From: an uncultured Methanosarcinales archaeon
GTDB taxonomy: Archaea; Nanobdellota; Nanobdellia; Woesearchaeales; GW2011-AR15
Direction of reading: 5' to 3'
DNA length: 64,000 bases
NCBI GenBank assembly: GCA_964552005.1
Contig: CAZKFC010000002.1
Span: 35,188 to 99,187 of the forward strand
Shown here: in pieces, positions 1-64,000 of the stretch
Numbering within the stretch: the first letter of the stretch is position 1
How the letters are laid out: the number at the start of each line of letters is the position of its first letter
Notes under the pieces: generated by a model
Databases searched by the model: none
What the model was told of the DNA's origin: nothing
The model's input: the letters and a program-made list of their open reading frames with translations, nothing else
Translations under genes and position numbers: made by a program

Positions 1-215
1 TGTCAAGCGTAATTGAAAAACTTGCTCAAACAACCGGAATTACAAAAATTGTTTTTTTCCAGAAAAGAGAATATGAATATGATTTCCAGCAGACTTCTTT
101 ATTAAAAGAAATTGCAAAATTATACAGTAAACTATCTCGCGAAAAGGATAAATTCAGCATAGCTGCGCTAACCTTTGGGAGATGCAGGAATTTTGCAGGT
201 GCTTGGTATAATCAG

Positions 216-2171
216 TTGAAAGATATTGTCTTTAATCTATTATTAAAAGACCCATTAGGAGCGTATGTTGAATTAAAGCGTATAAAAAGAAGGCAAAAAA
301 TTTTTTTAGAGAAATCAGATGACGAGCACGCGGTCTACTGTTTAACTAATTACATAGCAGTCCTGGATTATTTAATTGAACACCTGGAAAACACAAAAAT
401 AGTAATAATTGCAAAGCCTTATCTGGCAGGGTATGAAATTGGAGACAGGCTTGTTTATAGACGTATCTTTAACCCGACAATAAAACCAGATTTTATGTAT
501 GCAAAATTAATGGCAACTTACCCAAAAGATGGTGAAGAGATTGATAGTTATACTATTGGCCAGGACACCGAGATTACTATTTTTAAATTAGCTAACAGCG
601 TAAAAACACTATATCATATGATGCCTCCTGAATTTAAATTAAGCGAGGAAAAATATGAGTTGTTGGACACTGCCCGGAACATAATGGCAGAGCATAAGCC
701 AAAACGAAGCGATTTTGTTGACCCTGGAAGAATGCGTGAAGTATTTTATAATGTGGGAAAAGACCTTATTGAAGAGCTGGCAGGTTACCGCCATATTTCT
801 TTACGAGAAAAAGAACTAGAGCAACTAACTCATATTTTGGTGAGGTATACTGTTGGCTTTGGTCTAATTGAAGTTTTGTTGCAGGATGAAAATATCCAAG
901 ACATCTCCATTAATAGCCCAATGGGGCGCACACCAATGTTTATTGTACATAGCACGCACGAGGATTGTTTTACCAACATAATACCAACGCCGCAGGAAGC
1001 TGAAAGTTGGGCTGCTAAGCTAAGAATGATTTCAGGCAGACCATTAGATGAAGCTAACCCTATTCTAGACACAGAATTATTATTGCCCGGAGCATCAACA
1101 AGGGTCTCTGCAATAAATCCTCCTTTAAATCCTACTGGATTAGCATTTTCATTTAGAAGACATAGAGATAAACCATGGACACTGCCTTTGTTCATCAAAA
1201 ATAAGATGATAAACCCGCTAGCAGCAGGATTATTAAGTTTTTTGATAGATGGTACAAGGACATTAATGGTCTGTGGAACTAGAAGCAGCGGTAAAACAAG
1301 TTTTCTCTCTTCCATAATGGTAGAGATTATGAAAAGATACAGGCTAATTACGATTGAAGATACTTTAGAATTGCCCGTACCACAATTACGAGATTTGGGT
1401 TTTAATATACAATCCATGAAAGTAAGCAGTGCGCTAACCAAGACAGGTTCTGAGGTGGACGCTTCAACTGGTATAAGGGCTACTTTAAGATTGGGTGATT
1501 CTTCCCTTATAATAGGAGAAGTGCGTAGCAAAGAGGCTGTTGCATTGTATGAGGCAATGAGGGTTGGAGCCGCTGCGAATGTTGTTGCAGGAACATTACA
1601 CGCAGATTCGCCGTATGGGTTATATGATAGAGTTGTTAATGATATTGGCGTTCCTAGAACAAGCTTTAAGGCAACTGATATTATTTTAGTTGCTGCCCCT
1701 ATTAAATCTGCAGACGGCTTACATAAATATAGGCGTATAATACAAATAACAGAAGTACAGAAAACATGGGAAAAAGATCCTTTATTAGAAAAAGGTTTTC
1801 TTGACTTGATGAAATACGATGCTAAAAAAGACGAGTTAATACCCACACCAGACCTGGTAAATGGCGAGTCTGAAATTTTGAAAACAATTGCAGGAAAGAT
1901 AGCTGATTATGCTGGCAACTGGGACGCTGTCTGGCAGGACATATTATTAAGAGCAAAATACAGAGAAGATATTGTTAATAAAGCTGCTGAACTAGAAGAT
2001 GATGATATGTTGGAAGCTCCTTTTGTTATTTTATGTAATGACATGTTCCATATTATTAGTGAAAGAGTTAAAGAAAAGACAGGTAAATTAAATCATGAAA
2101 AAATTTACAGGGAATGGAAGATATGGTTTAATCAGGAATTAAGAAAAAGAAAAATTAAAAAACAAGAGTAA
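216..2171 (+). CDS. Secretion-system ATPase of the VirB11/GspE/FlaI/TadA superfamily. The reading frame stays open back to base 1 and the track start is a TTG, so the gene is probably 5'-truncated by the window edge.
   Basis: Walker A 'GTRSSGKTS', Asp-box 'ITIEDTLELPVP' and downstream His-box-like region typical of archaeal FlaI/TadA ATPases. No in-frame ATG upstream within the window. Confidence 0.72.
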   Translation: MKDIVFNLLLKDPLGAYVELKRIKRRQKIFLEKSDDEHAVYCLTNYIAVLDYLIEHLENTKIVIIAKPYLAGYEIGDRLVYRRIFNPTIKPDFMYAKLMATYPKDGEEIDSYTIGQDTEITIFKLANSVKTLYHMMPPEFKLSEEKYELLDTARNIMAEHKPKRSDFVDPGRMREVFYNVGKDLIEELAGYRHISLREKELEQLTHILVRYTVGFGLIEVLLQDENIQDISINSPMGRTPMFIVHSTHEDCFTNIIPTPQEAESWAAKLRMISGRPLDEANPILDTELLLPGASTRVSAINPPLNPTGLAFSFRRHRDKPWTLPLFIKNKMINPLAAGLLSFLIDGTRTLMVCGTRSSGKTSFLSSIMVEIMKRYRLITIEDTLELPVPQLRDLGFNIQSMKVSSALTKTGSEVDASTGIRATLRLGDSSLIIGEVRSKEAVALYEAMRVGAAANVVAGTLHADSPYGLYDRVVNDIGVPRTSFKATDIILVAAPIKSADGLHKYRRIIQITEVQKTWEKDPLLEKGFLDLMKYDAKKDELIPTPDLVNGESEILKTIAGKIADYAGNWDAVWQDILLRAKYREDIVNKAAELEDDDMLEAPFVILCNDMFHIISERVKEKTGKLNHEKIYREWKIWFNQELRKRKIKKQE

Positions 2172-5100
2172 TTATTCTGGTATAAGGCACTGATGCCACC
2201 AATCCCCGTAACTGCCTTTTGTTTGATAACAGTTTTCCACACTGTAATCACAATATTCGGCTGTTCCACAAATATGGACTTTTGCTTTTGTGGACTCTAA
2301 ACTTGGCTCACATAGTATCATCGCAACATATTCTTTTCCATCAATCGTGACAAAATCACCTATAAGACCTTCTTTAACTGTTCCATCTGCATCAGGACAA
2401 TGTTGTGGTAAATCCAATGTTTTTTCAAAACAATCTTCAATACCATGATAGATATAATTAATTCCATTAACTGGTGTTTTACTTTCAGGCGTTTCAGATG
2501 GCTCATCATATGTACCATCTTCATCACAGCCAAAGCATTTGTAAACAACATTATTAGAACCAACTTCACTCCCTAAATTCTGTAATCTTATTGTAAGATT
2601 AATACAAGGTCCTCCTGGCACAGGTTCTTCAATGCCGCATTCTGTTATTGGAGTATCGAGCTGGCCCAATCTGTTATAAATGTCTTTGCCAACACATTCA
2701 TTTTCGCATAATTCAACTGTCCAACTATAATTTATTAGAGACTCTGAAGTTACTGTTTCATCACCTAAATGGAAAGGTATTACTGCTAATATATTAGCAT
2801 CAGTTAACCAATTATCAAAAGATAGTTCCATTTCATCAGCATAATCATCAGCTTCATAATCTGGCAAATCTGGCTGTACAATATCTGGATGCGGGCCCCA
2901 CGCTGTTTCTGTAATCATAATTTTGCCAATGCATAATTCGTCTGGCTGGCAAACAACTGCTGTATTTTCTGTGCTTGCTGTATTTGGACATAAATCAATA
3001 TCATCATCATATCCGTCATTATCAGAATCTTGGCATGCGTCTCCTATGCCGTCATTATTCCAATCTTTTTGCAATGGGTTTGGGTCATTAGCACAGTTAT
3101 CACAGACATCTCCTATGCCATCACCGTCTTCATCTTCTTGATTAAGTTGGCATTTTCCACTATCACATTGGTCATCAGACAAACAAGTTATAGTATGATC
3201 GTTTTTGCAAGTTCCCAAGTCAGGTCCATTTGGCGTATACATGCAGTTATCAACACAATCTATTGTAATGTCTTGAATATCATTATAAACACATTTTTGT
3301 GTAAATCCAATCTCCGGAATACCGTCATCGTCTGTATTATCATCACATTTATCGCCAATATCATCATTATCTAAATCTTTTTGGTCTCTATTTGGTTTAT
3401 CCACACAGTTATCACAAGTGTCTGCCCACCCGTCACCATCTATGTCAGTTCCTTCTTGTATTGTGTTATCATCTGGACATTTATCATCAATGTCTAAAAC
3501 ACCATCGCTATCATAATCTTCACACGCATCACCATAATCATTGTTATTCCAGTTCAATTGATTTTCATTTGGTGTGTTAATACAATTATCTTCTGTATCT
3601 TTAATTCCGTCATTATCTGTGTCTTGTGCATCAATTGCTGTACATTTTATATTGAAGTCTTGTGTTTGGCTGCATAATGATTTTACTAGTTTAAACCTAT
3701 CTTTGTAGGCCTGCATACCAAAGGGATTAGAACCGCCCGGATATGTATCAATATCATCTACAGAAGGATATGAGTGGTCTGCGTATAAATCCATTAAACT
3801 ACACACTTGTGCACCATAATCAATATCAGATAACATTTTAGTTAAATAGCTATTAGTATCAACCTCAACATTTTTTTCATAGCAGAATTTTTGGAATGTT
3901 TCTTTAATTCTCTGTTGTATTACTTTTGCTTTGTCGACTTCTGCCATATCACAACTTTCTACAGGGATATTTAAATCAGAAAAAACATGTTCAAAATCTG
4001 TTTTATAAAAATCATACCAGCTCAAGATGTGTTTGATATAATTCTTTTTTGGACTGCATATACAATTTTCTCTTTCTTGTTGTGTATTAAAACAATCAGT
4101 TTCTATATATAATTCATCATCACATTCTGGATCAACATTAGTGTCACAACGATTACAAACAGGGTCACAAGAAGGTGCAACATAATTGTCAGGTGTTTCA
4201 CCTGTACAATAATTCTTATCTCCGCTCAAATAGTCTGTCATATATCCCAATAATTCACAATCAGCTTTTGTAAAACTATATTGCTCAGCACCTCCATTAT
4301 ATTTTTCAACCATATCAAATGTGGATGGTTCTCCATGTGTATCTTTAGCATAATAAGGGCTTAACTCACATTTTTGTTGTCCAGTAGTTGGTGCTAACCC
4401 TGCAGGCATTATTTTTATAGAATTACCATGCGGCAAGGCTTTTATAGCAGACGCCATCTCAACAAAATATCGTGCATATTGTTTAATTTCATAATCTGTA
4501 ACAGAAATATCGTTCCATTCTTTAGCTAAGTTAGGTTCTTCACCTATTTCTATATACAAAGTCCATTCAGGTTTATCTGCATGTATTCTGTTAATTAACT
4601 CAACTGCTTTATCAATATCAGTAGTATAATCATATATAGGAATGCCTGTTGTTCCATCTTCATCCTCACCATAAATACAGTCTAAATTATCTGCACACTC
4701 TCCTGGATGTTTAGAAAAATCGTTTGCTTTTTCTTTTTTTAATGTAATAACAGGTATTAGTTCTTGATCATAGATTTTATTAAACACAGTTTCATAAAAC
4801 TCAAGATAATTATCTACATCAGGGTCATAATATGTTATTAATTTGACATAGCCACATGGACCGCTAAATTGGTTTGAGCATGCCAAATCCCTGTCAACTA
4901 TTAAATCGGCAAAATCTGAATCTTCATACAAAATATCATGAAACATAACTTGCAGACCTTGTTTAACAGAGCCTTCACAGCTTGCAGACCACTCAGATAA
5001 ATGTGGCGTAGATGTTTTTACTTTGTTTTTTTCAACATCTGCAGAACTCTCAACTGTTACCCAATGGTTGTCTTTCAGATAAGCAAGTTTAAAAGATTCT

Positions 5101-5819
5101 TCAACAGCAGCTCCTGACACATGGTTATCCTCATATCTTATTGTCAATAAAGCATCTGGAGAGAATTCAATACTTTCAGGAGTAAATTCATATTTTACTT
5201 TTCCTAAAACAGAAGGATCATCTGGACATTCTTCTTTAACATAAACTTGAATCTCATCTAAACCTGGTGTTACTTTTGTACCTTTTTTAATACTTAACTC
5301 TAAATCCAAATCTGGACTTACCAACACCTGGTCTTTAACTGTTTTTGAATTTGTGTCAAGTTCTAAAGAAAGTGATTTTGTTCGGGGTAATGATAAACTA
5401 GATTTTTCAAATTTTACAACTGTATCATCTCTAGAAAATTGCATGGGATACACAATATCAACAATAATTTCTTCTTCTGTTATGCGGACATCAATTTTAT
5501 CTGGCCTGCTTTTGGCAGTAACCTCATAGCCTTTCCTCCTATATTTATCAAAACCAATACATGTTGACATCCCTCTATTGATTGTTCCCTTAATATCATT
5601 TTCTTCACACAAACCATAATCATCAATAGACTTTAATAGCAAAGTATATAAACAATCATCAAACTGGCTTCTCAAAGAACTTTGAGTGACAGTTGTTGGT
5701 GTCTCTCGGGTAAGCTGTTGTTTTTTAACAACTGTGCTCCTGTATGCAAAAAAACTTATCATAAGTATTAATAAAATACCAATTATGACATATATTGTAA
5801 CTTGAGATTTAGATTTCAT
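2172..5819 (-). CDS. Giant (1215 aa) secreted or membrane-anchored Cys-rich protein with multiple thrombospondin type-3-like Ca-binding repeats and a possible TIM-barrel glycosidase-like middle domain.
   Basis: N-terminal hydrophobic anchor 'VIIGILLILMISFFAY'. Repeated DxDxDGxxDxxDxC motifs (e.g. 'DTDNDGIKDTEDNC', 'DIDGDGWADTCDNC', 'DEDGDGIGDVCDNCANDPNPLQKDWNNDGIGDAC'). 'IEIGEEPN' resembles the GH5 NEP motif (weak). Confidence 0.7.
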   Translation of the reverse strand: MKSKSQVTIYVIIGILLILMISFFAYRSTVVKKQQLTRETPTTVTQSSLRSQFDDCLYTLLLKSIDDYGLCEENDIKGTINRGMSTCIGFDKYRRKGYEVTAKSRPDKIDVRITEEEIIVDIVYPMQFSRDDTVVKFEKSSLSLPRTKSLSLELDTNSKTVKDQVLVSPDLDLELSIKKGTKVTPGLDEIQVYVKEECPDDPSVLGKVKYEFTPESIEFSPDALLTIRYEDNHVSGAAVEESFKLAYLKDNHWVTVESSADVEKNKVKTSTPHLSEWSASCEGSVKQGLQVMFHDILYEDSDFADLIVDRDLACSNQFSGPCGYVKLITYYDPDVDNYLEFYETVFNKIYDQELIPVITLKKEKANDFSKHPGECADNLDCIYGEDEDGTTGIPIYDYTTDIDKAVELINRIHADKPEWTLYIEIGEEPNLAKEWNDISVTDYEIKQYARYFVEMASAIKALPHGNSIKIMPAGLAPTTGQQKCELSPYYAKDTHGEPSTFDMVEKYNGGAEQYSFTKADCELLGYMTDYLSGDKNYCTGETPDNYVAPSCDPVCNRCDTNVDPECDDELYIETDCFNTQQERENCICSPKKNYIKHILSWYDFYKTDFEHVFSDLNIPVESCDMAEVDKAKVIQQRIKETFQKFCYEKNVEVDTNSYLTKMLSDIDYGAQVCSLMDLYADHSYPSVDDIDTYPGGSNPFGMQAYKDRFKLVKSLCSQTQDFNIKCTAIDAQDTDNDGIKDTEDNCINTPNENQLNWNNNDYGDACEDYDSDGVLDIDDKCPDDNTIQEGTDIDGDGWADTCDNCVDKPNRDQKDLDNDDIGDKCDDNTDDDGIPEIGFTQKCVYNDIQDITIDCVDNCMYTPNGPDLGTCKNDHTITCLSDDQCDSGKCQLNQEDEDGDGIGDVCDNCANDPNPLQKDWNNDGIGDACQDSDNDGYDDDIDLCPNTASTENTAVVCQPDELCIGKIMITETAWGPHPDIVQPDLPDYEADDYADEMELSFDNWLTDANILAVIPFHLGDETVTSESLINYSWTVELCENECVGKDIYNRLGQLDTPITECGIEEPVPGGPCINLTIRLQNLGSEVGSNNVVYKCFGCDEDGTYDEPSETPESKTPVNGINYIYHGIEDCFEKTLDLPQHCPDADGTVKEGLIGDFVTIDGKEYVAMILCEPSLESTKAKVHICGTAEYCDYSVENCYQTKGSYGDWWHQCLIPE

Positions 5820-5866
5820 TTTATACTATAATGCTTTACTTAATGTATATAAATTTTTCCAGAGAA

Positions 5867-6556
5867 TTATTTTTTCTTTAATACAATTATATTACCGCGG
5901 CCTTTCTTAATTTTCTTTATTTTTCCAAGTGATTCAAGTTCTGCAATCATCAAACTGATTTTTGCTTCTGATAGCGGAAATTCTTTTCGAATTTCTTTTT
6001 GAGTCAATCTGCCTTTATTCTTCCGTAACAATTTTAAGATTTTTTTTAAGTCATCATCTGCCATGTGCATTTCTTCTTCAATTTCTTTTTTTAGAATCCT
6101 AGTATTAACTTTAACTAAAATGATCAAAAAAACAAACATTGTTATTGCAATAGGAACCAATAACCAAAGTATGTTAAACTCTTTTTGAACTGGATATGGA
6201 TTTTTAATATTTATATCAAGACCTTCAAATAAATCTTCTTCATCAAAATAAGGATATAAAAATAAATCTAAGATGTAAATCCCGTCATCAACAACAGTGA
6301 TGTTTTCCTCAGCTTTCATGATGCCGCCGTTATTTTGATAGGTTGCTGTTATTGTATATTTACCGATAGGTATCTCAATTTCATAAGTGCCGTCAAGTGC
6401 AACAATTCTTTGTTTAGGATTGGAATTGACTTCAATAATTGCATTTTTAACTTTGTTCAAAGACAAATCATATATTGAGCCAGAAATTGTTGCTCCTTGG
6501 ACAAAACTAAGAAAAAAAGTAAATATAATTAATAAAGAAAACGCGATTTTTTTCAT
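5867..6556 (-). CDS. Single-pass membrane protein: signal peptide, CarboxypepD_reg-like beta-sandwich ectodomain, TM helix and a C-terminal cytoplasmic winged-helix domain.
   Basis: 'ISGSIYDL...DGTYEIEIPIGKYTITATY' resembles carboxypeptidase regulatory-like domains. TM 'WLLVPIAITMFVFLIILV'. C-terminal 'LTQKEIRKEFPLSEAKISLMIAELESLGKIKK' looks like a wHTH. Confidence 0.5.
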   Translation of the reverse strand: MKKIAFSLLIIFTFFLSFVQGATISGSIYDLSLNKVKNAIIEVNSNPKQRIVALDGTYEIEIPIGKYTITATYQNNGGIMKAEENITVVDDGIYILDLFLYPYFDEEDLFEGLDINIKNPYPVQKEFNILWLLVPIAITMFVFLIILVKVNTRILKKEIEEEMHMADDDLKKILKLLRKNKGRLTQKEIRKEFPLSEAKISLMIAELESLGKIKKIKKGRGNIIVLKKK

Positions 6557-6703
6557 AATAACAATCTGATTTGTTTTTGTATAAAAACATTTCTATATCT
6601 TAAAAATAAAAAATAATCCTTTGTAAAGTTTAAAAACGTCAAATATAGCTTATTTTTGGTTTATAAAGTAAAATAAAGTTTTATTTTTTTGAAAAATGAA
6701 AGT

Positions 6704-6717
6704 TTATTTATAAATAA
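6704..6717 (+). promoter_or_regulatory. TATA-box-like element upstream of the secreted coiled-coil gene. A GGAGG ribosome-binding site at 6761–6765 sits 8 nt before ATG 6774.
   Basis: 'tttatttataaata' lies about 55 nt upstream of the preferred ATG. The AT-rich background makes TATA calls weak; the GGAGG Shine-Dalgarno is clear. Confidence 0.25.
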
Positions 6718-6773
6718 TATGAGATTTATAGTTTCTAAAAATAATTAAAATTAGTATAATGGAGGCTAAAAAA

Positions 6774-8495
6774 ATGAAAAAGATAACTACTTTGTTTGTA
6801 TTGCTAGTATTTATACTGAGCACCGTATCAGCAGTTGCTGAACAAAACGCTGTTTCTGGAGAACAGCCTGAAGTTGTTGCTGTGAGTGCTAAAAATGTTC
6901 AAGAAATAGATGATGAGATTCCTAATAGTATTATGGAAAAAGCAAGAAATCAAGACAGCGTGGCATTATGTGTCAGATATTTAAAAAATAAATATCCAGA
7001 TGCTACAGCAGTAAGACTTAACGCCATATGCCAAAGACTTAAGGCACAGGTCGCCAAAGGTAATATTGATAAAACAGACATTGCCCAAGCAAGAATGCTT
7101 ACTGCAGAACGGTTAAGAGCTTTTGCCAATCTTGATGCAGATAAAAGAAAGCTATTATTAAACATGAAACCTGAAGTAAGGGCAAGACTGGCAAGACTTG
7201 ACAATGATAAATTGCAAAGATTAGTAAATTTAGACAGGGCTCAACTAGAAAAATTAAAATTAATGGATCGGTCCAGGTTAAAGAAACTAGCTGACAAAGA
7301 TCCTAAGGAAATAAAAGCCGCACTAGATAAATTCAGAGTAAAAAGGATAAACCTACAAGATTTATACAGACAAAGAGAGATTGCAAAAAACAGATTAGAA
7401 ATTGCAAAGAGGAGATATAATCAAGCAAAAGAAAGATATGAAAAGGCAAAAGAAAACTTAGAAAAAGCACGAAAAGAATTCAGGGCTGCTGTTGAAAAGG
7501 GAGATGAAGAAGCTGCTGTTGAACATGCAAAGGAATATTTGTTGCATGTTGCTGACATTGTTATAAATTCCCTTGAAAAAATTAAGGCAACCACGGAAGA
7601 AGATGATGACCTTACAGAAGAAGAGGCTAATGAAATAATTGCAGATCTCGATGAAAAAATTGTCAAGATTGAAGATCTTAAAGACCAAGTGGAAGCTGCT
7701 CAAACCAAGGATGAAGTAAAAGAAGCAGGCATCCAGATAATAAATGCTTGGAAAAGGATGCGCCATAAAATAAGGTTGCAGGCAGGCAGGATAATTAAAT
7801 CTAAAGTTATGGACGTATTAAAAAGAGTGGAACAACTTGAAAGCAGATTAGACAAAGCCTTAGCTAAACTTGAAGAACAAGGTTATGACGTTAGTGATGT
7901 TGATGACCTGGTAGACCAGTTTAGCAGTAAAATAGATAGTGCAAGAGACAAATTCAGAGATGCAAGCGACAAATTTAAGGAAGCACACGACCTTGCTGAC
8001 AATGATAATGCAAGCCAGGAAGAAATAACTAACTTGGTTGACGAAGGGAAAAGTTTAGTAAAAGAAGCGCACAATGATTTAAAAGAGGCACATGAACTCT
8101 TTAAAGAGATTGTAAGAAAGATAAAAGGAATTGCAGGAGATGATGCAGAAACTGCTTTAGAACAGAGTGAGGAAAACGAAGTAGAAGTGATAGAAGAGAT
8201 AGAGTGTACAACTGATGCTGAATGCAGTGAAAACCAAGTCTGTGAAGAGAATGAGTGTAAAGATGTAGAAGAGGAAGAAATTGATGACGAAAAGGAAACA
8301 GAAGTTGAATATGAAGATTTATGTGAGGATAATGAAGGAACTTGGCTAGAGGACTATTCAGAGTGTGAGTATCTTAGCCAAGAAGTCTGTGAGGAAAACG
8401 GGGGTACATTCTCAGAATGTGCATCTGCCTGCAGACATGACTCAGAAGCAGAAATCTGTACTTTGCAATGTGTACCATTATGTACATTTGCATAA
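6774..8495 (+). CDS. Secreted Lys/Glu-rich coiled-coil protein with a C-terminal Cys-rich acidic module. The start is reassigned to the second ATG, which is preceded by GGAGG.
   Basis: Signal peptide 'MKKITTLFVLLVFILSTVSAVA'. Long heptad-like K/E/A/R-rich segment. C-terminus 'CTTDAECSENQVCEENECKD...CTLQCVPLCTFA'. Confidence 0.6.
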   Translation: MKKITTLFVLLVFILSTVSAVAEQNAVSGEQPEVVAVSAKNVQEIDDEIPNSIMEKARNQDSVALCVRYLKNKYPDATAVRLNAICQRLKAQVAKGNIDKTDIAQARMLTAERLRAFANLDADKRKLLLNMKPEVRARLARLDNDKLQRLVNLDRAQLEKLKLMDRSRLKKLADKDPKEIKAALDKFRVKRINLQDLYRQREIAKNRLEIAKRRYNQAKERYEKAKENLEKARKEFRAAVEKGDEEAAVEHAKEYLLHVADIVINSLEKIKATTEEDDDLTEEEANEIIADLDEKIVKIEDLKDQVEAAQTKDEVKEAGIQIINAWKRMRHKIRLQAGRIIKSKVMDVLKRVEQLESRLDKALAKLEEQGYDVSDVDDLVDQFSSKIDSARDKFRDASDKFKEAHDLADNDNASQEEITNLVDEGKSLVKEAHNDLKEAHELFKEIVRKIKGIAGDDAETALEQSEENEVEVIEEIECTTDAECSENQVCEENECKDVEEEEIDDEKETEVEYEDLCEDNEGTWLEDYSECEYLSQEVCEENGGTFSECASACRHDSEAEICTLQCVPLCTFA

Positions 8496-8568
8496 TTTTT
8501 TTTCTTTTTTTCATAAAGTTTATATACTCACATAAAAGTAAAATGATGATAAAGAGAGGTATAATATC

Positions 8569-8796
8569 ATGAAGAAAACCATTATTGCAACTCTATTAAT
8601 AATATTGATAATTTCTGTATTTATCAGTGGCTGTGCAAAACAACAGGTTAAAGAACAACAACAAGAAACTGTTGAGAGTGCTGGTGAACAAGTAACAGGC
8701 AGTATAACAGAAGTTGACAATGTTGACTCAGAATTAAATGATCAAGAAGTGGATACTAAGTTGGGAAATCTTGAAAACGATCTAGCCAACTGGTAA
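8569..8796 (+). CDS. Small acidic secreted or lipoprotein-like protein.
   Basis: Signal plus 'ISGCAK' lipobox-like motif and a Glu/Asp/Gln-rich tail. Short ORF. Confidence 0.35.
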   Translation: MKKTIIATLLIILIISVFISGCAKQQVKEQQQETVESAGEQVTGSITEVDNVDSELNDQEVDTKLGNLENDLANW

Positions 8797-9360
8797 AATA
8801 ACAAGTAAAGCAGCAACAACCGCTGTTATTGTATATATTATTTTATTCCATCTAAATATTTTTGCTCCGTCAAAGTTCATAAACGGCACTAAGTTGAATA
8901 ATGCAATAAATGCATTAATTTGAAAACCATAATTCAAAACTAAGGACACTATAGCGGTTGGCAGCAACACTAGTTTTAACATTAGAAAAATTATTGCTAA
9001 GATTATGTTGGTCATTGGCCCTGCTAAAGATATTATTCCATTTTTTTTAAGAGTAACATACCCCCTTATTAAGACAGCACCTGGCGCTGCAAAAACAAAG
9101 CCAAAAAACATTGCTCCGATAATTGCAAATATTAACATACGATCATCTGCCCTGAACTCTGCCCAACAACCGTATTTTTGCGCAACGAATTTATGAGCTA
9201 TTTCGTGCAATAAAAATCCTAGGCCGACTGTCAACAAAGATATTATAAAAAACAGTAAAAATGTTTGGGAAAATATTGATGTATTTAATACAGCAAACGC
9301 AAAGCTAACTGCAACCCAGGCTTTAAGCAGATGCTCTTTTTCTATTTGTGAAAATTTCAT
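8782..9360 (-). CDS. Membrane zinc metalloprotease of the M50 (site-2 protease) family.
   Basis: 'HEIAHKF' HExxH within a TM helix and 'NLVPFMNFDGAKI' matching the M50 'NLLPxxPLDGG' motif. Multi-TM, 192 aa. Confidence 0.62.
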   Translation of the reverse strand: MKFSQIEKEHLLKAWVAVSFAFAVLNTSIFSQTFLLFFIISLLTVGLGFLLHEIAHKFVAQKYGCWAEFRADDRMLIFAIIGAMFFGFVFAAPGAVLIRGYVTLKKNGIISLAGPMTNIILAIIFLMLKLVLLPTAIVSLVLNYGFQINAFIALFNLVPFMNFDGAKIFRWNKIIYTITAVVAALLVILPVG

Positions 9361-10124
9361 AGCTTGAAAGAAGCTTTCATATTTTTATAAAGTTTTTCTA
9401 TAACATAATCCGCTATTTTCTTTAAATTAATTATATCTTCTTCATTATACTCTACTAGCAGATTTAGATAATATTTATCACCCGTTGCCTTAAAGATGCG
9501 CCATAATTTCAAAGGGTCTCCGCCATATAAGCAATCAAGTATTATGTTGTTTCTTTTTATGTTGAGTTGCTTTTCTATATATTTTAAACCGCCTTTTAAT
9601 CCTATCTTAGTGCATAAATGTCTTAGATCAATATGAGGTATTCTTGGCAATAAGTTTGGGTATTTTTTGTTAAGATAAGGAATATCAAAAGAACTTCCGT
9701 TAAATGTAATGATTAATTTATACTTTTTAAGCTCATGTTTTAATGCGCTAATATTAAGATTAACATTTCTAACCATGATTTTAGTGTCATCACCATCAAA
9801 TAAACCAATTACTGTTAAATATGAATCAAGAGATGTTGAACTTGATGTCTCAATGTCTAGGAATACAGATTCTTCCTTAAAGAAATTGTATAATCTCCAT
9901 GTTTCTGTGCTTGGTAATTTATTATAGAAATAAGCAGAATCATTATTACGCAAAGCAGTTTTTGCTTCTGTAATTTTTCTGTTGTAAAATGCTTTTGTTT
10001 TTTTTGAAATGCCTTTTACATCATTGTTTAGAAAATCATCCCAGTCCTTAATGCCTTGTTTCCATATTTTTAATTCGGTTTTTTGTTTTATTTTTGGTAA
10101 AAACAAGAAAGTATTTCTAATCAT
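9357..10124 (-). CDS. RNase H-fold, DEDD-type 3'-5' exonuclease-like protein (YprB-like).
   Basis: 'VFLDIETSS' Exo-I-like DxE motif followed by 'IGLFDGDD'. Assignment is from motif only. Confidence 0.4.
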   Translation of the reverse strand: MIRNTFLFLPKIKQKTELKIWKQGIKDWDDFLNNDVKGISKKTKAFYNRKITEAKTALRNNDSAYFYNKLPSTETWRLYNFFKEESVFLDIETSSSTSLDSYLTVIGLFDGDDTKIMVRNVNLNISALKHELKKYKLIITFNGSSFDIPYLNKKYPNLLPRIPHIDLRHLCTKIGLKGGLKYIEKQLNIKRNNIILDCLYGGDPLKLWRIFKATGDKYYLNLLVEYNEEDIINLKKIADYVIEKLYKNMKASFKL

Positions 10125-10158
10125 AATAACTTAAGTTAAGAGTTTTGTTTTAAAAGGG

Positions 10159-11133
10159 TTACGCCAGAATGTCCAGTGCAACTTTTTGTCCTGGTGCCAA
10201 ATTATGCCTCTCACTAAACCCTGCCTTAACTTCAATAACATATAACGCGGGTTCATCTGGATCATATAAATCACATGGCTCTTCTGTACAAGGCTCTACT
10301 CTTTTATGAATTGTAACTATTTCTTTATTTTCATTAAGAAAAATAATATCTATGGGAATCTTCATGTTCTTCATCCAGTACTTATATTGTCCTGGTTGTT
10401 CAAAAACAAATAACATAGCGTCTTTCTCATCTAAATTATCTCGGAACATTAATCCCAGGGTTCTTTCTTCTGGCGTATCTTTAATTTCCAGATTAACACA
10501 GTATCCATCAGAAAAACATGCTTTGTCATTGTTATCTGTTAATGGGATAAAAAAGAGTAATGTAATAAGCAACATAATTATTAAAATAAAGATTAATTTT
10601 GTACTATTATGTTTCAACTGAAAAATAGATTTTTTTTCCATATTATGTAATTGTAACAGCAATTTTTCTGTTAAACTATATAACATTATAATTACGTATA
10701 AGTATATTAAAATTCTGCTTTCCACAAAAATATTTATAATAACAACAACAGGAAATAGTATGGCAGCAAGTAAAGCAGCATAGTTTCTCATGAAAATTAA
10801 TTTTTCAGTTTTTACTTTACTTATAATCTGGATAATAACAAAATAACTAAATAAGAAAATACCTACAAAAAGATATTTTTTAATTAAGTCTGCTTTTAAA
10901 AAATAAAAACTTACAACTGAACAAAGCACAATAAAGTTGTCAGCAATAACATCAAATTTTTTCCCAAAAAGTGTTGTTAATTTTAATTTTCTAGCTATAA
11001 AACCATCCAATACATCTGTAATTAAAGCCGAACAATAACTTATCACAAAACCAAGTATGTCTCCAATATAAGCAAAACATATCATAATCAGACCAAGTAA
11101 TAATCTGGAAAAAGTGATGATGTTTGGCAACAT
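10159..11133 (-). CDS. Fusion protein: N-terminal CDP-alcohol phosphatidyltransferase (membrane) joined to a C-terminal DUF192 (COG1430) domain.
   Basis: 'DVLDGFIARKLKLTTLFGKKFDVIADN' matches D-G-x2-A-R...G-x3-D-x3-D. C-terminus 'TLGLMFRD...AMLFVF...YWMKNMKIPIDIIFLN...YVIEVKAG' is DUF192-like. Confidence 0.62.
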   Translation of the reverse strand: MLPNIITFSRLLLGLIMICFAYIGDILGFVISYCSALITDVLDGFIARKLKLTTLFGKKFDVIADNFIVLCSVVSFYFLKADLIKKYLFVGIFLFSYFVIIQIISKVKTEKLIFMRNYAALLAAILFPVVVIINIFVESRILIYLYVIIMLYSLTEKLLLQLHNMEKKSIFQLKHNSTKLIFILIIMLLITLLFFIPLTDNNDKACFSDGYCVNLEIKDTPEERTLGLMFRDNLDEKDAMLFVFEQPGQYKYWMKNMKIPIDIIFLNENKEIVTIHKRVEPCTEEPCDLYDPDEPALYVIEVKAGFSERHNLAPGQKVALDILA

Positions 11134-11185
11134 ACTTTCCTAAATATCAGTAATTTATATAAATCATACTTCTTTTCTAAGCATA

Positions 11186-11362
11186 ATGGCAAGACGTGAT
11201 AAAATTAACATGCCGATGTCTGGCGCAGGTTTAACACGGTATTTTGATGATTATAAGTCAAAAATAGAGTTCAAGCCTGGACATATTGTATTTCTAGCAG
11301 TTATAGTAATTCTATTAGTTATCTTACTCCATAACATGGGCAATAGGTTATTAGGTATTTAG
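11186..11362 (+). CDS. secG: Preprotein translocase subunit Sec61-beta (archaeal SecG). This 58-aa gene is below the ORF-track length cut-off.
   Basis: Translation 'MARRDKINMPMSGAGLTRYFDDYKSKIEFKPGHIVFLAVIVILLVILLHNMGNRLLGI' has the conserved 'SGAGLxRYFD' motif and a C-terminal TM. Confidence 0.55.
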   Translation: MARRDKINMPMSGAGLTRYFDDYKSKIEFKPGHIVFLAVIVILLVILLHNMGNRLLGI

Positions 11363-11403
11363 AAACAGCGAAAAAAATTAAAATTTTTTTCTGGCTTTGA
11401 AAA

Positions 11404-12966
11404 TTGTTAAAATTTTCAAAAGATTTATTAAAGACTCTATATACTAATTTCTCTATAAAAAAGGGGTATTATATGGAAACAAGAGCTATTGATTCTTATC
11501 AGCTTATGGTTAATGAGACAATTCCCTTACAAATTCATATATACAGCCAAAAAGGAAAGGCCGTGCCGTTCTACCATTTATCTTTATTGGATATTACTGA
11601 TGAAACTAAAAGGATTATAGAGAGGATAAGAGAAGATATCATAACAAGTTTAAGTTTTGAGTTAACTAAGAAAAAAACAAAAGAAGGCGAAGAAGAGATA
11701 AAAGAACAGTTTCAAAAAAAACTTAAAGAAATTATAAAGACGCAATTTTCAGATTTAAAAGAGAAAGATATTGGTTTAATAACAAATTACATAATAGTAA
11801 CCAGTCTAGGATTGGCAGAGATTGAGTTTTTATTAAAGGATGCTGAACTTGAAGAAATTGTTGTTAATTCATCAAAAGATCCTGTCTGGGTCTACCATAG
11901 AAAATACGGTTGGTTAAAAACCAATATTGTGTTCAAACAAGAGAATAAAATTAGGCATTTTTCAACTTTAATAGGAAGAAATGTAGATAAAAACATTAGT
12001 TTATTAGAACCATTATTAGATGCACATCTAAAATCTGGGGACAGGGTAAACGCTACATTAAGCCCAATAACTACAAAAGGCAATACAATAACAATAAGAA
12101 AATTTTCTAAGACACCATGGACAATAACTCATTTCATAAAAAATAAAACTATAGATTATACTTCTGCAGCCCTTATATGGCAGGCTATACAATATGAATT
12201 ATCAATATTAATAGCAGGCGGAACAGGCTCAGGAAAAACTTCTTTTCTTAATGTAATAAGCAATTTTTTTCCTCCTAATCAAAGGATTATATCTATTGAA
12301 GATACCCGTGAGCTTAGATTGCCCAAAACCCTACATTGGGTCCCTATGCAGGCCCGTCTACCAAATCCAGAAGGCAAAGGCGAAATTACCATGCTAGATT
12401 GTATGATTAATACTTTAAGGATGCGTCCAGATAGAATAATAGTTGGAGAAGTTAGACGTGAGAAAGAACTTGAAGTTATGTTTGAAGCAATGCACACAGG
12501 CCATTCTGTTTACAGCACGTTTCACGCTAGCAACATAGATGAAGCTATAGCCAGACTAACAAATCCGCCTATTAATTTGCCAAAACAATTGCTTTCCTCA
12601 ATAGGCCTAATTGTTGTACAACATCGGAATAGAAGAACTGGAAAAAGAATTACTTTCCAGATAGCAGAAATAAATGAATTAGGCCAGCCCGTATTATTGC
12701 TACAGCATGATTATCTCGGAGATACTATGAAACAAGTTAATTCGCCAAACAGAATTTTAAAAACATTAAACATGTATACTGGCATGTCAACAAAACAGAT
12801 ATACGCAGACATACAAGAGAAAGTTGCGGTATTAGAATGGCTTGTAAAGCAAAACATTACAGACATCAATATAATAGGATTAATAATGAGTGATTATTAC
12901 ACAGAAAAACAGCACATTATATCTTTAGTACAAACAAACAGCCCATATAAGTCAATAGGTGAATAA
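11404..12966 (+). CDS. Type IV pilus or archaellum assembly ATPase (FlaI/TadA/PilB-like).
   Basis: Walker A 'GGTGSGKTS', 'IISIEDTRELRL' and His-box 'FEAMHTGHSVYSTFHA'. Confidence 0.8.
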   Translation: MLKFSKDLLKTLYTNFSIKKGYYMETRAIDSYQLMVNETIPLQIHIYSQKGKAVPFYHLSLLDITDETKRIIERIREDIITSLSFELTKKKTKEGEEEIKEQFQKKLKEIIKTQFSDLKEKDIGLITNYIIVTSLGLAEIEFLLKDAELEEIVVNSSKDPVWVYHRKYGWLKTNIVFKQENKIRHFSTLIGRNVDKNISLLEPLLDAHLKSGDRVNATLSPITTKGNTITIRKFSKTPWTITHFIKNKTIDYTSAALIWQAIQYELSILIAGGTGSGKTSFLNVISNFFPPNQRIISIEDTRELRLPKTLHWVPMQARLPNPEGKGEITMLDCMINTLRMRPDRIIVGEVRREKELEVMFEAMHTGHSVYSTFHASNIDEAIARLTNPPINLPKQLLSSIGLIVVQHRNRRTGKRITFQIAEINELGQPVLLLQHDYLGDTMKQVNSPNRILKTLNMYTGMSTKQIYADIQEKVAVLEWLVKQNITDINIIGLIMSDYYTEKQHIISLVQTNSPYKSIGE

Positions 12967-13106
12967 ATCTGTTCTTCTCAAAACAATTTGAGGAAACTTT
13001 AAAAAAAGCCCAGCTTGGATATGATATAGAAAAATTTTCAAAATTAGTTTTTACATTTAGCTTTATTGGTTCTATATTATTAACTTTATTTGGATTATTA
13101 TTTGTT

Positions 13107-13763
13107 ATGCAATTAAAATTGCCTTATTATTTTCTTACAATAATTTTTGCTATTTCATTTTTATTAATATTCCAATTAATAAAATTAATCCCTTCATTCA
13201 GTGTGCAAAATAAACGTGCATTACTTGAATCAGATTTATTATATAGTACTAGGCACTTATTATTAAAATTAGAAAGCGGTTCTTCTTTGCTTAACGCGTT
13301 AGAAAGTGTTTCAAAATTAAAGACAAATTCAAGTGTTTTTTTCAAAGAAATAATTTATGATGTGTCTCTGGGAATGCCAATTGAAAAGGCATTAGAAAAA
13401 GCAATTGAATACAGCCCAAGCAAAGCTTTTACTAAAATAATTGAGGAAATACAAACCTCTTTGGTAACTGGAGCAGATTTGCAGAAAACATTAAAATCAA
13501 CATTAAAAGATGTAACAAGACAGCACCTAATAGCAATACAAGAATATGGTAAAAAACTTAATCCCATGTCTATGTTTTACATGATTATTGGCACAATAGT
13601 TCCTTCTTTGGGAACAGCAATGACAGTTGTAGCCACAAGTTTGTTACCGGGTGCAATAATAATTGACAGGCGAATTTTAATGTTTATAGCTGGTTTATTA
13701 TTAGTAATACAGATTTTTTTCATATTAGGATTTAAATCATTGAAGCCAATGGTGATTGAATAA
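13107..13763 (+). CDS. TadB/TadC/FlaJ-like pilus platform membrane protein (first of two). The true start may be the in-frame TTG at 12987, which adds one more TM helix.
   Basis: T2SS-F-like hydrophobic pattern. It sits immediately downstream of the ATPase. The in-frame upstream extension encodes the TM-like segment 'LVFTFSFIGSILLTLFGLLFV'. Confidence 0.55.
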   Translation: MQLKLPYYFLTIIFAISFLLIFQLIKLIPSFSVQNKRALLESDLLYSTRHLLLKLESGSSLLNALESVSKLKTNSSVFFKEIIYDVSLGMPIEKALEKAIEYSPSKAFTKIIEEIQTSLVTGADLQKTLKSTLKDVTRQHLIAIQEYGKKLNPMSMFYMIIGTIVPSLGTAMTVVATSLLPGAIIIDRRILMFIAGLLLVIQIFFILGFKSLKPMVIE

Positions 13764-14767
13764 TGTTTTATGGATTAGGAAAAGCAATTTTACCAGATAA
13801 AATAAGTAAACATATTAAGAAATATGTTCAAAAAACTGGCTTATATAACGTGCCTTATTCATTATATGGAAGTTTATTTGTATTATCAATCTTAGTTTCA
13901 ATAGGCGTCTATGTTTTTTTTGTATTTCCAAGTTTAAAAACAGCCAATCCAATTGTTTTAGGATTAGGATCGTTTATTGCACTTACAGTAATTGATTTAA
14001 TTTTAATAACTATAATTGCTTTAGTATTATGGTTGTACTATGAATTTATAATCTTTAATAGAGTTAGGCAGATTGAAGATGTTCTGCCAGATTTTTTGCA
14101 AGAAGTTTCTGTTAATTTACGAGCAGGAATGAGTTTTGACAAAGCTTTGTGGAATAGTATGGAGCCGGAATTCGGTGTATTAGAAACAGAAATAGAAACA
14201 GTTGCAAAGAAAGTCATGACAGGTAAAGATACTGAGCAAGCATTAAAAGAATTTTCTCAAAAATATAATTCAACATTGCTACAAGAATCCATGGACATGA
14301 TTATTGTTGGATTAAGATCTGGTGGCAACATATCTGATTTAATAGACAGGATAGTTGATAATGTCAAAGACGCGTATTACTTAAGAAAAGAATTAATTGC
14401 TTCTGTCACAAGTTATGTTATTTTTATTGCATTTACTGCTGTTTTGATATCTCCAACACTGTTTGCATTATCCTTTAATTTAATGGAAATAATCCAAGGA
14501 TTAGGAGAAAAATTATCCACTACAAGTTCTTATGGTGTGCTGCCTTTTAATGTGGGTTTTAAAAGCATTAACCCTGAAGATTTTATTTTGTTTTCAAAAA
14601 TTTCTGTTATTATAATATCAACAATATCTGCGATGATAATTGCAGATTTGCGTGAAGGAAGTATAAAAGCAGGCCTTAAATATTTACTGGCTTTTATACC
14701 ATTGGCTTATTTTACATATATTGGCATGTTAACAATATTCACAAGTATTTTTGGAATCATAATTTAG
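13763..14767 (+). CDS. TadC/FlaJ-like pilus platform membrane protein (second of two).
   Basis: Polytopic protein with a cytoplasmic helical domain (T2SS-F-like). Its start overlaps the stop of the upstream gene (ATGA). Confidence 0.6.
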   Translation: MFYGLGKAILPDKISKHIKKYVQKTGLYNVPYSLYGSLFVLSILVSIGVYVFFVFPSLKTANPIVLGLGSFIALTVIDLILITIIALVLWLYYEFIIFNRVRQIEDVLPDFLQEVSVNLRAGMSFDKALWNSMEPEFGVLETEIETVAKKVMTGKDTEQALKEFSQKYNSTLLQESMDMIIVGLRSGGNISDLIDRIVDNVKDAYYLRKELIASVTSYVIFIAFTAVLISPTLFALSFNLMEIIQGLGEKLSTTSSYGVLPFNVGFKSINPEDFILFSKISVIIISTISAMIIADLREGSIKAGLKYLLAFIPLAYFTYIGMLTIFTSIFGIII

Positions 14768-15198
14768 AAACTAATAGTATCATCTAATTTAGTTTTACTT
14801 TTTTTAATAGTGCCTTGAGGCAGTTCAATTACATAACTAGCTTTGTTTTTAGAAACATAGATAGTAAAGGGTTTAAAATTTTCCTTAATTTCTATTACTC
14901 TTTTATTATCATCTAAAAACAAAACATCTATAGCATAAAAAACAAAGAACATGTGTAAATCTATTTTTTTTGGCTTTGAAAATTTAAATATATAACCAAT
15001 ATCAAGAATCTTTTTAGAAAACATTAATCCTTTTGCTCTTGAAAGAACACTGGAAAGAATTTTTTTATTTTCAACTAATACAGAATTTTTAGTTTTATTC
15101 TTAATCATTTTAGCAGGGACTTTTTGATAAATCATTAACACCGTACAAAATGAGATGATCATTCGGCACTCGTTCAATCCTAAACAATTCACGAACAT
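14764..15198 (-). CDS. Stand-alone DUF192 (COG1430) domain protein.
   Basis: 'RAKGLMFSKK...LHMFFVFYAIDVLFLD...YVIELPQG' parallels the C-terminal domain of the 10159..11133 product. Confidence 0.5.
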   Translation of the reverse strand: MFVNCLGLNECRMIISFCTVLMIYQKVPAKMIKNKTKNSVLVENKKILSSVLSRAKGLMFSKKILDIGYIFKFSKPKKIDLHMFFVFYAIDVLFLDDNKRVIEIKENFKPFTIYVSKNKASYVIELPQGTIKKSKTKLDDTISF

Positions 15199-16108
15199 CT
15201 GTATCTAAGTCAGTAAAATCACAGTAATCTTTACCAATGCCCGTTGTTGTTTGTTCACCAAAATAGAGATAATCAATAACAGACCTGTTCTTTTTCAAAA
15301 GTCCTTGCTCAAACAACTCTTCGACATTCACCATGCTCTCAATTCCAAAGGGTGATGATGATAAATTACCAGTAAATCTCATTAAGAAACTTGGCGCATC
15401 TGTATGATTAATATAATAAGAATTTAACAAATGCCCTTCTAAAATAGTAGTATCATTATTAGGACCAATAAAAGTCATATTTGGCGTAATGTTTACTAGA
15501 TTAGTAACTTTGTCTGAGGTTTCAACCGTATAAAGCGGATCTTCAAACCCAATTATCGAAAATTCTTGTTTGTATTCTTTATCAAAAACCCATGATGCCA
15601 GACCCTTAACATCGCTTATGTTTATGGTTGCGTTAAGCCTTACTTCAACCGTCCAAGGTGTTATATGTTGGATACTTACTTCATGGACTTTTACTGAAGT
15701 AATAATATTAAGTTCATCTGCTTCTTCATTTACTCTGGCAACCCAACTATTAATGTCTGCACCCTGTGTTTCCTGTCTCATTAAGCTCATTGTAATATTA
15801 CCATTGTCTGCTGTTCCATTTACCAATATCTCTGTAAATGTTTCGTCAAGATCTGTTACATAACCTTGGATTTGTCTAACGTAAGCGTTCATACTGATTA
15901 GTGCCCTATATCCTCCTATGAATAACTCCCTTTCCAAATCTTCATCAAAATCTTGGATAAAATTGTTCATTGTTTTAACTCTTGAATATATTGCACTGCT
16001 TCTTTCTCTATATCTATATGTATCTTTAGTAGTTACAACTGCCACCACCAAGATAATAACAAACAATGCTATAAATGTAAAAAACACGCCCTTATTATTT
16101 ATCTCCAT
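15110..16108 (-). CDS. Pilin-like protein with a class III signal peptide-like N-terminus.
   Basis: 'MEINNKGVFFTFIALFVIILVVAVV'. It overlaps the upstream giant pilin by 10 nt, which suggests translational coupling. Confidence 0.5.
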   Translation of the reverse strand: MEINNKGVFFTFIALFVIILVVAVVTTKDTYRYRERSSAIYSRVKTMNNFIQDFDEDLERELFIGGYRALISMNAYVRQIQGYVTDLDETFTEILVNGTADNGNITMSLMRQETQGADINSWVARVNEEADELNIITSVKVHEVSIQHITPWTVEVRLNATINISDVKGLASWVFDKEYKQEFSIIGFEDPLYTVETSDKVTNLVNITPNMTFIGPNNDTTILEGHLLNSYYINHTDAPSFLMRFTGNLSSSPFGIESMVNVEELFEQGLLKKNRSVIDYLYFGEQTTTGIGKDYCDFTDLDTDVRELFRIERVPNDHLILYGVNDLSKSPC

Positions 16109-19100
16109 ACTCTTACCTCAGCTAATGCAGGTCCCCATGGATATGGGATTTTACCAACTGAAATTGCGCCAATAACAAAATTTTGTTCTTCAATATTAAC
16201 ATATATACGGCCGTCATCATCAAAATCTAAGTTATCAAGTAAATTATACATTGCATCATCATACGTATCATTAGCATCATAACTTATAGAAGCGTTTGTG
16301 TAATAACATTGTTTTGTGCCTGTATATGTTGGCGGTACATCCACTGTTGTATTTTCTCCATCTTCAAATTCAATAGACCATTCACAACCGATGGCTTTTT
16401 CTAAAACATCGCTATATGAAACAGAAGCTGTAAATTGCGCAGTATAAATCAAGGTATTATTTTTAGAACATTCAGTATAATTTAAAGGTGAATCACCTGT
16501 TCTAATGAAAAAACTATTGTTACCTGCTTGCAATGTTGGCACAGGTATATTAACTAAGAACGGATCACCCATGGCTGTATAATCTGTTGAATAATCACTT
16601 AGATTATATACAGAATTATTGTTTACTATTAAAGCATCTGTCCAGTGTTCAGATGAATATGACGTTAACTTTGAGTTTGAAACACGGACATCTCCAGGAA
16701 TATATACATTGAAAGAACAGCCTGGGAAATTTTTTTCTTCTACGATAATTGAAATTTCGCCAAACTCTGGCGGGTCTACTAATGGATCATATTCTATATC
16801 TATATTAGAGTCACCATATAAAATACTTTCAGAGATATCTCCTGAACCTTCAATTTCAATCGTCTGTGAATGTCTAGTAGCAGAGATTATTGTAGAGGCA
16901 ACATCCTGATAAAATTGCTGCAGAGCAGTAATATTATCGCTTTTTCTATATATACCATTACCGCAATCTGCTATACCCTGTAAAGTTGTTTCATCAGCAT
17001 TATCACTAAAGCCAACAGCATAAACTGTAATACCATACTCTTGCCTAGCATCACAAGCTGCCTGGATAGCATCCTGGATAGCGTCTCCTGTTCCTTGCTG
17101 AGCGCATTGCCTATTTGCAACACCGTCTGTCATGACCATTATTGCATCTTCCCTTGTGTCATTTAATATTATTAATTCTAAATCAAATTTGGCTGCTCTT
17201 GCAGTATTTGATAAGTCAACAGCAACAACATTATCGCCTTGCTTAAAATATTCTCTTGGCACTTGTATACCGCGAGCATTCCAATATTGGGCAAAACTTG
17301 GATTTGGACTTATATATATTAGTTGGCCATTCAAATATACTTTTGCTGTATCATCATACAAAACATTAAGAACTCCTCTTCCAACTTGATTTAAATCCGC
17401 AACATTAAAGTGTTTTCTAAAATAATAATGGTTTGTTTTATTAGTAATTTTTAACTCAATGTTGTCAAATCTCCACCAGCCGTATTCTTGACTTTCAGAC
17501 GCTCGTAATTTCCCGCCAAGTTCAAGATAATAATTTCCTGGACCTGTTATCCATGGAGAAACGTCTTGGCTGTATGTGCCTGAAAATTCTGCATCGGGAT
17601 TATCCATTGTAAAAATCTCAGGATCATTATCAGAGCCACCATCATTAGCATCTAAGTCTGTACCAAGATAATTTGAACTTGTTGAGCTGGACCATCTAGC
17701 TTTTACCCAGACTTGGTCAGATGTTTCAAAAGGATTGTCATTACCATCCCATTCATAATTAAATGAGAGGATTGCTGCTCCGTTTGCCTGTATTAAATTG
17801 TACATTTCCTGCGTAATATTGATTTCTATACCATACGCACCAGAACAATCATAATTCGAGCAATCATTTTGTGTAATGTCATTATCCATTTCCAATACTT
17901 TGTTAGGTCCAACAGTTACAACTTGATTATAATCAATGTTATCATCAAAACCAAATACACCATTATTATCTAATGTGTCCCAGTCCCAGCCGTCATCATT
18001 TCCAGTAATACCAAAAGTATTGGCAGTTGAATTTAAAACACCTGATGAAAAGTCGTTAGGCGGTCCTGTAATATCTCCAGTATTTTCCCATAGATTTGCA
18101 TAGATTGCATCTGGGTCAAGTTCTTCAAATTCTAATTGTATATTATCAAACCTAAATGTGCCCCATTCTGTATTCTCACTTGCAAGTAATTTCCCACCTA
18201 TAGCCAAATAATATAATCCTGGCCCTTCTATAAAGGAGGTAATTTCTTGTGAATATGTGCCAGAAAAGTCTGTATCAGGATTAGTACGTCTGTCAACTTC
18301 TAAAGTTGTATCTCCTCCAGAAGAAGATAATTCCGCACCTAAATAATTAGTGCCAGAGGTAGGACTCCACCAGTAAGATTTTATCCAGACTTCATCTGTG
18401 CTTTCAAAGGGATTGTTGTCATTACCGTCCCAGTTATAGTTAAAAGAAATCTTTACTTTTCCTCCGTTTACTACAGCATTATATAATTCAGAAGTTATGT
18501 TAATGGCTATGCCATAAGCACCACTACAATCAAAATTTGTACACGCATTACTGCCAGCAACACTTGTATTAAACTCTAACTGTCCGTTAACTATCTCGTT
18601 ATAGCTAATATCGTCATCATATCCAAAAGGGCCTGAACCATCATTATTATTATCATAATCCCAGCCGTCATTATTGCCCGTGCTGCCGAACGTATTAGCT
18701 GTATAATTTAATATGCCAGATGAAAAGTCATTGGGTGGCCCGGGATTATCTAAATTATGTTCCCATAAATTTGCATAAGAAGTATTTCCTGCTAAAGAAC
18801 TGCCAATTTCTGTATCTACAATAGGGCTATAGACAAATCCATTAGTAGAACCATAAATAGCATTATCACTATAAGACCAATCTGATTCATTATCATAATT
18901 ATTATGATACCATGAATCTCCGTCATCATCTACAGGCGGCGGACTAAGAAAATAATTAGTAGTGTAATACCATTGCTCTTTTGACTGAATAACTGTGTTT
19001 TTTGAAATATTCTCTGTTAATATTGCAACAGCACTATTTATACCGCAGCATACACAAGTCGCGCCGCTGCCTTCATATCCTGTTTCTGGTACAGCTGTTC

Positions 19101-20550
19101 CGATTGTCTGATTTAATATATCAAAATTCGTCGTAGGATATACTGTCTCAAATGCATGTGTAGTATCATCATAAGAAATTAAACCTACTTGGTTTCCAGT
19201 TATGTTTAATATATCTTTTGAAAACTGTTTATCAAGACATTTAGCTACACTTAGCCTTGCTGTGCTTGAATCATTAAAATTTGCATCATCACAATTGCGT
19301 GCAGTGCCTGTATTATCACTATCCATACGCCAATCCATACTTCCAGACACGTCTGTTACTAATGTAACATCGGCATTTCCCTCAAAGATAAAGCCAAAAC
19401 TTACATTTTCAAAGCCAACTCGTATAGGCACGGTTTTAGCATTCATTGATGACAAGGCAATATATTTAGTAATGTTCTGCACAGTTACTGTGTGGTTTTT
19501 CTCTCCTGTTAAATTACTATCTTTATAGACGGTTGAATTTCCTATTGTCAAATAAAAAGTATTATTTGTGGCATTTGTGGCATTAACAAAATAATGTAGA
19601 TAAACTGATATGTTGTTTAGTGTTCCTGGAACATAAAAGGAAGAGTATAAATTAATTATGCCTTCTATATTGGGAAGCCATTCTTTTAGCGCATATTTTA
19701 ATGGTTCTTGCTGAAGAACATCTGTTTGGTAATCTACTCTTATAAAACCACCTCCAATAAATGCTTCTCCTAAATCACCTAAAAACGAAATTGAAAAATT
19801 ATTTTTTGCACCCTCGGCTAAAGAATTATCGCAACTGCTTATATCCCATGCATCTGCAGTCATTGTACCTGTACCTGCACTATAAATTCCGCCACACTGC
19901 ACACCATTTATATCTAAATTAAAATCAGAGCCAGCATCAAGTTCTAAATATAATCCTGTGATATTAATATCAGATGGTAAGACTATAAACCCTGAAATAT
20001 TGCCTTGACCAACGAAACCTCCAAAATACAGGTAAGAAGAATATTTTTTCCTTCTAATTCCTTTTAAATAAACTTTTGATGTTGCTCCTCTTAATGGCTT
20101 AAACTTTTCTATGCCGGATATTAATCTTCGGGAAGAAACTAATTCATCTTTTTTCCCTGTTGGAGAATCATTCAGATAAATAGACTCGCCATTTACCAAA
20201 ATCTCAAAACCAAATTTATCTGGGATTAATTTTTCACTTACAATAATAGACAAATTTCTAGCCAACTCAGTTTTGTTCAAAACATAAAATTCGCCAATTT
20301 GTTCTATAACTGAATTATTAAGATTGATTATTTCACCTGAACTTATAAGAGACTGTATGTAAGAATCATTAACTTCTGTAATCTTTATATTAGATAGGCT
20401 TGCCACAATGTCCTGGGAATAATAGTTTATTTGTGGTTGTTGTATTTCTGAAATGAAATATTTTGATGAAAGTATTAGAGCCATGCCTATTAAAATTGTG
20501 GCAAACAACGCATCTAAAGTAAAAAAATATCCTTTCTTCATTCTTGCCAC
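16099..20550 (-). CDS. Giant pilin-like adhesin (1483 aa): class III signal-like N-terminus, a vWA domain apparently interrupted by a large insertion, and a tandem duplication of about 225 aa.
   Basis: 'MARMKKGYFFTLDALFATILIGMAL'. MIDAS 'DVSGSM' near aa 400. Second-half vWA motifs 'AIMVMTDGV...GITVYAVGFS' near aa 1135. Repeats begin 'YANLWEHNLDNPGPPNDFSSG' (aa 592) and 'YANLWENTGDITGPPNDFSSG' (aa 817). Confidence 0.7.
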   Translation of the reverse strand: MARMKKGYFFTLDALFATILIGMALILSSKYFISEIQQPQINYYSQDIVASLSNIKITEVNDSYIQSLISSGEIINLNNSVIEQIGEFYVLNKTELARNLSIIVSEKLIPDKFGFEILVNGESIYLNDSPTGKKDELVSSRRLISGIEKFKPLRGATSKVYLKGIRRKKYSSYLYFGGFVGQGNISGFIVLPSDINITGLYLELDAGSDFNLDINGVQCGGIYSAGTGTMTADAWDISSCDNSLAEGAKNNFSISFLGDLGEAFIGGGFIRVDYQTDVLQQEPLKYALKEWLPNIEGIINLYSSFYVPGTLNNISVYLHYFVNATNATNNTFYLTIGNSTVYKDSNLTGEKNHTVTVQNITKYIALSSMNAKTVPIRVGFENVSFGFIFEGNADVTLVTDVSGSMDWRMDSDNTGTARNCDDANFNDSSTARLSVAKCLDKQFSKDILNITGNQVGLISYDDTTHAFETVYPTTNFDILNQTIGTAVPETGYEGSGATCVCCGINSAVAILTENISKNTVIQSKEQWYYTTNYFLSPPPVDDDGDSWYHNNYDNESDWSYSDNAIYGSTNGFVYSPIVDTEIGSSLAGNTSYANLWEHNLDNPGPPNDFSSGILNYTANTFGSTGNNDGWDYDNNNDGSGPFGYDDDISYNEIVNGQLEFNTSVAGSNACTNFDCSGAYGIAINITSELYNAVVNGGKVKISFNYNWDGNDNNPFESTDEVWIKSYWWSPTSGTNYLGAELSSSGGDTTLEVDRRTNPDTDFSGTYSQEITSFIEGPGLYYLAIGGKLLASENTEWGTFRFDNIQLEFEELDPDAIYANLWENTGDITGPPNDFSSGVLNSTANTFGITGNDDGWDWDTLDNNGVFGFDDNIDYNQVVTVGPNKVLEMDNDITQNDCSNYDCSGAYGIEINITQEMYNLIQANGAAILSFNYEWDGNDNPFETSDQVWVKARWSSSTSSNYLGTDLDANDGGSDNDPEIFTMDNPDAEFSGTYSQDVSPWITGPGNYYLELGGKLRASESQEYGWWRFDNIELKITNKTNHYYFRKHFNVADLNQVGRGVLNVLYDDTAKVYLNGQLIYISPNPSFAQYWNARGIQVPREYFKQGDNVVAVDLSNTARAAKFDLELIILNDTREDAIMVMTDGVANRQCAQQGTGDAIQDAIQAACDARQEYGITVYAVGFSDNADETTLQGIADCGNGIYRKSDNITALQQFYQDVASTIISATRHSQTIEIEGSGDISESILYGDSNIDIEYDPLVDPPEFGEISIIVEEKNFPGCSFNVYIPGDVRVSNSKLTSYSSEHWTDALIVNNNSVYNLSDYSTDYTAMGDPFLVNIPVPTLQAGNNSFFIRTGDSPLNYTECSKNNTLIYTAQFTASVSYSDVLEKAIGCEWSIEFEDGENTTVDVPPTYTGTKQCYYTNASISYDANDTYDDAMYNLLDNLDFDDDGRIYVNIEEQNFVIGAISVGKIPYPWGPALAEVRVWR
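17428..18777 (-). repeat. Intragenic tandem duplication (two units of about 675 nt / 225 aa) inside the giant pilin gene.
   Basis: The two units align along their full length ('...NDFSSG.LN.TANTFG.TGN.DGWD.D...DCSGAYGI.INIT.E.YN....G....SFNY.WDGNDN.PFE..D.VW.K..W....S.NYLG..L...DG......D.PD..FSGTYSQ.....I.GPG.YYL..GGKL.ASE....G..RFDNI.L'). Confidence 0.55.
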
Positions 20551-21710
20551 AGTACCACCTTCATTGCAATAATTTCAGATATGCCGTCATGTTTATAAAC
20601 AACATATCTTGTTAAGGCTATTAATTTTTCTGGATTGGATGCTTTTACATCGTTAATAGAGGAAAGGTTTTGTGCTGTTGCAAAAGGATATGCTAAGCCA
20701 TTGCCGGAGTTGTACAATCTACCAATCTCATTTAAATCTAACGCCCTGTTCCATATCCCAATTTCATCAATTTTTCCGTCAATAATCAACGACTCTGACG
20801 TGGTTGAAAGAATATGTAAACCATTACTTCCCACATTTAATGTGTTTGTATTTATATCTGTATCTCCAAGCACTCCGTTCTTATAATATTTAAATTCATT
20901 AGTTGTAGAATCATGCGTAATCGCAATGTGTTGATAGATTGAATCATTTAATGTCCAGCCATCATTACATACTGTAGCTTTTCCCACAAGAACAAAAGCT
21001 ATTTTATGACCTGCTGAACAACCGTGAGAAGCAGTAGCTTCTTCTCTTATGCCCCATCCATCATCCATAAAGATGTATTCTCCATCGTCTTGTCCATTTG
21101 GTGAATACCAGAAACTTATAGTTAAATCTCCTGTTACATCAAAATCATCGTAATCTGGCGCTTCCAGAAATCCTGCACCATTACTTTCTCTACCGTCTCC
21201 AATAATTCCCGCTGTATTAGTTGTTCCTGAGTTCAATAAATCTATATTTCCTAATTCGTCTGAAAAATCATTATTGTTCAATTTATAGTATGCAATTAAA
21301 CCGTTTTCTAAAGTATCATTGCCTTTATAATTATCAAATCCCCACAAAACATTTCCTTCCTTATCTTCAAAATACACTAAAAAATCAGATTTTATTCCAA
21401 ACAAATTTTTTACTTTATTGCTATTCTTATTAGTAAGATTAATTAGATATTGCAGTTTGGTTGTATTTAAAATATTGCCCTTATCAACAACACCGGGTAT
21501 TAATACTGTGTCTTCTGTCCAGTTAGTGGGAATTCCCATTGTCAATAATGTTTCACTTAATTTTTCTGCTTCTGACAAAACATTGTTTGTTTCCTTACCT
21601 GGTATATAAAAATTGCTTGTAACAAATTTAAAGGCTATTATTAATATCAATGTAAATATAGTTACACCCATGATAAAATCAAAGTACCATATTTGGTTTT
21701 TTTTATTCAT
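20538..21710 (-). CDS. Pilin-like protein with a LamG/concanavalin-A-like lectin domain.
   Basis: N-terminus 'MNKKNQIWYFDFIMGVTIFTLILIIAF'. Central 'GLIAYYKLNNND...LLNSGTT...GAGFLEAPDYDDFD...LTISFWYSP' is LamG-like. Confidence 0.62.
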   Translation of the reverse strand: MNKKNQIWYFDFIMGVTIFTLILIIAFKFVTSNFYIPGKETNNVLSEAEKLSETLLTMGIPTNWTEDTVLIPGVVDKGNILNTTKLQYLINLTNKNSNKVKNLFGIKSDFLVYFEDKEGNVLWGFDNYKGNDTLENGLIAYYKLNNNDFSDELGNIDLLNSGTTNTAGIIGDGRESNGAGFLEAPDYDDFDVTGDLTISFWYSPNGQDDGEYIFMDDGWGIREEATASHGCSAGHKIAFVLVGKATVCNDGWTLNDSIYQHIAITHDSTTNEFKYYKNGVLGDTDINTNTLNVGSNGLHILSTTSESLIIDGKIDEIGIWNRALDLNEIGRLYNSGNGLAYPFATAQNLSSINDVKASNPEKLIALTRYVVYKHDGISEIIAMKVVLWQE

Positions 21711-21711
21711 T

Positions 21712-22059
21712 TTAACAGTTTAAACATAACACATTATTTTGGTTTGTAATTATATTATCTCCTTTTTGAATATATCCTGTTATGTTTGGTATTGAAAAAT
21801 AAACAACATTATCCGAATAATTTAACAATAGGATGTTGTTTATTATGGAAACTTCAAAATCAAACCCCTCCAATTTTTGTGGTATGTAAAATACCCGAGT
21901 ATAACCTGGCTTTGTTTGTTTAGCTATCAGGAACTCGTTCTGCAAACTGTAGCCATAATCCTCAAAAATAATCCTTTTTTTATCTCTTAAATTGTCTTGG
22001 TAGAGTTCTGAGAAAACAACTGTAAAGATTATTACCATGGTTGTTGCTGCCATTATCAT
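21712..22059 (-). CDS. Pilin-like protein. The annotated ATG lies inside the predicted class III signal; the conserved 'RKAQVSTEF' motif is encoded in-frame upstream (22060–22161) with no ATG/GTG/TTG.
   Basis: In-frame upstream translation '...IKFFEFQSSSGTLRKAQVSTEFIFMIMAATTMVIIFTVVF'. An in-frame stop lies at 22162–22164. Confidence 0.45.
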   Translation of the reverse strand: MIMAATTMVIIFTVVFSELYQDNLRDKKRIIFEDYGYSLQNEFLIAKQTKPGYTRVFYIPQKLEGFDFEVSIINNILLLNYSDNVVYFSIPNITGYIQKGDNIITNQNNVLCLNC

Positions 22060-22139
22060 AAAAATAAACTCTGTACTTACTTGCGCTTTTCTTAAAGTCC
22101 CAGAAGAACTTTGAAATTCGAAAAATTTTATTTTTTCTT

Positions 22140-22547
22140 TTATCCTGATATCGATACAACATCACCAGAAGATTCTATAACTATATAATGAATGCCGGGG
22201 TTAACAGAAATAGATCCTGTTAGATTAACTTGTGAAACTGAAACAATATCTTGAATGTGGTTTTTTGCTGTCCTATAACCAAAGATTATTGTCCGTGATG
22301 TTATATTAATGTAGTCTATCCGTTCTGGAAACTGTGTTTTTAAAGTGGTTTTAGACGGCTCTCCTAAGTAATATATTGTCTCTGCCTTATCTGTGATTTT
22401 TATGGCAATATTTCTTAGATGATTAGTCGCTATGGCATCCTGAACTGTGCCAGATTGATCAAAAAAAATAATTATTAAGGGAATAGTCATCAAAAAAACA
22501 AAACCGAATATCGTAATAAACTCAACACTAACTTGACCTCTTTTCAT
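22140..22547 (-). CDS. Archaeal type IV pilin (DUF361/EppA-substrate-like); a candidate major pilin.
   Basis: 'MKRGQVSVEFITIFGFVFLMTIPLIIIFF' has the KRG|QxSxEF class III signal and a hydrophobic N-terminal helix. 135 aa. Confidence 0.65.
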   Translation of the reverse strand: MKRGQVSVEFITIFGFVFLMTIPLIIIFFDQSGTVQDAIATNHLRNIAIKITDKAETIYYLGEPSKTTLKTQFPERIDYINITSRTIIFGYRTAKNHIQDIVSVSQVNLTGSISVNPGIHYIVIESSGDVVSISG

Positions 22548-22683
22548 TTAACCTTGTTTATCCACATTAACTATATAAATTTAACTTTATAAATCAAAAA
22601 GATTTATATATTAAGGAGTTAATTATGTAAGCATAAAATCAAAAGGGTGGTCTAAAATTACTCAAAGAAATTTTAATCTCGAC

Positions 22684-23175
22684 ATGGATTCTTACTTAGC
22701 TAAAAGAAGAAAACCTGTTAAAAAAGAAAAAAAGAAAAAACCTACTAAAGTCAGTAAGGATGAAAAAGAGTTCAAAAAAGAAGTAAACAACTATTACTCT
22801 GAAAAAAAATCTTTTTTTGAAAAAATTCTTGATTTCATTGCAGGACCTCCAGATGAAGCTGCCACAATAAAAGAAGAAGAGAAAAAAGAACTCGAAGAAG
22901 ACAAGAAAGAATTAGATGAGTTTGAGGAAAAAAAAGAAAGCAGGGGCATAATTGAGATTATCAAAAGTTGGTTCATGTCAGACGAAGAACCTGATGAAAC
23001 ACCTGAGGAAGAAATTGAAACTGTGCCAGAAGTACCTGAAGAGATAAGAGAAGTTCTAAAAATCCAGAACAAATGGCTGTTAAGATTGCCAAAGCGGATT
23101 ATTAAAGATTTCAAAACTTCAAAGGATTATGAAGTATATAAAGAGACTTTAAGAAAATACAACCTCATAAAATAA
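22684..23175 (+). CDS. Highly charged Lys/Glu-rich protein of unknown function.
   Basis: Low-complexity K/E-rich sequence with no recognisable motif. Confidence 0.4.
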   Translation: MDSYLAKRRKPVKKEKKKKPTKVSKDEKEFKKEVNNYYSEKKSFFEKILDFIAGPPDEAATIKEEEKKELEEDKKELDEFEEKKESRGIIEIIKSWFMSDEEPDETPEEEIETVPEVPEEIREVLKIQNKWLLRLPKRIIKDFKTSKDYEVYKETLRKYNLIK

Positions 23176-23458
23176 ATTTATTCTTCTTTTTCTAATATTA
23201 TTTTTAGTATGAAAGAGACAATAGTTAAAGAAGCTAATGAAAAACTTTTAGTTAGTCCAGCACCATTAATAAGTTGTCCAGTTATGCCTGTATTAATTGA
23301 ATTAGGTGACAGTTGATAAAAATACAGGTAACCCAAGGATAAAAGTAAAATCAAGGATATTATAAATAATAGTTGAGCATGTTTCTTGATAAACATATGT
23401 ATGTTAAGTTATAAAGAAATATATATATTTTTCTATACCAATATACTAAAATCCCAAC

Positions 23459-24637
23459 TTATTTTTTTAACTCTATTGTCTGTGTAGGGTAGGGAATCTC
23501 AACCTTTAATTGCTCCAATTTTTTCTTAATTGCCATGTTAATATCGTGAGTTGTTTGTCCTATTTCTTTAAGATTAGATATCCAGTATATTATTAAAATG
23601 TCCAATGTAAAATCGCCAAACTTAGAAAATCTAACTATTGTTTTGTCTTTTACATTTTTATGTGCATCTATTAATTTTTTTAGTTCTTTTATAGCAGTTT
23701 CAAGTTTTTTATTGGAAGTATCATAAGATAAGCCTAAAGTCAAGGTAACTTTTCGGGCTGATTCATGTGAAACATTTTCTATTATGCTGTCTGCTATTTT
23801 TGAGTTGGGTATTGTTAATTTGGTTCCATCTAATGATTCTATTACAGTTGTTCTTAATCCTATGGTTTTTACTATACCATCAACACCCTGTACTTTTATA
23901 CGCTGGCCCGGCTTAAAAGATTTATCTATTATTATTGCAACTCCTCCAAATAAATTTGCAAGTAAATCTTTGGCTGCAAGGGCAAATGCCAATCCACCTA
24001 TACCTAATCCTGCCAGTATAGATGCAACATCAAAACCTAAATCAGACAATATCATGATCAAAGCAATTATCACAAGAAGTGTTTTTATTAGTCTTCTTAG
24101 GAGAGGCATCAAAATATCGTCAAGATCAGTTTCAGATTTTTCTGCAAACGGCATTAAATAATATTCAATTAGCAAATCTACAACATTAATGAAGAACCAT
24201 GCAAACGCAAATATAATTAGGGACTTTACAAGCTTAAAATAAACTTGTCTCGCGCCATCTGGTATAACTATAAAAAAAGACACAGCAATTAATCCAATTG
24301 AAAAGAAAAACAATAAGAAAGGTTTTTGTAATGACTTTATTATGATATCATCAATCTTTGTTTTGGTTTTTCCAATTAATTTTGAAATATATCTTTTCAT
24401 AAAAAATTCAAGGATTCTACCTATGATAGTAAAACCAACTAAAATAGCCAGGGCTATAACATAATTATAGACTGGATTACCAAAATATTCATTATTTATA
24501 ATATCTAGCAAGTTTATCATTTTTGCCTTGTATAATTTAAACAAGGAAAAATGAGGCAGTTTTAAAATCTTATGATTTTTTAAGACTGAAAAGTTCCCAT
24601 TTGATAAGATATAAAATAAACATAAGAACACCAACAA
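23459..24637 (-). CDS. mscS: Small-conductance mechanosensitive channel (MscS family).
   Basis: Three N-terminal TMs and the MscS beta-domain 'IKVQGVDGIVKTIGLRTTVIESLDGTKLTIPNSKI'. Confidence 0.75.
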   Translation of the reverse strand: MLVFLCLFYILSNGNFSVLKNHKILKLPHFSLFKLYKAKMINLLDIINNEYFGNPVYNYVIALAILVGFTIIGRILEFFMKRYISKLIGKTKTKIDDIIIKSLQKPFLLFFFSIGLIAVSFFIVIPDGARQVYFKLVKSLIIFAFAWFFINVVDLLIEYYLMPFAEKSETDLDDILMPLLRRLIKTLLVIIALIMILSDLGFDVASILAGLGIGGLAFALAAKDLLANLFGGVAIIIDKSFKPGQRIKVQGVDGIVKTIGLRTTVIESLDGTKLTIPNSKIADSIIENVSHESARKVTLTLGLSYDTSNKKLETAIKELKKLIDAHKNVKDKTIVRFSKFGDFTLDILIIYWISNLKEIGQTTHDINMAIKKKLEQLKVEIPYPTQTIELKK

Positions 24638-24802
24638 ATAAAGAAACTAACACATATCTTGTAAAGAAAAACTTTTTTAGATAAAAGCCAGAAAACAAAA
24701 ATATAATAAAAGTAAAGATTGAATAAAAGGCTCCATAAACTAAAGCTAAAAAAAACTTGTTTTCTCTGATACCAAGTTTTCTAAAGATAAGCCGTAAAAA
24801 CA

Positions 24803-25060
24803 TTATATTTTATAGACTTTGTCCTGTTCCCTTACTTTGTCATTAACTTTCATGCCAATCTCTTGCCCTTTCTCTGCAGTCTCAATTGTATTGTGCTCTA
24901 TTTGCATTGAAGTTACATCTTGTTCAAAATCAGTTGTGTGTCCCTTAATTCTTATTCTGTCACCTTTCTTTAATGTATCTGATAACCTCACAACGGCAAC
25001 CTGTATATGGTTGTAATAGTGTAAGATTACACCCACTTCCTTTCCTAATTCATCTGACAT
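24803..25060 (-). CDS. Small soluble protein of unknown function.
   Basis: Only an ORF plus a weak resemblance to small beta-barrel domains. Confidence 0.3.
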   Translation of the reverse strand: MSDELGKEVGVILHYYNHIQVAVVRLSDTLKKGDRIRIKGHTTDFEQDVTSMQIEHNTIETAEKGQEIGMKVNDKVREQDKVYKI

Positions 25061-25110
25061 TTAACAACACCCCAATATTATTAAGTAGAATTAATATATA
25101 AATTTTAAGA

Positions 25111-25464
25111 TTAACACACGCTACTTCCACAATTACATGTTTTAGTTACATTTGGATTATCTATTTTAAATCCTGATCCCTGGAGAGAGTCAACAAAATC
25201 TATTTTCACTCCTTTAAGAAAGTCCACGCTGTCTTTATCTATGAATAACTTTACGCCGTGTTGCTCTACGGTTTTGTCTGTTTTATCCGGCTTTTTCTCA
25301 AAATCCATGCCGTACTGGAAACCAGCGCATCCGCCTGGAAAAACATATATTTTAAGACCGTAACCTTCTTTCTTCTCTTGTTTACTTATGTCAAGAATTT
25401 TCTCAGCTGCTTTTTTTGTTAGCGTAATTTTAAATTCTGTTTTTTGTTTTGTCATAATAATCAC
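25111..25464 (-). CDS. Iron-sulfur cluster assembly protein (IscA/HesB/SufA A-type carrier).
   Basis: 'GGCAGFQYGM' plus C-terminal 'IDNPNVTKTCNCGSSVC' matches the C-x(n)-C-G-C signature. Confidence 0.72.
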   Translation of the reverse strand: MIIMTKQKTEFKITLTKKAAEKILDISKQEKKEGYGLKIYVFPGGCAGFQYGMDFEKKPDKTDKTVEQHGVKLFIDKDSVDFLKGVKIDFVDSLQGSGFKIDNPNVTKTCNCGSSVC

Positions 25465-25518
25465 AACTGCTTGGATAAAAAGAAATATTATAAAGCTTTG
25501 CTTTAATTAATCTTTATT

Positions 25519-25833
25519 ATGTTACAAAAAGGCATAGAATTGTTTAATCAAAAAAGGTTCTTTAAAGCACATGAGGTCTGGGAAAAACTTTGGTTAAATG
25601 CTAAAGAAGATAAAAAGTTTTTGCAAGGATTAATCTTTATATCAGGAGGTTATCATCATTATTTAAACTCAAATAAAGAAGGTTGTATCCTTTTTTTAGA
25701 AAGAGGAATTGAGTATCTTTCAAAGTTTAAAAATAACAAAAAGATTAATGTAAAAAGGCTTATCAAAGATGTTAAAGAAACTATAATTAATATAAACTAT
25801 GAATTTAACATGCCAAAAATATATTTAAGATAA
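25519..25833 (+). CDS. DUF309-family protein.
   Basis: 'FNQKRFFKAHEVWEKLW...LQGLI' pattern. Confidence 0.45.
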   Translation: MLQKGIELFNQKRFFKAHEVWEKLWLNAKEDKKFLQGLIFISGGYHHYLNSNKEGCILFLERGIEYLSKFKNNKKINVKRLIKDVKETIININYEFNMPKIYLR

Positions 25834-25874
25834 GTTTTATTAATCAAAAAAATTTTCTTGATAGATTTGTAAAT

Positions 25875-26588
25875 ATGAAGGAAATAACTAAAGTTCAGTT
25901 AATAGATATAAAAAAAGAAACTAAGAATGTTAAGTCATATTTTTTGAAAAGTTTAAATGGGCAAAATCTTGATTTCCTTCCTGGACAGTTTGTAAATTTA
26001 TATGTTAAAATCAATAATGAGAGAGTAAAGAGATCTTACTCAATAGCGTCTTCTCCCTTAAACAAAAAATATGTTGAATTAACCATAAAATTGGTGCCAA
26101 ATGGAAAGGTTTCGCCTTACATGCATAACGGTGTCAAGGTTGGGGATATATTTGAGATAAGTCAGCCGAGGGGAAAATTTTTTTACATGGATCATTTAAA
26201 ATCTATAGTTTTAATAGCTGCAGGCTCTGGTATAGTGCCCTTTATGTCCATGATAAGATACTGCACTGAAAAAAAGCTTGATACAAAGATATCTTTGTTG
26301 TACAGCTCAAAAACTGAAAAAGACATCATCTATCAAAAAGAACTAGAAAAACTAGAAAAAATAAATTCTAATCTAAAAATATATCATACTCTCACTAGAG
26401 ATTCATGGAAAAATAAGAGGGGGCATACAGGAAGAATTAACAAAGATTTCATTTATGAAACTGTTCAAAACATATTTAAAAACACATATTATATTTGTGG
26501 TTCTTTTGGCTTTGTACACGACATGGCTGAAATATTAAAAGAAATTGGAATTAATAGAAAACAGATTAAAAGGGATGTCTGGACCTGA
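25875..26588 (+). CDS. FNR-like FAD/NAD(P)-binding oxidoreductase.
   Basis: 'RSYSIAS' RxYS FAD motif and 'AAGSGIVPF' NAD(P)-binding glycine motif. No Fe-S cysteine cluster. Confidence 0.58.
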   Translation: MKEITKVQLIDIKKETKNVKSYFLKSLNGQNLDFLPGQFVNLYVKINNERVKRSYSIASSPLNKKYVELTIKLVPNGKVSPYMHNGVKVGDIFEISQPRGKFFYMDHLKSIVLIAAGSGIVPFMSMIRYCTEKKLDTKISLLYSSKTEKDIIYQKELEKLEKINSNLKIYHTLTRDSWKNKRGHTGRINKDFIYETVQNIFKNTYYICGSFGFVHDMAEILKEIGINRKQIKRDVWT

Positions 26589-26640
26589 ACTTTTTTTGTG
26601 AAGCAAATTTTTAAAAACAAACTGTTATTCCAGCAAGTGT

Positions 26641-27204
26641 ATGACAGAATTTAGTTACCAAGTTAAGATACCTAAAGACAGGATTGCCGTGTTAATTGGT
26701 AAAAAGGGCGAGATAAAAAAACAGATAGAAGAAAATACAAAAACCAAACTTAATGTAGATTCTGAAGAAGGTGATGTTTCTGTTATTGGTAGGGACGCCC
26801 TTGCTTTATATTGTACAAGAGATATTATAAGGGCAATTGGTCGTGGGTTTAATCCTGAACTAGCAATGTTATTATTAAAACAAGATTATGCTTTTGAAAT
26901 AATTAATCTGCCAGATTTTAATAATCCCTCACAGTTTAGAAGAATAAAAGGCCGGGTTATAGGGAAAGAAGGCAAATCTAGAAAAGTAATTGAAGAACAA
27001 ACAGAATGTTATGTTTCTGTATATGGAAAAACTGTTTCTTTAATTGGACAAACTCAACAGGTATCTATTGCTAGGAGAGCTATTGAAATGTTGATAAAAG
27101 GAAGTCCGCATTCTAATGTGTATAAATGGCTTGAAAAAATGAAGCGTGAAGTTAAAAGAAGAGAATTTGAAGAAAAAGACAAAGATTTTATTAAAGAAGA
27201 TTAA
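26641..27204 (+). CDS. Archaeal KH-domain RNA-binding protein (Dim2/Pno1-like).
   Basis: Two type-I KH units ('IGKKGEIKKQIEE', 'IGKEGKSRKVIEEQT'). Confidence 0.58.
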   Translation: MTEFSYQVKIPKDRIAVLIGKKGEIKKQIEENTKTKLNVDSEEGDVSVIGRDALALYCTRDIIRAIGRGFNPELAMLLLKQDYAFEIINLPDFNNPSQFRRIKGRVIGKEGKSRKVIEEQTECYVSVYGKTVSLIGQTQQVSIARRAIEMLIKGSPHSNVYKWLEKMKREVKRREFEEKDKDFIKED

Positions 27205-27302
27205 TTATATAAACATAATTTTATTTCATCACAATATGAAAAGCACAGTTCGTAAAAAAGGTGCATAAGTCTTATTCTTATTTGTGTTTCAATTTAAAAT
27301 AA

Positions 27303-28256
27303 GTGGTTATTATGAAAAAAGTTAAAGATTTAATGTGGAAAAAAGGAATAAATGTTGATGAACTTGTTGAACAATTAGGCAATGTCGGTTTTCAAAGTAC
27401 TGAAATGAAGAAAGCTGTTGACGTTATTCTTAAAATGAAAAAAGCGGGTGCAAAAATATTCTTTACATATACATCAAACATGGTAACGTCTGGGTTAAGA
27501 GGGTTTTTTGCTCAGTTAATACAACTTAAGATTGTTGATGTTGTTGTTACAACTGTTGGTGGAATTGAAGAAGATATTATGAAAGCGAAAGGAGAAAATT
27601 TTGTAATTGGTAAATTCAAGCCAGACGATATCGAACTTTATGAAAAAGGTATTAATCGTGTTGGAAATTTATTCATTAGAAATGAATCTTATCTGAAATT
27701 TGAAGATACAATCGGGCAAATGTTGCTTTCTTTATATAAAAAGAAACATAGATGGACGCCGTCTGAATTAATATATGAACTTGGTTTAATGTTAAATGAT
27801 AAAAATTCAATTTTATATCAGGCATCAAAAAATAAAGTTCCAATTTTTTGTCCTGGAATAACAGATGGTGCCTTTGGCTTTCATTTATTCATGTTACAGC
27901 AAAAACAGAAGGATTTTGTTATAGATGTTGTGAAAGATTTTGAAAATATTTTATTTAGTACAAGTCATGACGATAAAAAAGGGCTTATCTCTTTAGGTGG
28001 CAGTATTTCAAAACATCATGCTATTTTAGCCTGTTTATTGAATGGTGGTCTAGATTATGCTGTTTATATGACAACTGCACATTCTTCTAGTGGAAGTATG
28101 TCTGGAGCAACAACCGAAGAAGCTAAGTCATGGGGCAAGGTCAAAGATGATTCTGATGTTGCAACTGTTATAGGTGATGTTACATTTACCTTTCCTTTGG
28201 TCATGATTAAAGTTCTAGAAACATTAAACAAAGAAGGTATGTTAAATGTTGAGTAA
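27303..28256 (+). CDS. dys: Deoxyhypusine synthase.
   Basis: 'YTSNMVTSGLRGF', 'VVTTVGGIEEDIMK' and 'GGSISKHH' agree with the DHS family. Length about 317 aa. Confidence 0.68.
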   Translation: MVIMKKVKDLMWKKGINVDELVEQLGNVGFQSTEMKKAVDVILKMKKAGAKIFFTYTSNMVTSGLRGFFAQLIQLKIVDVVVTTVGGIEEDIMKAKGENFVIGKFKPDDIELYEKGINRVGNLFIRNESYLKFEDTIGQMLLSLYKKKHRWTPSELIYELGLMLNDKNSILYQASKNKVPIFCPGITDGAFGFHLFMLQQKQKDFVIDVVKDFENILFSTSHDDKKGLISLGGSISKHHAILACLLNGGLDYAVYMTTAHSSSGSMSGATTEEAKSWGKVKDDSDVATVIGDVTFTFPLVMIKVLETLNKEGMLNVE

Positions 28257-29268
28257 AGCTAGGTTTGTTTTGTCAAAAAAAAAATTGATGAACAAATACA
28301 ATGAGATAAAGAAACTTGCAGATATTGTTTCATATAGTTATAAAACAAATCCAGTTATTGGTAAAGTTCTAGAAGAAAACACAGAGTGTATGTTCAGTGT
28401 TCACAGCATAAAAAACTTGACTCAGAAAGATATGAAAAGAGTGTGGTTTTTTGCACAGGCATGGACATATAAGGAAATAAAATTATTATTTGAAAAAGGT
28501 GTAATAAATTTTGTTGTGGATAATGAAAATGATCTTAATACTCTTCTAGGTTATATGAAGCAACAAAATAAAAAAATTAATTTGTTATTAAGGATGCGCT
28601 TAAAAGAACATACTGTACATACAGGTAAACATTTTGTTTTTGGATTTTATTCTAGGAAAATAAACCAGCTTTTGCCAAAACTTAGAAAAAATCAGAATAT
28701 AGAAAAATTAGGCATTCATTTTCATAGAAAAACTCAGAATGTGAGCGAGTGGTCCTTAAAACAAGAATTAACTGATTCTATAAAACATTGGGATAAAATT
28801 GATTTAGTAAATATTGGCGGTGGCTTGCCTGCTGAATATAAAAACTTTAGATCAGAAATCATGAAAAATATCTTTGCAAAAATATCTGAATTAAGAAAAT
28901 GGTTAAATGATCAGAATATTAAAATGATAATAGAGCCTGGTAGATATTTGGCAGCATCTCCAATAAAATTGGAAACTGAAATCACGAACATTTACGAAAA
29001 TAATATTGTCATTAACTGTTCTGTATATAATTCAGCAATGGACACTTTCGTGGCACACATTAGGTTATTGGTAGAGGGAGAACTGCAAGAGGGAACTGCT
29101 TATACAATAAAAGGCTGCACACCAGATTCAATGGACATTTTCCGCTATAGAGTATTTTTAGAAAAACCAAAAGTTGGCGATAAATTGGTCTTTCTAAACG
29201 CCGGGGCGTATAATTTTACCACCAACTTTTGTAATCTTCCAAAATTGGATACAATTATTGTGGACTAA
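28246..29268 (+). CDS. PLP-dependent Orn/DAP/Arg decarboxylase family-2 protein, likely for polyamine synthesis.
   Basis: 'YSYKTNP' is the PLP-Lys region and 'VNIGGGLP' the GGG motif. The gene overlaps the DHS stop, indicating an operon. Confidence 0.52.
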   Translation: MLSKARFVLSKKKLMNKYNEIKKLADIVSYSYKTNPVIGKVLEENTECMFSVHSIKNLTQKDMKRVWFFAQAWTYKEIKLLFEKGVINFVVDNENDLNTLLGYMKQQNKKINLLLRMRLKEHTVHTGKHFVFGFYSRKINQLLPKLRKNQNIEKLGIHFHRKTQNVSEWSLKQELTDSIKHWDKIDLVNIGGGLPAEYKNFRSEIMKNIFAKISELRKWLNDQNIKMIIEPGRYLAASPIKLETEITNIYENNIVINCSVYNSAMDTFVAHIRLLVEGELQEGTAYTIKGCTPDSMDIFRYRVFLEKPKVGDKLVFLNAGAYNFTTNFCNLPKLDTIIVD

Positions 29269-29543
29269 ATCATTAATTCTCGTTGAGCAACAGATTTATT
29301 TAATTCGTGCCATGAGACATAATCTTTCTCTGTAATAATTTTATACAGAGCTTTCAACTCTCTTCTAGTGTAAAAAAAACCTACTAAAAACGTTGACATA
29401 ACAACCATAATTTTTATCATTTTGACATCACCTCATTTTATAATAGAAACATCATTTAAATACCTCACACGAGAATGTCCAGTGTGTCCACTGACATGTT
29501 TTAGGAAGTGGACTTTACGAATGTTAATGAGTATGTCCAGTGG

Positions 29544-30428
29544 TTATAAACTAATCAAGAATAAACCTATTAAAACAGTGAGAATTCCAAGTTTTTGATT
29601 AAGAACCAATTTTTCTTTGTAAAAAATTAAAGCAAGTATTACAGTTATCGCCGGCGACAAAGAACTAACTGGAGCCACTAAACTAACCAAATCATGTTTT
29701 ATACCATAATTAAATGCAACCCACGCAATTAAGAACAAGAATGAATTTGCTATAAATATCAGGTATATTCTATCTTTTTTCAATTCTTTTAATTTAATAG
29801 GAACTTTTTTTACTAGTGGATAAAGCATTAAATAGGAATTAATAACTAAAAAGGAAAAGACAGATATGTTGACAAGATTCATTGTTCCTGATAATATTTT
29901 AATAATAAATATGTGAACACCCCACAAAATCATGGTTATTACTGCTTCTTTCACTCCTTTGACCGTGTGCATGTGTTTTAATTTTCTAAAATCTGTAGAA
30001 ACTAAGACAATTCCAATTGAAATAATAATTATTGAGATAATATTTAGGAAAGTCAATTGTTCTCCCAACAACAAAACTGCCAATAAAACAGTCACTAAAG
30101 AAGCAGAGGTTGCAATTGGTGTAACTACACTTACTTCTCCAATTTCATATGCCTTGTAAAAAGAAAGTGTTGCTACAAGCATAATAGCTCCTCCCCCCAG
30201 TAAAATTAAAAACTCGTTTATTGTAATGAAAAGTTGATTGAAAAAGTATATTACTATCAATAGGATTGGAACAACACCAATAATATTTCCCCAAAACATG
30301 GCTTTCAATTGACCAATCTTTCTTACAGTAACAGCTAATAAAAAATCGCCTATGCCCCAACATAACATCGCAATTAATCCTGAAATAATTCCAACCGATA
30401 ACATACCTTTCAAAAGAACTATGAACAA
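29544..30428 (-). CDS. EamA/DMT-family transporter.
   Basis: Ten predicted TMs in a duplicated 5+5 arrangement. Confidence 0.62.
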   Translation of the reverse strand: MFIVLLKGMLSVGIISGLIAMLCWGIGDFLLAVTVRKIGQLKAMFWGNIIGVVPILLIVIYFFNQLFITINEFLILLGGGAIMLVATLSFYKAYEIGEVSVVTPIATSASLVTVLLAVLLLGEQLTFLNIISIIIISIGIVLVSTDFRKLKHMHTVKGVKEAVITMILWGVHIFIIKILSGTMNLVNISVFSFLVINSYLMLYPLVKKVPIKLKELKKDRIYLIFIANSFLFLIAWVAFNYGIKHDLVSLVAPVSSLSPAITVILALIFYKEKLVLNQKLGILTVLIGLFLISL

Positions 30429-30470
30429 CTTAAATAATTTTTTAAATTACAAATTTTTTAGGATAATCTC

Positions 30471-31304
30471 ATGTATATAAAAAGTTTTGATGGGACAAGG
30501 ATTTATTATGAAAAGCATAGTTGTAAAAAACCTTTGGCTAGTCTTCTTTTAGTGCATGGTGGTTTTCACGGCAACCATACACGACTCAATAATCTAATCA
30601 AATATTTAAAAGATAATTATAACATAGTTGTCCCTGATTTACGAGGTAAGGGAGATTCTGATTTTCCAAAAGACCTTAAAAATGTAAAACTAGAAGATTA
30701 TGCCACAGATTTGTATGAAATACTAAAAAAAGAGAAGATTGGCAATATAAATGTGATTGGCACAAGTTTTGGCGGCCTTGTTTCATTAAAATTTGCCGAA
30801 ATGTTCAACCAGAAAATTAATATTGATAAAATTGTTTTAATATCTTCAATTCACAGGTTAGACAAAGTCAGGAGAAGGACCAAAATTGTTGCCCCATTTT
30901 ATAATTCCATATTTAATTTTGCTTCAATAATAGCAAAACCTTTGCCAGAGAAAAGAAAAGAACATGTTGATTATTCAAATCTGAACGGTAGGCTGCTAGA
31001 ACTAAAATACGGTGTTAAATTGATCAAGAATAATTCTTTAAAAACAACCACATTAAGATATAAGATGATGAAAGCAGCAAAAAAATATAAGCTGAAAATT
31101 GACGAATTAAAAAGAATTAATTCAAGAATTCTAGTTATTCATGGAAAAAAAGATTTGTATTTCCCTTTAAGAAATATTAAAGAGCTATTAGATAATACAA
31201 ACTCAGAATTAAAAATATTCAAGAAAGCCGGACATAATCTTTTTATCAGCCATGCAGAACCTGTCAGCCAAATAATACATGACTTTTTTCAAAAGCCTAA
31301 TTAA
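30471..31304 (+). CDS. Alpha/beta hydrolase.
   Basis: 'HGGFHG' and nucleophile elbow 'GTSFGG'. Confidence 0.62.
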   Translation: MYIKSFDGTRIYYEKHSCKKPLASLLLVHGGFHGNHTRLNNLIKYLKDNYNIVVPDLRGKGDSDFPKDLKNVKLEDYATDLYEILKKEKIGNINVIGTSFGGLVSLKFAEMFNQKINIDKIVLISSIHRLDKVRRRTKIVAPFYNSIFNFASIIAKPLPEKRKEHVDYSNLNGRLLELKYGVKLIKNNSLKTTTLRYKMMKAAKKYKLKIDELKRINSRILVIHGKKDLYFPLRNIKELLDNTNSELKIFKKAGHNLFISHAEPVSQIIHDFFQKPN

Positions 31305-32577
31305 TCGCCCATGACTGTTCATCAACCCCGGCATTAACCCTTGTTAAAGCGTGCCCTTGCTTTGCTTCTAACGCCCATAATCCTTCCCAAGCCACATAGT
31401 CTATTATATTATAAGCGAATTTTAATAACAAAATACCGTCTGTGTTTTTTAAAGAAAATTTTGGCTTTATTATTATAGTTTCATTTGGCTTTATTCTACC
31501 AGTTAATCTTGAATTTGTTTTATTATTGCTAATGAAAAAATAAGCTAAATTTAGTGTATTAGAACCTATATTTTTTAGCTCTATAAATTCATTATTTTTG
31601 TCGTTGCCAACTGCATCATACAACACTTTTGAAAAGAATAAATCTGTTGCAGTATTAGGAATTATTTCTTTATAATCATATAATTTATTAAACTCAACAA
31701 TATATTTTTCTGCAGTTTTACTATCATGTATGATTAAGAGATTTTCATCATTTCTTTCATTAGCATTTTTAGTTGGATTATATGATCCTGTAATGACTGT
31801 TTTATTATCTATAACGAAAACTTTATGGTGCATGATGTATTTGTTATTATCTGTTATAGAGAATTCTTTTAAATCATCATATCTTGAATAATCAGATATT
31901 TGTTTTTTCTCAAGAATGCCTTTAACATTAACACCAAGATAGTTTTTGTTCCAAAGTAAATTACCAATATCTTCATCTGTAAAGCTGTAAGTCATAAAAA
32001 ATATTGAATGGTTAGCAGCTTTCAATGCATTAATAACTCTAAGTTTACAATTGTCTTCAGGGCAGAAATAAGATTCTATCTTTATATTGCCCAAACTAAT
32101 CATTGGATATTTTACTTTTTTACCAGAACCATATTCATTATTTTTTAATTCTTCAAATTCATCCAAGTAATTTTCCGCTAAGTATTTTGATTTAATTATT
32201 ACAATGTTGTTATTATTGTAATAGTTACCACGCTCTGTTGGGTTCAGGCTTCCTGTCAATACTATGTTATTATCAAAAACACAGAATTTATTATGCATTA
32301 ATGCAGGAGAATAACCAGTTATGAAATCATCTAATGCATTTGAATCCTCTATAATCACTTCGACCTTTTTTTCTTTTAATTTTTCTATTAATTCTGGCAA
32401 ATCTAAATCATAAAATGCACATTTAATTTCATCAGACGAATCAATTAAATCAATGATTTTTTCCATGCACATGTCTTCAGGACAAAAAAACACATTAATT
32501 TCTGTATCAGATTCATAAACAACATTGCTAAAAGAACAAGATGTTAAAAAAAACAAAATTATTATCCACTTTCTCAT
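31297..32577 (-). CDS. Secreted phospholipase-D-family (Nuc-like) nuclease with a C-terminal lamin-tail domain.
   Basis: Signal peptide. Two HxK motifs ('HNKFCVFDN', 'HHKVFVIDN'). C-terminal 'NEFIELKNIGSNTLNL' is LTD-like. Confidence 0.68.
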   Translation of the reverse strand: MRKWIIILFFLTSCSFSNVVYESDTEINVFFCPEDMCMEKIIDLIDSSDEIKCAFYDLDLPELIEKLKEKKVEVIIEDSNALDDFITGYSPALMHNKFCVFDNNIVLTGSLNPTERGNYYNNNNIVIIKSKYLAENYLDEFEELKNNEYGSGKKVKYPMISLGNIKIESYFCPEDNCKLRVINALKAANHSIFFMTYSFTDEDIGNLLWNKNYLGVNVKGILEKKQISDYSRYDDLKEFSITDNNKYIMHHKVFVIDNKTVITGSYNPTKNANERNDENLLIIHDSKTAEKYIVEFNKLYDYKEIIPNTATDLFFSKVLYDAVGNDKNNEFIELKNIGSNTLNLAYFFISNNKTNSRLTGRIKPNETIIIKPKFSLKNTDGILLLKFAYNIIDYVAWEGLWALEAKQGHALTRVNAGVDEQSWAIN

Positions 32578-33161
32578 TGTAATTCTTGAAAACTTTTTAA
32601 TAAACTAAACTTCATCTCGGGGTATTCCTTTTCAAGTTCATCTAACATAATGCCAATATTTGTTTTTTTTCTAGCTTTAATTTTTAATCCCTTTATTTTC
32701 GCAAATATTTCGACTTCTGCCTGCAACACAGTTAGGAGTAGTTTTATGTAAAGTTTACTTTTGATTTTATAATGTCCCCTATACTTTAAATCTTGATTCT
32801 CAAAAATACTTTTTAGAAAATATTCATCTTCCTTATCTGCGTTCCACGGCACAATTATTTTATTATATGCTCCACTAACAGAATCTCCTAATTCATATTT
32901 TTGTTTTTTTGTAGTAATTTTTATAGGCAGATCTTTAATTATTTTCTTTAATAAATATTCAGAAACAAAATATTCAGCTGAACCATCATTGATAATTAAG
33001 ATATTATCATTTTTTCTTATTAATTTTTTCAACCTTATCTCTTTTCTTACTCGTTTTTCAATGATTTTTAAAAAGCAACTTTCACAAGCTGTCAAATTCT
33101 GTACTTTTATTTTTCCTAGTTTACCACATTTAACACACTTCATTGTAACAAAAGAGTTCAC
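32574..33161 (-). CDS. Zinc-ribbon protein of unknown function.
   Basis: N-terminal 'CVKCGK...CESC'. No conserved PP-loop. Confidence 0.4.
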   Translation of the reverse strand: MNSFVTMKCVKCGKLGKIKVQNLTACESCFLKIIEKRVRKEIRLKKLIRKNDNILIINDGSAEYFVSEYLLKKIIKDLPIKITTKKQKYELGDSVSGAYNKIIVPWNADKEDEYFLKSIFENQDLKYRGHYKIKSKLYIKLLLTVLQAEVEIFAKIKGLKIKARKKTNIGIMLDELEKEYPEMKFSLLKSFQELQ

Positions 33162-33276
33162 TTAACTATAAAAAGATATGTGTCACCACTCCAAAATACT
33201 GTCAAAAACGAAAGGTTTAAATATTTATTATAACTATTTTAAAGTAGAAACAGATTTGTTGTGTTCACCTCTTTTT

Positions 33277-33319
33277 CCCTGGGAGAGTCTCTTGCAAAAG
33301 GGACTTTTTCAGGGTTTTT
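33277..33319 (+). promoter_or_regulatory. Strong imperfect hairpin followed by a T-tract in the 5' leader/promoter region of the GT39-like gene.
   Basis: 'ccctgggagagtc-(11 nt)-ggactttttcaggg' forms a stem of about 13 bp including G·U pairs, then 'ttttt'. Confidence 0.3.
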
Positions 33320-33364
33320 AAAAAAATCAAAGATTTTATATAATGTTTTATAATCGTTTTTTTA

Positions 33365-35044
33365 ATGGCTAAGAGAAAAAGTTCTGAAAAGCATGTTGAG
33401 ATAAATTTAACTGAAATATGGAATATATTAAAAAAAAATTATCCTTACTTTCTATTATTGTTGTTTGTCTTGTTAGGTTATTCTTTGCGAATATATCATC
33501 TTGATTATCCTGTTATAGGATACCATAACTGGAAAGAAACGCACTATTTAACAGAAGCGAGGAATTTTGCCAGAGACGGTTTTTTTAAACATGGTTTTTT
33601 TATACCTGAATGGGACTATCCAAAACTAAACCAGGACCAGTCTGGAGCGCATCCTGACACTTTTCCTTTAACTTCTATTATGGTTTCGATTTTTTTCACT
33701 ATTTTCGGATATAAGTTAGCAATTGCACGTTTAATCTCTGTATTGTTCAGCGTTGCGTTAATAGTTGTAATGTATCTTGTCATAAAAGAGTTGTATGATA
33801 GAGAAGACTTGGCATTAGTGGTTGCATTTTTAACAGCAATTAATCCCTTGTTTGTTTTTTTTGGCAGACAAGTTCAACTTATTAATTATGCTGTGTTTTT
33901 TATGATGCTTTCTTTATTATTTTATTTAAAATGGAGAAAATCCTTCAAATCGTTGCATATAAATTTGTTTGTTTTGTTTTTTATAATAGGACTAATAACT
34001 AAATATGATCATTTTATTGTATTATTTCCGATAGTTGCCACATTTCCTTATAAAAAATTCTTTAAGGACTTAAAGAAAAATTTTGTGAATTATGTTCCCT
34101 CATTCATATTTGGATCACTTGGTCCGGTTTGGATTCTTTATGCCAAATTATATGATCCAACATTTAAAGTTGGCGACCTGGAAACAAGTTTGAAAATAAT
34201 TTTTAACGCTGAATGGTTTGCCATATTAAAAAACTATATAGCAGATAACTATTCAATTATTGGTTTTTGGTTTGCTATTATTGGGTTTTTGTTTATTTTA
34301 TTATTGTTAAAAAAAGGTTTTGGGAATGTGTTTATTGCATTGTTTGTGGCGGGCGGCATAATCTGGACATATATCCTGGCGCCATATCTCAAAGGGCATA
34401 GCTACCACCAATATCCTATCGCACCTTTAATAATAATCTTAATGGGGTTTGCTATCATCACTATTGCAAACACTGTAAAAAGTATAATACCTGATAAGAA
34501 ACTTAGCTTAATTGTCAAGTGGCTTGTTATTATTGGTTTAGCTTTCTTGATATATAACCCGTCAATGGAAGCAAAAGACAGGCAGTTCAATACACAGTTT
34601 TACGGTCTTGATATTGCCGGAGAATATATTAACCAGAACTCTACTCCTAATGAAAGAATTTTTCATTCGGGACACCAATCATATGGCATTTTATGGTCTG
34701 CTGATAGAAAAGGCATTCCTTTTCCGTGGAATGTAACAGTTATAAAAGAACTTGAAGACAAATATAATTATAACTGGATCTTTGTTTATCAATGGGGCAT
34801 ACGACAATATATAAATACGCCTCAATACAAAGACGCATGGGAATATTTAAAACATAATTATGAGTTAAAACAGTTAGCTTTTGTAAGAACAAGCCAGGGC
34901 GATGTTCCCTTTTATTTTTTATTTAAGAGAGGCGGCTCTTTCAATGAATCCAACATCAATTCATTAGTGCAAAACAAAGCAGTTATCAAGAAAACATATG
35001 AGTTGACTACTGGAAACTTTGACTTGTACTATATTAATATATAA
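33365..35044 (+). CDS. Polytopic membrane glycosyltransferase (GT39/GT83-like, ArnT/PMT family).
   Basis: About 11 N-terminal TMs with a C-terminal soluble domain. No STT3 WWDYG motif. Confidence 0.55.
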   Translation: MAKRKSSEKHVEINLTEIWNILKKNYPYFLLLLFVLLGYSLRIYHLDYPVIGYHNWKETHYLTEARNFARDGFFKHGFFIPEWDYPKLNQDQSGAHPDTFPLTSIMVSIFFTIFGYKLAIARLISVLFSVALIVVMYLVIKELYDREDLALVVAFLTAINPLFVFFGRQVQLINYAVFFMMLSLLFYLKWRKSFKSLHINLFVLFFIIGLITKYDHFIVLFPIVATFPYKKFFKDLKKNFVNYVPSFIFGSLGPVWILYAKLYDPTFKVGDLETSLKIIFNAEWFAILKNYIADNYSIIGFWFAIIGFLFILLLLKKGFGNVFIALFVAGGIIWTYILAPYLKGHSYHQYPIAPLIIILMGFAIITIANTVKSIIPDKKLSLIVKWLVIIGLAFLIYNPSMEAKDRQFNTQFYGLDIAGEYINQNSTPNERIFHSGHQSYGILWSADRKGIPFPWNVTVIKELEDKYNYNWIFVYQWGIRQYINTPQYKDAWEYLKHNYELKQLAFVRTSQGDVPFYFLFKRGGSFNESNINSLVQNKAVIKKTYELTTGNFDLYYINI

Positions 35045-35993
35045 AATGCGGAAAAAAATAATTTTTAGCGTTATTATAAGCGGCGTTCTGCTTTATTTTT
35101 TGTTATCTGTAACAAAACCTTCTGAGATTATAAGCACGTTGTATGAAATGCCTTTTCCTTACTTAATAACAAGTTTTGTTTTATACACACTTACAATAAT
35201 TTTGAGAACAATGAGGTTTAATTTTGTTTTAGACACCAAACTTAAACTAAGAAAACTTTTCAATATAATCGCCATCCACAACCTAATGATAAATCTAATC
35301 CCGATGAGGCTGGGAGATTTTTCTTATGTTTATCTAATGAAAAAGAAGGGCATCCATATTTCCAAAGGATTAAGCCAGTTATTGATAATTAGGATATATG
35401 ATGTTATTGCGGTCAGTATAATATTCATTATCTCTTCATTCCTAGTTAAAGATACGCCGCTAATGGTTAATTATTATGTCAAAATAATTGCGGTTTTTCT
35501 ATTCTTACTATTATCAGGGTTCTTTATTTCTTTAAGATTTGACAAAAAATTAGTTAAGATTTTAAAAAAATTGAACCCATTGAAAAAACTAATATTAATA
35601 GAAAGGATGTTTGTCACTTTAGAGGATTTAATTAAAAATTTTAAAAAATCTTGGAACATAAAAACAGGGTTAATGCTCTTTTTTCAAAGTTTCATAATTT
35701 GGTCAATCAATTATTTAATGACTTATGTCTTAATTAAAGGCTTTGGATTACCCTTTAGTTTCTGGGAAGTAAGTTTGATATTCACTTTTTTAATTATTTT
35801 AATAATGCTACCCATATCAACATTCAGCGGGTTTGGTGTATGGGAGGGCGGATTAACAGGCGCATTTACCGCGTTTAACATACCGCTGGCAAAAGCAGTA
35901 CCCGCGTCTTTTGCATATCACATAATAAACATATTGTTCTTTCTGATAATTGGAGCAATTGGTTTGACAAGGTATTTAATTGTAGATGAATAA
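35019..35993 (+). CDS. UPF0104/flippase-like integral membrane protein.
   Basis: Eight-TM pattern. Confidence 0.45.
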   Translation: MTCTILIYKMRKKIIFSVIISGVLLYFLLSVTKPSEIISTLYEMPFPYLITSFVLYTLTIILRTMRFNFVLDTKLKLRKLFNIIAIHNLMINLIPMRLGDFSYVYLMKKKGIHISKGLSQLLIIRIYDVIAVSIIFIISSFLVKDTPLMVNYYVKIIAVFLFLLLSGFFISLRFDKKLVKILKKLNPLKKLILIERMFVTLEDLIKNFKKSWNIKTGLMLFFQSFIIWSINYLMTYVLIKGFGLPFSFWEVSLIFTFLIILIMLPISTFSGFGVWEGGLTGAFTAFNIPLAKAVPASFAYHIINILFFLIIGAIGLTRYLIVDE

Positions 35994-36827
35994 CTATTTT
36001 CTTCCTATATAATAATAAGCCCCAGCTATGTTGCTACAGAACTTTAATTTGATTAAAACTAGATCTAAATATTTAGCAGGAAAAAAAATCCAGCCAAAGA
36101 TAAAATTAAAAAAATAATACAAATATTTATTGTTAAAAGAAAAAAAAAGTGAGAGATATTCTCTGACAACCCAAATCACAGAAGCTGTCGGGCCTGTTAG
36201 CACACCAGATTTTACTAATTTATATTTCTCAAACAATGTTTGTAATCCATACAGAGTATATCTTTGAAAATCATAAGGCCTGCTATGAACTCCTTGCATA
36301 AAAGGCACTTCTGCATAAACAAAGCCTTTTTTCTTTAAAACCCGGTAGATTTCATCAACAACTTTTTTTGGATATTTAACATGTTCAAGAACAGCCTGAA
36401 TGATGACTAAATCAAAACTATTATTTTTAAAAGGTAAATTGTGGGCGTCTCCAATAACATCTACAAAAGGTCCATCAACAATCTCTAAATTAACTGTATT
36501 AGCTAAATGTGTTCCTAATATCTCAATGCCTTTAGCTAATTTTTGTGTACCACCTCCAATAATTAAAATTTGAGATTTTTTAGACAATTTTTTCTTTAAA
36601 AGACCCATATTATGTTTAGCATAAACATTAAGACTGGGAGAAGGTATAAGCCATTTTGCTTTTTTGATAAAGAAATCAAGTAATTTATCTTCAGATGTTA
36701 TCTGTGTTTTAAGAAAAGCAGGTTTACTATTAATAAAACTATATTTTTTCTTGCAATAATTACAACTTAATTTTTTGCTTAAACTTTTTTTACATTTTGG
36801 GCAAACCAAAATTTTGGCTAGTTTCAA
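35994..36827 (-). CDS. Class I SAM-dependent methyltransferase with an N-terminal zinc ribbon.
   Basis: 'CPKCKK...CNYCKK' followed by 'ILIIGGGT', 'DLVIIQAVLEHV' and 'VLKKKGFVY'. Confidence 0.62.
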   Translation of the reverse strand: MKLAKILVCPKCKKSLSKKLSCNYCKKKYSFINSKPAFLKTQITSEDKLLDFFIKKAKWLIPSPSLNVYAKHNMGLLKKKLSKKSQILIIGGGTQKLAKGIEILGTHLANTVNLEIVDGPFVDVIGDAHNLPFKNNSFDLVIIQAVLEHVKYPKKVVDEIYRVLKKKGFVYAEVPFMQGVHSRPYDFQRYTLYGLQTLFEKYKLVKSGVLTGPTASVIWVVREYLSLFFSFNNKYLYYFFNFIFGWIFFPAKYLDLVLIKLKFCSNIAGAYYYIGRK

Positions 36828-36838
36828 TGTTATAACAC

Positions 36839-37948
36839 CTATATAGTGGATTTACACGCGTTTTTATATAATGATAGATATTTATTTATAACCTTATTCC
36901 AAGAATATGTAAATATCTTTTTTCTAGCTTTTTTTTGATATTTTTTTAATAATTTTTTATTAGACGTTAAAGATAATAATGCCTTTTCTAATTCATTTAT
37001 ACTTTTCTTTTTTACAAGTATTCCTGAGTTACCTACAACTTCTTGACAGGCTGTCTCTTTTGATGTTATGATTGCATTTGAATACATCATGCCTTCAGCA
37101 AGTACAATGCCAAAACTTTCTTCTGATGAAGGCAAGACAAAAATTGAGCTTTTCTTGTAAAGTTTATGAAGCTCATTTTTTGAAAGCCAGCCCGTAAATT
37201 CTACATTCAGTTTTAAATTTTTGGCTAGTTTCATTAACTCATTTTTGTAATAACCGTCTCCAGCTATAATTATTTTCCAATCTTTTGCTAAATTAGTTGC
37301 CGCTTTTAATAGGTATTGCACGCCTTTCCTTTCAAAAAGCCTTCCTGCATAAAGAACTATTTTTTCTTTTTTCATAATCCCTGGTTTTCTAACATATATT
37401 CCATAGGGAATTACTTTAACATTAGCAAGTTTTTTCTTTGTCAAAATTATATTCTTCATTGTGTTAGACGGTGTATGTATATATGTTGCACTCTTTACAA
37501 TTAAATTCCATATTGGAAAAACTATTTTATGAAGTAATTTGAATTTATCTGGATTATAGCCCGGGACATCTGAACCATGTGAAGATATAATATATTTAAC
37601 TTTGAAAATTTTTTTAAGAGCATATGCTAGAATACTTGTTGGAAGAATAAAATGAGAATGTACTAAATCATATTTGTTTTTTTTCATTAAGACTAAGCTT
37701 TTTAAAAATGCAGAAATTATGTATGTAAACATTTCAAAAGCAGTACTAGACTCTTTTTTATTTCTTATACAAGGAACACGATATACTGTTAAGTTGCCTT
37801 TTCTTTCTATCTTTTTAAGACCTTTATAATACATTGTAACAACATCCACATAATGTTTTTTTGAAAGTTCAGTAGAAAGTTCTTTTGTAAAGGGAGAAGC
37901 ACCTCCTCCTAAAGGAGGATATTCATAATTTAACATCAGGATTTTCAT
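36839..37948 (-). CDS. Glycosyltransferase family 4.
   Basis: GT-B fold with the 'EESFGIVLAEGM' E-x7-E motif. Confidence 0.75.
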   Translation of the reverse strand: MKILMLNYEYPPLGGGASPFTKELSTELSKKHYVDVVTMYYKGLKKIERKGNLTVYRVPCIRNKKESSTAFEMFTYIISAFLKSLVLMKKNKYDLVHSHFILPTSILAYALKKIFKVKYIISSHGSDVPGYNPDKFKLLHKIVFPIWNLIVKSATYIHTPSNTMKNIILTKKKLANVKVIPYGIYVRKPGIMKKEKIVLYAGRLFERKGVQYLLKAATNLAKDWKIIIAGDGYYKNELMKLAKNLKLNVEFTGWLSKNELHKLYKKSSIFVLPSSEESFGIVLAEGMMYSNAIITSKETACQEVVGNSGILVKKKSINELEKALLSLTSNKKLLKKYQKKARKKIFTYSWNKVINKYLSLYKNACKSTI

Positions 37949-37982
37949 TTTCTTTTAAGAATTGAAAATTTTTTAAAAATTT

Positions 37983-38912
37983 TCATTTTATTTTTTCAAT
38001 ATGATAATTCTTTTTATCCCCTAAATAATACATTCTTATTAGAATATCTGCTATTAATCCAAAGATAATAAATTGTATCCCCAACACAACTAACAATATT
38101 GCTAATAATAATAAAGGTCTGTTTGCGATGGCGGCTTTATAAAAAAATTTCAAGTATAATAAATAAAGCCCTGTAAGAACACCAAAAAAACTCATTATAA
38201 TGCCTAAACCACCAAACAGATGTATGGGTCTGGAAGAATATCTTTGCCAAAATGCGACCACCATTAAATCAAGAAACCCTTTCGGCAGCCTAACAAGATT
38301 ATACTTTGTTTTGCCTTTTTTTCTAGGCAAATGATTTACTTTAACTTCTCCTATCTTAAAACCCCTTAATGCCAGTATTTCAGTAATATAGCGGTGCATC
38401 TCGCCATGCAAATCTAAATCCTTGAAGCAATCTTTTTTATAGATCTTTAAAGAACAGCCAGAATCGTGGATCTTATCATTGATAATGAGTTTTCTTAATT
38501 GCCTGGAAAACACAGAAAACAGTTTTTTGGATAGAGCATCTTTTCTTTTAACACGCCATCCTGAAACAACGTCATAGCCTTCTTTTAATTTCTTGATTAA
38601 TTTGGGAATGTCATTAGGATCATTTTGTAAATCCCCGTCTATTGTAATAATATATTTGCCAAGAGCATGTTTAAACCCTGCATCCCATGCAGCTGTCTGG
38701 CCAAAATTTTTCCGGAATTTAATTATTTTAACAGTTTTATCTTTATTATGAAGTTTTTCTAATTCTTTGTAAGTATTATCAGTTGAACCGTCATCTACAA
38801 AAATTATCTCGTATTTTTTTTTTAATTGCCTTAAAACAGGTTTGAGTCTAGAATATAATTCAATAATATTCTTTTCTTCATTATATACAGGTATTATTAT
38901 TGAGTAGTCCAT
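37983..38912 (-). CDS. Glycosyltransferase family 2; dolichyl-phosphate sugar synthase-like (Dpm1/GtrB-like).
   Basis: 'IIIPVYNEEKNI', 'VDDGSTD' and 'IDGDLQNDP' plus a C-terminal TM pair. Confidence 0.78.
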   Translation of the reverse strand: MDYSIIIPVYNEEKNIIELYSRLKPVLRQLKKKYEIIFVDDGSTDNTYKELEKLHNKDKTVKIIKFRKNFGQTAAWDAGFKHALGKYIITIDGDLQNDPNDIPKLIKKLKEGYDVVSGWRVKRKDALSKKLFSVFSRQLRKLIINDKIHDSGCSLKIYKKDCFKDLDLHGEMHRYITEILALRGFKIGEVKVNHLPRKKGKTKYNLVRLPKGFLDLMVVAFWQRYSSRPIHLFGGLGIIMSFFGVLTGLYLLYLKFFYKAAIANRPLLLLAILLVVLGIQFIIFGLIADILIRMYYLGDKKNYHIEKIK

Positions 38913-38988
38913 ATTTTTTTGTTAATAACAAGATTTATTTAAAATTATGTGATTAGATTTAAAAAAAGAGAGTTATTTTAAGGATATT

Positions 38989-39684
38989 ATGAAAAAATAT
39001 TCTCTTCCCTGCTTTAATGAGCCAATAAAAAAATTAATAGGTAAATATGAATCCGGCAAACTTACTATGATATATGGTAATGCTGCATCAGGCAAAACCA
39101 CTTCTTGTTTATTGGCATCTATTGCCTGTGCAAGGAATAAAGGAAAAATTATTTTTGTTGACACAGAAAATGGTTTTGATAGCGAGAGATTAAAACAACT
39201 ATATTATGGAGATCTTAAGGAGATATTAGACAATATTTTTCTTATACAGCCCAAGACGTTTGAAGAACAATTTGAAACAATCTTAAAACTAAAGAAATTG
39301 TGTGAAAATGAATCTATTAAATTAGTTATTGTTGATACTATCGGAAGTTTATATAGGAAGAGATTAAGTGATAATCCTAAAGGAATTAATAAACTAATGG
39401 CTGTTCAAATGGCAAATTTAGTACGTATTGCAAGGGATTTAAACAAAGTTGTTTTAATTACAAATCAAGTAAGCTCTAAAGTAGATGGTACCAACGATAT
39501 AAAGATGGTGGGCGGAAAAATGATGGAAAACCTTTCTAAAGTAATTATCGAACTTAAAAAAAATGATGAGAAAAAGTATGCAAAATTAGTTAAGTATAAG
39601 TATGATGAAGAAAATAAGATTCATCATAATTTAGATGAAAAAATGGAATTTAAAATAAAAAGTAATGGACTTATTCTGGCGTGA
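38989..39684 (+). CDS. radB: RecA-superfamily ATPase, RadB-like.
   Basis: 'MIYGNAASGKTTSCL' Walker A, Walker B 'LVIVDTIGSLY', about 230 aa. Confidence 0.62.
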   Translation: MKKYSLPCFNEPIKKLIGKYESGKLTMIYGNAASGKTTSCLLASIACARNKGKIIFVDTENGFDSERLKQLYYGDLKEILDNIFLIQPKTFEEQFETILKLKKLCENESIKLVIVDTIGSLYRKRLSDNPKGINKLMAVQMANLVRIARDLNKVVLITNQVSSKVDGTNDIKMVGGKMMENLSKVIIELKKNDEKKYAKLVKYKYDEENKIHHNLDEKMEFKIKSNGLILA

Positions 39685-40267
39685 AATCTTCTATTGTATA
39701 TTTAAAATCTTTATCTTTGATTTTGTCTCTTAACTTCAGGTATTCTTTGGTTAATATCCAGAATAGTAATCCAAGGCTTTTTTTACCTTTGTTGTTGCAT
39801 GGGATTACCAAATCAAGGTCGTTTGCCTGGTTATTAGTGTCACACAATGCTAATATAGGTATGCCAATTTTTAATGCGTCCTTAACAACGTTTCTGTCCG
39901 GCCATGGGTCTGTAATAAGAATGACCTTGGCCTCAAGATAATTTTTTAATGCTGGGTTTGTTAAAGTTCCAGGAGGATATCTTCCAGCAAAAACTTTTGC
40001 ACCTGTCAATTTCCCAAACATTTTAACAGGTAGCCAACCGTTCTCACGCCTGCTTGCCACCAAAATTTCTTCAGGTTTGTAGTGTGACAAAAACCTTGCC
40101 AATATCCGTATTCGTTCATCAATTTTTTGCACATTTAATACAGATAAGCCGTCTGGTCTTGTTTTATATATGAATTCTTCCATATACTTAGTTTTAAACT
40201 TTGTACCTATATGGATTCCGGCTTTTAAATAAGTGTCATTTGGAACCAATAATTTTTCTTCAGCCAT
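39671..40267 (-). CDS. rps2: 30S ribosomal protein uS2.
   Basis: 'LLVPNDTYLKAGIHIGTK...LSVLNVQKIDERIRILARFL' is archaeal/eukaryotic S2-like. Confidence 0.85.
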   Translation of the reverse strand: MAEEKLLVPNDTYLKAGIHIGTKFKTKYMEEFIYKTRPDGLSVLNVQKIDERIRILARFLSHYKPEEILVASRRENGWLPVKMFGKLTGAKVFAGRYPPGTLTNPALKNYLEAKVILITDPWPDRNVVKDALKIGIPILALCDTNNQANDLDLVIPCNNKGKKSLGLLFWILTKEYLKLRDKIKDKDFKYTIEDFTPE

Positions 40268-40329
40268 TATTATTCACCTTATTAACAGTAAAGAACTACT
40301 TTACTGCTTCTTTATCGCCTCAGCAGTGT

Positions 40330-40360
40330 TGCAAAAGTCCATTCCTGCCATACTTTTGCA
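40330..40360. terminator. Perfect 9-bp hairpin between the deacetylase gene end and the uS2 start.
   Basis: 'tgcaaaagt-(13 nt)-acttttgca'. Confidence 0.3.
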
Positions 40361-40400
40361 GTTGGCAATAATATCGTGAAGTTATAGAACATTTATAAAG

Positions 40401-41291
40401 TTAACTGTATCCTCCTATTTTAAAATTTAGCAATCTCTCTAAAGTGATATTCGAATTTGAATCAGGGATAACACGGCCAACATATTTTGGAATGTCATCC
40501 ATTTCATAATGATGAAGAACTTCATCCAATGAATCTAAATCAAGAAGAGTTCTCCCTGCTGCAATTCCTGCAATATATTCAATTTCAAAATTTTGACAAC
40601 TCTTATATAAATTCATATTGCCCTCTCTATAATTTGTAGGGGGCCATGAATCACCAAAGGGTGCTATTAAAGTTATCGGTTTTCTTCCAACTGCTTCCTC
40701 AATTCTATTACAGGATTCACCAACTTCATAATCAACTCTTTGTTTGCTTACTCTGGTTAAAGGTGGATGAGTTATTGTGTGTGTAGCAAGTTCCCAACCG
40801 TTTTCACTTAAATTAAGAAGTATTTGCCAGTAATGATCATATTCACTTATCCTTTTGTCTGGCTGAATTCCAATTACTGCTCTCATACATCTATTATCAA
40901 GATATTCAAACATATCCAAATGTTCCTTTCTAATCCAACTAGTCCCAACATCATCTATCGAGATAATAAGGGGCAGTTTATCAAGATACTGAACATCCGT
41001 GAAACCAGAAAGTATATCCTCCTCTATACACAATTTCCTTGAAATCATTTGTATAGATTTATTTCTTCTTTTGATTTCAGCTTTCCAATCTTCATATGTA
41101 ATAGTAAAAAAATTATCTTGTATTAAAGGTATAAGTTCTGGGAAAAATTTTATATTGGCGGAGTGAAGCATTAAAGAAGGAGGTACATCATTTTTCCAAT
41201 CAAACTCAAACCTTTTTGGTTTAACTATGCTCGCGAGAGAATATATTGTACAAGCTTTTATAAATTCTCTGCGTGAAAAGTTCTCTTTCAT
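40401..41291 (-). CDS. Tat-exported polysaccharide deacetylase (NodB homology, CE4).
   Basis: 'SRREFIKA' twin-arginine signal, 'ISIDDVGTS' motif 1 and 'LATHTITHP' H-x3-H. Confidence 0.62.
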   Translation of the reverse strand: MKENFSRREFIKACTIYSLASIVKPKRFEFDWKNDVPPSLMLHSANIKFFPELIPLIQDNFFTITYEDWKAEIKRRNKSIQMISRKLCIEEDILSGFTDVQYLDKLPLIISIDDVGTSWIRKEHLDMFEYLDNRCMRAVIGIQPDKRISEYDHYWQILLNLSENGWELATHTITHPPLTRVSKQRVDYEVGESCNRIEEAVGRKPITLIAPFGDSWPPTNYREGNMNLYKSCQNFEIEYIAGIAAGRTLLDLDSLDEVLHHYEMDDIPKYVGRVIPDSNSNITLERLLNFKIGGYS

Positions 41292-43072
41292 CTCCCTATC
41301 ACAATTCTTTTAGCACCAAGAATAACTTCATAATTAGATTTGTCAACTTCAAAAATATTTACTTCTCCCTGCCGTCTTCTATTTGCTTCAGCAATTAAAA
41401 GCACTGTCTCATTATCATATTCTTTTTTTCCAACAACAGCACCCACATGCCCCACCCTTGTTTCGTAGCTAATAAATAAGTCTCCTGCTTCAACATCATC
41501 AATAGATTGACTGTGAAAATAATAGATACCGTTTTCACTTAACCTCTCTCTACTGCCGTTCCTTATTGATATAGGGATAATATCGGCGGCATTTCCTGGA
41601 AATCCGCCAACGTTTTTTGGGCTCTCTTCATATCCTAAATGTGCCAATAATACAACCCATCCAACACATTGTATGGCTTCTCCCTCTGCTCTAAAGGTAT
41701 TATAGTTTGCAAATCTGAGCCCTCTTTCCAAATAACCAGTTTTCTGTTCAAGTGATTCATACCATTCAGTAGTTTTTAGATAATCTCCTATTCCTTGTGC
41801 TTCACCTGAATTGAACTGTTCTTTTGTTGTCTGCTGACCATATTGATTAATTAAATCAGCAAGAGTTTTAACAGTTGAAATGTATTCATTATTTTGAAAT
41901 TCTTCAGAAAATCTATCTGTTCTACTATCAGGATAAATGATATAGAAAATTTTGTCTTTTTCTGGGACTTCGCCAAATTCAAAATTTCTTACAATTCTAC
42001 TTTGCCTTAATAGGATTGGAACTTCACGAGTTTTTCTGTAAGAATCATATGCTTCTATTATTTCTTCAAGTTTCTCAACCTGATGTTCTGGTTTTTCAGT
42101 TGTCCAGGCATAAGTTAATACTAATCTTGCGTCAGCATCACCTGGATTTCCAAGGCCATCCACAATAATGGGGTGCCCATTTGGAAATACTTGTGCACTA
42201 ATCTTCAAGTAATATGTATCATAATCTTTTGGCATTGTCCATATAAAATCAAACCTTTTATCTAAAGATGCATTAACTTCAACTGTTGCATCAGAGTTTT
42301 CTAAAGTAATTTCAGGATTAGCCGGACCCACCCAGTATTGACTTGTCCATGGATGCATCCATTTTTCAACAAAACTTGCTCCTGTTAATAAGGATGCCTT
42401 TGCCAAAATACTTGCTCCTGCACAAACTCCCCCTCCTCTAACAATAGATCCACTGCTAGTTTTACCTGGTAAAAACCTGCTTCCATTTGATAATTGTAAA
42501 ATATCAATTAATGAATACTCAGTTCCAGGATGAAATCCTTGTTCTTTATCCTGAAATTCAGAAAGATCTTTACTTTCCAGCAAAAGATTAAAAATCTTGT
42601 TCGGATAAAATTCTGACATCATAGTATATTCTCCTAGAATAGTTTCTTCATTCACAACAGAAGAATAAGCTCTAATTGGAAAGTACACAAAAGCATCAAA
42701 GCCCTCATCTGTTACAGCAATAGGCAAAACTTTTTCGCCAGTCACATTATGTAATATCGAAGCCCTCAGTGTTTTATCTCCAATCCTAAAAGAATATTTT
42801 CCTTTGAATCCCAGTTGTATGTTTCCCCCTAGATTTAATTCGATGATGTCTCTGTTGAAATCATAGAAATAATCATCATGCAAAGGAAGCAGATATGTAG
42901 GCATTCCCTTAGCTTCAAGTATGCCCGTAATATCTGAATCGGCATAAATTAATTCAACTGCATCCCCAACAATATTTTCTTCAAACGGCAAATCAGGGAT
43001 AACAATACCGCCTAATAAAGAACTTAATTTTAAAAAAGACCTTCTACTAATCCCTTGCATACACCCCACCAT
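41288..43072 (-). CDS. Tat-exported protein with a C-terminal CHAP/NlpC-P60-like papain-fold amidase domain.
   Basis: 'ISRRSFLK' Tat signal. 'QCVGWVVLLAHLGYE' (Cys) and 'RVGHVGAVVGKK' (His). Overlaps the downstream deacetylase gene by 4 nt. Confidence 0.5.
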   Translation of the reverse strand: MVGCMQGISRRSFLKLSSLLGGIVIPDLPFEENIVGDAVELIYADSDITGILEAKGMPTYLLPLHDDYFYDFNRDIIELNLGGNIQLGFKGKYSFRIGDKTLRASILHNVTGEKVLPIAVTDEGFDAFVYFPIRAYSSVVNEETILGEYTMMSEFYPNKIFNLLLESKDLSEFQDKEQGFHPGTEYSLIDILQLSNGSRFLPGKTSSGSIVRGGGVCAGASILAKASLLTGASFVEKWMHPWTSQYWVGPANPEITLENSDATVEVNASLDKRFDFIWTMPKDYDTYYLKISAQVFPNGHPIIVDGLGNPGDADARLVLTYAWTTEKPEHQVEKLEEIIEAYDSYRKTREVPILLRQSRIVRNFEFGEVPEKDKIFYIIYPDSRTDRFSEEFQNNEYISTVKTLADLINQYGQQTTKEQFNSGEAQGIGDYLKTTEWYESLEQKTGYLERGLRFANYNTFRAEGEAIQCVGWVVLLAHLGYEESPKNVGGFPGNAADIIPISIRNGSRERLSENGIYYFHSQSIDDVEAGDLFISYETRVGHVGAVVGKKEYDNETVLLIAEANRRRQGEVNIFEVDKSNYEVILGAKRIVIGR

Positions 43073-43122
43073 ATACGCGCAAAAAGAAATTTATATTTAA
43101 AAGTAACTATTCTTGAGGTGTA

Positions 43123-44829
43123 TTATTTTTTTCTCTTGATCAGTCTGTAAGTAATCAAAAAAGAAATAGTAAAACTTATTCCTGTTAAAACACCTAGGGA
43201 AAAAGTATTTAAAAGGCTATCTGTTATAGAAGGCAACCCAATCTTTTCTTTCTCAAAATAAATATCAAGATTGCCCAGTTCAATAGCATATTCTAAATAT
43301 AATAAAGCAGAATATTTATCATTTTCTTTTAAAGAATTTGCATACTCATAGTAACTATATGCTAAAATAGGGAAAATATCTTTTTGATTTTGTTTTGCAA
43401 TAATAGATTTAACAATCTGGCTTCTGTCTTCAATTATGTCATCAACTTTATCTATATCAATAGCTAAATTATTTAGGACAACATCAACTTTTGCCTTTGC
43501 AATACTAGCTTTATATAAACATAGTTCAGGATTTCCATTATTATAATCTTCATAAGACTTTCTTACTGCTTGTCTTACATCTATAGTGCTTGTTGGTAAA
43601 TAAATCTCTATATACTGAATGCGTTCTTCAACTTCAGAAATTTTCTTTAAACATGACTCATCAAGTATGTTTTTATTTATTTCAAAAGTTCTGCCTGGCT
43701 TGCTGAAAAAAATTGACCATGAATACGCGCTATTCAATCTTTCAATTCCGTAAGCAAGTTCATACAAACTTGTGTTTGTATTATTTTTTGCCAAATGAAA
43801 TAATGCATTTGTCAAATGTTCTTTTGACTCACTTAATCTATCATTTACAACCATGTAAGTTTCTAGATCTGTTATTGTTTTCAATTGTTTTTTTTTTGTA
43901 TTGTTTTTAAACTCGTTTGCCCTGTCAAACGTTTCAACAATCTTATCTTGAATCTGTTTTTTGTTCAAATTTTCTTTCAGCAGATATTTATACCTTGAAT
44001 TTAATCCAGAGCCAAAACAATAACTGGCTGCAGAATAAAACTCGTTTTTATCCAATGAATTTAGCCCTTTATCTAATAAAGTATATGATGTGTTATTTTT
44101 GTCTGTTTCCCCATAATAAACTTCTTCTATTATGGTTTTGGCCCTTCCACACAATCTTTCTGAAATAGACCTCATAGTTTCCACATAACTTTCACTTAAA
44201 TTAATCGTTGCAATATTACCATAATCTTTCCCTGTCATTATTTTTATGGCTTCTGTCAACTGCGACACTTCAATTATATTAATATCATATTTTTTCCGGT
44301 ATTCTGTCAGGTTTGACTGGTTAACCTGGCTATATTTTGGGATTAAAACCTTATCTAATCCTATTTCTGAAGCCGCGTCAATTTTTTCTAAAATGCCCCC
44401 TACAGGACCGATTATACCTCCACTGTTAATAGTGCCAGTTATTGTCATGGTTTCATCAAGGGGCAGATCTTCTAACACAGATATTGTCAGGACTGCAATT
44501 GCTGCACCCGCGCTAGGCCCGCCTATAATAGCGCTGTTCGCTCTTATGGTATAGAAAAAATCATAATTAGAGCAGTCTTTTTCAAGGAAACTGCATGCAA
44601 CTTCCTTGGCGAACCTCGTAGATATCTGGGTGTCTAGTTTTGATAGTGGAAAAGACTCAATAAAGACCCTGCCCTGGCCTTCATTAACCTCTAAAAACAA
44701 ATCAGCGGCGCTTCCCTTAGGATTAGTTTCTAAATTAGATACTGCAAGCAATTTCATGTGGCCGGACTTAGATAATACTTGTGGCAAAAGTAATATCAAT
44801 ATAATAACAAACAACAATCTTTTTTTCAT
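43123..44829 (-). CDS. Exported Lon-type S16 peptidase domain protein without an AAA+ module, anchored by a C-terminal TM.
   Basis: Signal peptide. 'IGGPSAGAAIAVLTISVL' (Lon catalytic Ser motif) and 'ILEKIDAAS...DKVLIP' (Lys region). No Walker motifs. C-terminal TM 'LGVLTGISFTISFLITY'. Confidence 0.62.
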   Translation of the reverse strand: MKKRLLFVIILILLLPQVLSKSGHMKLLAVSNLETNPKGSAADLFLEVNEGQGRVFIESFPLSKLDTQISTRFAKEVACSFLEKDCSNYDFFYTIRANSAIIGGPSAGAAIAVLTISVLEDLPLDETMTITGTINSGGIIGPVGGILEKIDAASEIGLDKVLIPKYSQVNQSNLTEYRKKYDINIIEVSQLTEAIKIMTGKDYGNIATINLSESYVETMRSISERLCGRAKTIIEEVYYGETDKNNTSYTLLDKGLNSLDKNEFYSAASYCFGSGLNSRYKYLLKENLNKKQIQDKIVETFDRANEFKNNTKKKQLKTITDLETYMVVNDRLSESKEHLTNALFHLAKNNTNTSLYELAYGIERLNSAYSWSIFFSKPGRTFEINKNILDESCLKKISEVEERIQYIEIYLPTSTIDVRQAVRKSYEDYNNGNPELCLYKASIAKAKVDVVLNNLAIDIDKVDDIIEDRSQIVKSIIAKQNQKDIFPILAYSYYEYANSLKENDKYSALLYLEYAIELGNLDIYFEKEKIGLPSITDSLLNTFSLGVLTGISFTISFLITYRLIKRKK

Positions 44830-44937
44830 AGGTGGTGATGAAAGAATAGTACTATATAAGTTTTTGTTTTAATCAATGCTAAAGACAAAATTATTAAAAT
44901 AATAGCTGTTTATCCCATTAAAACAGGTGGTGTTCAT

Positions 44938-45585
44938 ATGAAAATTTTTGTAGATACAGCTGAAGTAGATAAGATTAAACAATTACATGACCTGGGGTTA
45001 GTAGATGGTGTCACAACTAATCCTAGTTTGATAAAAAAGGCAGGAAAAGACCATGAAAAAACCATAAGAAAAATAAGTTCTTTTGTCAAGGGCCCTATCA
45101 GCGTGGAAACGTTAAGCGAGGATGCTAATGGAATGGTAAAAGAAGCAGAAAAATATATCAAATGGGGTAAGAACATTGTTATAAAGATTGTGATGACGCC
45201 AGAGGGAATGAAAGCCACTAAGATATTAAATAAAAAAGGTATAAAAACCAATGTTACATTGGTATTTTCCCCGTTGCAAGCCTTGATAGCTGCGAAAGCA
45301 GGCGCAACTTATGTCAGTCCGTTTATTGGCAGACTAGATGACATTGGAAAAGATGGCATGGAAGTTATTGACCAAACCAGATATATATTTGATAATTACG
45401 GATATAAAACACAAATACTAGCTGCCAGCATCAGAAATATCACACATGTTTTAGAATCTGCCCTGATTGGAGCAGATGCTGCTACAATTCCTCCAAAGAT
45501 TTTGTTTGAAATGTATAAACATCCATTGACAGATAAAGGAATAAAAAAGTTTCTGGCAGATGCAAAGCAGTGGAAAAAGCAATAG
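44938..45585 (+). CDS. Fructose-6-phosphate aldolase / transaldolase (TalC/Fsa subfamily).
   Basis: '[14 protein letters not shown]...GVTTNPSLI' and '[11 protein letters not shown]' with a typical length of about 215 aa. Confidence 0.85.
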
Positions 45586-45678
45586 AGAATGGGTCCCCCT
45601 AGATTAAAACAAGATTTTTTTGTTAAATCATTGCAAAGACAAGCCCGCAGTTACTGCACTTGCTACAATAAGTATCTT

Positions 45679-45705
45679 CACAAGGTATAATCCTTGTGCT
45701 TTTAC
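45679..45705 (+). terminator. Hairpin plus U-rich tail downstream of the transaldolase gene; a candidate intrinsic terminator.
   Basis: 'cacaagg-tataat-ccttgtg' forms a perfect 7-bp stem followed by 'cttttac'. Confidence 0.35.
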
Positions 45706-45802
45706 AGTTCGGACATAAATCTTCTTTATCTAGGTTCATAAAATGTTAAAAAAGATTTTACATTTTAATATGTTATCTTTAAGCGATAAAGTATGACTTT
45801 TA

Positions 45803-46122
45803 AGAAGGTGTAGAGCAGTTATAAGCCACCTTTTGTCAAACTTAACGCATCTCTGCATTAATAGTTTGTCTTAACATTCAACTTAGCCTCTCAAAGGAGT
45901 TGCACAAGCAAGGGCTCACCGTTTCATCCTTTCCTGAAAAAATGTCAAGAGGTTATCTCAGGATTGTCGCCAATCCCTTCGCATCCATCATCCTATTTTC
46001 AGGCGGTTTCGTTTCTGAGTGGTTGCCATCCTTTTCAGGATCTCGCTTCCACGAGTTGCCTTTTGTAGTGGGTGGACTTTCCTCACATTAAATGCGAAAG
46101 TTAAGCACTGCCCTACAGTATT
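45803..46122 (-). ncRNA. rnpB: RNase P RNA (archaeal, reduced type).
   Basis: On the minus strand, in order: P1 (UGUAGGGCAGU pairing with ACUGCUCUACA), P2 (CUUAAC/GUUAAG), CR-I 'GAGGAAAGUCCACC' (plus 46074–46084), CR-II-like 'GGAUGAAACGGUG', CR-IV-like 'UGUGCAAC', CR-V 'ACAAAAGGUGGCUUAU' (plus 45821–45836). The P4 5'-AGUCCACC pairs with GGUGGCUU and keeps the same U·C mismatch as E. coli. GC content is locally elevated. The overlapping ORF 45900..46091 is spurious. Confidence 0.62.
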
Positions 46123-46198
46123 AAGAAGAAATTTTTTGTTTAAAAAATTATTTGTTTAAGATATGAAAATATTGAACTTTAAAAATTCTGAAGAATTT

Positions 46199-46489
46199 TT
46201 ATTTCTTTTTTTCTAATTTATTTACTTTTTCTTCAAGATTATCCAATTTTTTTAGTATTTGTTTAAAATACGGACTTCTTGACTGTGTGGTTTTTTGTTC
46301 CTGACTAAAAAAACCTAGCTTGTCTTCAATGTAACCAAACAAAAACATTCCAATCATACCAATAATAAAAAGCGGAATTATCCACTGTTGTATCCGGATA
46401 TCAATATTATACTTTTCAAGATTGGAAAGGAAAAGAAAAAGTATCATTGCTGTATTTATTAAACTAATATAACTGCTTGTCCTTCTCAT
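46199..46489 (-). CDS. Small membrane protein with a C-terminal coiled coil. Start moved to internal Met-55 to avoid an antisense overlap.
   Basis: Two TMs then 'LKKLDNLEEKVNKLEKKK'. The longer track ORF would overlap the ArsR gene on the opposite strand by 97 nt. Confidence 0.3.
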   Translation of the reverse strand: MRRTSSYISLINTAMILFLFLSNLEKYNIDIRIQQWIIPLFIIGMIGMFLFGYIEDKLGFFSQEQKTTQSRSPYFKQILKKLDNLEEKVNKLEKKK

Positions 46490-46554
46490 ATAGACTTTCA
46501 GCTGAATAAACAAATTCCTTAACTTAACAAATATTTTTTTCACTTTAAAGTGAG

Positions 46555-47217
46555 TTGAAGCTTTACAATTATTTAAATATATGCGTTCCTTTACAAAAGA
46601 ATATGACAGACGAATCTTTTTTACTTGTGAGTCTTGAAGAAGAGAAAGCAAAGAAATTGGCTCAAGTATTAAGTAATGACACTGCTAGAAAAATATTAGA
46701 TTATTTATCTAAAAAAGATCTTGTTACTGAGACACAGATAGCCAAAGCGTTAAAATTGCCGTTGTCAACTGTTCATTACAACTTACAACTTTTGGTTAAA
46801 TCTGATTTAATTAAGGACGAACATTTTACTTATTCAGAGAAAGGCAAACAAATAATCCATTATTCTCTCTCTAATAAATATGTAATCATCGCTCCAAAAA
46901 AAACTGAGCAGTTAAAAGAAAAGTTAAAGAAATTTTTGCCTGTTGTTTTTATTACAACTACTGTTTCATTGTTAATCAAATATTTTTGGCAAGATACAAT
47001 TATTAGAAGCTTATCTAAAAATATAATGACAACATACGCCGAAGAAGCTGCTGTGGCTGGTGCTGACATGTTTGCTAGAGCTCCTGCTGTACAAGAAATC
47101 TCTACACTAAATAACCAAGAATTTGCAATATGTTTTTTATTTGGTGGTGTTTTTGCTTTACTCACATACTTTATCTGGGCAGAAATTATTCTGAAAAAGT
47201 ACAATAAAAAACAATAG
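46555..47217 (+). CDS. ArsR-family wHTH transcription regulator with a C-terminal membrane anchor.
   Basis: 'TQIAKALKLPLSTVHYNLQLLVKSDLI' recognition helix and two C-terminal hydrophobic segments. Confidence 0.52.
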   Translation: MKLYNYLNICVPLQKNMTDESFLLVSLEEEKAKKLAQVLSNDTARKILDYLSKKDLVTETQIAKALKLPLSTVHYNLQLLVKSDLIKDEHFTYSEKGKQIIHYSLSNKYVIIAPKKTEQLKEKLKKFLPVVFITTTVSLLIKYFWQDTIIRSLSKNIMTTYAEEAAVAGADMFARAPAVQEISTLNNQEFAICFLFGGVFALLTYFIWAEIILKKYNKKQ

Positions 47218-47267
47218 AAACCTTTTTATTCTAGTTCTTATTAAATCCTTCTTAAAAAAGAGGAAAG

Positions 47268-48278
47268 ATGAAGAAACCCATTATCAAAATTGATAAAGTC
47301 AAGAAAGCATTTAATGGTAATGTTGTTTTGGACGGAATTAGTATTGAGATTGAAGAAAACGAAATTTTTGCTATTATCGGCGGTTCTGGAACAGGCAAAA
47401 CAACTTTACTTAACACAATAATTGGTTTTCTACATCCTGACTCTGGTGAAGTTTTTTTTAAGGATGATAATATTTTTGAAACTTCAAGCACTTCACAGTT
47501 CAGGCCTGTTCTTGAGAATATTGAAACTGTTAAAAGAAAGTTTGGTTTTGCGGCACAATCTCCTTCCTTTTACTCAAAGTTAACTGTCTTTGAAAACCTT
47601 GACTATTTTGCTGCTTTATACAACTTAACAACTGAAGCGCGTTTGACTAATATAAACACAATACTTGACTTGGTTGAGCTAGATAAAGCAAGAGACGTCC
47701 AAGCCAAAAACCTTTCAGGCGGAATGCAGAGACGTTTAGACATGGCATGTGCCCTTGTTCATGATCCTGACATCTTGATTTTAGACGAGCCAACTTCTGA
47801 TTTAGATCCCATGCTAGCCAGACATATTTGGAAATTGATAGAAAAAATCAACAAACGAGGCACCACCATTATAGTGGCGACCCATGATTTATCAGAAATT
47901 GAGACTATTTGCACAAGGATTGCTATATTAAGCAATGCAAAAATTGAACATATAGGAACAATGCACGAGCTAACAAGCATGTTGTCTCGCGGTTTGGAAA
48001 TACATCTTGAAACTTACCCGGGAAATTATGATAAGATACTAAAACATTTGAAAGATCCCTTAATAACAGAAAAAGAAAATCGCGGCAACAAATGTGTTAT
48101 TCATACTGCCAAACCACAAAAGGTCTTATTAAAGATATTAAATGCATTATCCGAGCTAGACGAAACCTTAATGGAAGTTAACATAACTAAATTAAGTTTA
48201 AGCGATGTGTTTTCAAAAATAACAAAAAAACGAATGAAGAAAGATGAAGACAAGCAAAATAATAAAAAAGAACATTAA
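47268..48278 (+). CDS. ABC transporter ATP-binding protein.
   Basis: Walker A 'GGSGTGKTT', signature 'LSGGMQRRL', Walker B 'ILILDEPTSDLD'. Confidence 0.85.
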   Translation: MKKPIIKIDKVKKAFNGNVVLDGISIEIEENEIFAIIGGSGTGKTTLLNTIIGFLHPDSGEVFFKDDNIFETSSTSQFRPVLENIETVKRKFGFAAQSPSFYSKLTVFENLDYFAALYNLTTEARLTNINTILDLVELDKARDVQAKNLSGGMQRRLDMACALVHDPDILILDEPTSDLDPMLARHIWKLIEKINKRGTTIIVATHDLSEIETICTRIAILSNAKIEHIGTMHELTSMLSRGLEIHLETYPGNYDKILKHLKDPLITEKENRGNKCVIHTAKPQKVLLKILNALSELDETLMEVNITKLSLSDVFSKITKKRMKKDEDKQNNKKEH

Positions 48279-50235
48279 ATTGTTGACCAGGTCCAGAACA
48301 TCTACTTTAGTCTTAATTTTTGGTCCGTTATTAGTTATTGTTCTTGTTGGCATGTCTTTCAGCACAAGTAGTTTTCATTTAAATATAGGCGTGTTTTCAG
48401 AAAAATATTCTGATCTAAGCAACAGTTTTGTTGACAAGCTAAGCTCAGAAGGATACTCTGTAACAAGGTATGACACTGAAGAACTTTGTATTGAAAGTGT
48501 TAAAGAAGGCCAGAGCCATGCGTGTATTGTTTTCCCGGCAGATCTTGTTATTGAAAATGAAAATTCAAATGTGATTAAGTTCCATGTGGACCAGTCACAG
48601 ATTAATCTTGTATATTTGGTAATGTCGACTTTATCAGGATCATTTGGCGAAAAAAGTAGTGAGATAAGTAAAGACTTAACCAGTACAATTGTCACTACTT
48701 TGTTTGATACAAAAACAGAGCTTGACAATTCCAAGAATTTAATTACAGACATCTTATCAAAAAATAGTGATTTAACAACCAACTCTGAGAAATCTATTAG
48801 TAAGTTAGAAGATCTTGACTTTGACACAGGCAGTGTTTCTGATGTTGACTCTGCCATATCCGATGTGAGAAACAAATTAGATGATTTATTAGACGATTCC
48901 ATCGAATTAGTTGAAGACGGTTTGGATTTAGTTGAAGCTATGGAACATTATGAGTCAGAAGTTAATGATAGTAACGCCTATATGAATGATTTAGATGACA
49001 TAACCGATAATTTAAACGAGTTAAACAGTACAATAAAGACAAAACACAATGCAACTGCTAGAGAATTGAATGAGTTTGCTAATGAAATTATAGATACGTT
49101 TGACGATTTAGCAAAAAAACTTGATGAAGCAGGAGATGTTAATAAAGAGGTTATTACTAAACTAAACAATATTAGAGATAATTCTGAAGAATTAAAGCAG
49201 AAAAGCGATGAATTAGACACAAAAATAAAAGAATTAATTTCTAATATCAACTCTGTGCAGGTTACCAATATTGAGAACATTGTTACTCCAATTAAAACAG
49301 AAATAAATCCCGTTGTCAAATCTCAATCTAATCTTGGCTTTCTATTCCCCAGTTTAATAGTTATGTTAATCATGTTCATTGGATTGCTACTGCCATCCAC
49401 ATTAATTATAATGGAGAAAAACTCTAAAGCCTATTTCAGAGTTTTCACAACTCCAACAAAAAGTTGGTTATTTGTCTTGGCAACCTTTTTGACTAGTATG
49501 ATAATGATTTTTTTCCAGATAATTATAATTTTGACTGTGTCACAGTTTTATTTCAAGATAAATTTCATGCAATCCTTCTTTATTTTGTTCTTATCTTTAA
49601 TTGTGATTATGACCTTTTTCATTCTTTTAGGCATGTTCCTAGGATACATTTTTAATACTGAAGAAATGGCAATGCTTGCCTCAGTTAGCTTAGGAACTTT
49701 GTTCTTATTAACTTCAGGCATCATATTCCCGTTAGAAAGCATGCCCCAATATATATTAAAGTATGCAAAGATGAATCCTGTTGTGCTGGGCAGTGAGTTG
49801 TTCAAAAAATCTATCCTGTTTGGTTCAGACTTTAACTCTGTTAAAGGCCCGCTTGGGTATCTTACACTCTTTTCAATAATCATCTTAGGAGTTATCTTTT
49901 TGATCAAGAAAGCCGGTAAACTGCAGTTTATGTTTAAAAAACCAAGCAGAATGAAAATTAAGAAGGATTGGTTAATTAAACAGTTTGATTTTGGAGAAAG
50001 AAAAGCAAAAACATTGCCAGAATTTATTGTTTCTATACAAAACATGAGTGATGAAAAGTTCCACTCATTATTAAAACAAGACGCTATAAAAGACTGGCTT
50101 TCCTTAGTGCATAAAAACAGATATTTGGCAACCAAAATTGAAGGCGCAAAAACCCGGGGAAACATAGTTAATGTTCTTGTAGAAGAATTGAAACGGATTT
50201 CTGAAGAAAAAAATAAGGGCAAATTAAAGCACTAA
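48244..50235 (+). CDS. ABC-2-type permease with a large extracytoplasmic coiled-coil domain (YhgE/Pip-like).
   Basis: N-terminal TM, about 300-aa D/E/N/S-rich helical ectodomain, then six C-terminal TMs. Confidence 0.62.
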   Translation: MKTSKIIKKNIKLLTRSRTSTLVLIFGPLLVIVLVGMSFSTSSFHLNIGVFSEKYSDLSNSFVDKLSSEGYSVTRYDTEELCIESVKEGQSHACIVFPADLVIENENSNVIKFHVDQSQINLVYLVMSTLSGSFGEKSSEISKDLTSTIVTTLFDTKTELDNSKNLITDILSKNSDLTTNSEKSISKLEDLDFDTGSVSDVDSAISDVRNKLDDLLDDSIELVEDGLDLVEAMEHYESEVNDSNAYMNDLDDITDNLNELNSTIKTKHNATARELNEFANEIIDTFDDLAKKLDEAGDVNKEVITKLNNIRDNSEELKQKSDELDTKIKELISNINSVQVTNIENIVTPIKTEINPVVKSQSNLGFLFPSLIVMLIMFIGLLLPSTLIIMEKNSKAYFRVFTTPTKSWLFVLATFLTSMIMIFFQIIIILTVSQFYFKINFMQSFFILFLSLIVIMTFFILLGMFLGYIFNTEEMAMLASVSLGTLFLLTSGIIFPLESMPQYILKYAKMNPVVLGSELFKKSILFGSDFNSVKGPLGYLTLFSIIILGVIFLIKKAGKLQFMFKKPSRMKIKKDWLIKQFDFGERKAKTLPEFIVSIQNMSDEKFHSLLKQDAIKDWLSLVHKNRYLATKIEGAKTRGNIVNVLVEELKRISEEKNKGKLKH

Positions 50236-50267
50236 TAATATAAAAGTATGATTTTTTCTTTTAAGGA

Positions 50268-50939
50268 ATGGAAAGGTTTGGGAATATAACTTTAATTGGC
50301 ACGTCTCACATAGCAAAGGAAAGCATAGAAAAAGTAAATAACAGTATTACAGAAATTAAACCTGAGATAGTTGCTCTTGAACTAGATCCTGGAAGGGCGT
50401 ATGCGCTTCAGCACAAGTTTAAAAGAGCAAAAAACATTTCTCTATTAAAGACATTGGGCTTATCCGGATTTTTATTTTATATTTTTGGAGAGATAACACA
50501 AAAAAAACTTGGGAAAATAGTAAATTTAAAGCCTGGTTCTGAAATGTTGGCCGCAATGAAAACTGCTGAAAAAACAGGATGTAAAATTGCGTTAATAGAT
50601 AGAGACATTCAAATCACGTTAAGAAGGTTTTCAAAACATTTTAGGAAAAAGGAAATTCTAAAACTTTTGTTAGACCTGGTTAAGGGAATCTTTAAAAAAA
50701 ACAAGTTTAAAATAGACTTATCAAAGGTACCGTCTGATAAAGTAATAGATTATGCAATGAAGCAAGTTAAGAAAAACTATCCCAGTTTATATAAAGTTTT
50801 GGTTGAGGAACGCGACGTTTATATGGCAAAACAGCTCATAAGGATAACTCAATTAAACCCTGATAAAAAGATAGTTGCTGTTGTTGGAGCAGGACATATT
50901 AAAGGAATTCTAAACTATTTGACAAATCATGCTATATAA
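50268..50939 (+). CDS. TraB/PrgY family protein.
   Basis: 'ITLIGTSHIAKESIEKV' and 'VVGAGHIKGI' motifs. Confidence 0.6.
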   Translation: MERFGNITLIGTSHIAKESIEKVNNSITEIKPEIVALELDPGRAYALQHKFKRAKNISLLKTLGLSGFLFYIFGEITQKKLGKIVNLKPGSEMLAAMKTAEKTGCKIALIDRDIQITLRRFSKHFRKKEILKLLLDLVKGIFKKNKFKIDLSKVPSDKVIDYAMKQVKKNYPSLYKVLVEERDVYMAKQLIRITQLNPDKKIVAVVGAGHIKGILNYLTNHAI

Positions 50940-50977
50940 AGAAACTTTTATATAGTCTTTTTATTAAATTTAATGTT

Positions 50978-51730
50978 ATGGGATCCTACGCTGAAGAACA
51001 TAGAACTTTTTTTTATAATTTAAAGAGGTACGGCTTCTCGTTGTCAAAAGAAGAATTAAAACAGATTATAATCACTGTTCTGGTGATAGCTTTTGTCTGG
51101 TCTTTCAACAAATGGGGCGATGTCACTTTTGATTTCATGGAAGGAATAAAAAATTTCTTTTTAGGAGCAATTTTTGCTTTTATTGGCCTTGTTTTCAACC
51201 AGATAGGACAAAGAGTTGTGGCTGTTCATTACGGTTATGACCCCATATATGAATACGGTATTTTCGGACTAATGATTGCTCTAGTGATAACATTTGCGTC
51301 GCGCGGCTTATTAGTTTTTTTCCTTCCGGGAGCTATAAACATCAGACATTTGGCTGCTTCCAGGCTGGGCGAATTTAGGTATTACACAAATGACTGGGAA
51401 TGGGCAAAAGCAGGATTTATGGGGCCTTTTTTAAACATATTATTAGCTGTAATACTTTCTGTTTTTAAAAGCAATCCTCTTGCAAGACAATTAATGATCC
51501 TTAATTTATTGTTTGCCTGGTACTCTCTAATTCCTTTACCTGGAAATTTAGGACTATACTTGTTTTATCCCCACATATATCTCTGGACTTTTACTGTTGG
51601 CATTGTGTTGGCAGTAACATTAATGGTGTTTTTTTTAAATCCTATACTAACAATAATTTTTGGGATTATATTTGGCGTGTTTGCCATGGCGTGGCATTAT
51701 ATAAAGATAGATGACCAGTTTACCTATTAA
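50978..51730 (+). CDS. Polytopic membrane protein; possibly a degenerate M50-like homolog lacking HExxH.
   Basis: 'NLLFAWYSLIPLPGN' resembles the M50 'NLLPIPPLDGG' region, but no HExxH is present. Confidence 0.4.
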   Translation: MGSYAEEHRTFFYNLKRYGFSLSKEELKQIIITVLVIAFVWSFNKWGDVTFDFMEGIKNFFLGAIFAFIGLVFNQIGQRVVAVHYGYDPIYEYGIFGLMIALVITFASRGLLVFFLPGAINIRHLAASRLGEFRYYTNDWEWAKAGFMGPFLNILLAVILSVFKSNPLARQLMILNLLFAWYSLIPLPGNLGLYLFYPHIYLWTFTVGIVLAVTLMVFFLNPILTIIFGIIFGVFAMAWHYIKIDDQFTY

Positions 51731-51783
51731 CAGAAATCTTTATAAGATTAGATACTTTTAAATATTAGCTAAATAATTAAAAA

Positions 51784-52080
51784 TTGGGGTTGATACTCAT
51801 GACTGAAAAAAAGATTGTAACTGAAGATTCAAAAAAGTTTTCAAAACAATTACTGGGAAAGACCATTGTAAGCAAAACAGGTAAACGCTTTGGTGAGGTT
51901 GGCGACTTAATATTTGAGACAAGATCTGGTGAATTAATTCACATGGTTGTTAATAATCCAACAGCATACACTGAAAAACTGGAACTGGAAAAAGATAAGC
52001 AAGGCCGCATCTTGATTCCGTTTAGCGCGGTTATTGCAATGGGCGACTTTATGGTAATTGCTGAAGAAGATATTATCTAA
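51784..52080 (+). CDS. PRC-barrel domain protein.
   Basis: 'LLGKTIVSKTGKRFGEVGDLIFETRSGELIHMVV'. Confidence 0.58.
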   Translation: MGLILMTEKKIVTEDSKKFSKQLLGKTIVSKTGKRFGEVGDLIFETRSGELIHMVVNNPTAYTEKLELEKDKQGRILIPFSAVIAMGDFMVIAEEDII

Positions 52081-52119
52081 TAATTAACTTTTTAAATTAA
52101 ATTTCTTTCTGAGAAACTT

Positions 52120-53082
52120 ATGATTGATATAGAAAACATGATATGGACTGAAAAGTACCGTCCTAAAATTTTTGATGAAGTTAAAGGCCAAGATAATATT
52201 GTTAAACGTGCTAGGGCATTCGTAAAGCAAAGAAACATGCCCCATTTGTTATTTGCCGGGCCAGCTGGTGTCGGTAAATCTACATTAGCATTAGTAATTG
52301 CAAGAGAATTGTTTAAAGAAAGCTGGAGAGACAATTTATTGGAATTAAATGCTTCTGATGAACGGGGCATTGATGTTATTCGTGTAAAGGTAAAAGATTT
52401 CGCCCGCACTAAAGCTTTGGGAAATGTTCCTTTTAAAATTATATTCTTAGATGAATGTGATGCATTGACAAGAGAAGCGCAGCAAGCTTTAAGAAGAACA
52501 ATGGAAAACTATACAAGAACCTGTCGTTTTATTCTATCATGCAACTTTTCATCAAAAATAATTGATCCTATTCAAAGTAGGTGTGTTGTTTTTAAGTTTA
52601 AACCTTTGCCAAAAAAAGATATATTTGAAATTGTTGAAAGTATTGCAAAAAAAGAAAACTTAGTTATAGATAATAAAACAAAACAAGCATTATATGAGAT
52701 AAGTAATGGCGACTGCAGAAAAGTTGAAAATATTTTACAGAGTTCAGCTGCCCTTACTAATAACATTGATGAAAAGGTGATTTATTCTGTTGCGTCTCAA
52801 GCCCTGCCTAAGGAAGTAAATGAAATTCTTGAATTAGCTATCTCAAACAACATCCTAGAATCAAGAAAAAAATTACTTAACACAATGCTTGAGAATGGTT
52901 TATCTGGACTAGATATAATAAAACAAATCCAAAGTTTAATTTGGCAGTTGGACATAGAAAATATTAAAAAGCTCAACATGATAAAACTGTGTGGTGAGAT
53001 TGAGTTTAGATTGGTAGAAGGCAGTGACGAGTTTATACAAATTGAAGCCTTGTTAGCGGGGATTGCTCAACTAAACAACTAA
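52120..53082 (+). CDS. rfcS: Replication factor C small subunit.
   Basis: 'WTEKYRP', Walker A 'GPAGVGKST', 'LDECDALT', 'SRC' motif 'IQSRCVVFKF'. No intein. Confidence 0.88.
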   Translation: MIDIENMIWTEKYRPKIFDEVKGQDNIVKRARAFVKQRNMPHLLFAGPAGVGKSTLALVIARELFKESWRDNLLELNASDERGIDVIRVKVKDFARTKALGNVPFKIIFLDECDALTREAQQALRRTMENYTRTCRFILSCNFSSKIIDPIQSRCVVFKFKPLPKKDIFEIVESIAKKENLVIDNKTKQALYEISNGDCRKVENILQSSAALTNNIDEKVIYSVASQALPKEVNEILELAISNNILESRKKLLNTMLENGLSGLDIIKQIQSLIWQLDIENIKKLNMIKLCGEIEFRLVEGSDEFIQIEALLAGIAQLNN

Positions 53083-53106
53083 AAAAAGAGGATTATTAAA
53101 GAGGAA

Positions 53107-54066
53107 ATGTCTAAATTGCCTGATTTGGAAGACATTGAAACTGTTTCTGAGAATGCCGAGTTTGGTGTAGAGAGCCACCTGGATAATACTGAACAAGTTC
53201 TTAAGAGACTTATGATAAACATTCAAGCATTTAAAAAGATTGAACAGGAAAACAAAAAACTTAAACAGATGATTCTCGAAAATCAAAAGTTAATAAAACA
53301 AGATTTTAAAAAAAAGCTTGAAGAAGTTGCTCAATTATCAAAACAAAAAGAAGTTGTTATTAAAAAAAATCAGCAAGTTCTGATAAAACAATTCAAAGTT
53401 TTTATTGAAAAGTTAAATAAAAAAATAATAAGAGAAATTGAAAAAAATAATCTTTTGAGAAAAAAATATTACGAGCTTTATACTATAGCCCGAAAATTGT
53501 ACTATGACAATAGAAAAATAAAAATTACTTTGTTGAAGAACAACAGTGTTCTGAGAAAAAAGTTTGAGAATAAGTTTAAAGAAATTAAGAGTTCTTTAGT
53601 AGATAAACAAAAGATTAGCGAAGACCATCATAAAACCTTGTTAAAAAAACACGAAGAACTAAAACTAGAGCTAAACAAAAAACTTATCTTGGAAAAAAGC
53701 CGGAATACGGTGCTGGAAAAAAAGTATAATGAGCTTGTTAAAGCCTCTGAAAAAATATTAGAAGATAATAAAAGATTACAAACAATGAATAAAAAAATGT
53801 TAAATGCCCTTTCATATTTCGAAAAAAGAAGTGTCGCGAACCAGAAAGTGTTGGAAGACCAAGCCAAATTAATCAGGCAAGATTTTGAGAATAAACTCAA
53901 AAAATTTGCAAAAATACAACTTAGCAAAGAGATAGAATATAAAACAAAAATAGATTCTTTAACAAAAGACTTGGAAAAATATTATGACGAGCTAAGAAAA
54001 AGTAAACAAAAGTATTATTTAAGAGAAAAACAATTAAAAGAAAAATTAAAAGAAATCCTTGACTAA
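53107..54066 (+). CDS. Lys/Glu-rich coiled-coil protein.
   Basis: Continuous heptad-like K/E/L/Q-rich sequence. Confidence 0.5.
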   Translation: MSKLPDLEDIETVSENAEFGVESHLDNTEQVLKRLMINIQAFKKIEQENKKLKQMILENQKLIKQDFKKKLEEVAQLSKQKEVVIKKNQQVLIKQFKVFIEKLNKKIIREIEKNNLLRKKYYELYTIARKLYYDNRKIKITLLKNNSVLRKKFENKFKEIKSSLVDKQKISEDHHKTLLKKHEELKLELNKKLILEKSRNTVLEKKYNELVKASEKILEDNKRLQTMNKKMLNALSYFEKRSVANQKVLEDQAKLIRQDFENKLKKFAKIQLSKEIEYKTKIDSLTKDLEKYYDELRKSKQKYYLREKQLKEKLKEILD

Positions 54067-54995
54067 TCTGCCTTTACCAATAAAGGCACTTCTTGCGTCT
54101 GCAGATAATCATAGGTTAGTTTTATTCTTATCTGGTCAAGGAAATCACTTCCTGATTCTGTCTGTTGTATGCATGAAACGTCTGCTTTGCCGTCTCTCCC
54201 CAAGTAGATTTCTCCTTCTTTCCCACCAATGCCAGGCTGACAGTTTAGGTTGGCAACATTAGAGTCTATAGAGAAATGCACTTTATTTTCAGACCTAAGT
54301 TTGTCAGAACAACCACTGTCTGGAGAAAAGAATCTTCCTGGACCAACATGCTCTATTGTAAAAACGTATTTTATTCTGTTAGAGCCGGAAGCGCTCTCGA
54401 CAAAGTTAGATACTTGTAAAGGTGCACCGGAATTGTAAATATTTTTCTCACCGCTCACTTCACAGTACGCTTGCTCCGGTGGATCTGTTGGGTTTCTTAA
54501 TACACAACCAAGAGCAACTGCCTGTGTTGAATATTTATAGCATACTTCTGCTCTAATATCAAAAGGACCATAGTTCTGAGAAATATCAGGAAGATAATTA
54601 AATTCCCCAAAAGTCACATACACTTCTGCAGGCTCTATTGTTCGTCCTTCTTCTTTTTCAACTGCAAAAATATCTTGATCAATACCCTTTTTTATTAAAT
54701 CTGCGTCTGTTACACCAAAAGAATCTGCTTGCAGCCCACTTAATTGAATATTAACGTCTTCTCCTTCTATATATGATTCTCCCATGTTCTTCAATATTAG
54801 CTCAACATAGAATGGCCAACTGTCCCCGTCTGTTACTGATTCAGGCGGTCTATCTTCTTCAAAGGTTATTTGCAGGCCTTGTTGTCCGCCAACAAAGGGA
54901 TTTGTTAAATCTCCTTCATCTGTACCTGTCTGACATTCCTGTGCCATTGTTAATAAAGCTAATACAACTAAAAACATAACCAATATTTTTCTCAT
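54063..54995 (-). CDS. Secreted protein; member 3 of a tandem three-gene paralogous family.
   Basis: Signal peptide. Shared blocks with the two upstream paralogs include 'GGQQGL', 'VCYKYSTQAVALGCV', 'NSGAPLQVSNFVE' and 'IRIKLTYDY'. Confidence 0.5.
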   Translation of the reverse strand: MRKILVMFLVVLALLTMAQECQTGTDEGDLTNPFVGGQQGLQITFEEDRPPESVTDGDSWPFYVELILKNMGESYIEGEDVNIQLSGLQADSFGVTDADLIKKGIDQDIFAVEKEEGRTIEPAEVYVTFGEFNYLPDISQNYGPFDIRAEVCYKYSTQAVALGCVLRNPTDPPEQAYCEVSGEKNIYNSGAPLQVSNFVESASGSNRIKYVFTIEHVGPGRFFSPDSGCSDKLRSENKVHFSIDSNVANLNCQPGIGGKEGEIYLGRDGKADVSCIQQTESGSDFLDQIRIKLTYDYLQTQEVPLLVKAD

Positions 54996-55042
54996 AATAT
55001 CACCTTTACTAAAAATATTATAATTAAGAATTATAAATCTTT

Positions 55043-55936
55043 CTAATTTACATTCACAATAGTAATTTCTTTTTTTGGTAAAGACTCTCTGTAATTATAA
55101 GAAATTTTTATAGGAACTTGTATCTCACTTACCGAAGAAGGCATTTTAAAGTTCCCTGTTGATTCACAGATTGTAAATCCCTTATTATTTACTAGTCTGA
55201 CCGTTCTAGGATTGCATGAGAAGTCATTGCCTCCTACACTTTCAACATAGATTCTATCTATGTTATCATAACCTAAATTAAGACAATTACCTCCTTCATA
55301 AGGGTTTCCGTTTCCTTTGTTTTGAAACTCAATTTCTAAGAAGATTTTGTTTGTTGACATTTTCTTCTCAACTTTTGAAACAACAATTGGCGCTCCCTGA
55401 CTTGTTCCAAGGTCTCTCACACTATAATCACATTCAGAAGGCCCAATAACTTCAAATTGTGTCGGATCAATACATATTTGTGGATATGCCTCTGTCCTAT
55501 ATCCATAGCATGCTGTAACAATAAAAGATTGCTTGAAACTGTCTGTTTCTGATAAAGAATTCATATTAATTCCAGATTCCCATTTAATAATATGTTCTTG
55601 AGACCCTTCAGGATTAAATCGGGTTTTGCCCTGTAAAGGCGAAGGCGGAGCAGGCTTCCCTTCATTTTTTAATCCTGTTAAAATAGAATCATCAAACCCA
55701 GTTAAATGAAATTTAAGATTGGTTGCATCACTTGCGCCTTTGTTTGAGTATTCAACATACACCAAGACATCAGACGTGCTTACAACTTCACTGGGCGGAT
55801 TCCCAGCAACAAAATTCATTACAACACCTTGTGTTCCTGTACGCCAATTATCTTGCGTAGATTGCTCTTGTTGTATAACACCAACACATCCGGTTAAAAA
55901 AACAATCAGAATAATTGTAAATAATGTTTTTTTCAT
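55043..55936 (-). CDS. Secreted lipoprotein-like protein; member 2 of the paralogous family.
   Basis: 'FLTGCVGV' lipobox-like. 'GTQGVVMNF', 'ACYGYRTEAYPQICIDP', 'SQGAPIVVSKVE' and 'IKISYNY'. Confidence 0.5.
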   Translation of the reverse strand: MKKTLFTIILIVFLTGCVGVIQQEQSTQDNWRTGTQGVVMNFVAGNPPSEVVSTSDVLVYVEYSNKGASDATNLKFHLTGFDDSILTGLKNEGKPAPPSPLQGKTRFNPEGSQEHIIKWESGINMNSLSETDSFKQSFIVTACYGYRTEAYPQICIDPTQFEVIGPSECDYSVRDLGTSQGAPIVVSKVEKKMSTNKIFLEIEFQNKGNGNPYEGGNCLNLGYDNIDRIYVESVGGNDFSCNPRTVRLVNNKGFTICESTGNFKMPSSVSEIQVPIKISYNYRESLPKKEITIVNVN

Positions 55937-55938
55937 TT

Positions 55939-56892
55939 TTAATAAGGCAATATTTTCTTTATTTTAATTTCTTTTGATGACGACTCTGTGTATCCATATA
56001 CTATTTCAACTGTTAACGGAGTTTGATATGCATAATTTTCATTTACAGATTTTTCTAATGTACATGTTATAAAATCTTGCTCATTTCTCAAAACAAGGTC
56101 TTCTGGGATACAATTAAAATCTTTTTTTGTAAATTCTGAGAATTGAATTTTAGATATCCTGACTATATTATAAACCTCTGTAGTAGCAGATTCTTTATTA
56201 CAAACTAATCTTGTTGTGCCTTCTTTTAATACTGTTCCTTGACCTTGGTTTGTAACATAAATTTTAAATTGTGGACTTACAGTAGAGTCATCATTCACCA
56301 TCATTCGCGTCTCAATTTTATCAATAACAACAGGACCACCTTGCCCACCTGATAGACTAATACTTTCTTTTAAATTACATTCTTTTTCTCTAGAAGTAGT
56401 ATCAAAAGGATCTGGATCAATACATACGTCGGCAATAGCAATCCCTTTATAATCATAACACAATGTTGTTAAAATAACTGTGTCATGGTACTCACTTAAA
56501 TCATCTAATGACTTAACTATCATAGGTAATTCAACAACATCAAAATCATCTAATGGATTAAAAATTGTTTTTCCTTCTAACGGAGCAATTTCTCTTACCT
56601 TAATATTGGTTAATGCCTCTGGATCACTGGCAAAAGTCATATACCCCTTTTCTAAACTAACCAAAAGCCGTATATTATGAGCAGTATATGGTCCTTTATT
56701 TGTTAATTTAACAGCATAATCTAATTTCTCATTCTCAAAAACCTCATCAGGAAAATTATTTTCAAAATATTCTAAAATTACTCCTTGTGTGCCTTTATAC
56801 AGATCTTTCTCAAGTTCTGCATCATTATTGTTGTTAGAGGTACAAGAAGTAATTAAAATGATTAATAATAAAAAAATAATTTTGTTTTTCAT
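55939..56892 (-). CDS. Secreted lipoprotein-like protein; member 1 of the paralogous family.
   Basis: 'ILITSCTSN'. 'GTQGVILEYF', 'LCYDYKGIAIADVCIDP', 'SGGQGGPVVIDKIE' and 'VEIVYGY'. Confidence 0.5.
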   Translation of the reverse strand: MKNKIIFLLLIILITSCTSNNNNDAELEKDLYKGTQGVILEYFENNFPDEVFENEKLDYAVKLTNKGPYTAHNIRLLVSLEKGYMTFASDPEALTNIKVREIAPLEGKTIFNPLDDFDVVELPMIVKSLDDLSEYHDTVILTTLCYDYKGIAIADVCIDPDPFDTTSREKECNLKESISLSGGQGGPVVIDKIETRMMVNDDSTVSPQFKIYVTNQGQGTVLKEGTTRLVCNKESATTEVYNIVRISKIQFSEFTKKDFNCIPEDLVLRNEQDFITCTLEKSVNENYAYQTPLTVEIVYGYTESSSKEIKIKKILPY

Positions 56893-58904
56893 TCTATTTC
56901 ACAATTAGATTTGTCCACTATCCTATTATATTGCTCGTCTTCATCAATATTCAAACTGGTGCATTCTTCTGTGTCTTCCACCCACCTGTGCTCGGTATCT
57001 CCAGGAAGCATAATTTCACAACATAGTTGTTCACAATATTTCATATCTACATCTATTCCATAAACAAAACTGTCTCTTATATAGCATTCTTCTAATGTGT
57101 CTGTTAATTCATAAGCTATTACGGATTCTTCTCCTGTAGCAACATTCCTAGATCTTCTTTGGCAACAAAATTGATTTCTATTTAGGATATCTTGAGCATC
57201 TTCTCCTAATTCCAACCTTTCTACATCAATGTCAAGTTCTTCTTCTAAAACATAATCATAGTCAACATGTACTTTTAAAAATCTTGTAGTAACAGGTATG
57301 TTATCAAGGCTGTTTTCATCAACTTCAATCCTGCAATTAAAAGTTCTAAATTCGTCTATGTCTATTAGAATTTCTTCACCCCTGGTAGCAATTAATTCTT
57401 CTGTATTAAGTTTGTATACTTTATAACCGGGTTCTGATTCTTCACTTGTTTCATCCATTGGCGTATTTGGATCACATAGTTCTGTTAACAAATTCATTTC
57501 ATCTGGGATTTTAAAATACAAATTATTAATCCTTTTAATACGGCCACCTTTTGGCCAGTAATTAGTTATTGTTACGCCAAACAAAGGTTTTAAAGGAGAT
57601 TGAGATGCTCTTCCAACATCCCAAGGCACATTATCTGTCTTCATACCTATTGCAATTGGTCCTGATGTATAAATTAACTCCGGATCAGTATCGGTTATAT
57701 CATATAATTCTCTTAATAATGTGTCTCTAGCTGGTTCTATCCCTTTCTGTCTAAGCAATCTTAAATCATCTAACATCCTATCTCTATCCATTAGATATAT
57801 TTTTTTACGTGCATCTGCTGAAAAATTAAATTGAGCATTAAATATTATATTATAACTGTCTTCTGGCAATGGCGGAAATTCGCAAGATATACTGCGCTCA
57901 GCGCCTTTGATGACAAGTAACTGGTCTGGGTCTGCTATTCCCATTATCTCTTGATCACCATACTGTGTTTTTCTTTCAGTTTTGCAACTAATTAAGGCAG
58001 TGATTGGATCATCTAATGTTCTTGCCTCCAATAATGCCCAAGCATAAACAGGCATGCCTTCTGTAAATATGTGACCGGGCTCTAACGGCTCAATGAAAAT
58101 TCCTTGTGGATTTTGTGTTTGTTCTTGTTGGCCAGTGTAGGTATATTGGGAAACATTAAAAAGAGTTGTAACACCAAAGGTTATTTCTGCCACAAAATTT
58201 CCGAAATTCTTAAATCCTGTTGTATAAAACTCAACTATGTTTTGTTTTATATACTCTGGAGATTCCTTAACGGCCGCATTATATATATTTACGTCGTAAA
58301 TTCCTTGAAAAGTAGCAGCAATCACTACTGTAGCTATAGAAAGTTGATATAAAGTACGGAAAAACTTATTTGATTCATATTCCAAGGCCTTTGTTAAAAC
58401 AAAAATTTGAAAAAAAGGTATTACAAAATACAAATCTGGATTTGGTCTTTTAAGATAACTATTTAATATACCTACTAAAAAGAAATCAATTATGTAAAAA
58501 GTAATAATAAAAGATAGCTTAGCTTTAGTATCCATGTTTGGTGATTTAAGCAGATATACAATTACAGCTACCAGAGCAAGGTGTATTATTAAGAAACGAC
58601 CACCTATAAATAAAATAAATAAGAACAACGCTGTAAATATACCAAACAATATTGCTTCTCTTTTATCAAAATTTCCGTGTCTCATCAAAAGATAATGTGA
58701 CAACACACCTGCCGTAATAGAAACAATTGCCAAGCCTGAAGTTTGCCAAAAAGTAAGTAAATTATTTCTTATATATCCGATGTGCAGACCTCCAAAGCCC
58801 ATAACAATATCTATTAAATACAACAAAATAGACAACAATACGGGCACAATTGCTGACTGTGCCAATGGTGTTGAAGATATGCTTTGATTTCCAGAATCTG
58901 CCAT
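56889..58904 (-). CDS. Polytopic membrane protein (about 7 TMs) with a roughly 430-aa extracytoplasmic domain ending in a Cys-rich tail.
   Basis: N-terminal TM cluster and C-terminal 'CCEIMLPGDTEHRWVEDTEECTSL...NCEIE'. No WWDYG, so not AglB/STT3. Confidence 0.5.
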   Translation of the reverse strand: MADSGNQSISSTPLAQSAIVPVLLSILLYLIDIVMGFGGLHIGYIRNNLLTFWQTSGLAIVSITAGVLSHYLLMRHGNFDKREAILFGIFTALFLFILFIGGRFLIIHLALVAVIVYLLKSPNMDTKAKLSFIITFYIIDFFLVGILNSYLKRPNPDLYFVIPFFQIFVLTKALEYESNKFFRTLYQLSIATVVIAATFQGIYDVNIYNAAVKESPEYIKQNIVEFYTTGFKNFGNFVAEITFGVTTLFNVSQYTYTGQQEQTQNPQGIFIEPLEPGHIFTEGMPVYAWALLEARTLDDPITALISCKTERKTQYGDQEIMGIADPDQLLVIKGAERSISCEFPPLPEDSYNIIFNAQFNFSADARKKIYLMDRDRMLDDLRLLRQKGIEPARDTLLRELYDITDTDPELIYTSGPIAIGMKTDNVPWDVGRASQSPLKPLFGVTITNYWPKGGRIKRINNLYFKIPDEMNLLTELCDPNTPMDETSEESEPGYKVYKLNTEELIATRGEEILIDIDEFRTFNCRIEVDENSLDNIPVTTRFLKVHVDYDYVLEEELDIDVERLELGEDAQDILNRNQFCCQRRSRNVATGEESVIAYELTDTLEECYIRDSFVYGIDVDMKYCEQLCCEIMLPGDTEHRWVEDTEECTSLNIDEDEQYNRIVDKSNCEIE

Positions 58905-58937
58905 AGTACTATTCAGAACAACCTACATATATAAATC

Positions 58938-60176
58938 TTACTCTGCCAATATCACTTGCAGTTCAAGAACATCTAACCTGTCACTTTCAGGCCTTATCTC
59001 AACTGCGTTGTTACCTTCCCTAACAAATTTATTGATTTTTTTGTTAAAGAATTTGTCATATGTATCTATCTCAAATTTTATGTCATTGACAAAAATAACG
59101 CCTTTCTTCAAATCTTCATCATTTGTAAATAATAAAGTGACATTTAAATCTGCTTTATCATTATCAATATCTTTATATGTGTCATCGCTTAAAGTAAAAT
59201 AATATGTCGGAAAAATAGGCTCTTTTAAGTTTAATTTTGATTCAATCCCGTATAATAAATAACTGCCTCTTTCAGTTCTGAACAACAACTCATTCTCTCC
59301 TTTAACTAATCTTCTTTCATCAACTGTCGGCACCTTAACTTTATAACCACAGTCTGGCACGCTATTATAAATCAAACGTTTGTTAAGATATATTTGTAAG
59401 GGTGCGACATCAGATTCTTTGCAATCTACTATAAAAGACAGTTCATAACTTTCTAAGTTTTCTTTTTCTTCCGCGCTAACATAAATAAACTGTTTGTTTT
59501 CCTGTGCACTAATATCTGTAACGTCTGCTGTTATTTTCATGTTTTGAATAATGTATTCGTTACTTTTCCAAAACTCTATCCCTGGACCGGAAACTTTAAA
59601 CAACAAATTATTTTTGTTATTTAAGTAATCTTTTGGCAATTCAATTGGCGCAGGACTCTGTGATAAGATTTCGCTGCTGTAAACAATATAACCATTCAAT
59701 ATTATTGTTAAGATTCCTTTGTGTTTAGGAGAGGTAAAGGACAGCACATAATTATCTGTATTATCTAAATCATTAATTGTAAAACTTATATTGCGCTGTT
59801 GTTCTTCAAACAAAGATTTCTTTATATAAATAGAATCAAAATCTATTAATACAGCTGCGTCTGTCCTTGTATATAAATTAAAAGAAGGTATATCTTCAAT
59901 AATTTCTGTGTCTGGTATCTTTGTTAATGTACCTGGTTCTCTTGTTAATAATATAGTTATATCGTCTCTAACATCATCATTATCTAACCCTGTCCTATTT
60001 TGTTCTAGTAATTCAACACGTTCGGCTGGTGGAAGCATTAAAATATAAACTATCATTGAAACCCCGATTATTAAGATTAACAAAGAAATGTAACTTTGTG
60101 GATTATAGCCAACTTGAGCTTTTTTATTTTTCATTTGTTTAAAAAAACAGGCAATTATATATATAAATCTTATCAT
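58938..60176 (-). CDS. N-terminally anchored extracytoplasmic protein.
   Basis: 'MKNKKAQVGYNPQSYISLLILIIGVSMIVYILML' anchor. The rest is predicted to be outside the cell. Confidence 0.45.
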   Translation of the reverse strand: MIRFIYIIACFFKQMKNKKAQVGYNPQSYISLLILIIGVSMIVYILMLPPAERVELLEQNRTGLDNDDVRDDITILLTREPGTLTKIPDTEIIEDIPSFNLYTRTDAAVLIDFDSIYIKKSLFEEQQRNISFTINDLDNTDNYVLSFTSPKHKGILTIILNGYIVYSSEILSQSPAPIELPKDYLNNKNNLLFKVSGPGIEFWKSNEYIIQNMKITADVTDISAQENKQFIYVSAEEKENLESYELSFIVDCKESDVAPLQIYLNKRLIYNSVPDCGYKVKVPTVDERRLVKGENELLFRTERGSYLLYGIESKLNLKEPIFPTYYFTLSDDTYKDIDNDKADLNVTLLFTNDEDLKKGVIFVNDIKFEIDTYDKFFNKKINKFVREGNNAVEIRPESDRLDVLELQVILAE

Positions 60177-60190
60177 TTTCTATATCTTGC

Positions 60191-61252
60191 ATGAAATTAA
60201 TAACAAAAGATTATAAAAAGAACTTTGTAAAAGGTAAAATCGAAAATTTGGACGACCTTTGGTACTTGACATATGTAGTTGAAAAAGGAGATTATCTTAA
60301 AGCAAAAACATACAGAAAAATTAAATTGGGCAAAGAAGAAGAAAGAAAAGCTAAAGTAGTTAAAAAACCTGTTCATATCAAAATAAACGTTGAAAAAATT
60401 GAATTTTCAAAATATTCTAATGTGTTAAGAGTCTCTGGCGTTATTACTGAAGCACCAGAAGATATACCAATAGGAAGTCATCATACTATTAATCTAGAAC
60501 AAGGAACAGAATTTTCATTAGAAAAACAAAATTTCCTAAATTATCAAATAGAAAAACTAGAAGAGTCTTCTAAAGAACTCAAATCAAAGATATTATTATG
60601 TGTCCATGATCGTGAAGAAGCGTACTTTGCAATTTTAAAAAAATACGGTTATGATTTACTTACAAAAATAAAAGGAAATGTACAAAAAAAAGCAGACGTG
60701 AAAACAGAAACAAGTGATTTCTTCAAGCTATTAATTAAAACAATTATTGAGTATGATAAAAGATATGGTTTTTCCAACATTGTTATTGCCAGTCCAGGTT
60801 TCTGGCGTGAATATGTGCAAAAATTAATCACAAATGATTTAAAGAAAAAAGTTGTTTACGCAACATGTTCCTCTGTTGGAGAAAACGGCATAAACGAAGT
60901 TATGAAAAGAGATGAAGTTAAAGCTGTGCTGCAAAAAGAAAAGTTTGCTTCTGAAATAAAAAAGGTTGAAGAATTACTTGAAGAAATCTCTAAAAAAGGG
61001 AAAGCAGAGTATGGTTTACAACAAATTAAAAAAGCTGTTGAATCTGGTGCAGTTTCCGATTTATTAATTACAGATAACTTAATACATAAAAAAAGACAGG
61101 AAGATAAATTTGATACTATTGAAAAATTAATGAGAACAATAGATTCAATGAACGGCCATGTTCATATAATCAGTTCTGAGCATGAAGGAGGCAAGAAACT
61201 TGATGGAATTGGAGGAATTGGAGCTTTATTAAGATATAAAATTAATTATTGA
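60191..61252 (+). CDS. pelA: Pelota (archaeal Dom34) ribosome-rescue factor.
   Basis: 'GKIENLDDLWYLTYVVEKGDYLKAKTYRKI' N-terminal domain. 353 aa. eRF1-like C-terminal domain. Confidence 0.8.
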   Translation: MKLITKDYKKNFVKGKIENLDDLWYLTYVVEKGDYLKAKTYRKIKLGKEEERKAKVVKKPVHIKINVEKIEFSKYSNVLRVSGVITEAPEDIPIGSHHTINLEQGTEFSLEKQNFLNYQIEKLEESSKELKSKILLCVHDREEAYFAILKKYGYDLLTKIKGNVQKKADVKTETSDFFKLLIKTIIEYDKRYGFSNIVIASPGFWREYVQKLITNDLKKKVVYATCSSVGENGINEVMKRDEVKAVLQKEKFASEIKKVEELLEEISKKGKAEYGLQQIKKAVESGAVSDLLITDNLIHKKRQEDKFDTIEKLMRTIDSMNGHVHIISSEHEGGKKLDGIGGIGALLRYKINY

Positions 61253-62637
61253 TGCAACCAATTGTATCTATCTATAAGTGCTTTCATTGCTTTCGCAGAT
61301 TTATACGGAATGTTAAAATCAGGCACTTTGTTAAATTCTAAATATTCAACTGCCTTTTTAGAGAATTTACCTCCCATATAGCTTGTAACAATTGGTTTTT
61401 TGGGATATTTTTTACTGGCTTTTATAACTGCTTTTGCACCCAAGATTGGTTCTGTCATTGTCTGCAATGTCTGTATCACAATTAAGCCATAGACATCTTT
61501 CTGCTTCAAGACTGTATTAATTGCAACTTCATACCTGTCATGTAATGCATCACCAACCAAGTCAAGAGGATTACGTCTTGAATATGCTGGGTGCATTTTA
61601 CCAGATTTGTCAAGTTTTGTCAAGGTTTCGGAAGACAATTTGGCCAATTTCACCCCTAACTCTTCACAATGGTCTGCACAAAGCACGCCGGCACCTCCTC
61701 CGTTAGTAATTATTACAATATTATTTTTGCATGGCGGTTGATTAGCAAGAACATCGGCCATTTCAAATAATTCATCAACATTATTTGCCACGTGAACTCC
61801 TGATTGTTTAAACGCTGCTTTATAGATGTCATAACTGCCAGCCATGCTGCCTGTATGACTTGAAACAGCTTTCATGCCTTTTTCAGTGCGGCCAGCCTTC
61901 AATACGACAATTGGTTTTGATCTTGACACTTGCTTAGCTATTTTCATGAAACGTCTGCCGTCTTTAACACCCTCTAGATAGAGTGCAATTGATTTTGTAT
62001 ACCTGTCTTTTTTGGCCCATAACAAGAAATCAGAAACTGTCAAATCAATCTTATTTCCTAAACTAACAACAGCACTAAACCCGTAATTCATTTCCAAAGA
62101 CCAGTCAATAACGCTGTCTATTAACGCGCCTGATTGCGAAAAAAAGGCAACATTTCCTTTATTAGGCATACACGGTCCGAAAGATGCATTTAAATTATTA
62201 TATGGTCGCATTATTCCCAAACAATTAGGTCCAACAATCCTAATCCCGGAAGTTTTGGCAATATTCAAAACTCTATTTTCAAGTTCTTTACCCTTATCAC
62301 CAATTTCTCCAAACCCTGCAGATATTATAATGGCTCCTTTAACTTTTTTCTCGGCACATTCTTCCATAACCTTTGGAACTATGTTTGCAGGAACTGCTAT
62401 AACTGCCAGATCTATTTTGCCACGGACATTTAAAACAGAATCATAACATTTCAGTCCTAAAATACTATCTGCATTCGGGTTTATAGGATAAATTTTTCCT
62501 TTAAATGGCAGATTAGTCTTACTTCTAAACACACCGCCATCTAACAAACTTTTTAACACACCCTGGCCTGCGGAATTTTTTCTTCTGCTAGCTCCAATAA
62601 CAGCTACTGACTCAGGATTAAAAAATTGTTCAAGCAT
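61246..62637 (-). CDS. ADP-forming acyl/acetyl-CoA synthetase alpha subunit.
   Basis: 'FNPESVAVIGASRRKNSAGQGV' CoA-binding N-terminus followed by a succinyl-CoA-ligase alpha-like domain. Confidence 0.72.
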   Translation of the reverse strand: MLEQFFNPESVAVIGASRRKNSAGQGVLKSLLDGGVFRSKTNLPFKGKIYPINPNADSILGLKCYDSVLNVRGKIDLAVIAVPANIVPKVMEECAEKKVKGAIIISAGFGEIGDKGKELENRVLNIAKTSGIRIVGPNCLGIMRPYNNLNASFGPCMPNKGNVAFFSQSGALIDSVIDWSLEMNYGFSAVVSLGNKIDLTVSDFLLWAKKDRYTKSIALYLEGVKDGRRFMKIAKQVSRSKPIVVLKAGRTEKGMKAVSSHTGSMAGSYDIYKAAFKQSGVHVANNVDELFEMADVLANQPPCKNNIVIITNGGGAGVLCADHCEELGVKLAKLSSETLTKLDKSGKMHPAYSRRNPLDLVGDALHDRYEVAINTVLKQKDVYGLIVIQTLQTMTEPILGAKAVIKASKKYPKKPIVTSYMGGKFSKKAVEYLEFNKVPDFNIPYKSAKAMKALIDRYNWLHQ

Positions 62638-63256
62638 CTTTTTTTATGATGCGGGCGTCAACAACCTCAGCATTCTTATTAATCATGACAGGATTAAAAT
62701 CAATCTCCATGATGTCTTTCTCATTCATTGCCAATCTTGAAATTTTTAACAATAATGCAATTATTTTCTCTTTATTAACGCCGGGAAAATTTCTAAACCC
62801 TGATAAGAGTTTTTTGCCTTTTATCTCATTAATCATATCTAAACAGTCTTTTTTAGATAAAGGCGCAATCCTAATACTATAATCTTTCAAAACTTCAACA
62901 AACACTCCTCCAAGGCCGAACAAAATTGCCGGCCCAAAAATGGGATCTCGTTTCATGCCAACAATAATCTCCTGTCCTTCTACTTTCTTTTGCAATATGA
63001 ACCTATAATCTTTAATATCGTATTTTTTTAACTTATTTTCCAATAACTTAAGTTGTTGTTTGGTATCAGAACTGTTCCTAACAAATATAACAAGGCCCAA
63101 GTCAGATTTATGTACAACCTCAGGAGAATCTATTTTTAAAACTGCTGGATATCTAAAATTGTCAATATCAGATATTGTTTTTATAATTGTGGTTTTTGGG
63201 AAAGAAATTGAATATTTTTTTAATAAGACAAGAACCTCTTTTTGCCGGAATAACAT
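62630..63256 (-). CDS. ADP-forming acyl-CoA synthetase beta subunit (ATP-grasp).
   Basis: ATP-grasp_5-like 'PAVLKIDSPEVVHKSDLGLV...IDFNPVMI'. Overlaps the alpha-subunit gene. Confidence 0.6.
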   Translation of the reverse strand: MLFRQKEVLVLLKKYSISFPKTTIIKTISDIDNFRYPAVLKIDSPEVVHKSDLGLVIFVRNSSDTKQQLKLLENKLKKYDIKDYRFILQKKVEGQEIIVGMKRDPIFGPAILFGLGGVFVEVLKDYSIRIAPLSKKDCLDMINEIKGKKLLSGFRNFPGVNKEKIIALLLKISRLAMNEKDIMEIDFNPVMINKNAEVVDARIIKKDA

Positions 63257-63427
63257 CTTACTAAACTTATTTTTATCTGTACTATAAATACTTTTTCTTT
63301 ATATTGAGGGGACAATTGATAAGTACTACATCCAGGTAAAAAAACCGTAACATATTAATATGAGTAATGATTAAAAGCAGGTAAATAGCATTGTTTTTAG
63401 AAAAAGAAGAGGGGTGGGTGTGTCAAA

Positions 63428-64000
63428 ATGATTGTTAAAGATGAATTTCTAACAAAGCTGCGGAGATACTTTAATCTTAACCTGTATGAGGTCAAAATAT
63501 GGGCTGCTTTATTATCAAGGGGCGTTTCTACAGCAGGTGAATTATCTGATATAGCCAACGTACCAAGATCTAGATCGTATGATGTTCTTGAAAGCCTTGA
63601 AAAAAAAGGATTTGTTGTCATGAAACTTGGGAAACCAATTAAATATATTGCTGTGCCTCCAGAAGAGGTTGTTGAGCGTGTGAAAAAGAATGTCAGAAAA
63701 AGTGCTGAAGAGTCTGTGAAAAGACTTGAAAATTTGAAAAGCACTGATGTGCTACAAGAACTAAAATCGTTGCATGAGCAGGGCGTTGAATTAATAGAAC
63801 CCAGTGAGCTAAGCGGTAGTTTACGAGGCAGACATAATTTATACAATCATCTGGAAATGACAATAAAGCAGGCTGAAGAGTCTGTTATAATAATGACAAC
63901 CAGGCAAGGCTTCATAAGAAAAATTGAAGCATTGAAACCTGTTTTTGAAGAATTGTCAAAACGAAATGTCAGTATAAGAATTGCAGCCCCCCTTGGCCCT
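63428..64000 (+). CDS. TrmB-family transcription regulator; 3'-partial (runs off the window end). Absent from the supplied ORF list.
   Basis: 'FNLNLYEVKIWAALLSRGVSTAGELSDIANVPRSRSYDVLESLEKKGFVVMK' is a TrmB N-terminal wHTH. The frame stays open to base 64000. GAGGGGTGGGTG lies upstream. Confidence 0.7.
   Translation, partial: MIVKDEFLTKLRRYFNLNLYEVKIWAALLSRGVSTAGELSDIANVPRSRSYDVLESLEKKGFVVMKLGKPIKYIAVPPEEVVERVKKNVRKSAEESVKRLENLKSTDVLQELKSLHEQGVELIEPSELSGSLRGRHNLYNHLEMTIKQAEESVIIMTTRQGFIRKIEALKPVFEELSKRNVSIRIAAPLGP

Follow-up and report, generated by a model that had tools for sequence, protein, structure and literature searches.

RNase P is the enzyme responsible for trimming tRNAs at their 5′ ends. 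Its ribonucleoprotein (RNP) form is near-universal in Archaea, DPANN included, and the protein-only enzyme HARP is absent from all DPANN genomes examined (PMC6380272). Archaeal RNase P RNAs of type A have an L15 internal loop, P16/P17 and a P6 pseudoknot, whereas type M is defined by the loss of L15, P16, P17 and P6, and usually of P8 too (Chan, Brown & Lowe 2012, PMC3579882). In Archaeoglobus profundus, A. veneficus and Ferroglobus placidus, a variant of type M with P8 still present has been described (PMC3579882). A survey of 298 archaeal RNase P RNAs, from 2026, found P19 in various clades and frequent loss of P16/P17 (PMC12974513).

In the holoenzyme of Methanocaldococcus jannaschii, the conserved regions CR-I, CR-IV and CR-V form the P4 catalytic core; the tRNA elbow is bound by the interleaved T-loops of CR-II and CR-III, which are both located between P10 and P12 (PMC6565675). 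The central A of the 3-nt J5/15 linker, the 'A anchor', stacks on the first acceptor-stem pair, and with the short P15 the 3′-RCCA tail is not recognised by base pairing (PMC6565675). When an artificial P19 is introduced into this type M RNA, the holoenzyme changes from dimer to monomer; eukaryotic enzymes with a P19 are monomeric (PMC6565675). Type M RNAs need proteins for activity, and in euryarchaeal RNAs the consensus P12 region forms a double K-turn that binds L7Ae (PMC5499556).

We analysed a 64-kb stretch of DNA, referred to at its full length as the window, and find that the minus strand of 45810..46116 almost certainly holds the gene for the catalytic RNA subunit of an archaeal ribonucleoprotein RNase P, from a Woesearchaeota-like DPANN archaeon. 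The gene is 307 nt long, and RNA position p corresponds to 46117 minus the window coordinate. A scan of the whole window gave a single Rfam match at gathering thresholds, to RF00373 at 46116..45810 (minus strand), with 147.7 bits against a gathering score of 84 and an E-value of 1.1e-41. The match spans positions 1-288 of the 288 in the model, is not truncated, and outscored two other, lower-scoring matches of the RNase P clan on the same RNA. The type T model, RF02357, has no match at the gathering threshold in the window, and in a permissive Rfam scan of the surrounding 900 nt the other families stay at or below about 19 bits (the best with 19.2 against a threshold of 47; thresholds 34-51). 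An RNase P RNA on the minus strand had been proposed from the letters of this DNA, with an Infernal scan as its check; the full-length match bears it out, with an RNase P model above threshold and no better-scoring family.

The regions CR-I to CR-V are all present, in order, on the minus strand. The pair formed by CR-I and CR-V at the observed spacing occurs once in the window and in none of 100 dinucleotide-preserving shuffles. The minimum free energy of the RNA is −89.9 kcal/mol (z = −3.46 versus shuffles), and its G+C content of 44%, in a window of 31.7%, agrees with the GC-enriched island described before. The four motifs quoted in the original prediction are indeed on the minus strand, in the order given and each once in the 64-kb window, but the label CR-II was attached to the wrong one (see below). 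The extent also had to be corrected: 45803..46122 (about 320 nt) overshoots by 6-7 nt on each side, and the Infernal alignment together with the P1 pairing gives 45810..46116. The RNA was further taken for a minimised type, which does not agree with 307 nt against a 288-position consensus, a full S-domain, an extra P19 and an extended P12. Likewise, its presence had been considered informative, whereas it is expected, since nearly all Archaea have the RNP enzyme and HARP is absent in the DPANN genomes surveyed (PMC6380272). The gene is an intact, ordinary and expected housekeeping gene, which standard Rfam annotation finds easily.

Relatives were collected by scanning one genome per GTDB species with the pattern GAGGAAAGTCCACC-N(212-242)-ACANAAGGTGGCTTA. 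The scan yielded 70 homologous loci, nearly all in metagenome-assembled genomes labelled Woesearchaeota, Nanoarchaeota or Nanoarchaeia, and including the complete genome GW2011_AR15; their identity to the window RNA ranges from 77% down to about 50%. All 18 of the 18 loci that were rescanned are full-length RF00373 matches, with 98.7-161.8 bits. Many TPA assemblies titled 'uncultured Methanosarcinales archaeon' carry this Woesearchaeota-type RNA (loci L009, L015, L018, L022 and others), as do two assemblies with bacterial titles, of Aminicenantes (L026) and Acidobacteriota (L029), which suggests that the titles reflect mislabelled or contaminated bins. The same locus was also reached, via the neighbouring transaldolase gene, on eight metagenome contigs, and the 307-nt RNA is 100% identical in all eight of these independent assemblies.

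The structure that we evaluated is that of the Infernal alignment, supplemented with the pseudoknot of P4, the extended part of P12 and a hairpin located in the P2/P4 joiner. P1/P2 were located in the relatives by their pairing, leaving out nine with ambiguous or very long 5′ regions or runs of N. Pairs were counted on a MAFFT alignment of 60 sequences made without fitting to a structure, so that the counts are conservative. The fraction of paired cells is 89.5%, against 69.6% in column shuffles (none of 500 reaches the observed value) and 36-44% when the partners are displaced by 1-3 columns. Covariation scores 0.518, compared with 0.187 for the shuffles and at most 0.147 for the displaced partners, and 76 of the 88 pairs change on both sides in the 60-sequence alignment. 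Helices P1-P3, P5, P7-P12 and P15 of RNase P RNA are supported by covariation. Covariation-aware folding, proposed earlier as a further check, was done with RNAalifold de novo on the same alignment, and recovers P4, P7, P8, P9, P12, P15 and the outer stem of P19. The short P15-P17 region, P19 and the extended P12 are the three departures from the consensus, and all are lineage-wide.

Both ends of the gene are flanked by candidate transcription signals. A TATA-like box, TTTTTTAAA, is found at 46139..46147 (minus strand), −31 to −23 relative to the 5′ end of P1, with A-rich sequence before it. When the 60 relatives are aligned on the P1 5′ end, a T-T-T-W-W-A-A-A signal appears at −31 to −24 (0.55-0.93 bit, against a background of about 0.2) with an A-rich stretch at −38 to −34, which is the layout of an archaeal BRE/TATA promoter. 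On the other side, the T-rich 3′ flank at 45802..45809 (minus strand), ACCUUCUU, is a weak putative terminator; the relatives have an oligo-T run at +3 to +6 after the P1 3′ end, of up to 1.17 bit, and the tract in the window is weaker. These flanking signals support 46116 and 45810 as the approximate transcript ends, and judging from sequence the gene appears to have its own BRE/TATA-type promoter and T-rich 3′ end.

The same data bear on the possibility that the locus is a decaying pseudogene or relic, with a second copy or a protein-only HARP performing tRNA 5′ processing, which we consider very improbable. The window covers 64 kb of the genome, and its contents are compatible with such a reading: a Pfam screen of 30 window ORFs finds none of Rpp29, Rpp21, Pop5, Rpp30 and L7Ae, and ARAGORN finds no tRNA genes in the 64 kb, although intron-containing or split archaeal tRNAs could escape it. 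A relic is, however, difficult to reconcile with a full-length match in which every universally conserved region is intact, with helices that are all maintained by compensatory change across 60 species-level relatives, with promoter-like and terminator-like signals conserved among them, or with complete identity in eight assemblies, and HARP is absent from all DPANN genomes surveyed (PMC6380272).

The idea that the RNase P-like motifs are incidental, and that the opposite strand holds a real protein gene, has practically nothing left to stand on. There is an ORF of 63 codons at 45900..46091 (plus strand), antisense to the RNA, and some stop-free antisense frame over the homologous segment is kept in 27 of the 60 relatives. 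Against this, the ORF begins with TTG, has no Pfam match, and is absent from the gene calls listed for the eight contigs with the identical locus, where no call overlaps the RNA. The ORF also lacks conservation: all antisense frames are stopped in the remaining 33 of 60 relatives, an antisense ORF of at least 60 aa is found in 19 of 60, and the substitutions track RNA pairing and not codons. That antisense frames stay open is probably due to the base composition of the RNA. The ORF is thus spurious, and the RNase P RNA on the other strand accounts for it, as the original prediction had supposed.

The RNase P RNA folds into the canonical two-domain architecture. Its catalytic domain is made up of P1, P2, P3, P5, the P4 pseudoknot in which a U is bulged, a P15 of minimal size, and P19. 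P1 is formed by positions 1-11 (46106..46116) and 296-307 (45810..45821), and has 11 bp, all of them covarying, and a bulge at A298. P2 pairs CUUAAC at positions 12-17 (46100..46105) with GUUAAG at positions 242-247 (45870..45875); its 6 bp are 98.9% paired and all six covary. Both helices had been proposed with these lengths, in agreement with the Infernal alignment. All elements of the RNA named here and below are on the minus strand. The P3 hairpin follows at 46084..46096 (positions 21-33, 5 bp), and its length is highly variable among the relatives, mostly with 10-46 nt between P2 and CR-I. In GW2011_AR15 (L019, CP010425) there are about 95 nt from P2 to CR-I, and by the P1/P2 pairing the RNA begins 30 nt further upstream than Infernal has it; long or variable P3 elements are also seen in L032, L037, L075 and others.

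CR-I, GAGGAAAGTCC, lies at 46084..46074, and together with the 5′ strand of P4 it forms the segment GAGGAAAGUCCACC (46071..46084), in which U41 is bulged. CR-V and the 3′ strand of P4 are contained in ACAAAAGGUGGCUUAU at 45821..45836, the place of the motif quoted before as ACAAAAGGTGGCTTAT. P4 itself is AAGUCCACC/GGUGGCUU, an 8-bp helix of positions 38-40 and 42-46 with 287-294. We compared it with the actual P4 regions of E. coli rnpB (...AAAGUCCGGGC... and ...ACAGAACCCGGCUUA...), where the pairing is AGUCCGGG/CCCGGCUU, against AGUCCACC/GGUGGCUU in the window. The change from GGG/CCC in E. coli to ACC/GGU in the window therefore represents three compensated P4 pairs, which confirms the earlier statement that P4 is compensated relative to E. 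coli with the bulged U kept. The helix is compensated also with respect to the Rfam archaeal consensus (ACC/GGU versus cCC/GGg). Among the relatives P4 and CR-I are invariant because the search pattern fixed them, and covariation within this set is uninformative for P4.

The 3′ strand of P5 and the CR-IV/J5-15 linker, UGUGCAA, are at 45900..45906, with GCAA invariant; CR-IV was quoted as TGTGCAAC in the original prediction (45906..45899). Immediately downstream is the P15 hairpin, 12 nt of the form CUC-CUUUGA-GAG at 45888..45899, and the P15-P17 region, with 6 loop nt in place of 39 RF00373 model positions, is the sole reduced region of the RNA. The 3 bp of P15 are 96.6% paired and all three covary, and across 69 relatives the median length of the element is 11 nt. 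Just 12 nt separate the invariant GCAA linker from the conserved GCUAAGU downstream and form the 3-bp hairpin, and because of this L15, P16, P17 and P6 are absent. A canonical type A RNA in which these elements are present but mis-modelled, as could be argued from P8 and P9 being present as in type A and from RF00373 covering both types, has next to no chance of being correct, since the 12 nt leave no room for an L15 loop, P16 or P17 and almost all of the 69 relatives have a covarying P15 hairpin of 8-14 nt. The catalytic domain is type-M-like with P8 kept, and is not classical type M.

Between the 3′ strands of P2 and P4 lies the P19 hairpin, at 45837..45868 (positions 249-280), with 12 bp and a 2-nt bulge, which is a 29-nt insertion relative to RF00373. 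It is present in 69 of 69 relatives, in lengths of 17-55 nt and with a median fold z of −3.3. All 12 pairs covary, and the outer stem is the part found de novo by RNAalifold. At another place in the molecule, between P5 and P7, some relatives carry a hairpin-like insertion of 15-35 nt, for example AAUAGC-CUCUG-GCUAUU (alignment columns ~85-112, in L025, L034, L038, L045, L052, L070, L071, L030, L022, L023 and L011), which is absent from the window RNA.

The specificity domain, at 45907..46060 (positions 57-210), is formed by P7-P12 with the T-loop regions of CR-II and CR-III. P8 (46055..46042, positions 62-75) has 5 bp, and P9 (46041..46028) is closed by a GAAA loop; P7, P8 and P9 are each 90-94% paired (P8 90.4%), and all their pairs covary. 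CR-II, in the 5′ T-loop region, is CAGAAACGA at 46009..46017 (positions 100-108); it matches the Rfam consensus ACAGAAACGA and is nearly invariant among the relatives. It was missing from the motifs listed originally, where the name 'CR-II-like' had been given to GGATGAAACGGTG. This motif sits 3′ of P12 in the Infernal alignment, which is the position of CR-III, GGAUGAAACGGUG (45917..45929, positions 188-200).

P11/P12 occupies 45928..46006 (positions 111-189), and is made up of a GAUGAU/UGA K-turn-like loop, a 3-bp P12b, a UGCGAA/GAGAUAACC loop, a 7-bp P12c in which all seven pairs covary, and a GCGA tetraloop. The element is about 34 nt longer than in RF00373, and this extension, capped by a GNRA-type loop, is lineage-wide. 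By resemblance to the euryarchaeal consensus motif (PMC5499556), the GAUGAU/UGA loop is likely a putative L7Ae/K-turn site. The internal loop of the extension, 5′-UGCGAA / 5′-GAGWUAACC (45950..45986), is conserved in sequence in most relatives, and it resembles the bulged strand of Kt-7 (GCGAAG). We considered this loop as a standard K-turn and rejected the idea, since no register is compatible with the Watson-Crick pairs that covary in P12c.

With regard to function, the RNA, together with Pop5, Rpp30, Rpp21, Rpp29 and L7Ae, would remove the 5′ leader of pre-tRNAs, with both the catalysis and the partners assigned by homology. The sequence elements that carry out the roles described above for M. 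jannaschii (CR-I to CR-V, the J5/15 linker and the short P15) are present and invariant in the window RNA and its relatives. As it has no L15, P16 or P17, the window RNA cannot base-pair with the 3′-RCCA tail. Type M RNAs are protein-dependent (PMC5499556), and the same is therefore expected of the window RNA. L7Ae likely binds the GAUGAU/UGA internal loop of P12, and the GNRA-capped extension probably docks back on the S-domain.

Since an engineered P19 abolishes dimerisation of the M. jannaschii enzyme, the natural P19 may give a monomeric holoenzyme. One can also propose that the Woesearchaeota-type RNAs are a coherent structural subtype, and that their own P19 may make the holoenzyme of this DPANN lineage monomeric and eukaryote-like; we put this forward tentatively, as possible but rather doubtful. 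The traits of such a subtype may be a type-M-like catalytic domain, a retained P8, a universal P19 and the P12 extension with its UGCGAA/GAGWUAACC loop.

The surroundings of the gene were also inspected. On the same strand, 71 nt downstream of the RNase P RNA, starts an ORF of 38 aa with six cysteines, MNLDKEDLCPNCKSTRIIPCEDTYCSKCSNCGLVFAMI (45623..45739, minus strand). It is a zinc-ribbon ORF whose Pfam match, to that of TFIIB, is weak and below threshold (E 0.0024). Conserved counterparts occur in L015 (75% identity, about 70 nt downstream of the RNA) and L055 (56% identity, 627 nt downstream), whereas none was found close to the RNA of about 57 other relatives. The ORF has the look of a genuine small protein whose synteny is purely local; a general linkage to RNase P RNA was rejected, as the arrangement is confined to the species of the window and two close relatives. 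The window further encodes archaeal marker proteins (Sec61-beta, an eRF1/Pelota-type protein, deoxyhypusine synthase and a Dim2-type KH protein), and an RFC small-subunit-type protein is annotated on a contig with the same locus; these fit the Woesearchaeota-like DPANN origin indicated by the relatives of the RNA. Membrane or secreted proteins are clustered at ~11473..22547, among them one with a T2SS-F domain (13107..13763), one of 1480 aa (16099..20541) and one with a weak, sub-threshold match to a class III signal peptide (22140..22547); the cluster is probably an archaeal type IV pilus-like locus.

In practical terms, the analysis replaces a false protein call by the annotation of an essential ncRNA gene, in a DPANN genome that is poorly annotated, and it adds about 70 Woesearchaeota/Nanoarchaeota sequences to the comparative picture of RNase P RNA. 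These show a lineage pattern in which the P15-P17 arm is uniformly reduced and P8 and P19 are kept. This has a modest bearing on how RNase P RNA is traded for protein, and on whether archaeal holoenzymes that carry P19 are monomers; the current view of RNase P distribution is unchanged.

Compared with the RF00373 consensus, the window RNA shares CR-I to CR-V, the bulged-U P4 pseudoknot, P1-P3, P5, P7-P12 and P15, and differs in the short P15-P17 region, the 29-nt P19 insertion, the ~34 extra nt of P12 and the ACC/GGU pairs of P4. The features that define type A, the L15 internal loop, P16/P17 and the P6 pseudoknot, are lacking. Type M is matched in the absence of L15, P16, P17 and P6, and departed from in the presence of P8, which is absent from classical type M. 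Type T (Thermoproteaceae, RF02357) and the Nanopusillaceae RNAs without P2/P3 are also archaeal RNase P RNAs from small or streamlined contexts (PMC3579882, PMC12974513). The window RNA belongs to neither class, as it keeps P3, a 6-bp P2 and the whole S-domain within its 307 nt, in contrast to the minimised type T, where most of the S-domain is missing and P2 has 3 bp.

The M. jannaschii type M RNA, known from the cryo-EM structure of the holoenzyme (Wan et al. 2019, PMC6565675), resembles the window RNA in its short P15 with a small terminal loop, in having no 3′-RCCA recognition element, in the CR-II/CR-III T-loops and in the 3-nt J5/15 linker with a central A. In contrast, it has neither P8 nor P19 and is dimeric (PMC6565675), whereas the window RNA has both helices. 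Eukaryotic nuclear RNase P RNA shares with the window RNA the P19 between P2 and P4 and the lack of L15-type CCA pairing, and it depends heavily on proteins (PMC6565675), which is also expected of the window RNA; it differs in its other protein partners, in its P3 and in having no P12 double K-turn (PMC5499556).

The P8-retaining type M variant of the Archaeoglobaceae has the same traits as the window RNA, being without L15, P16, P17 and P6 and having a typical P8. This variant is found in Euryarchaeota, whereas the window RNA is from DPANN; it also has P19 and a lineage-specific P12 extension. Each structural element of the window RNA is already catalogued, and it is their combination that is characteristic of the lineage.
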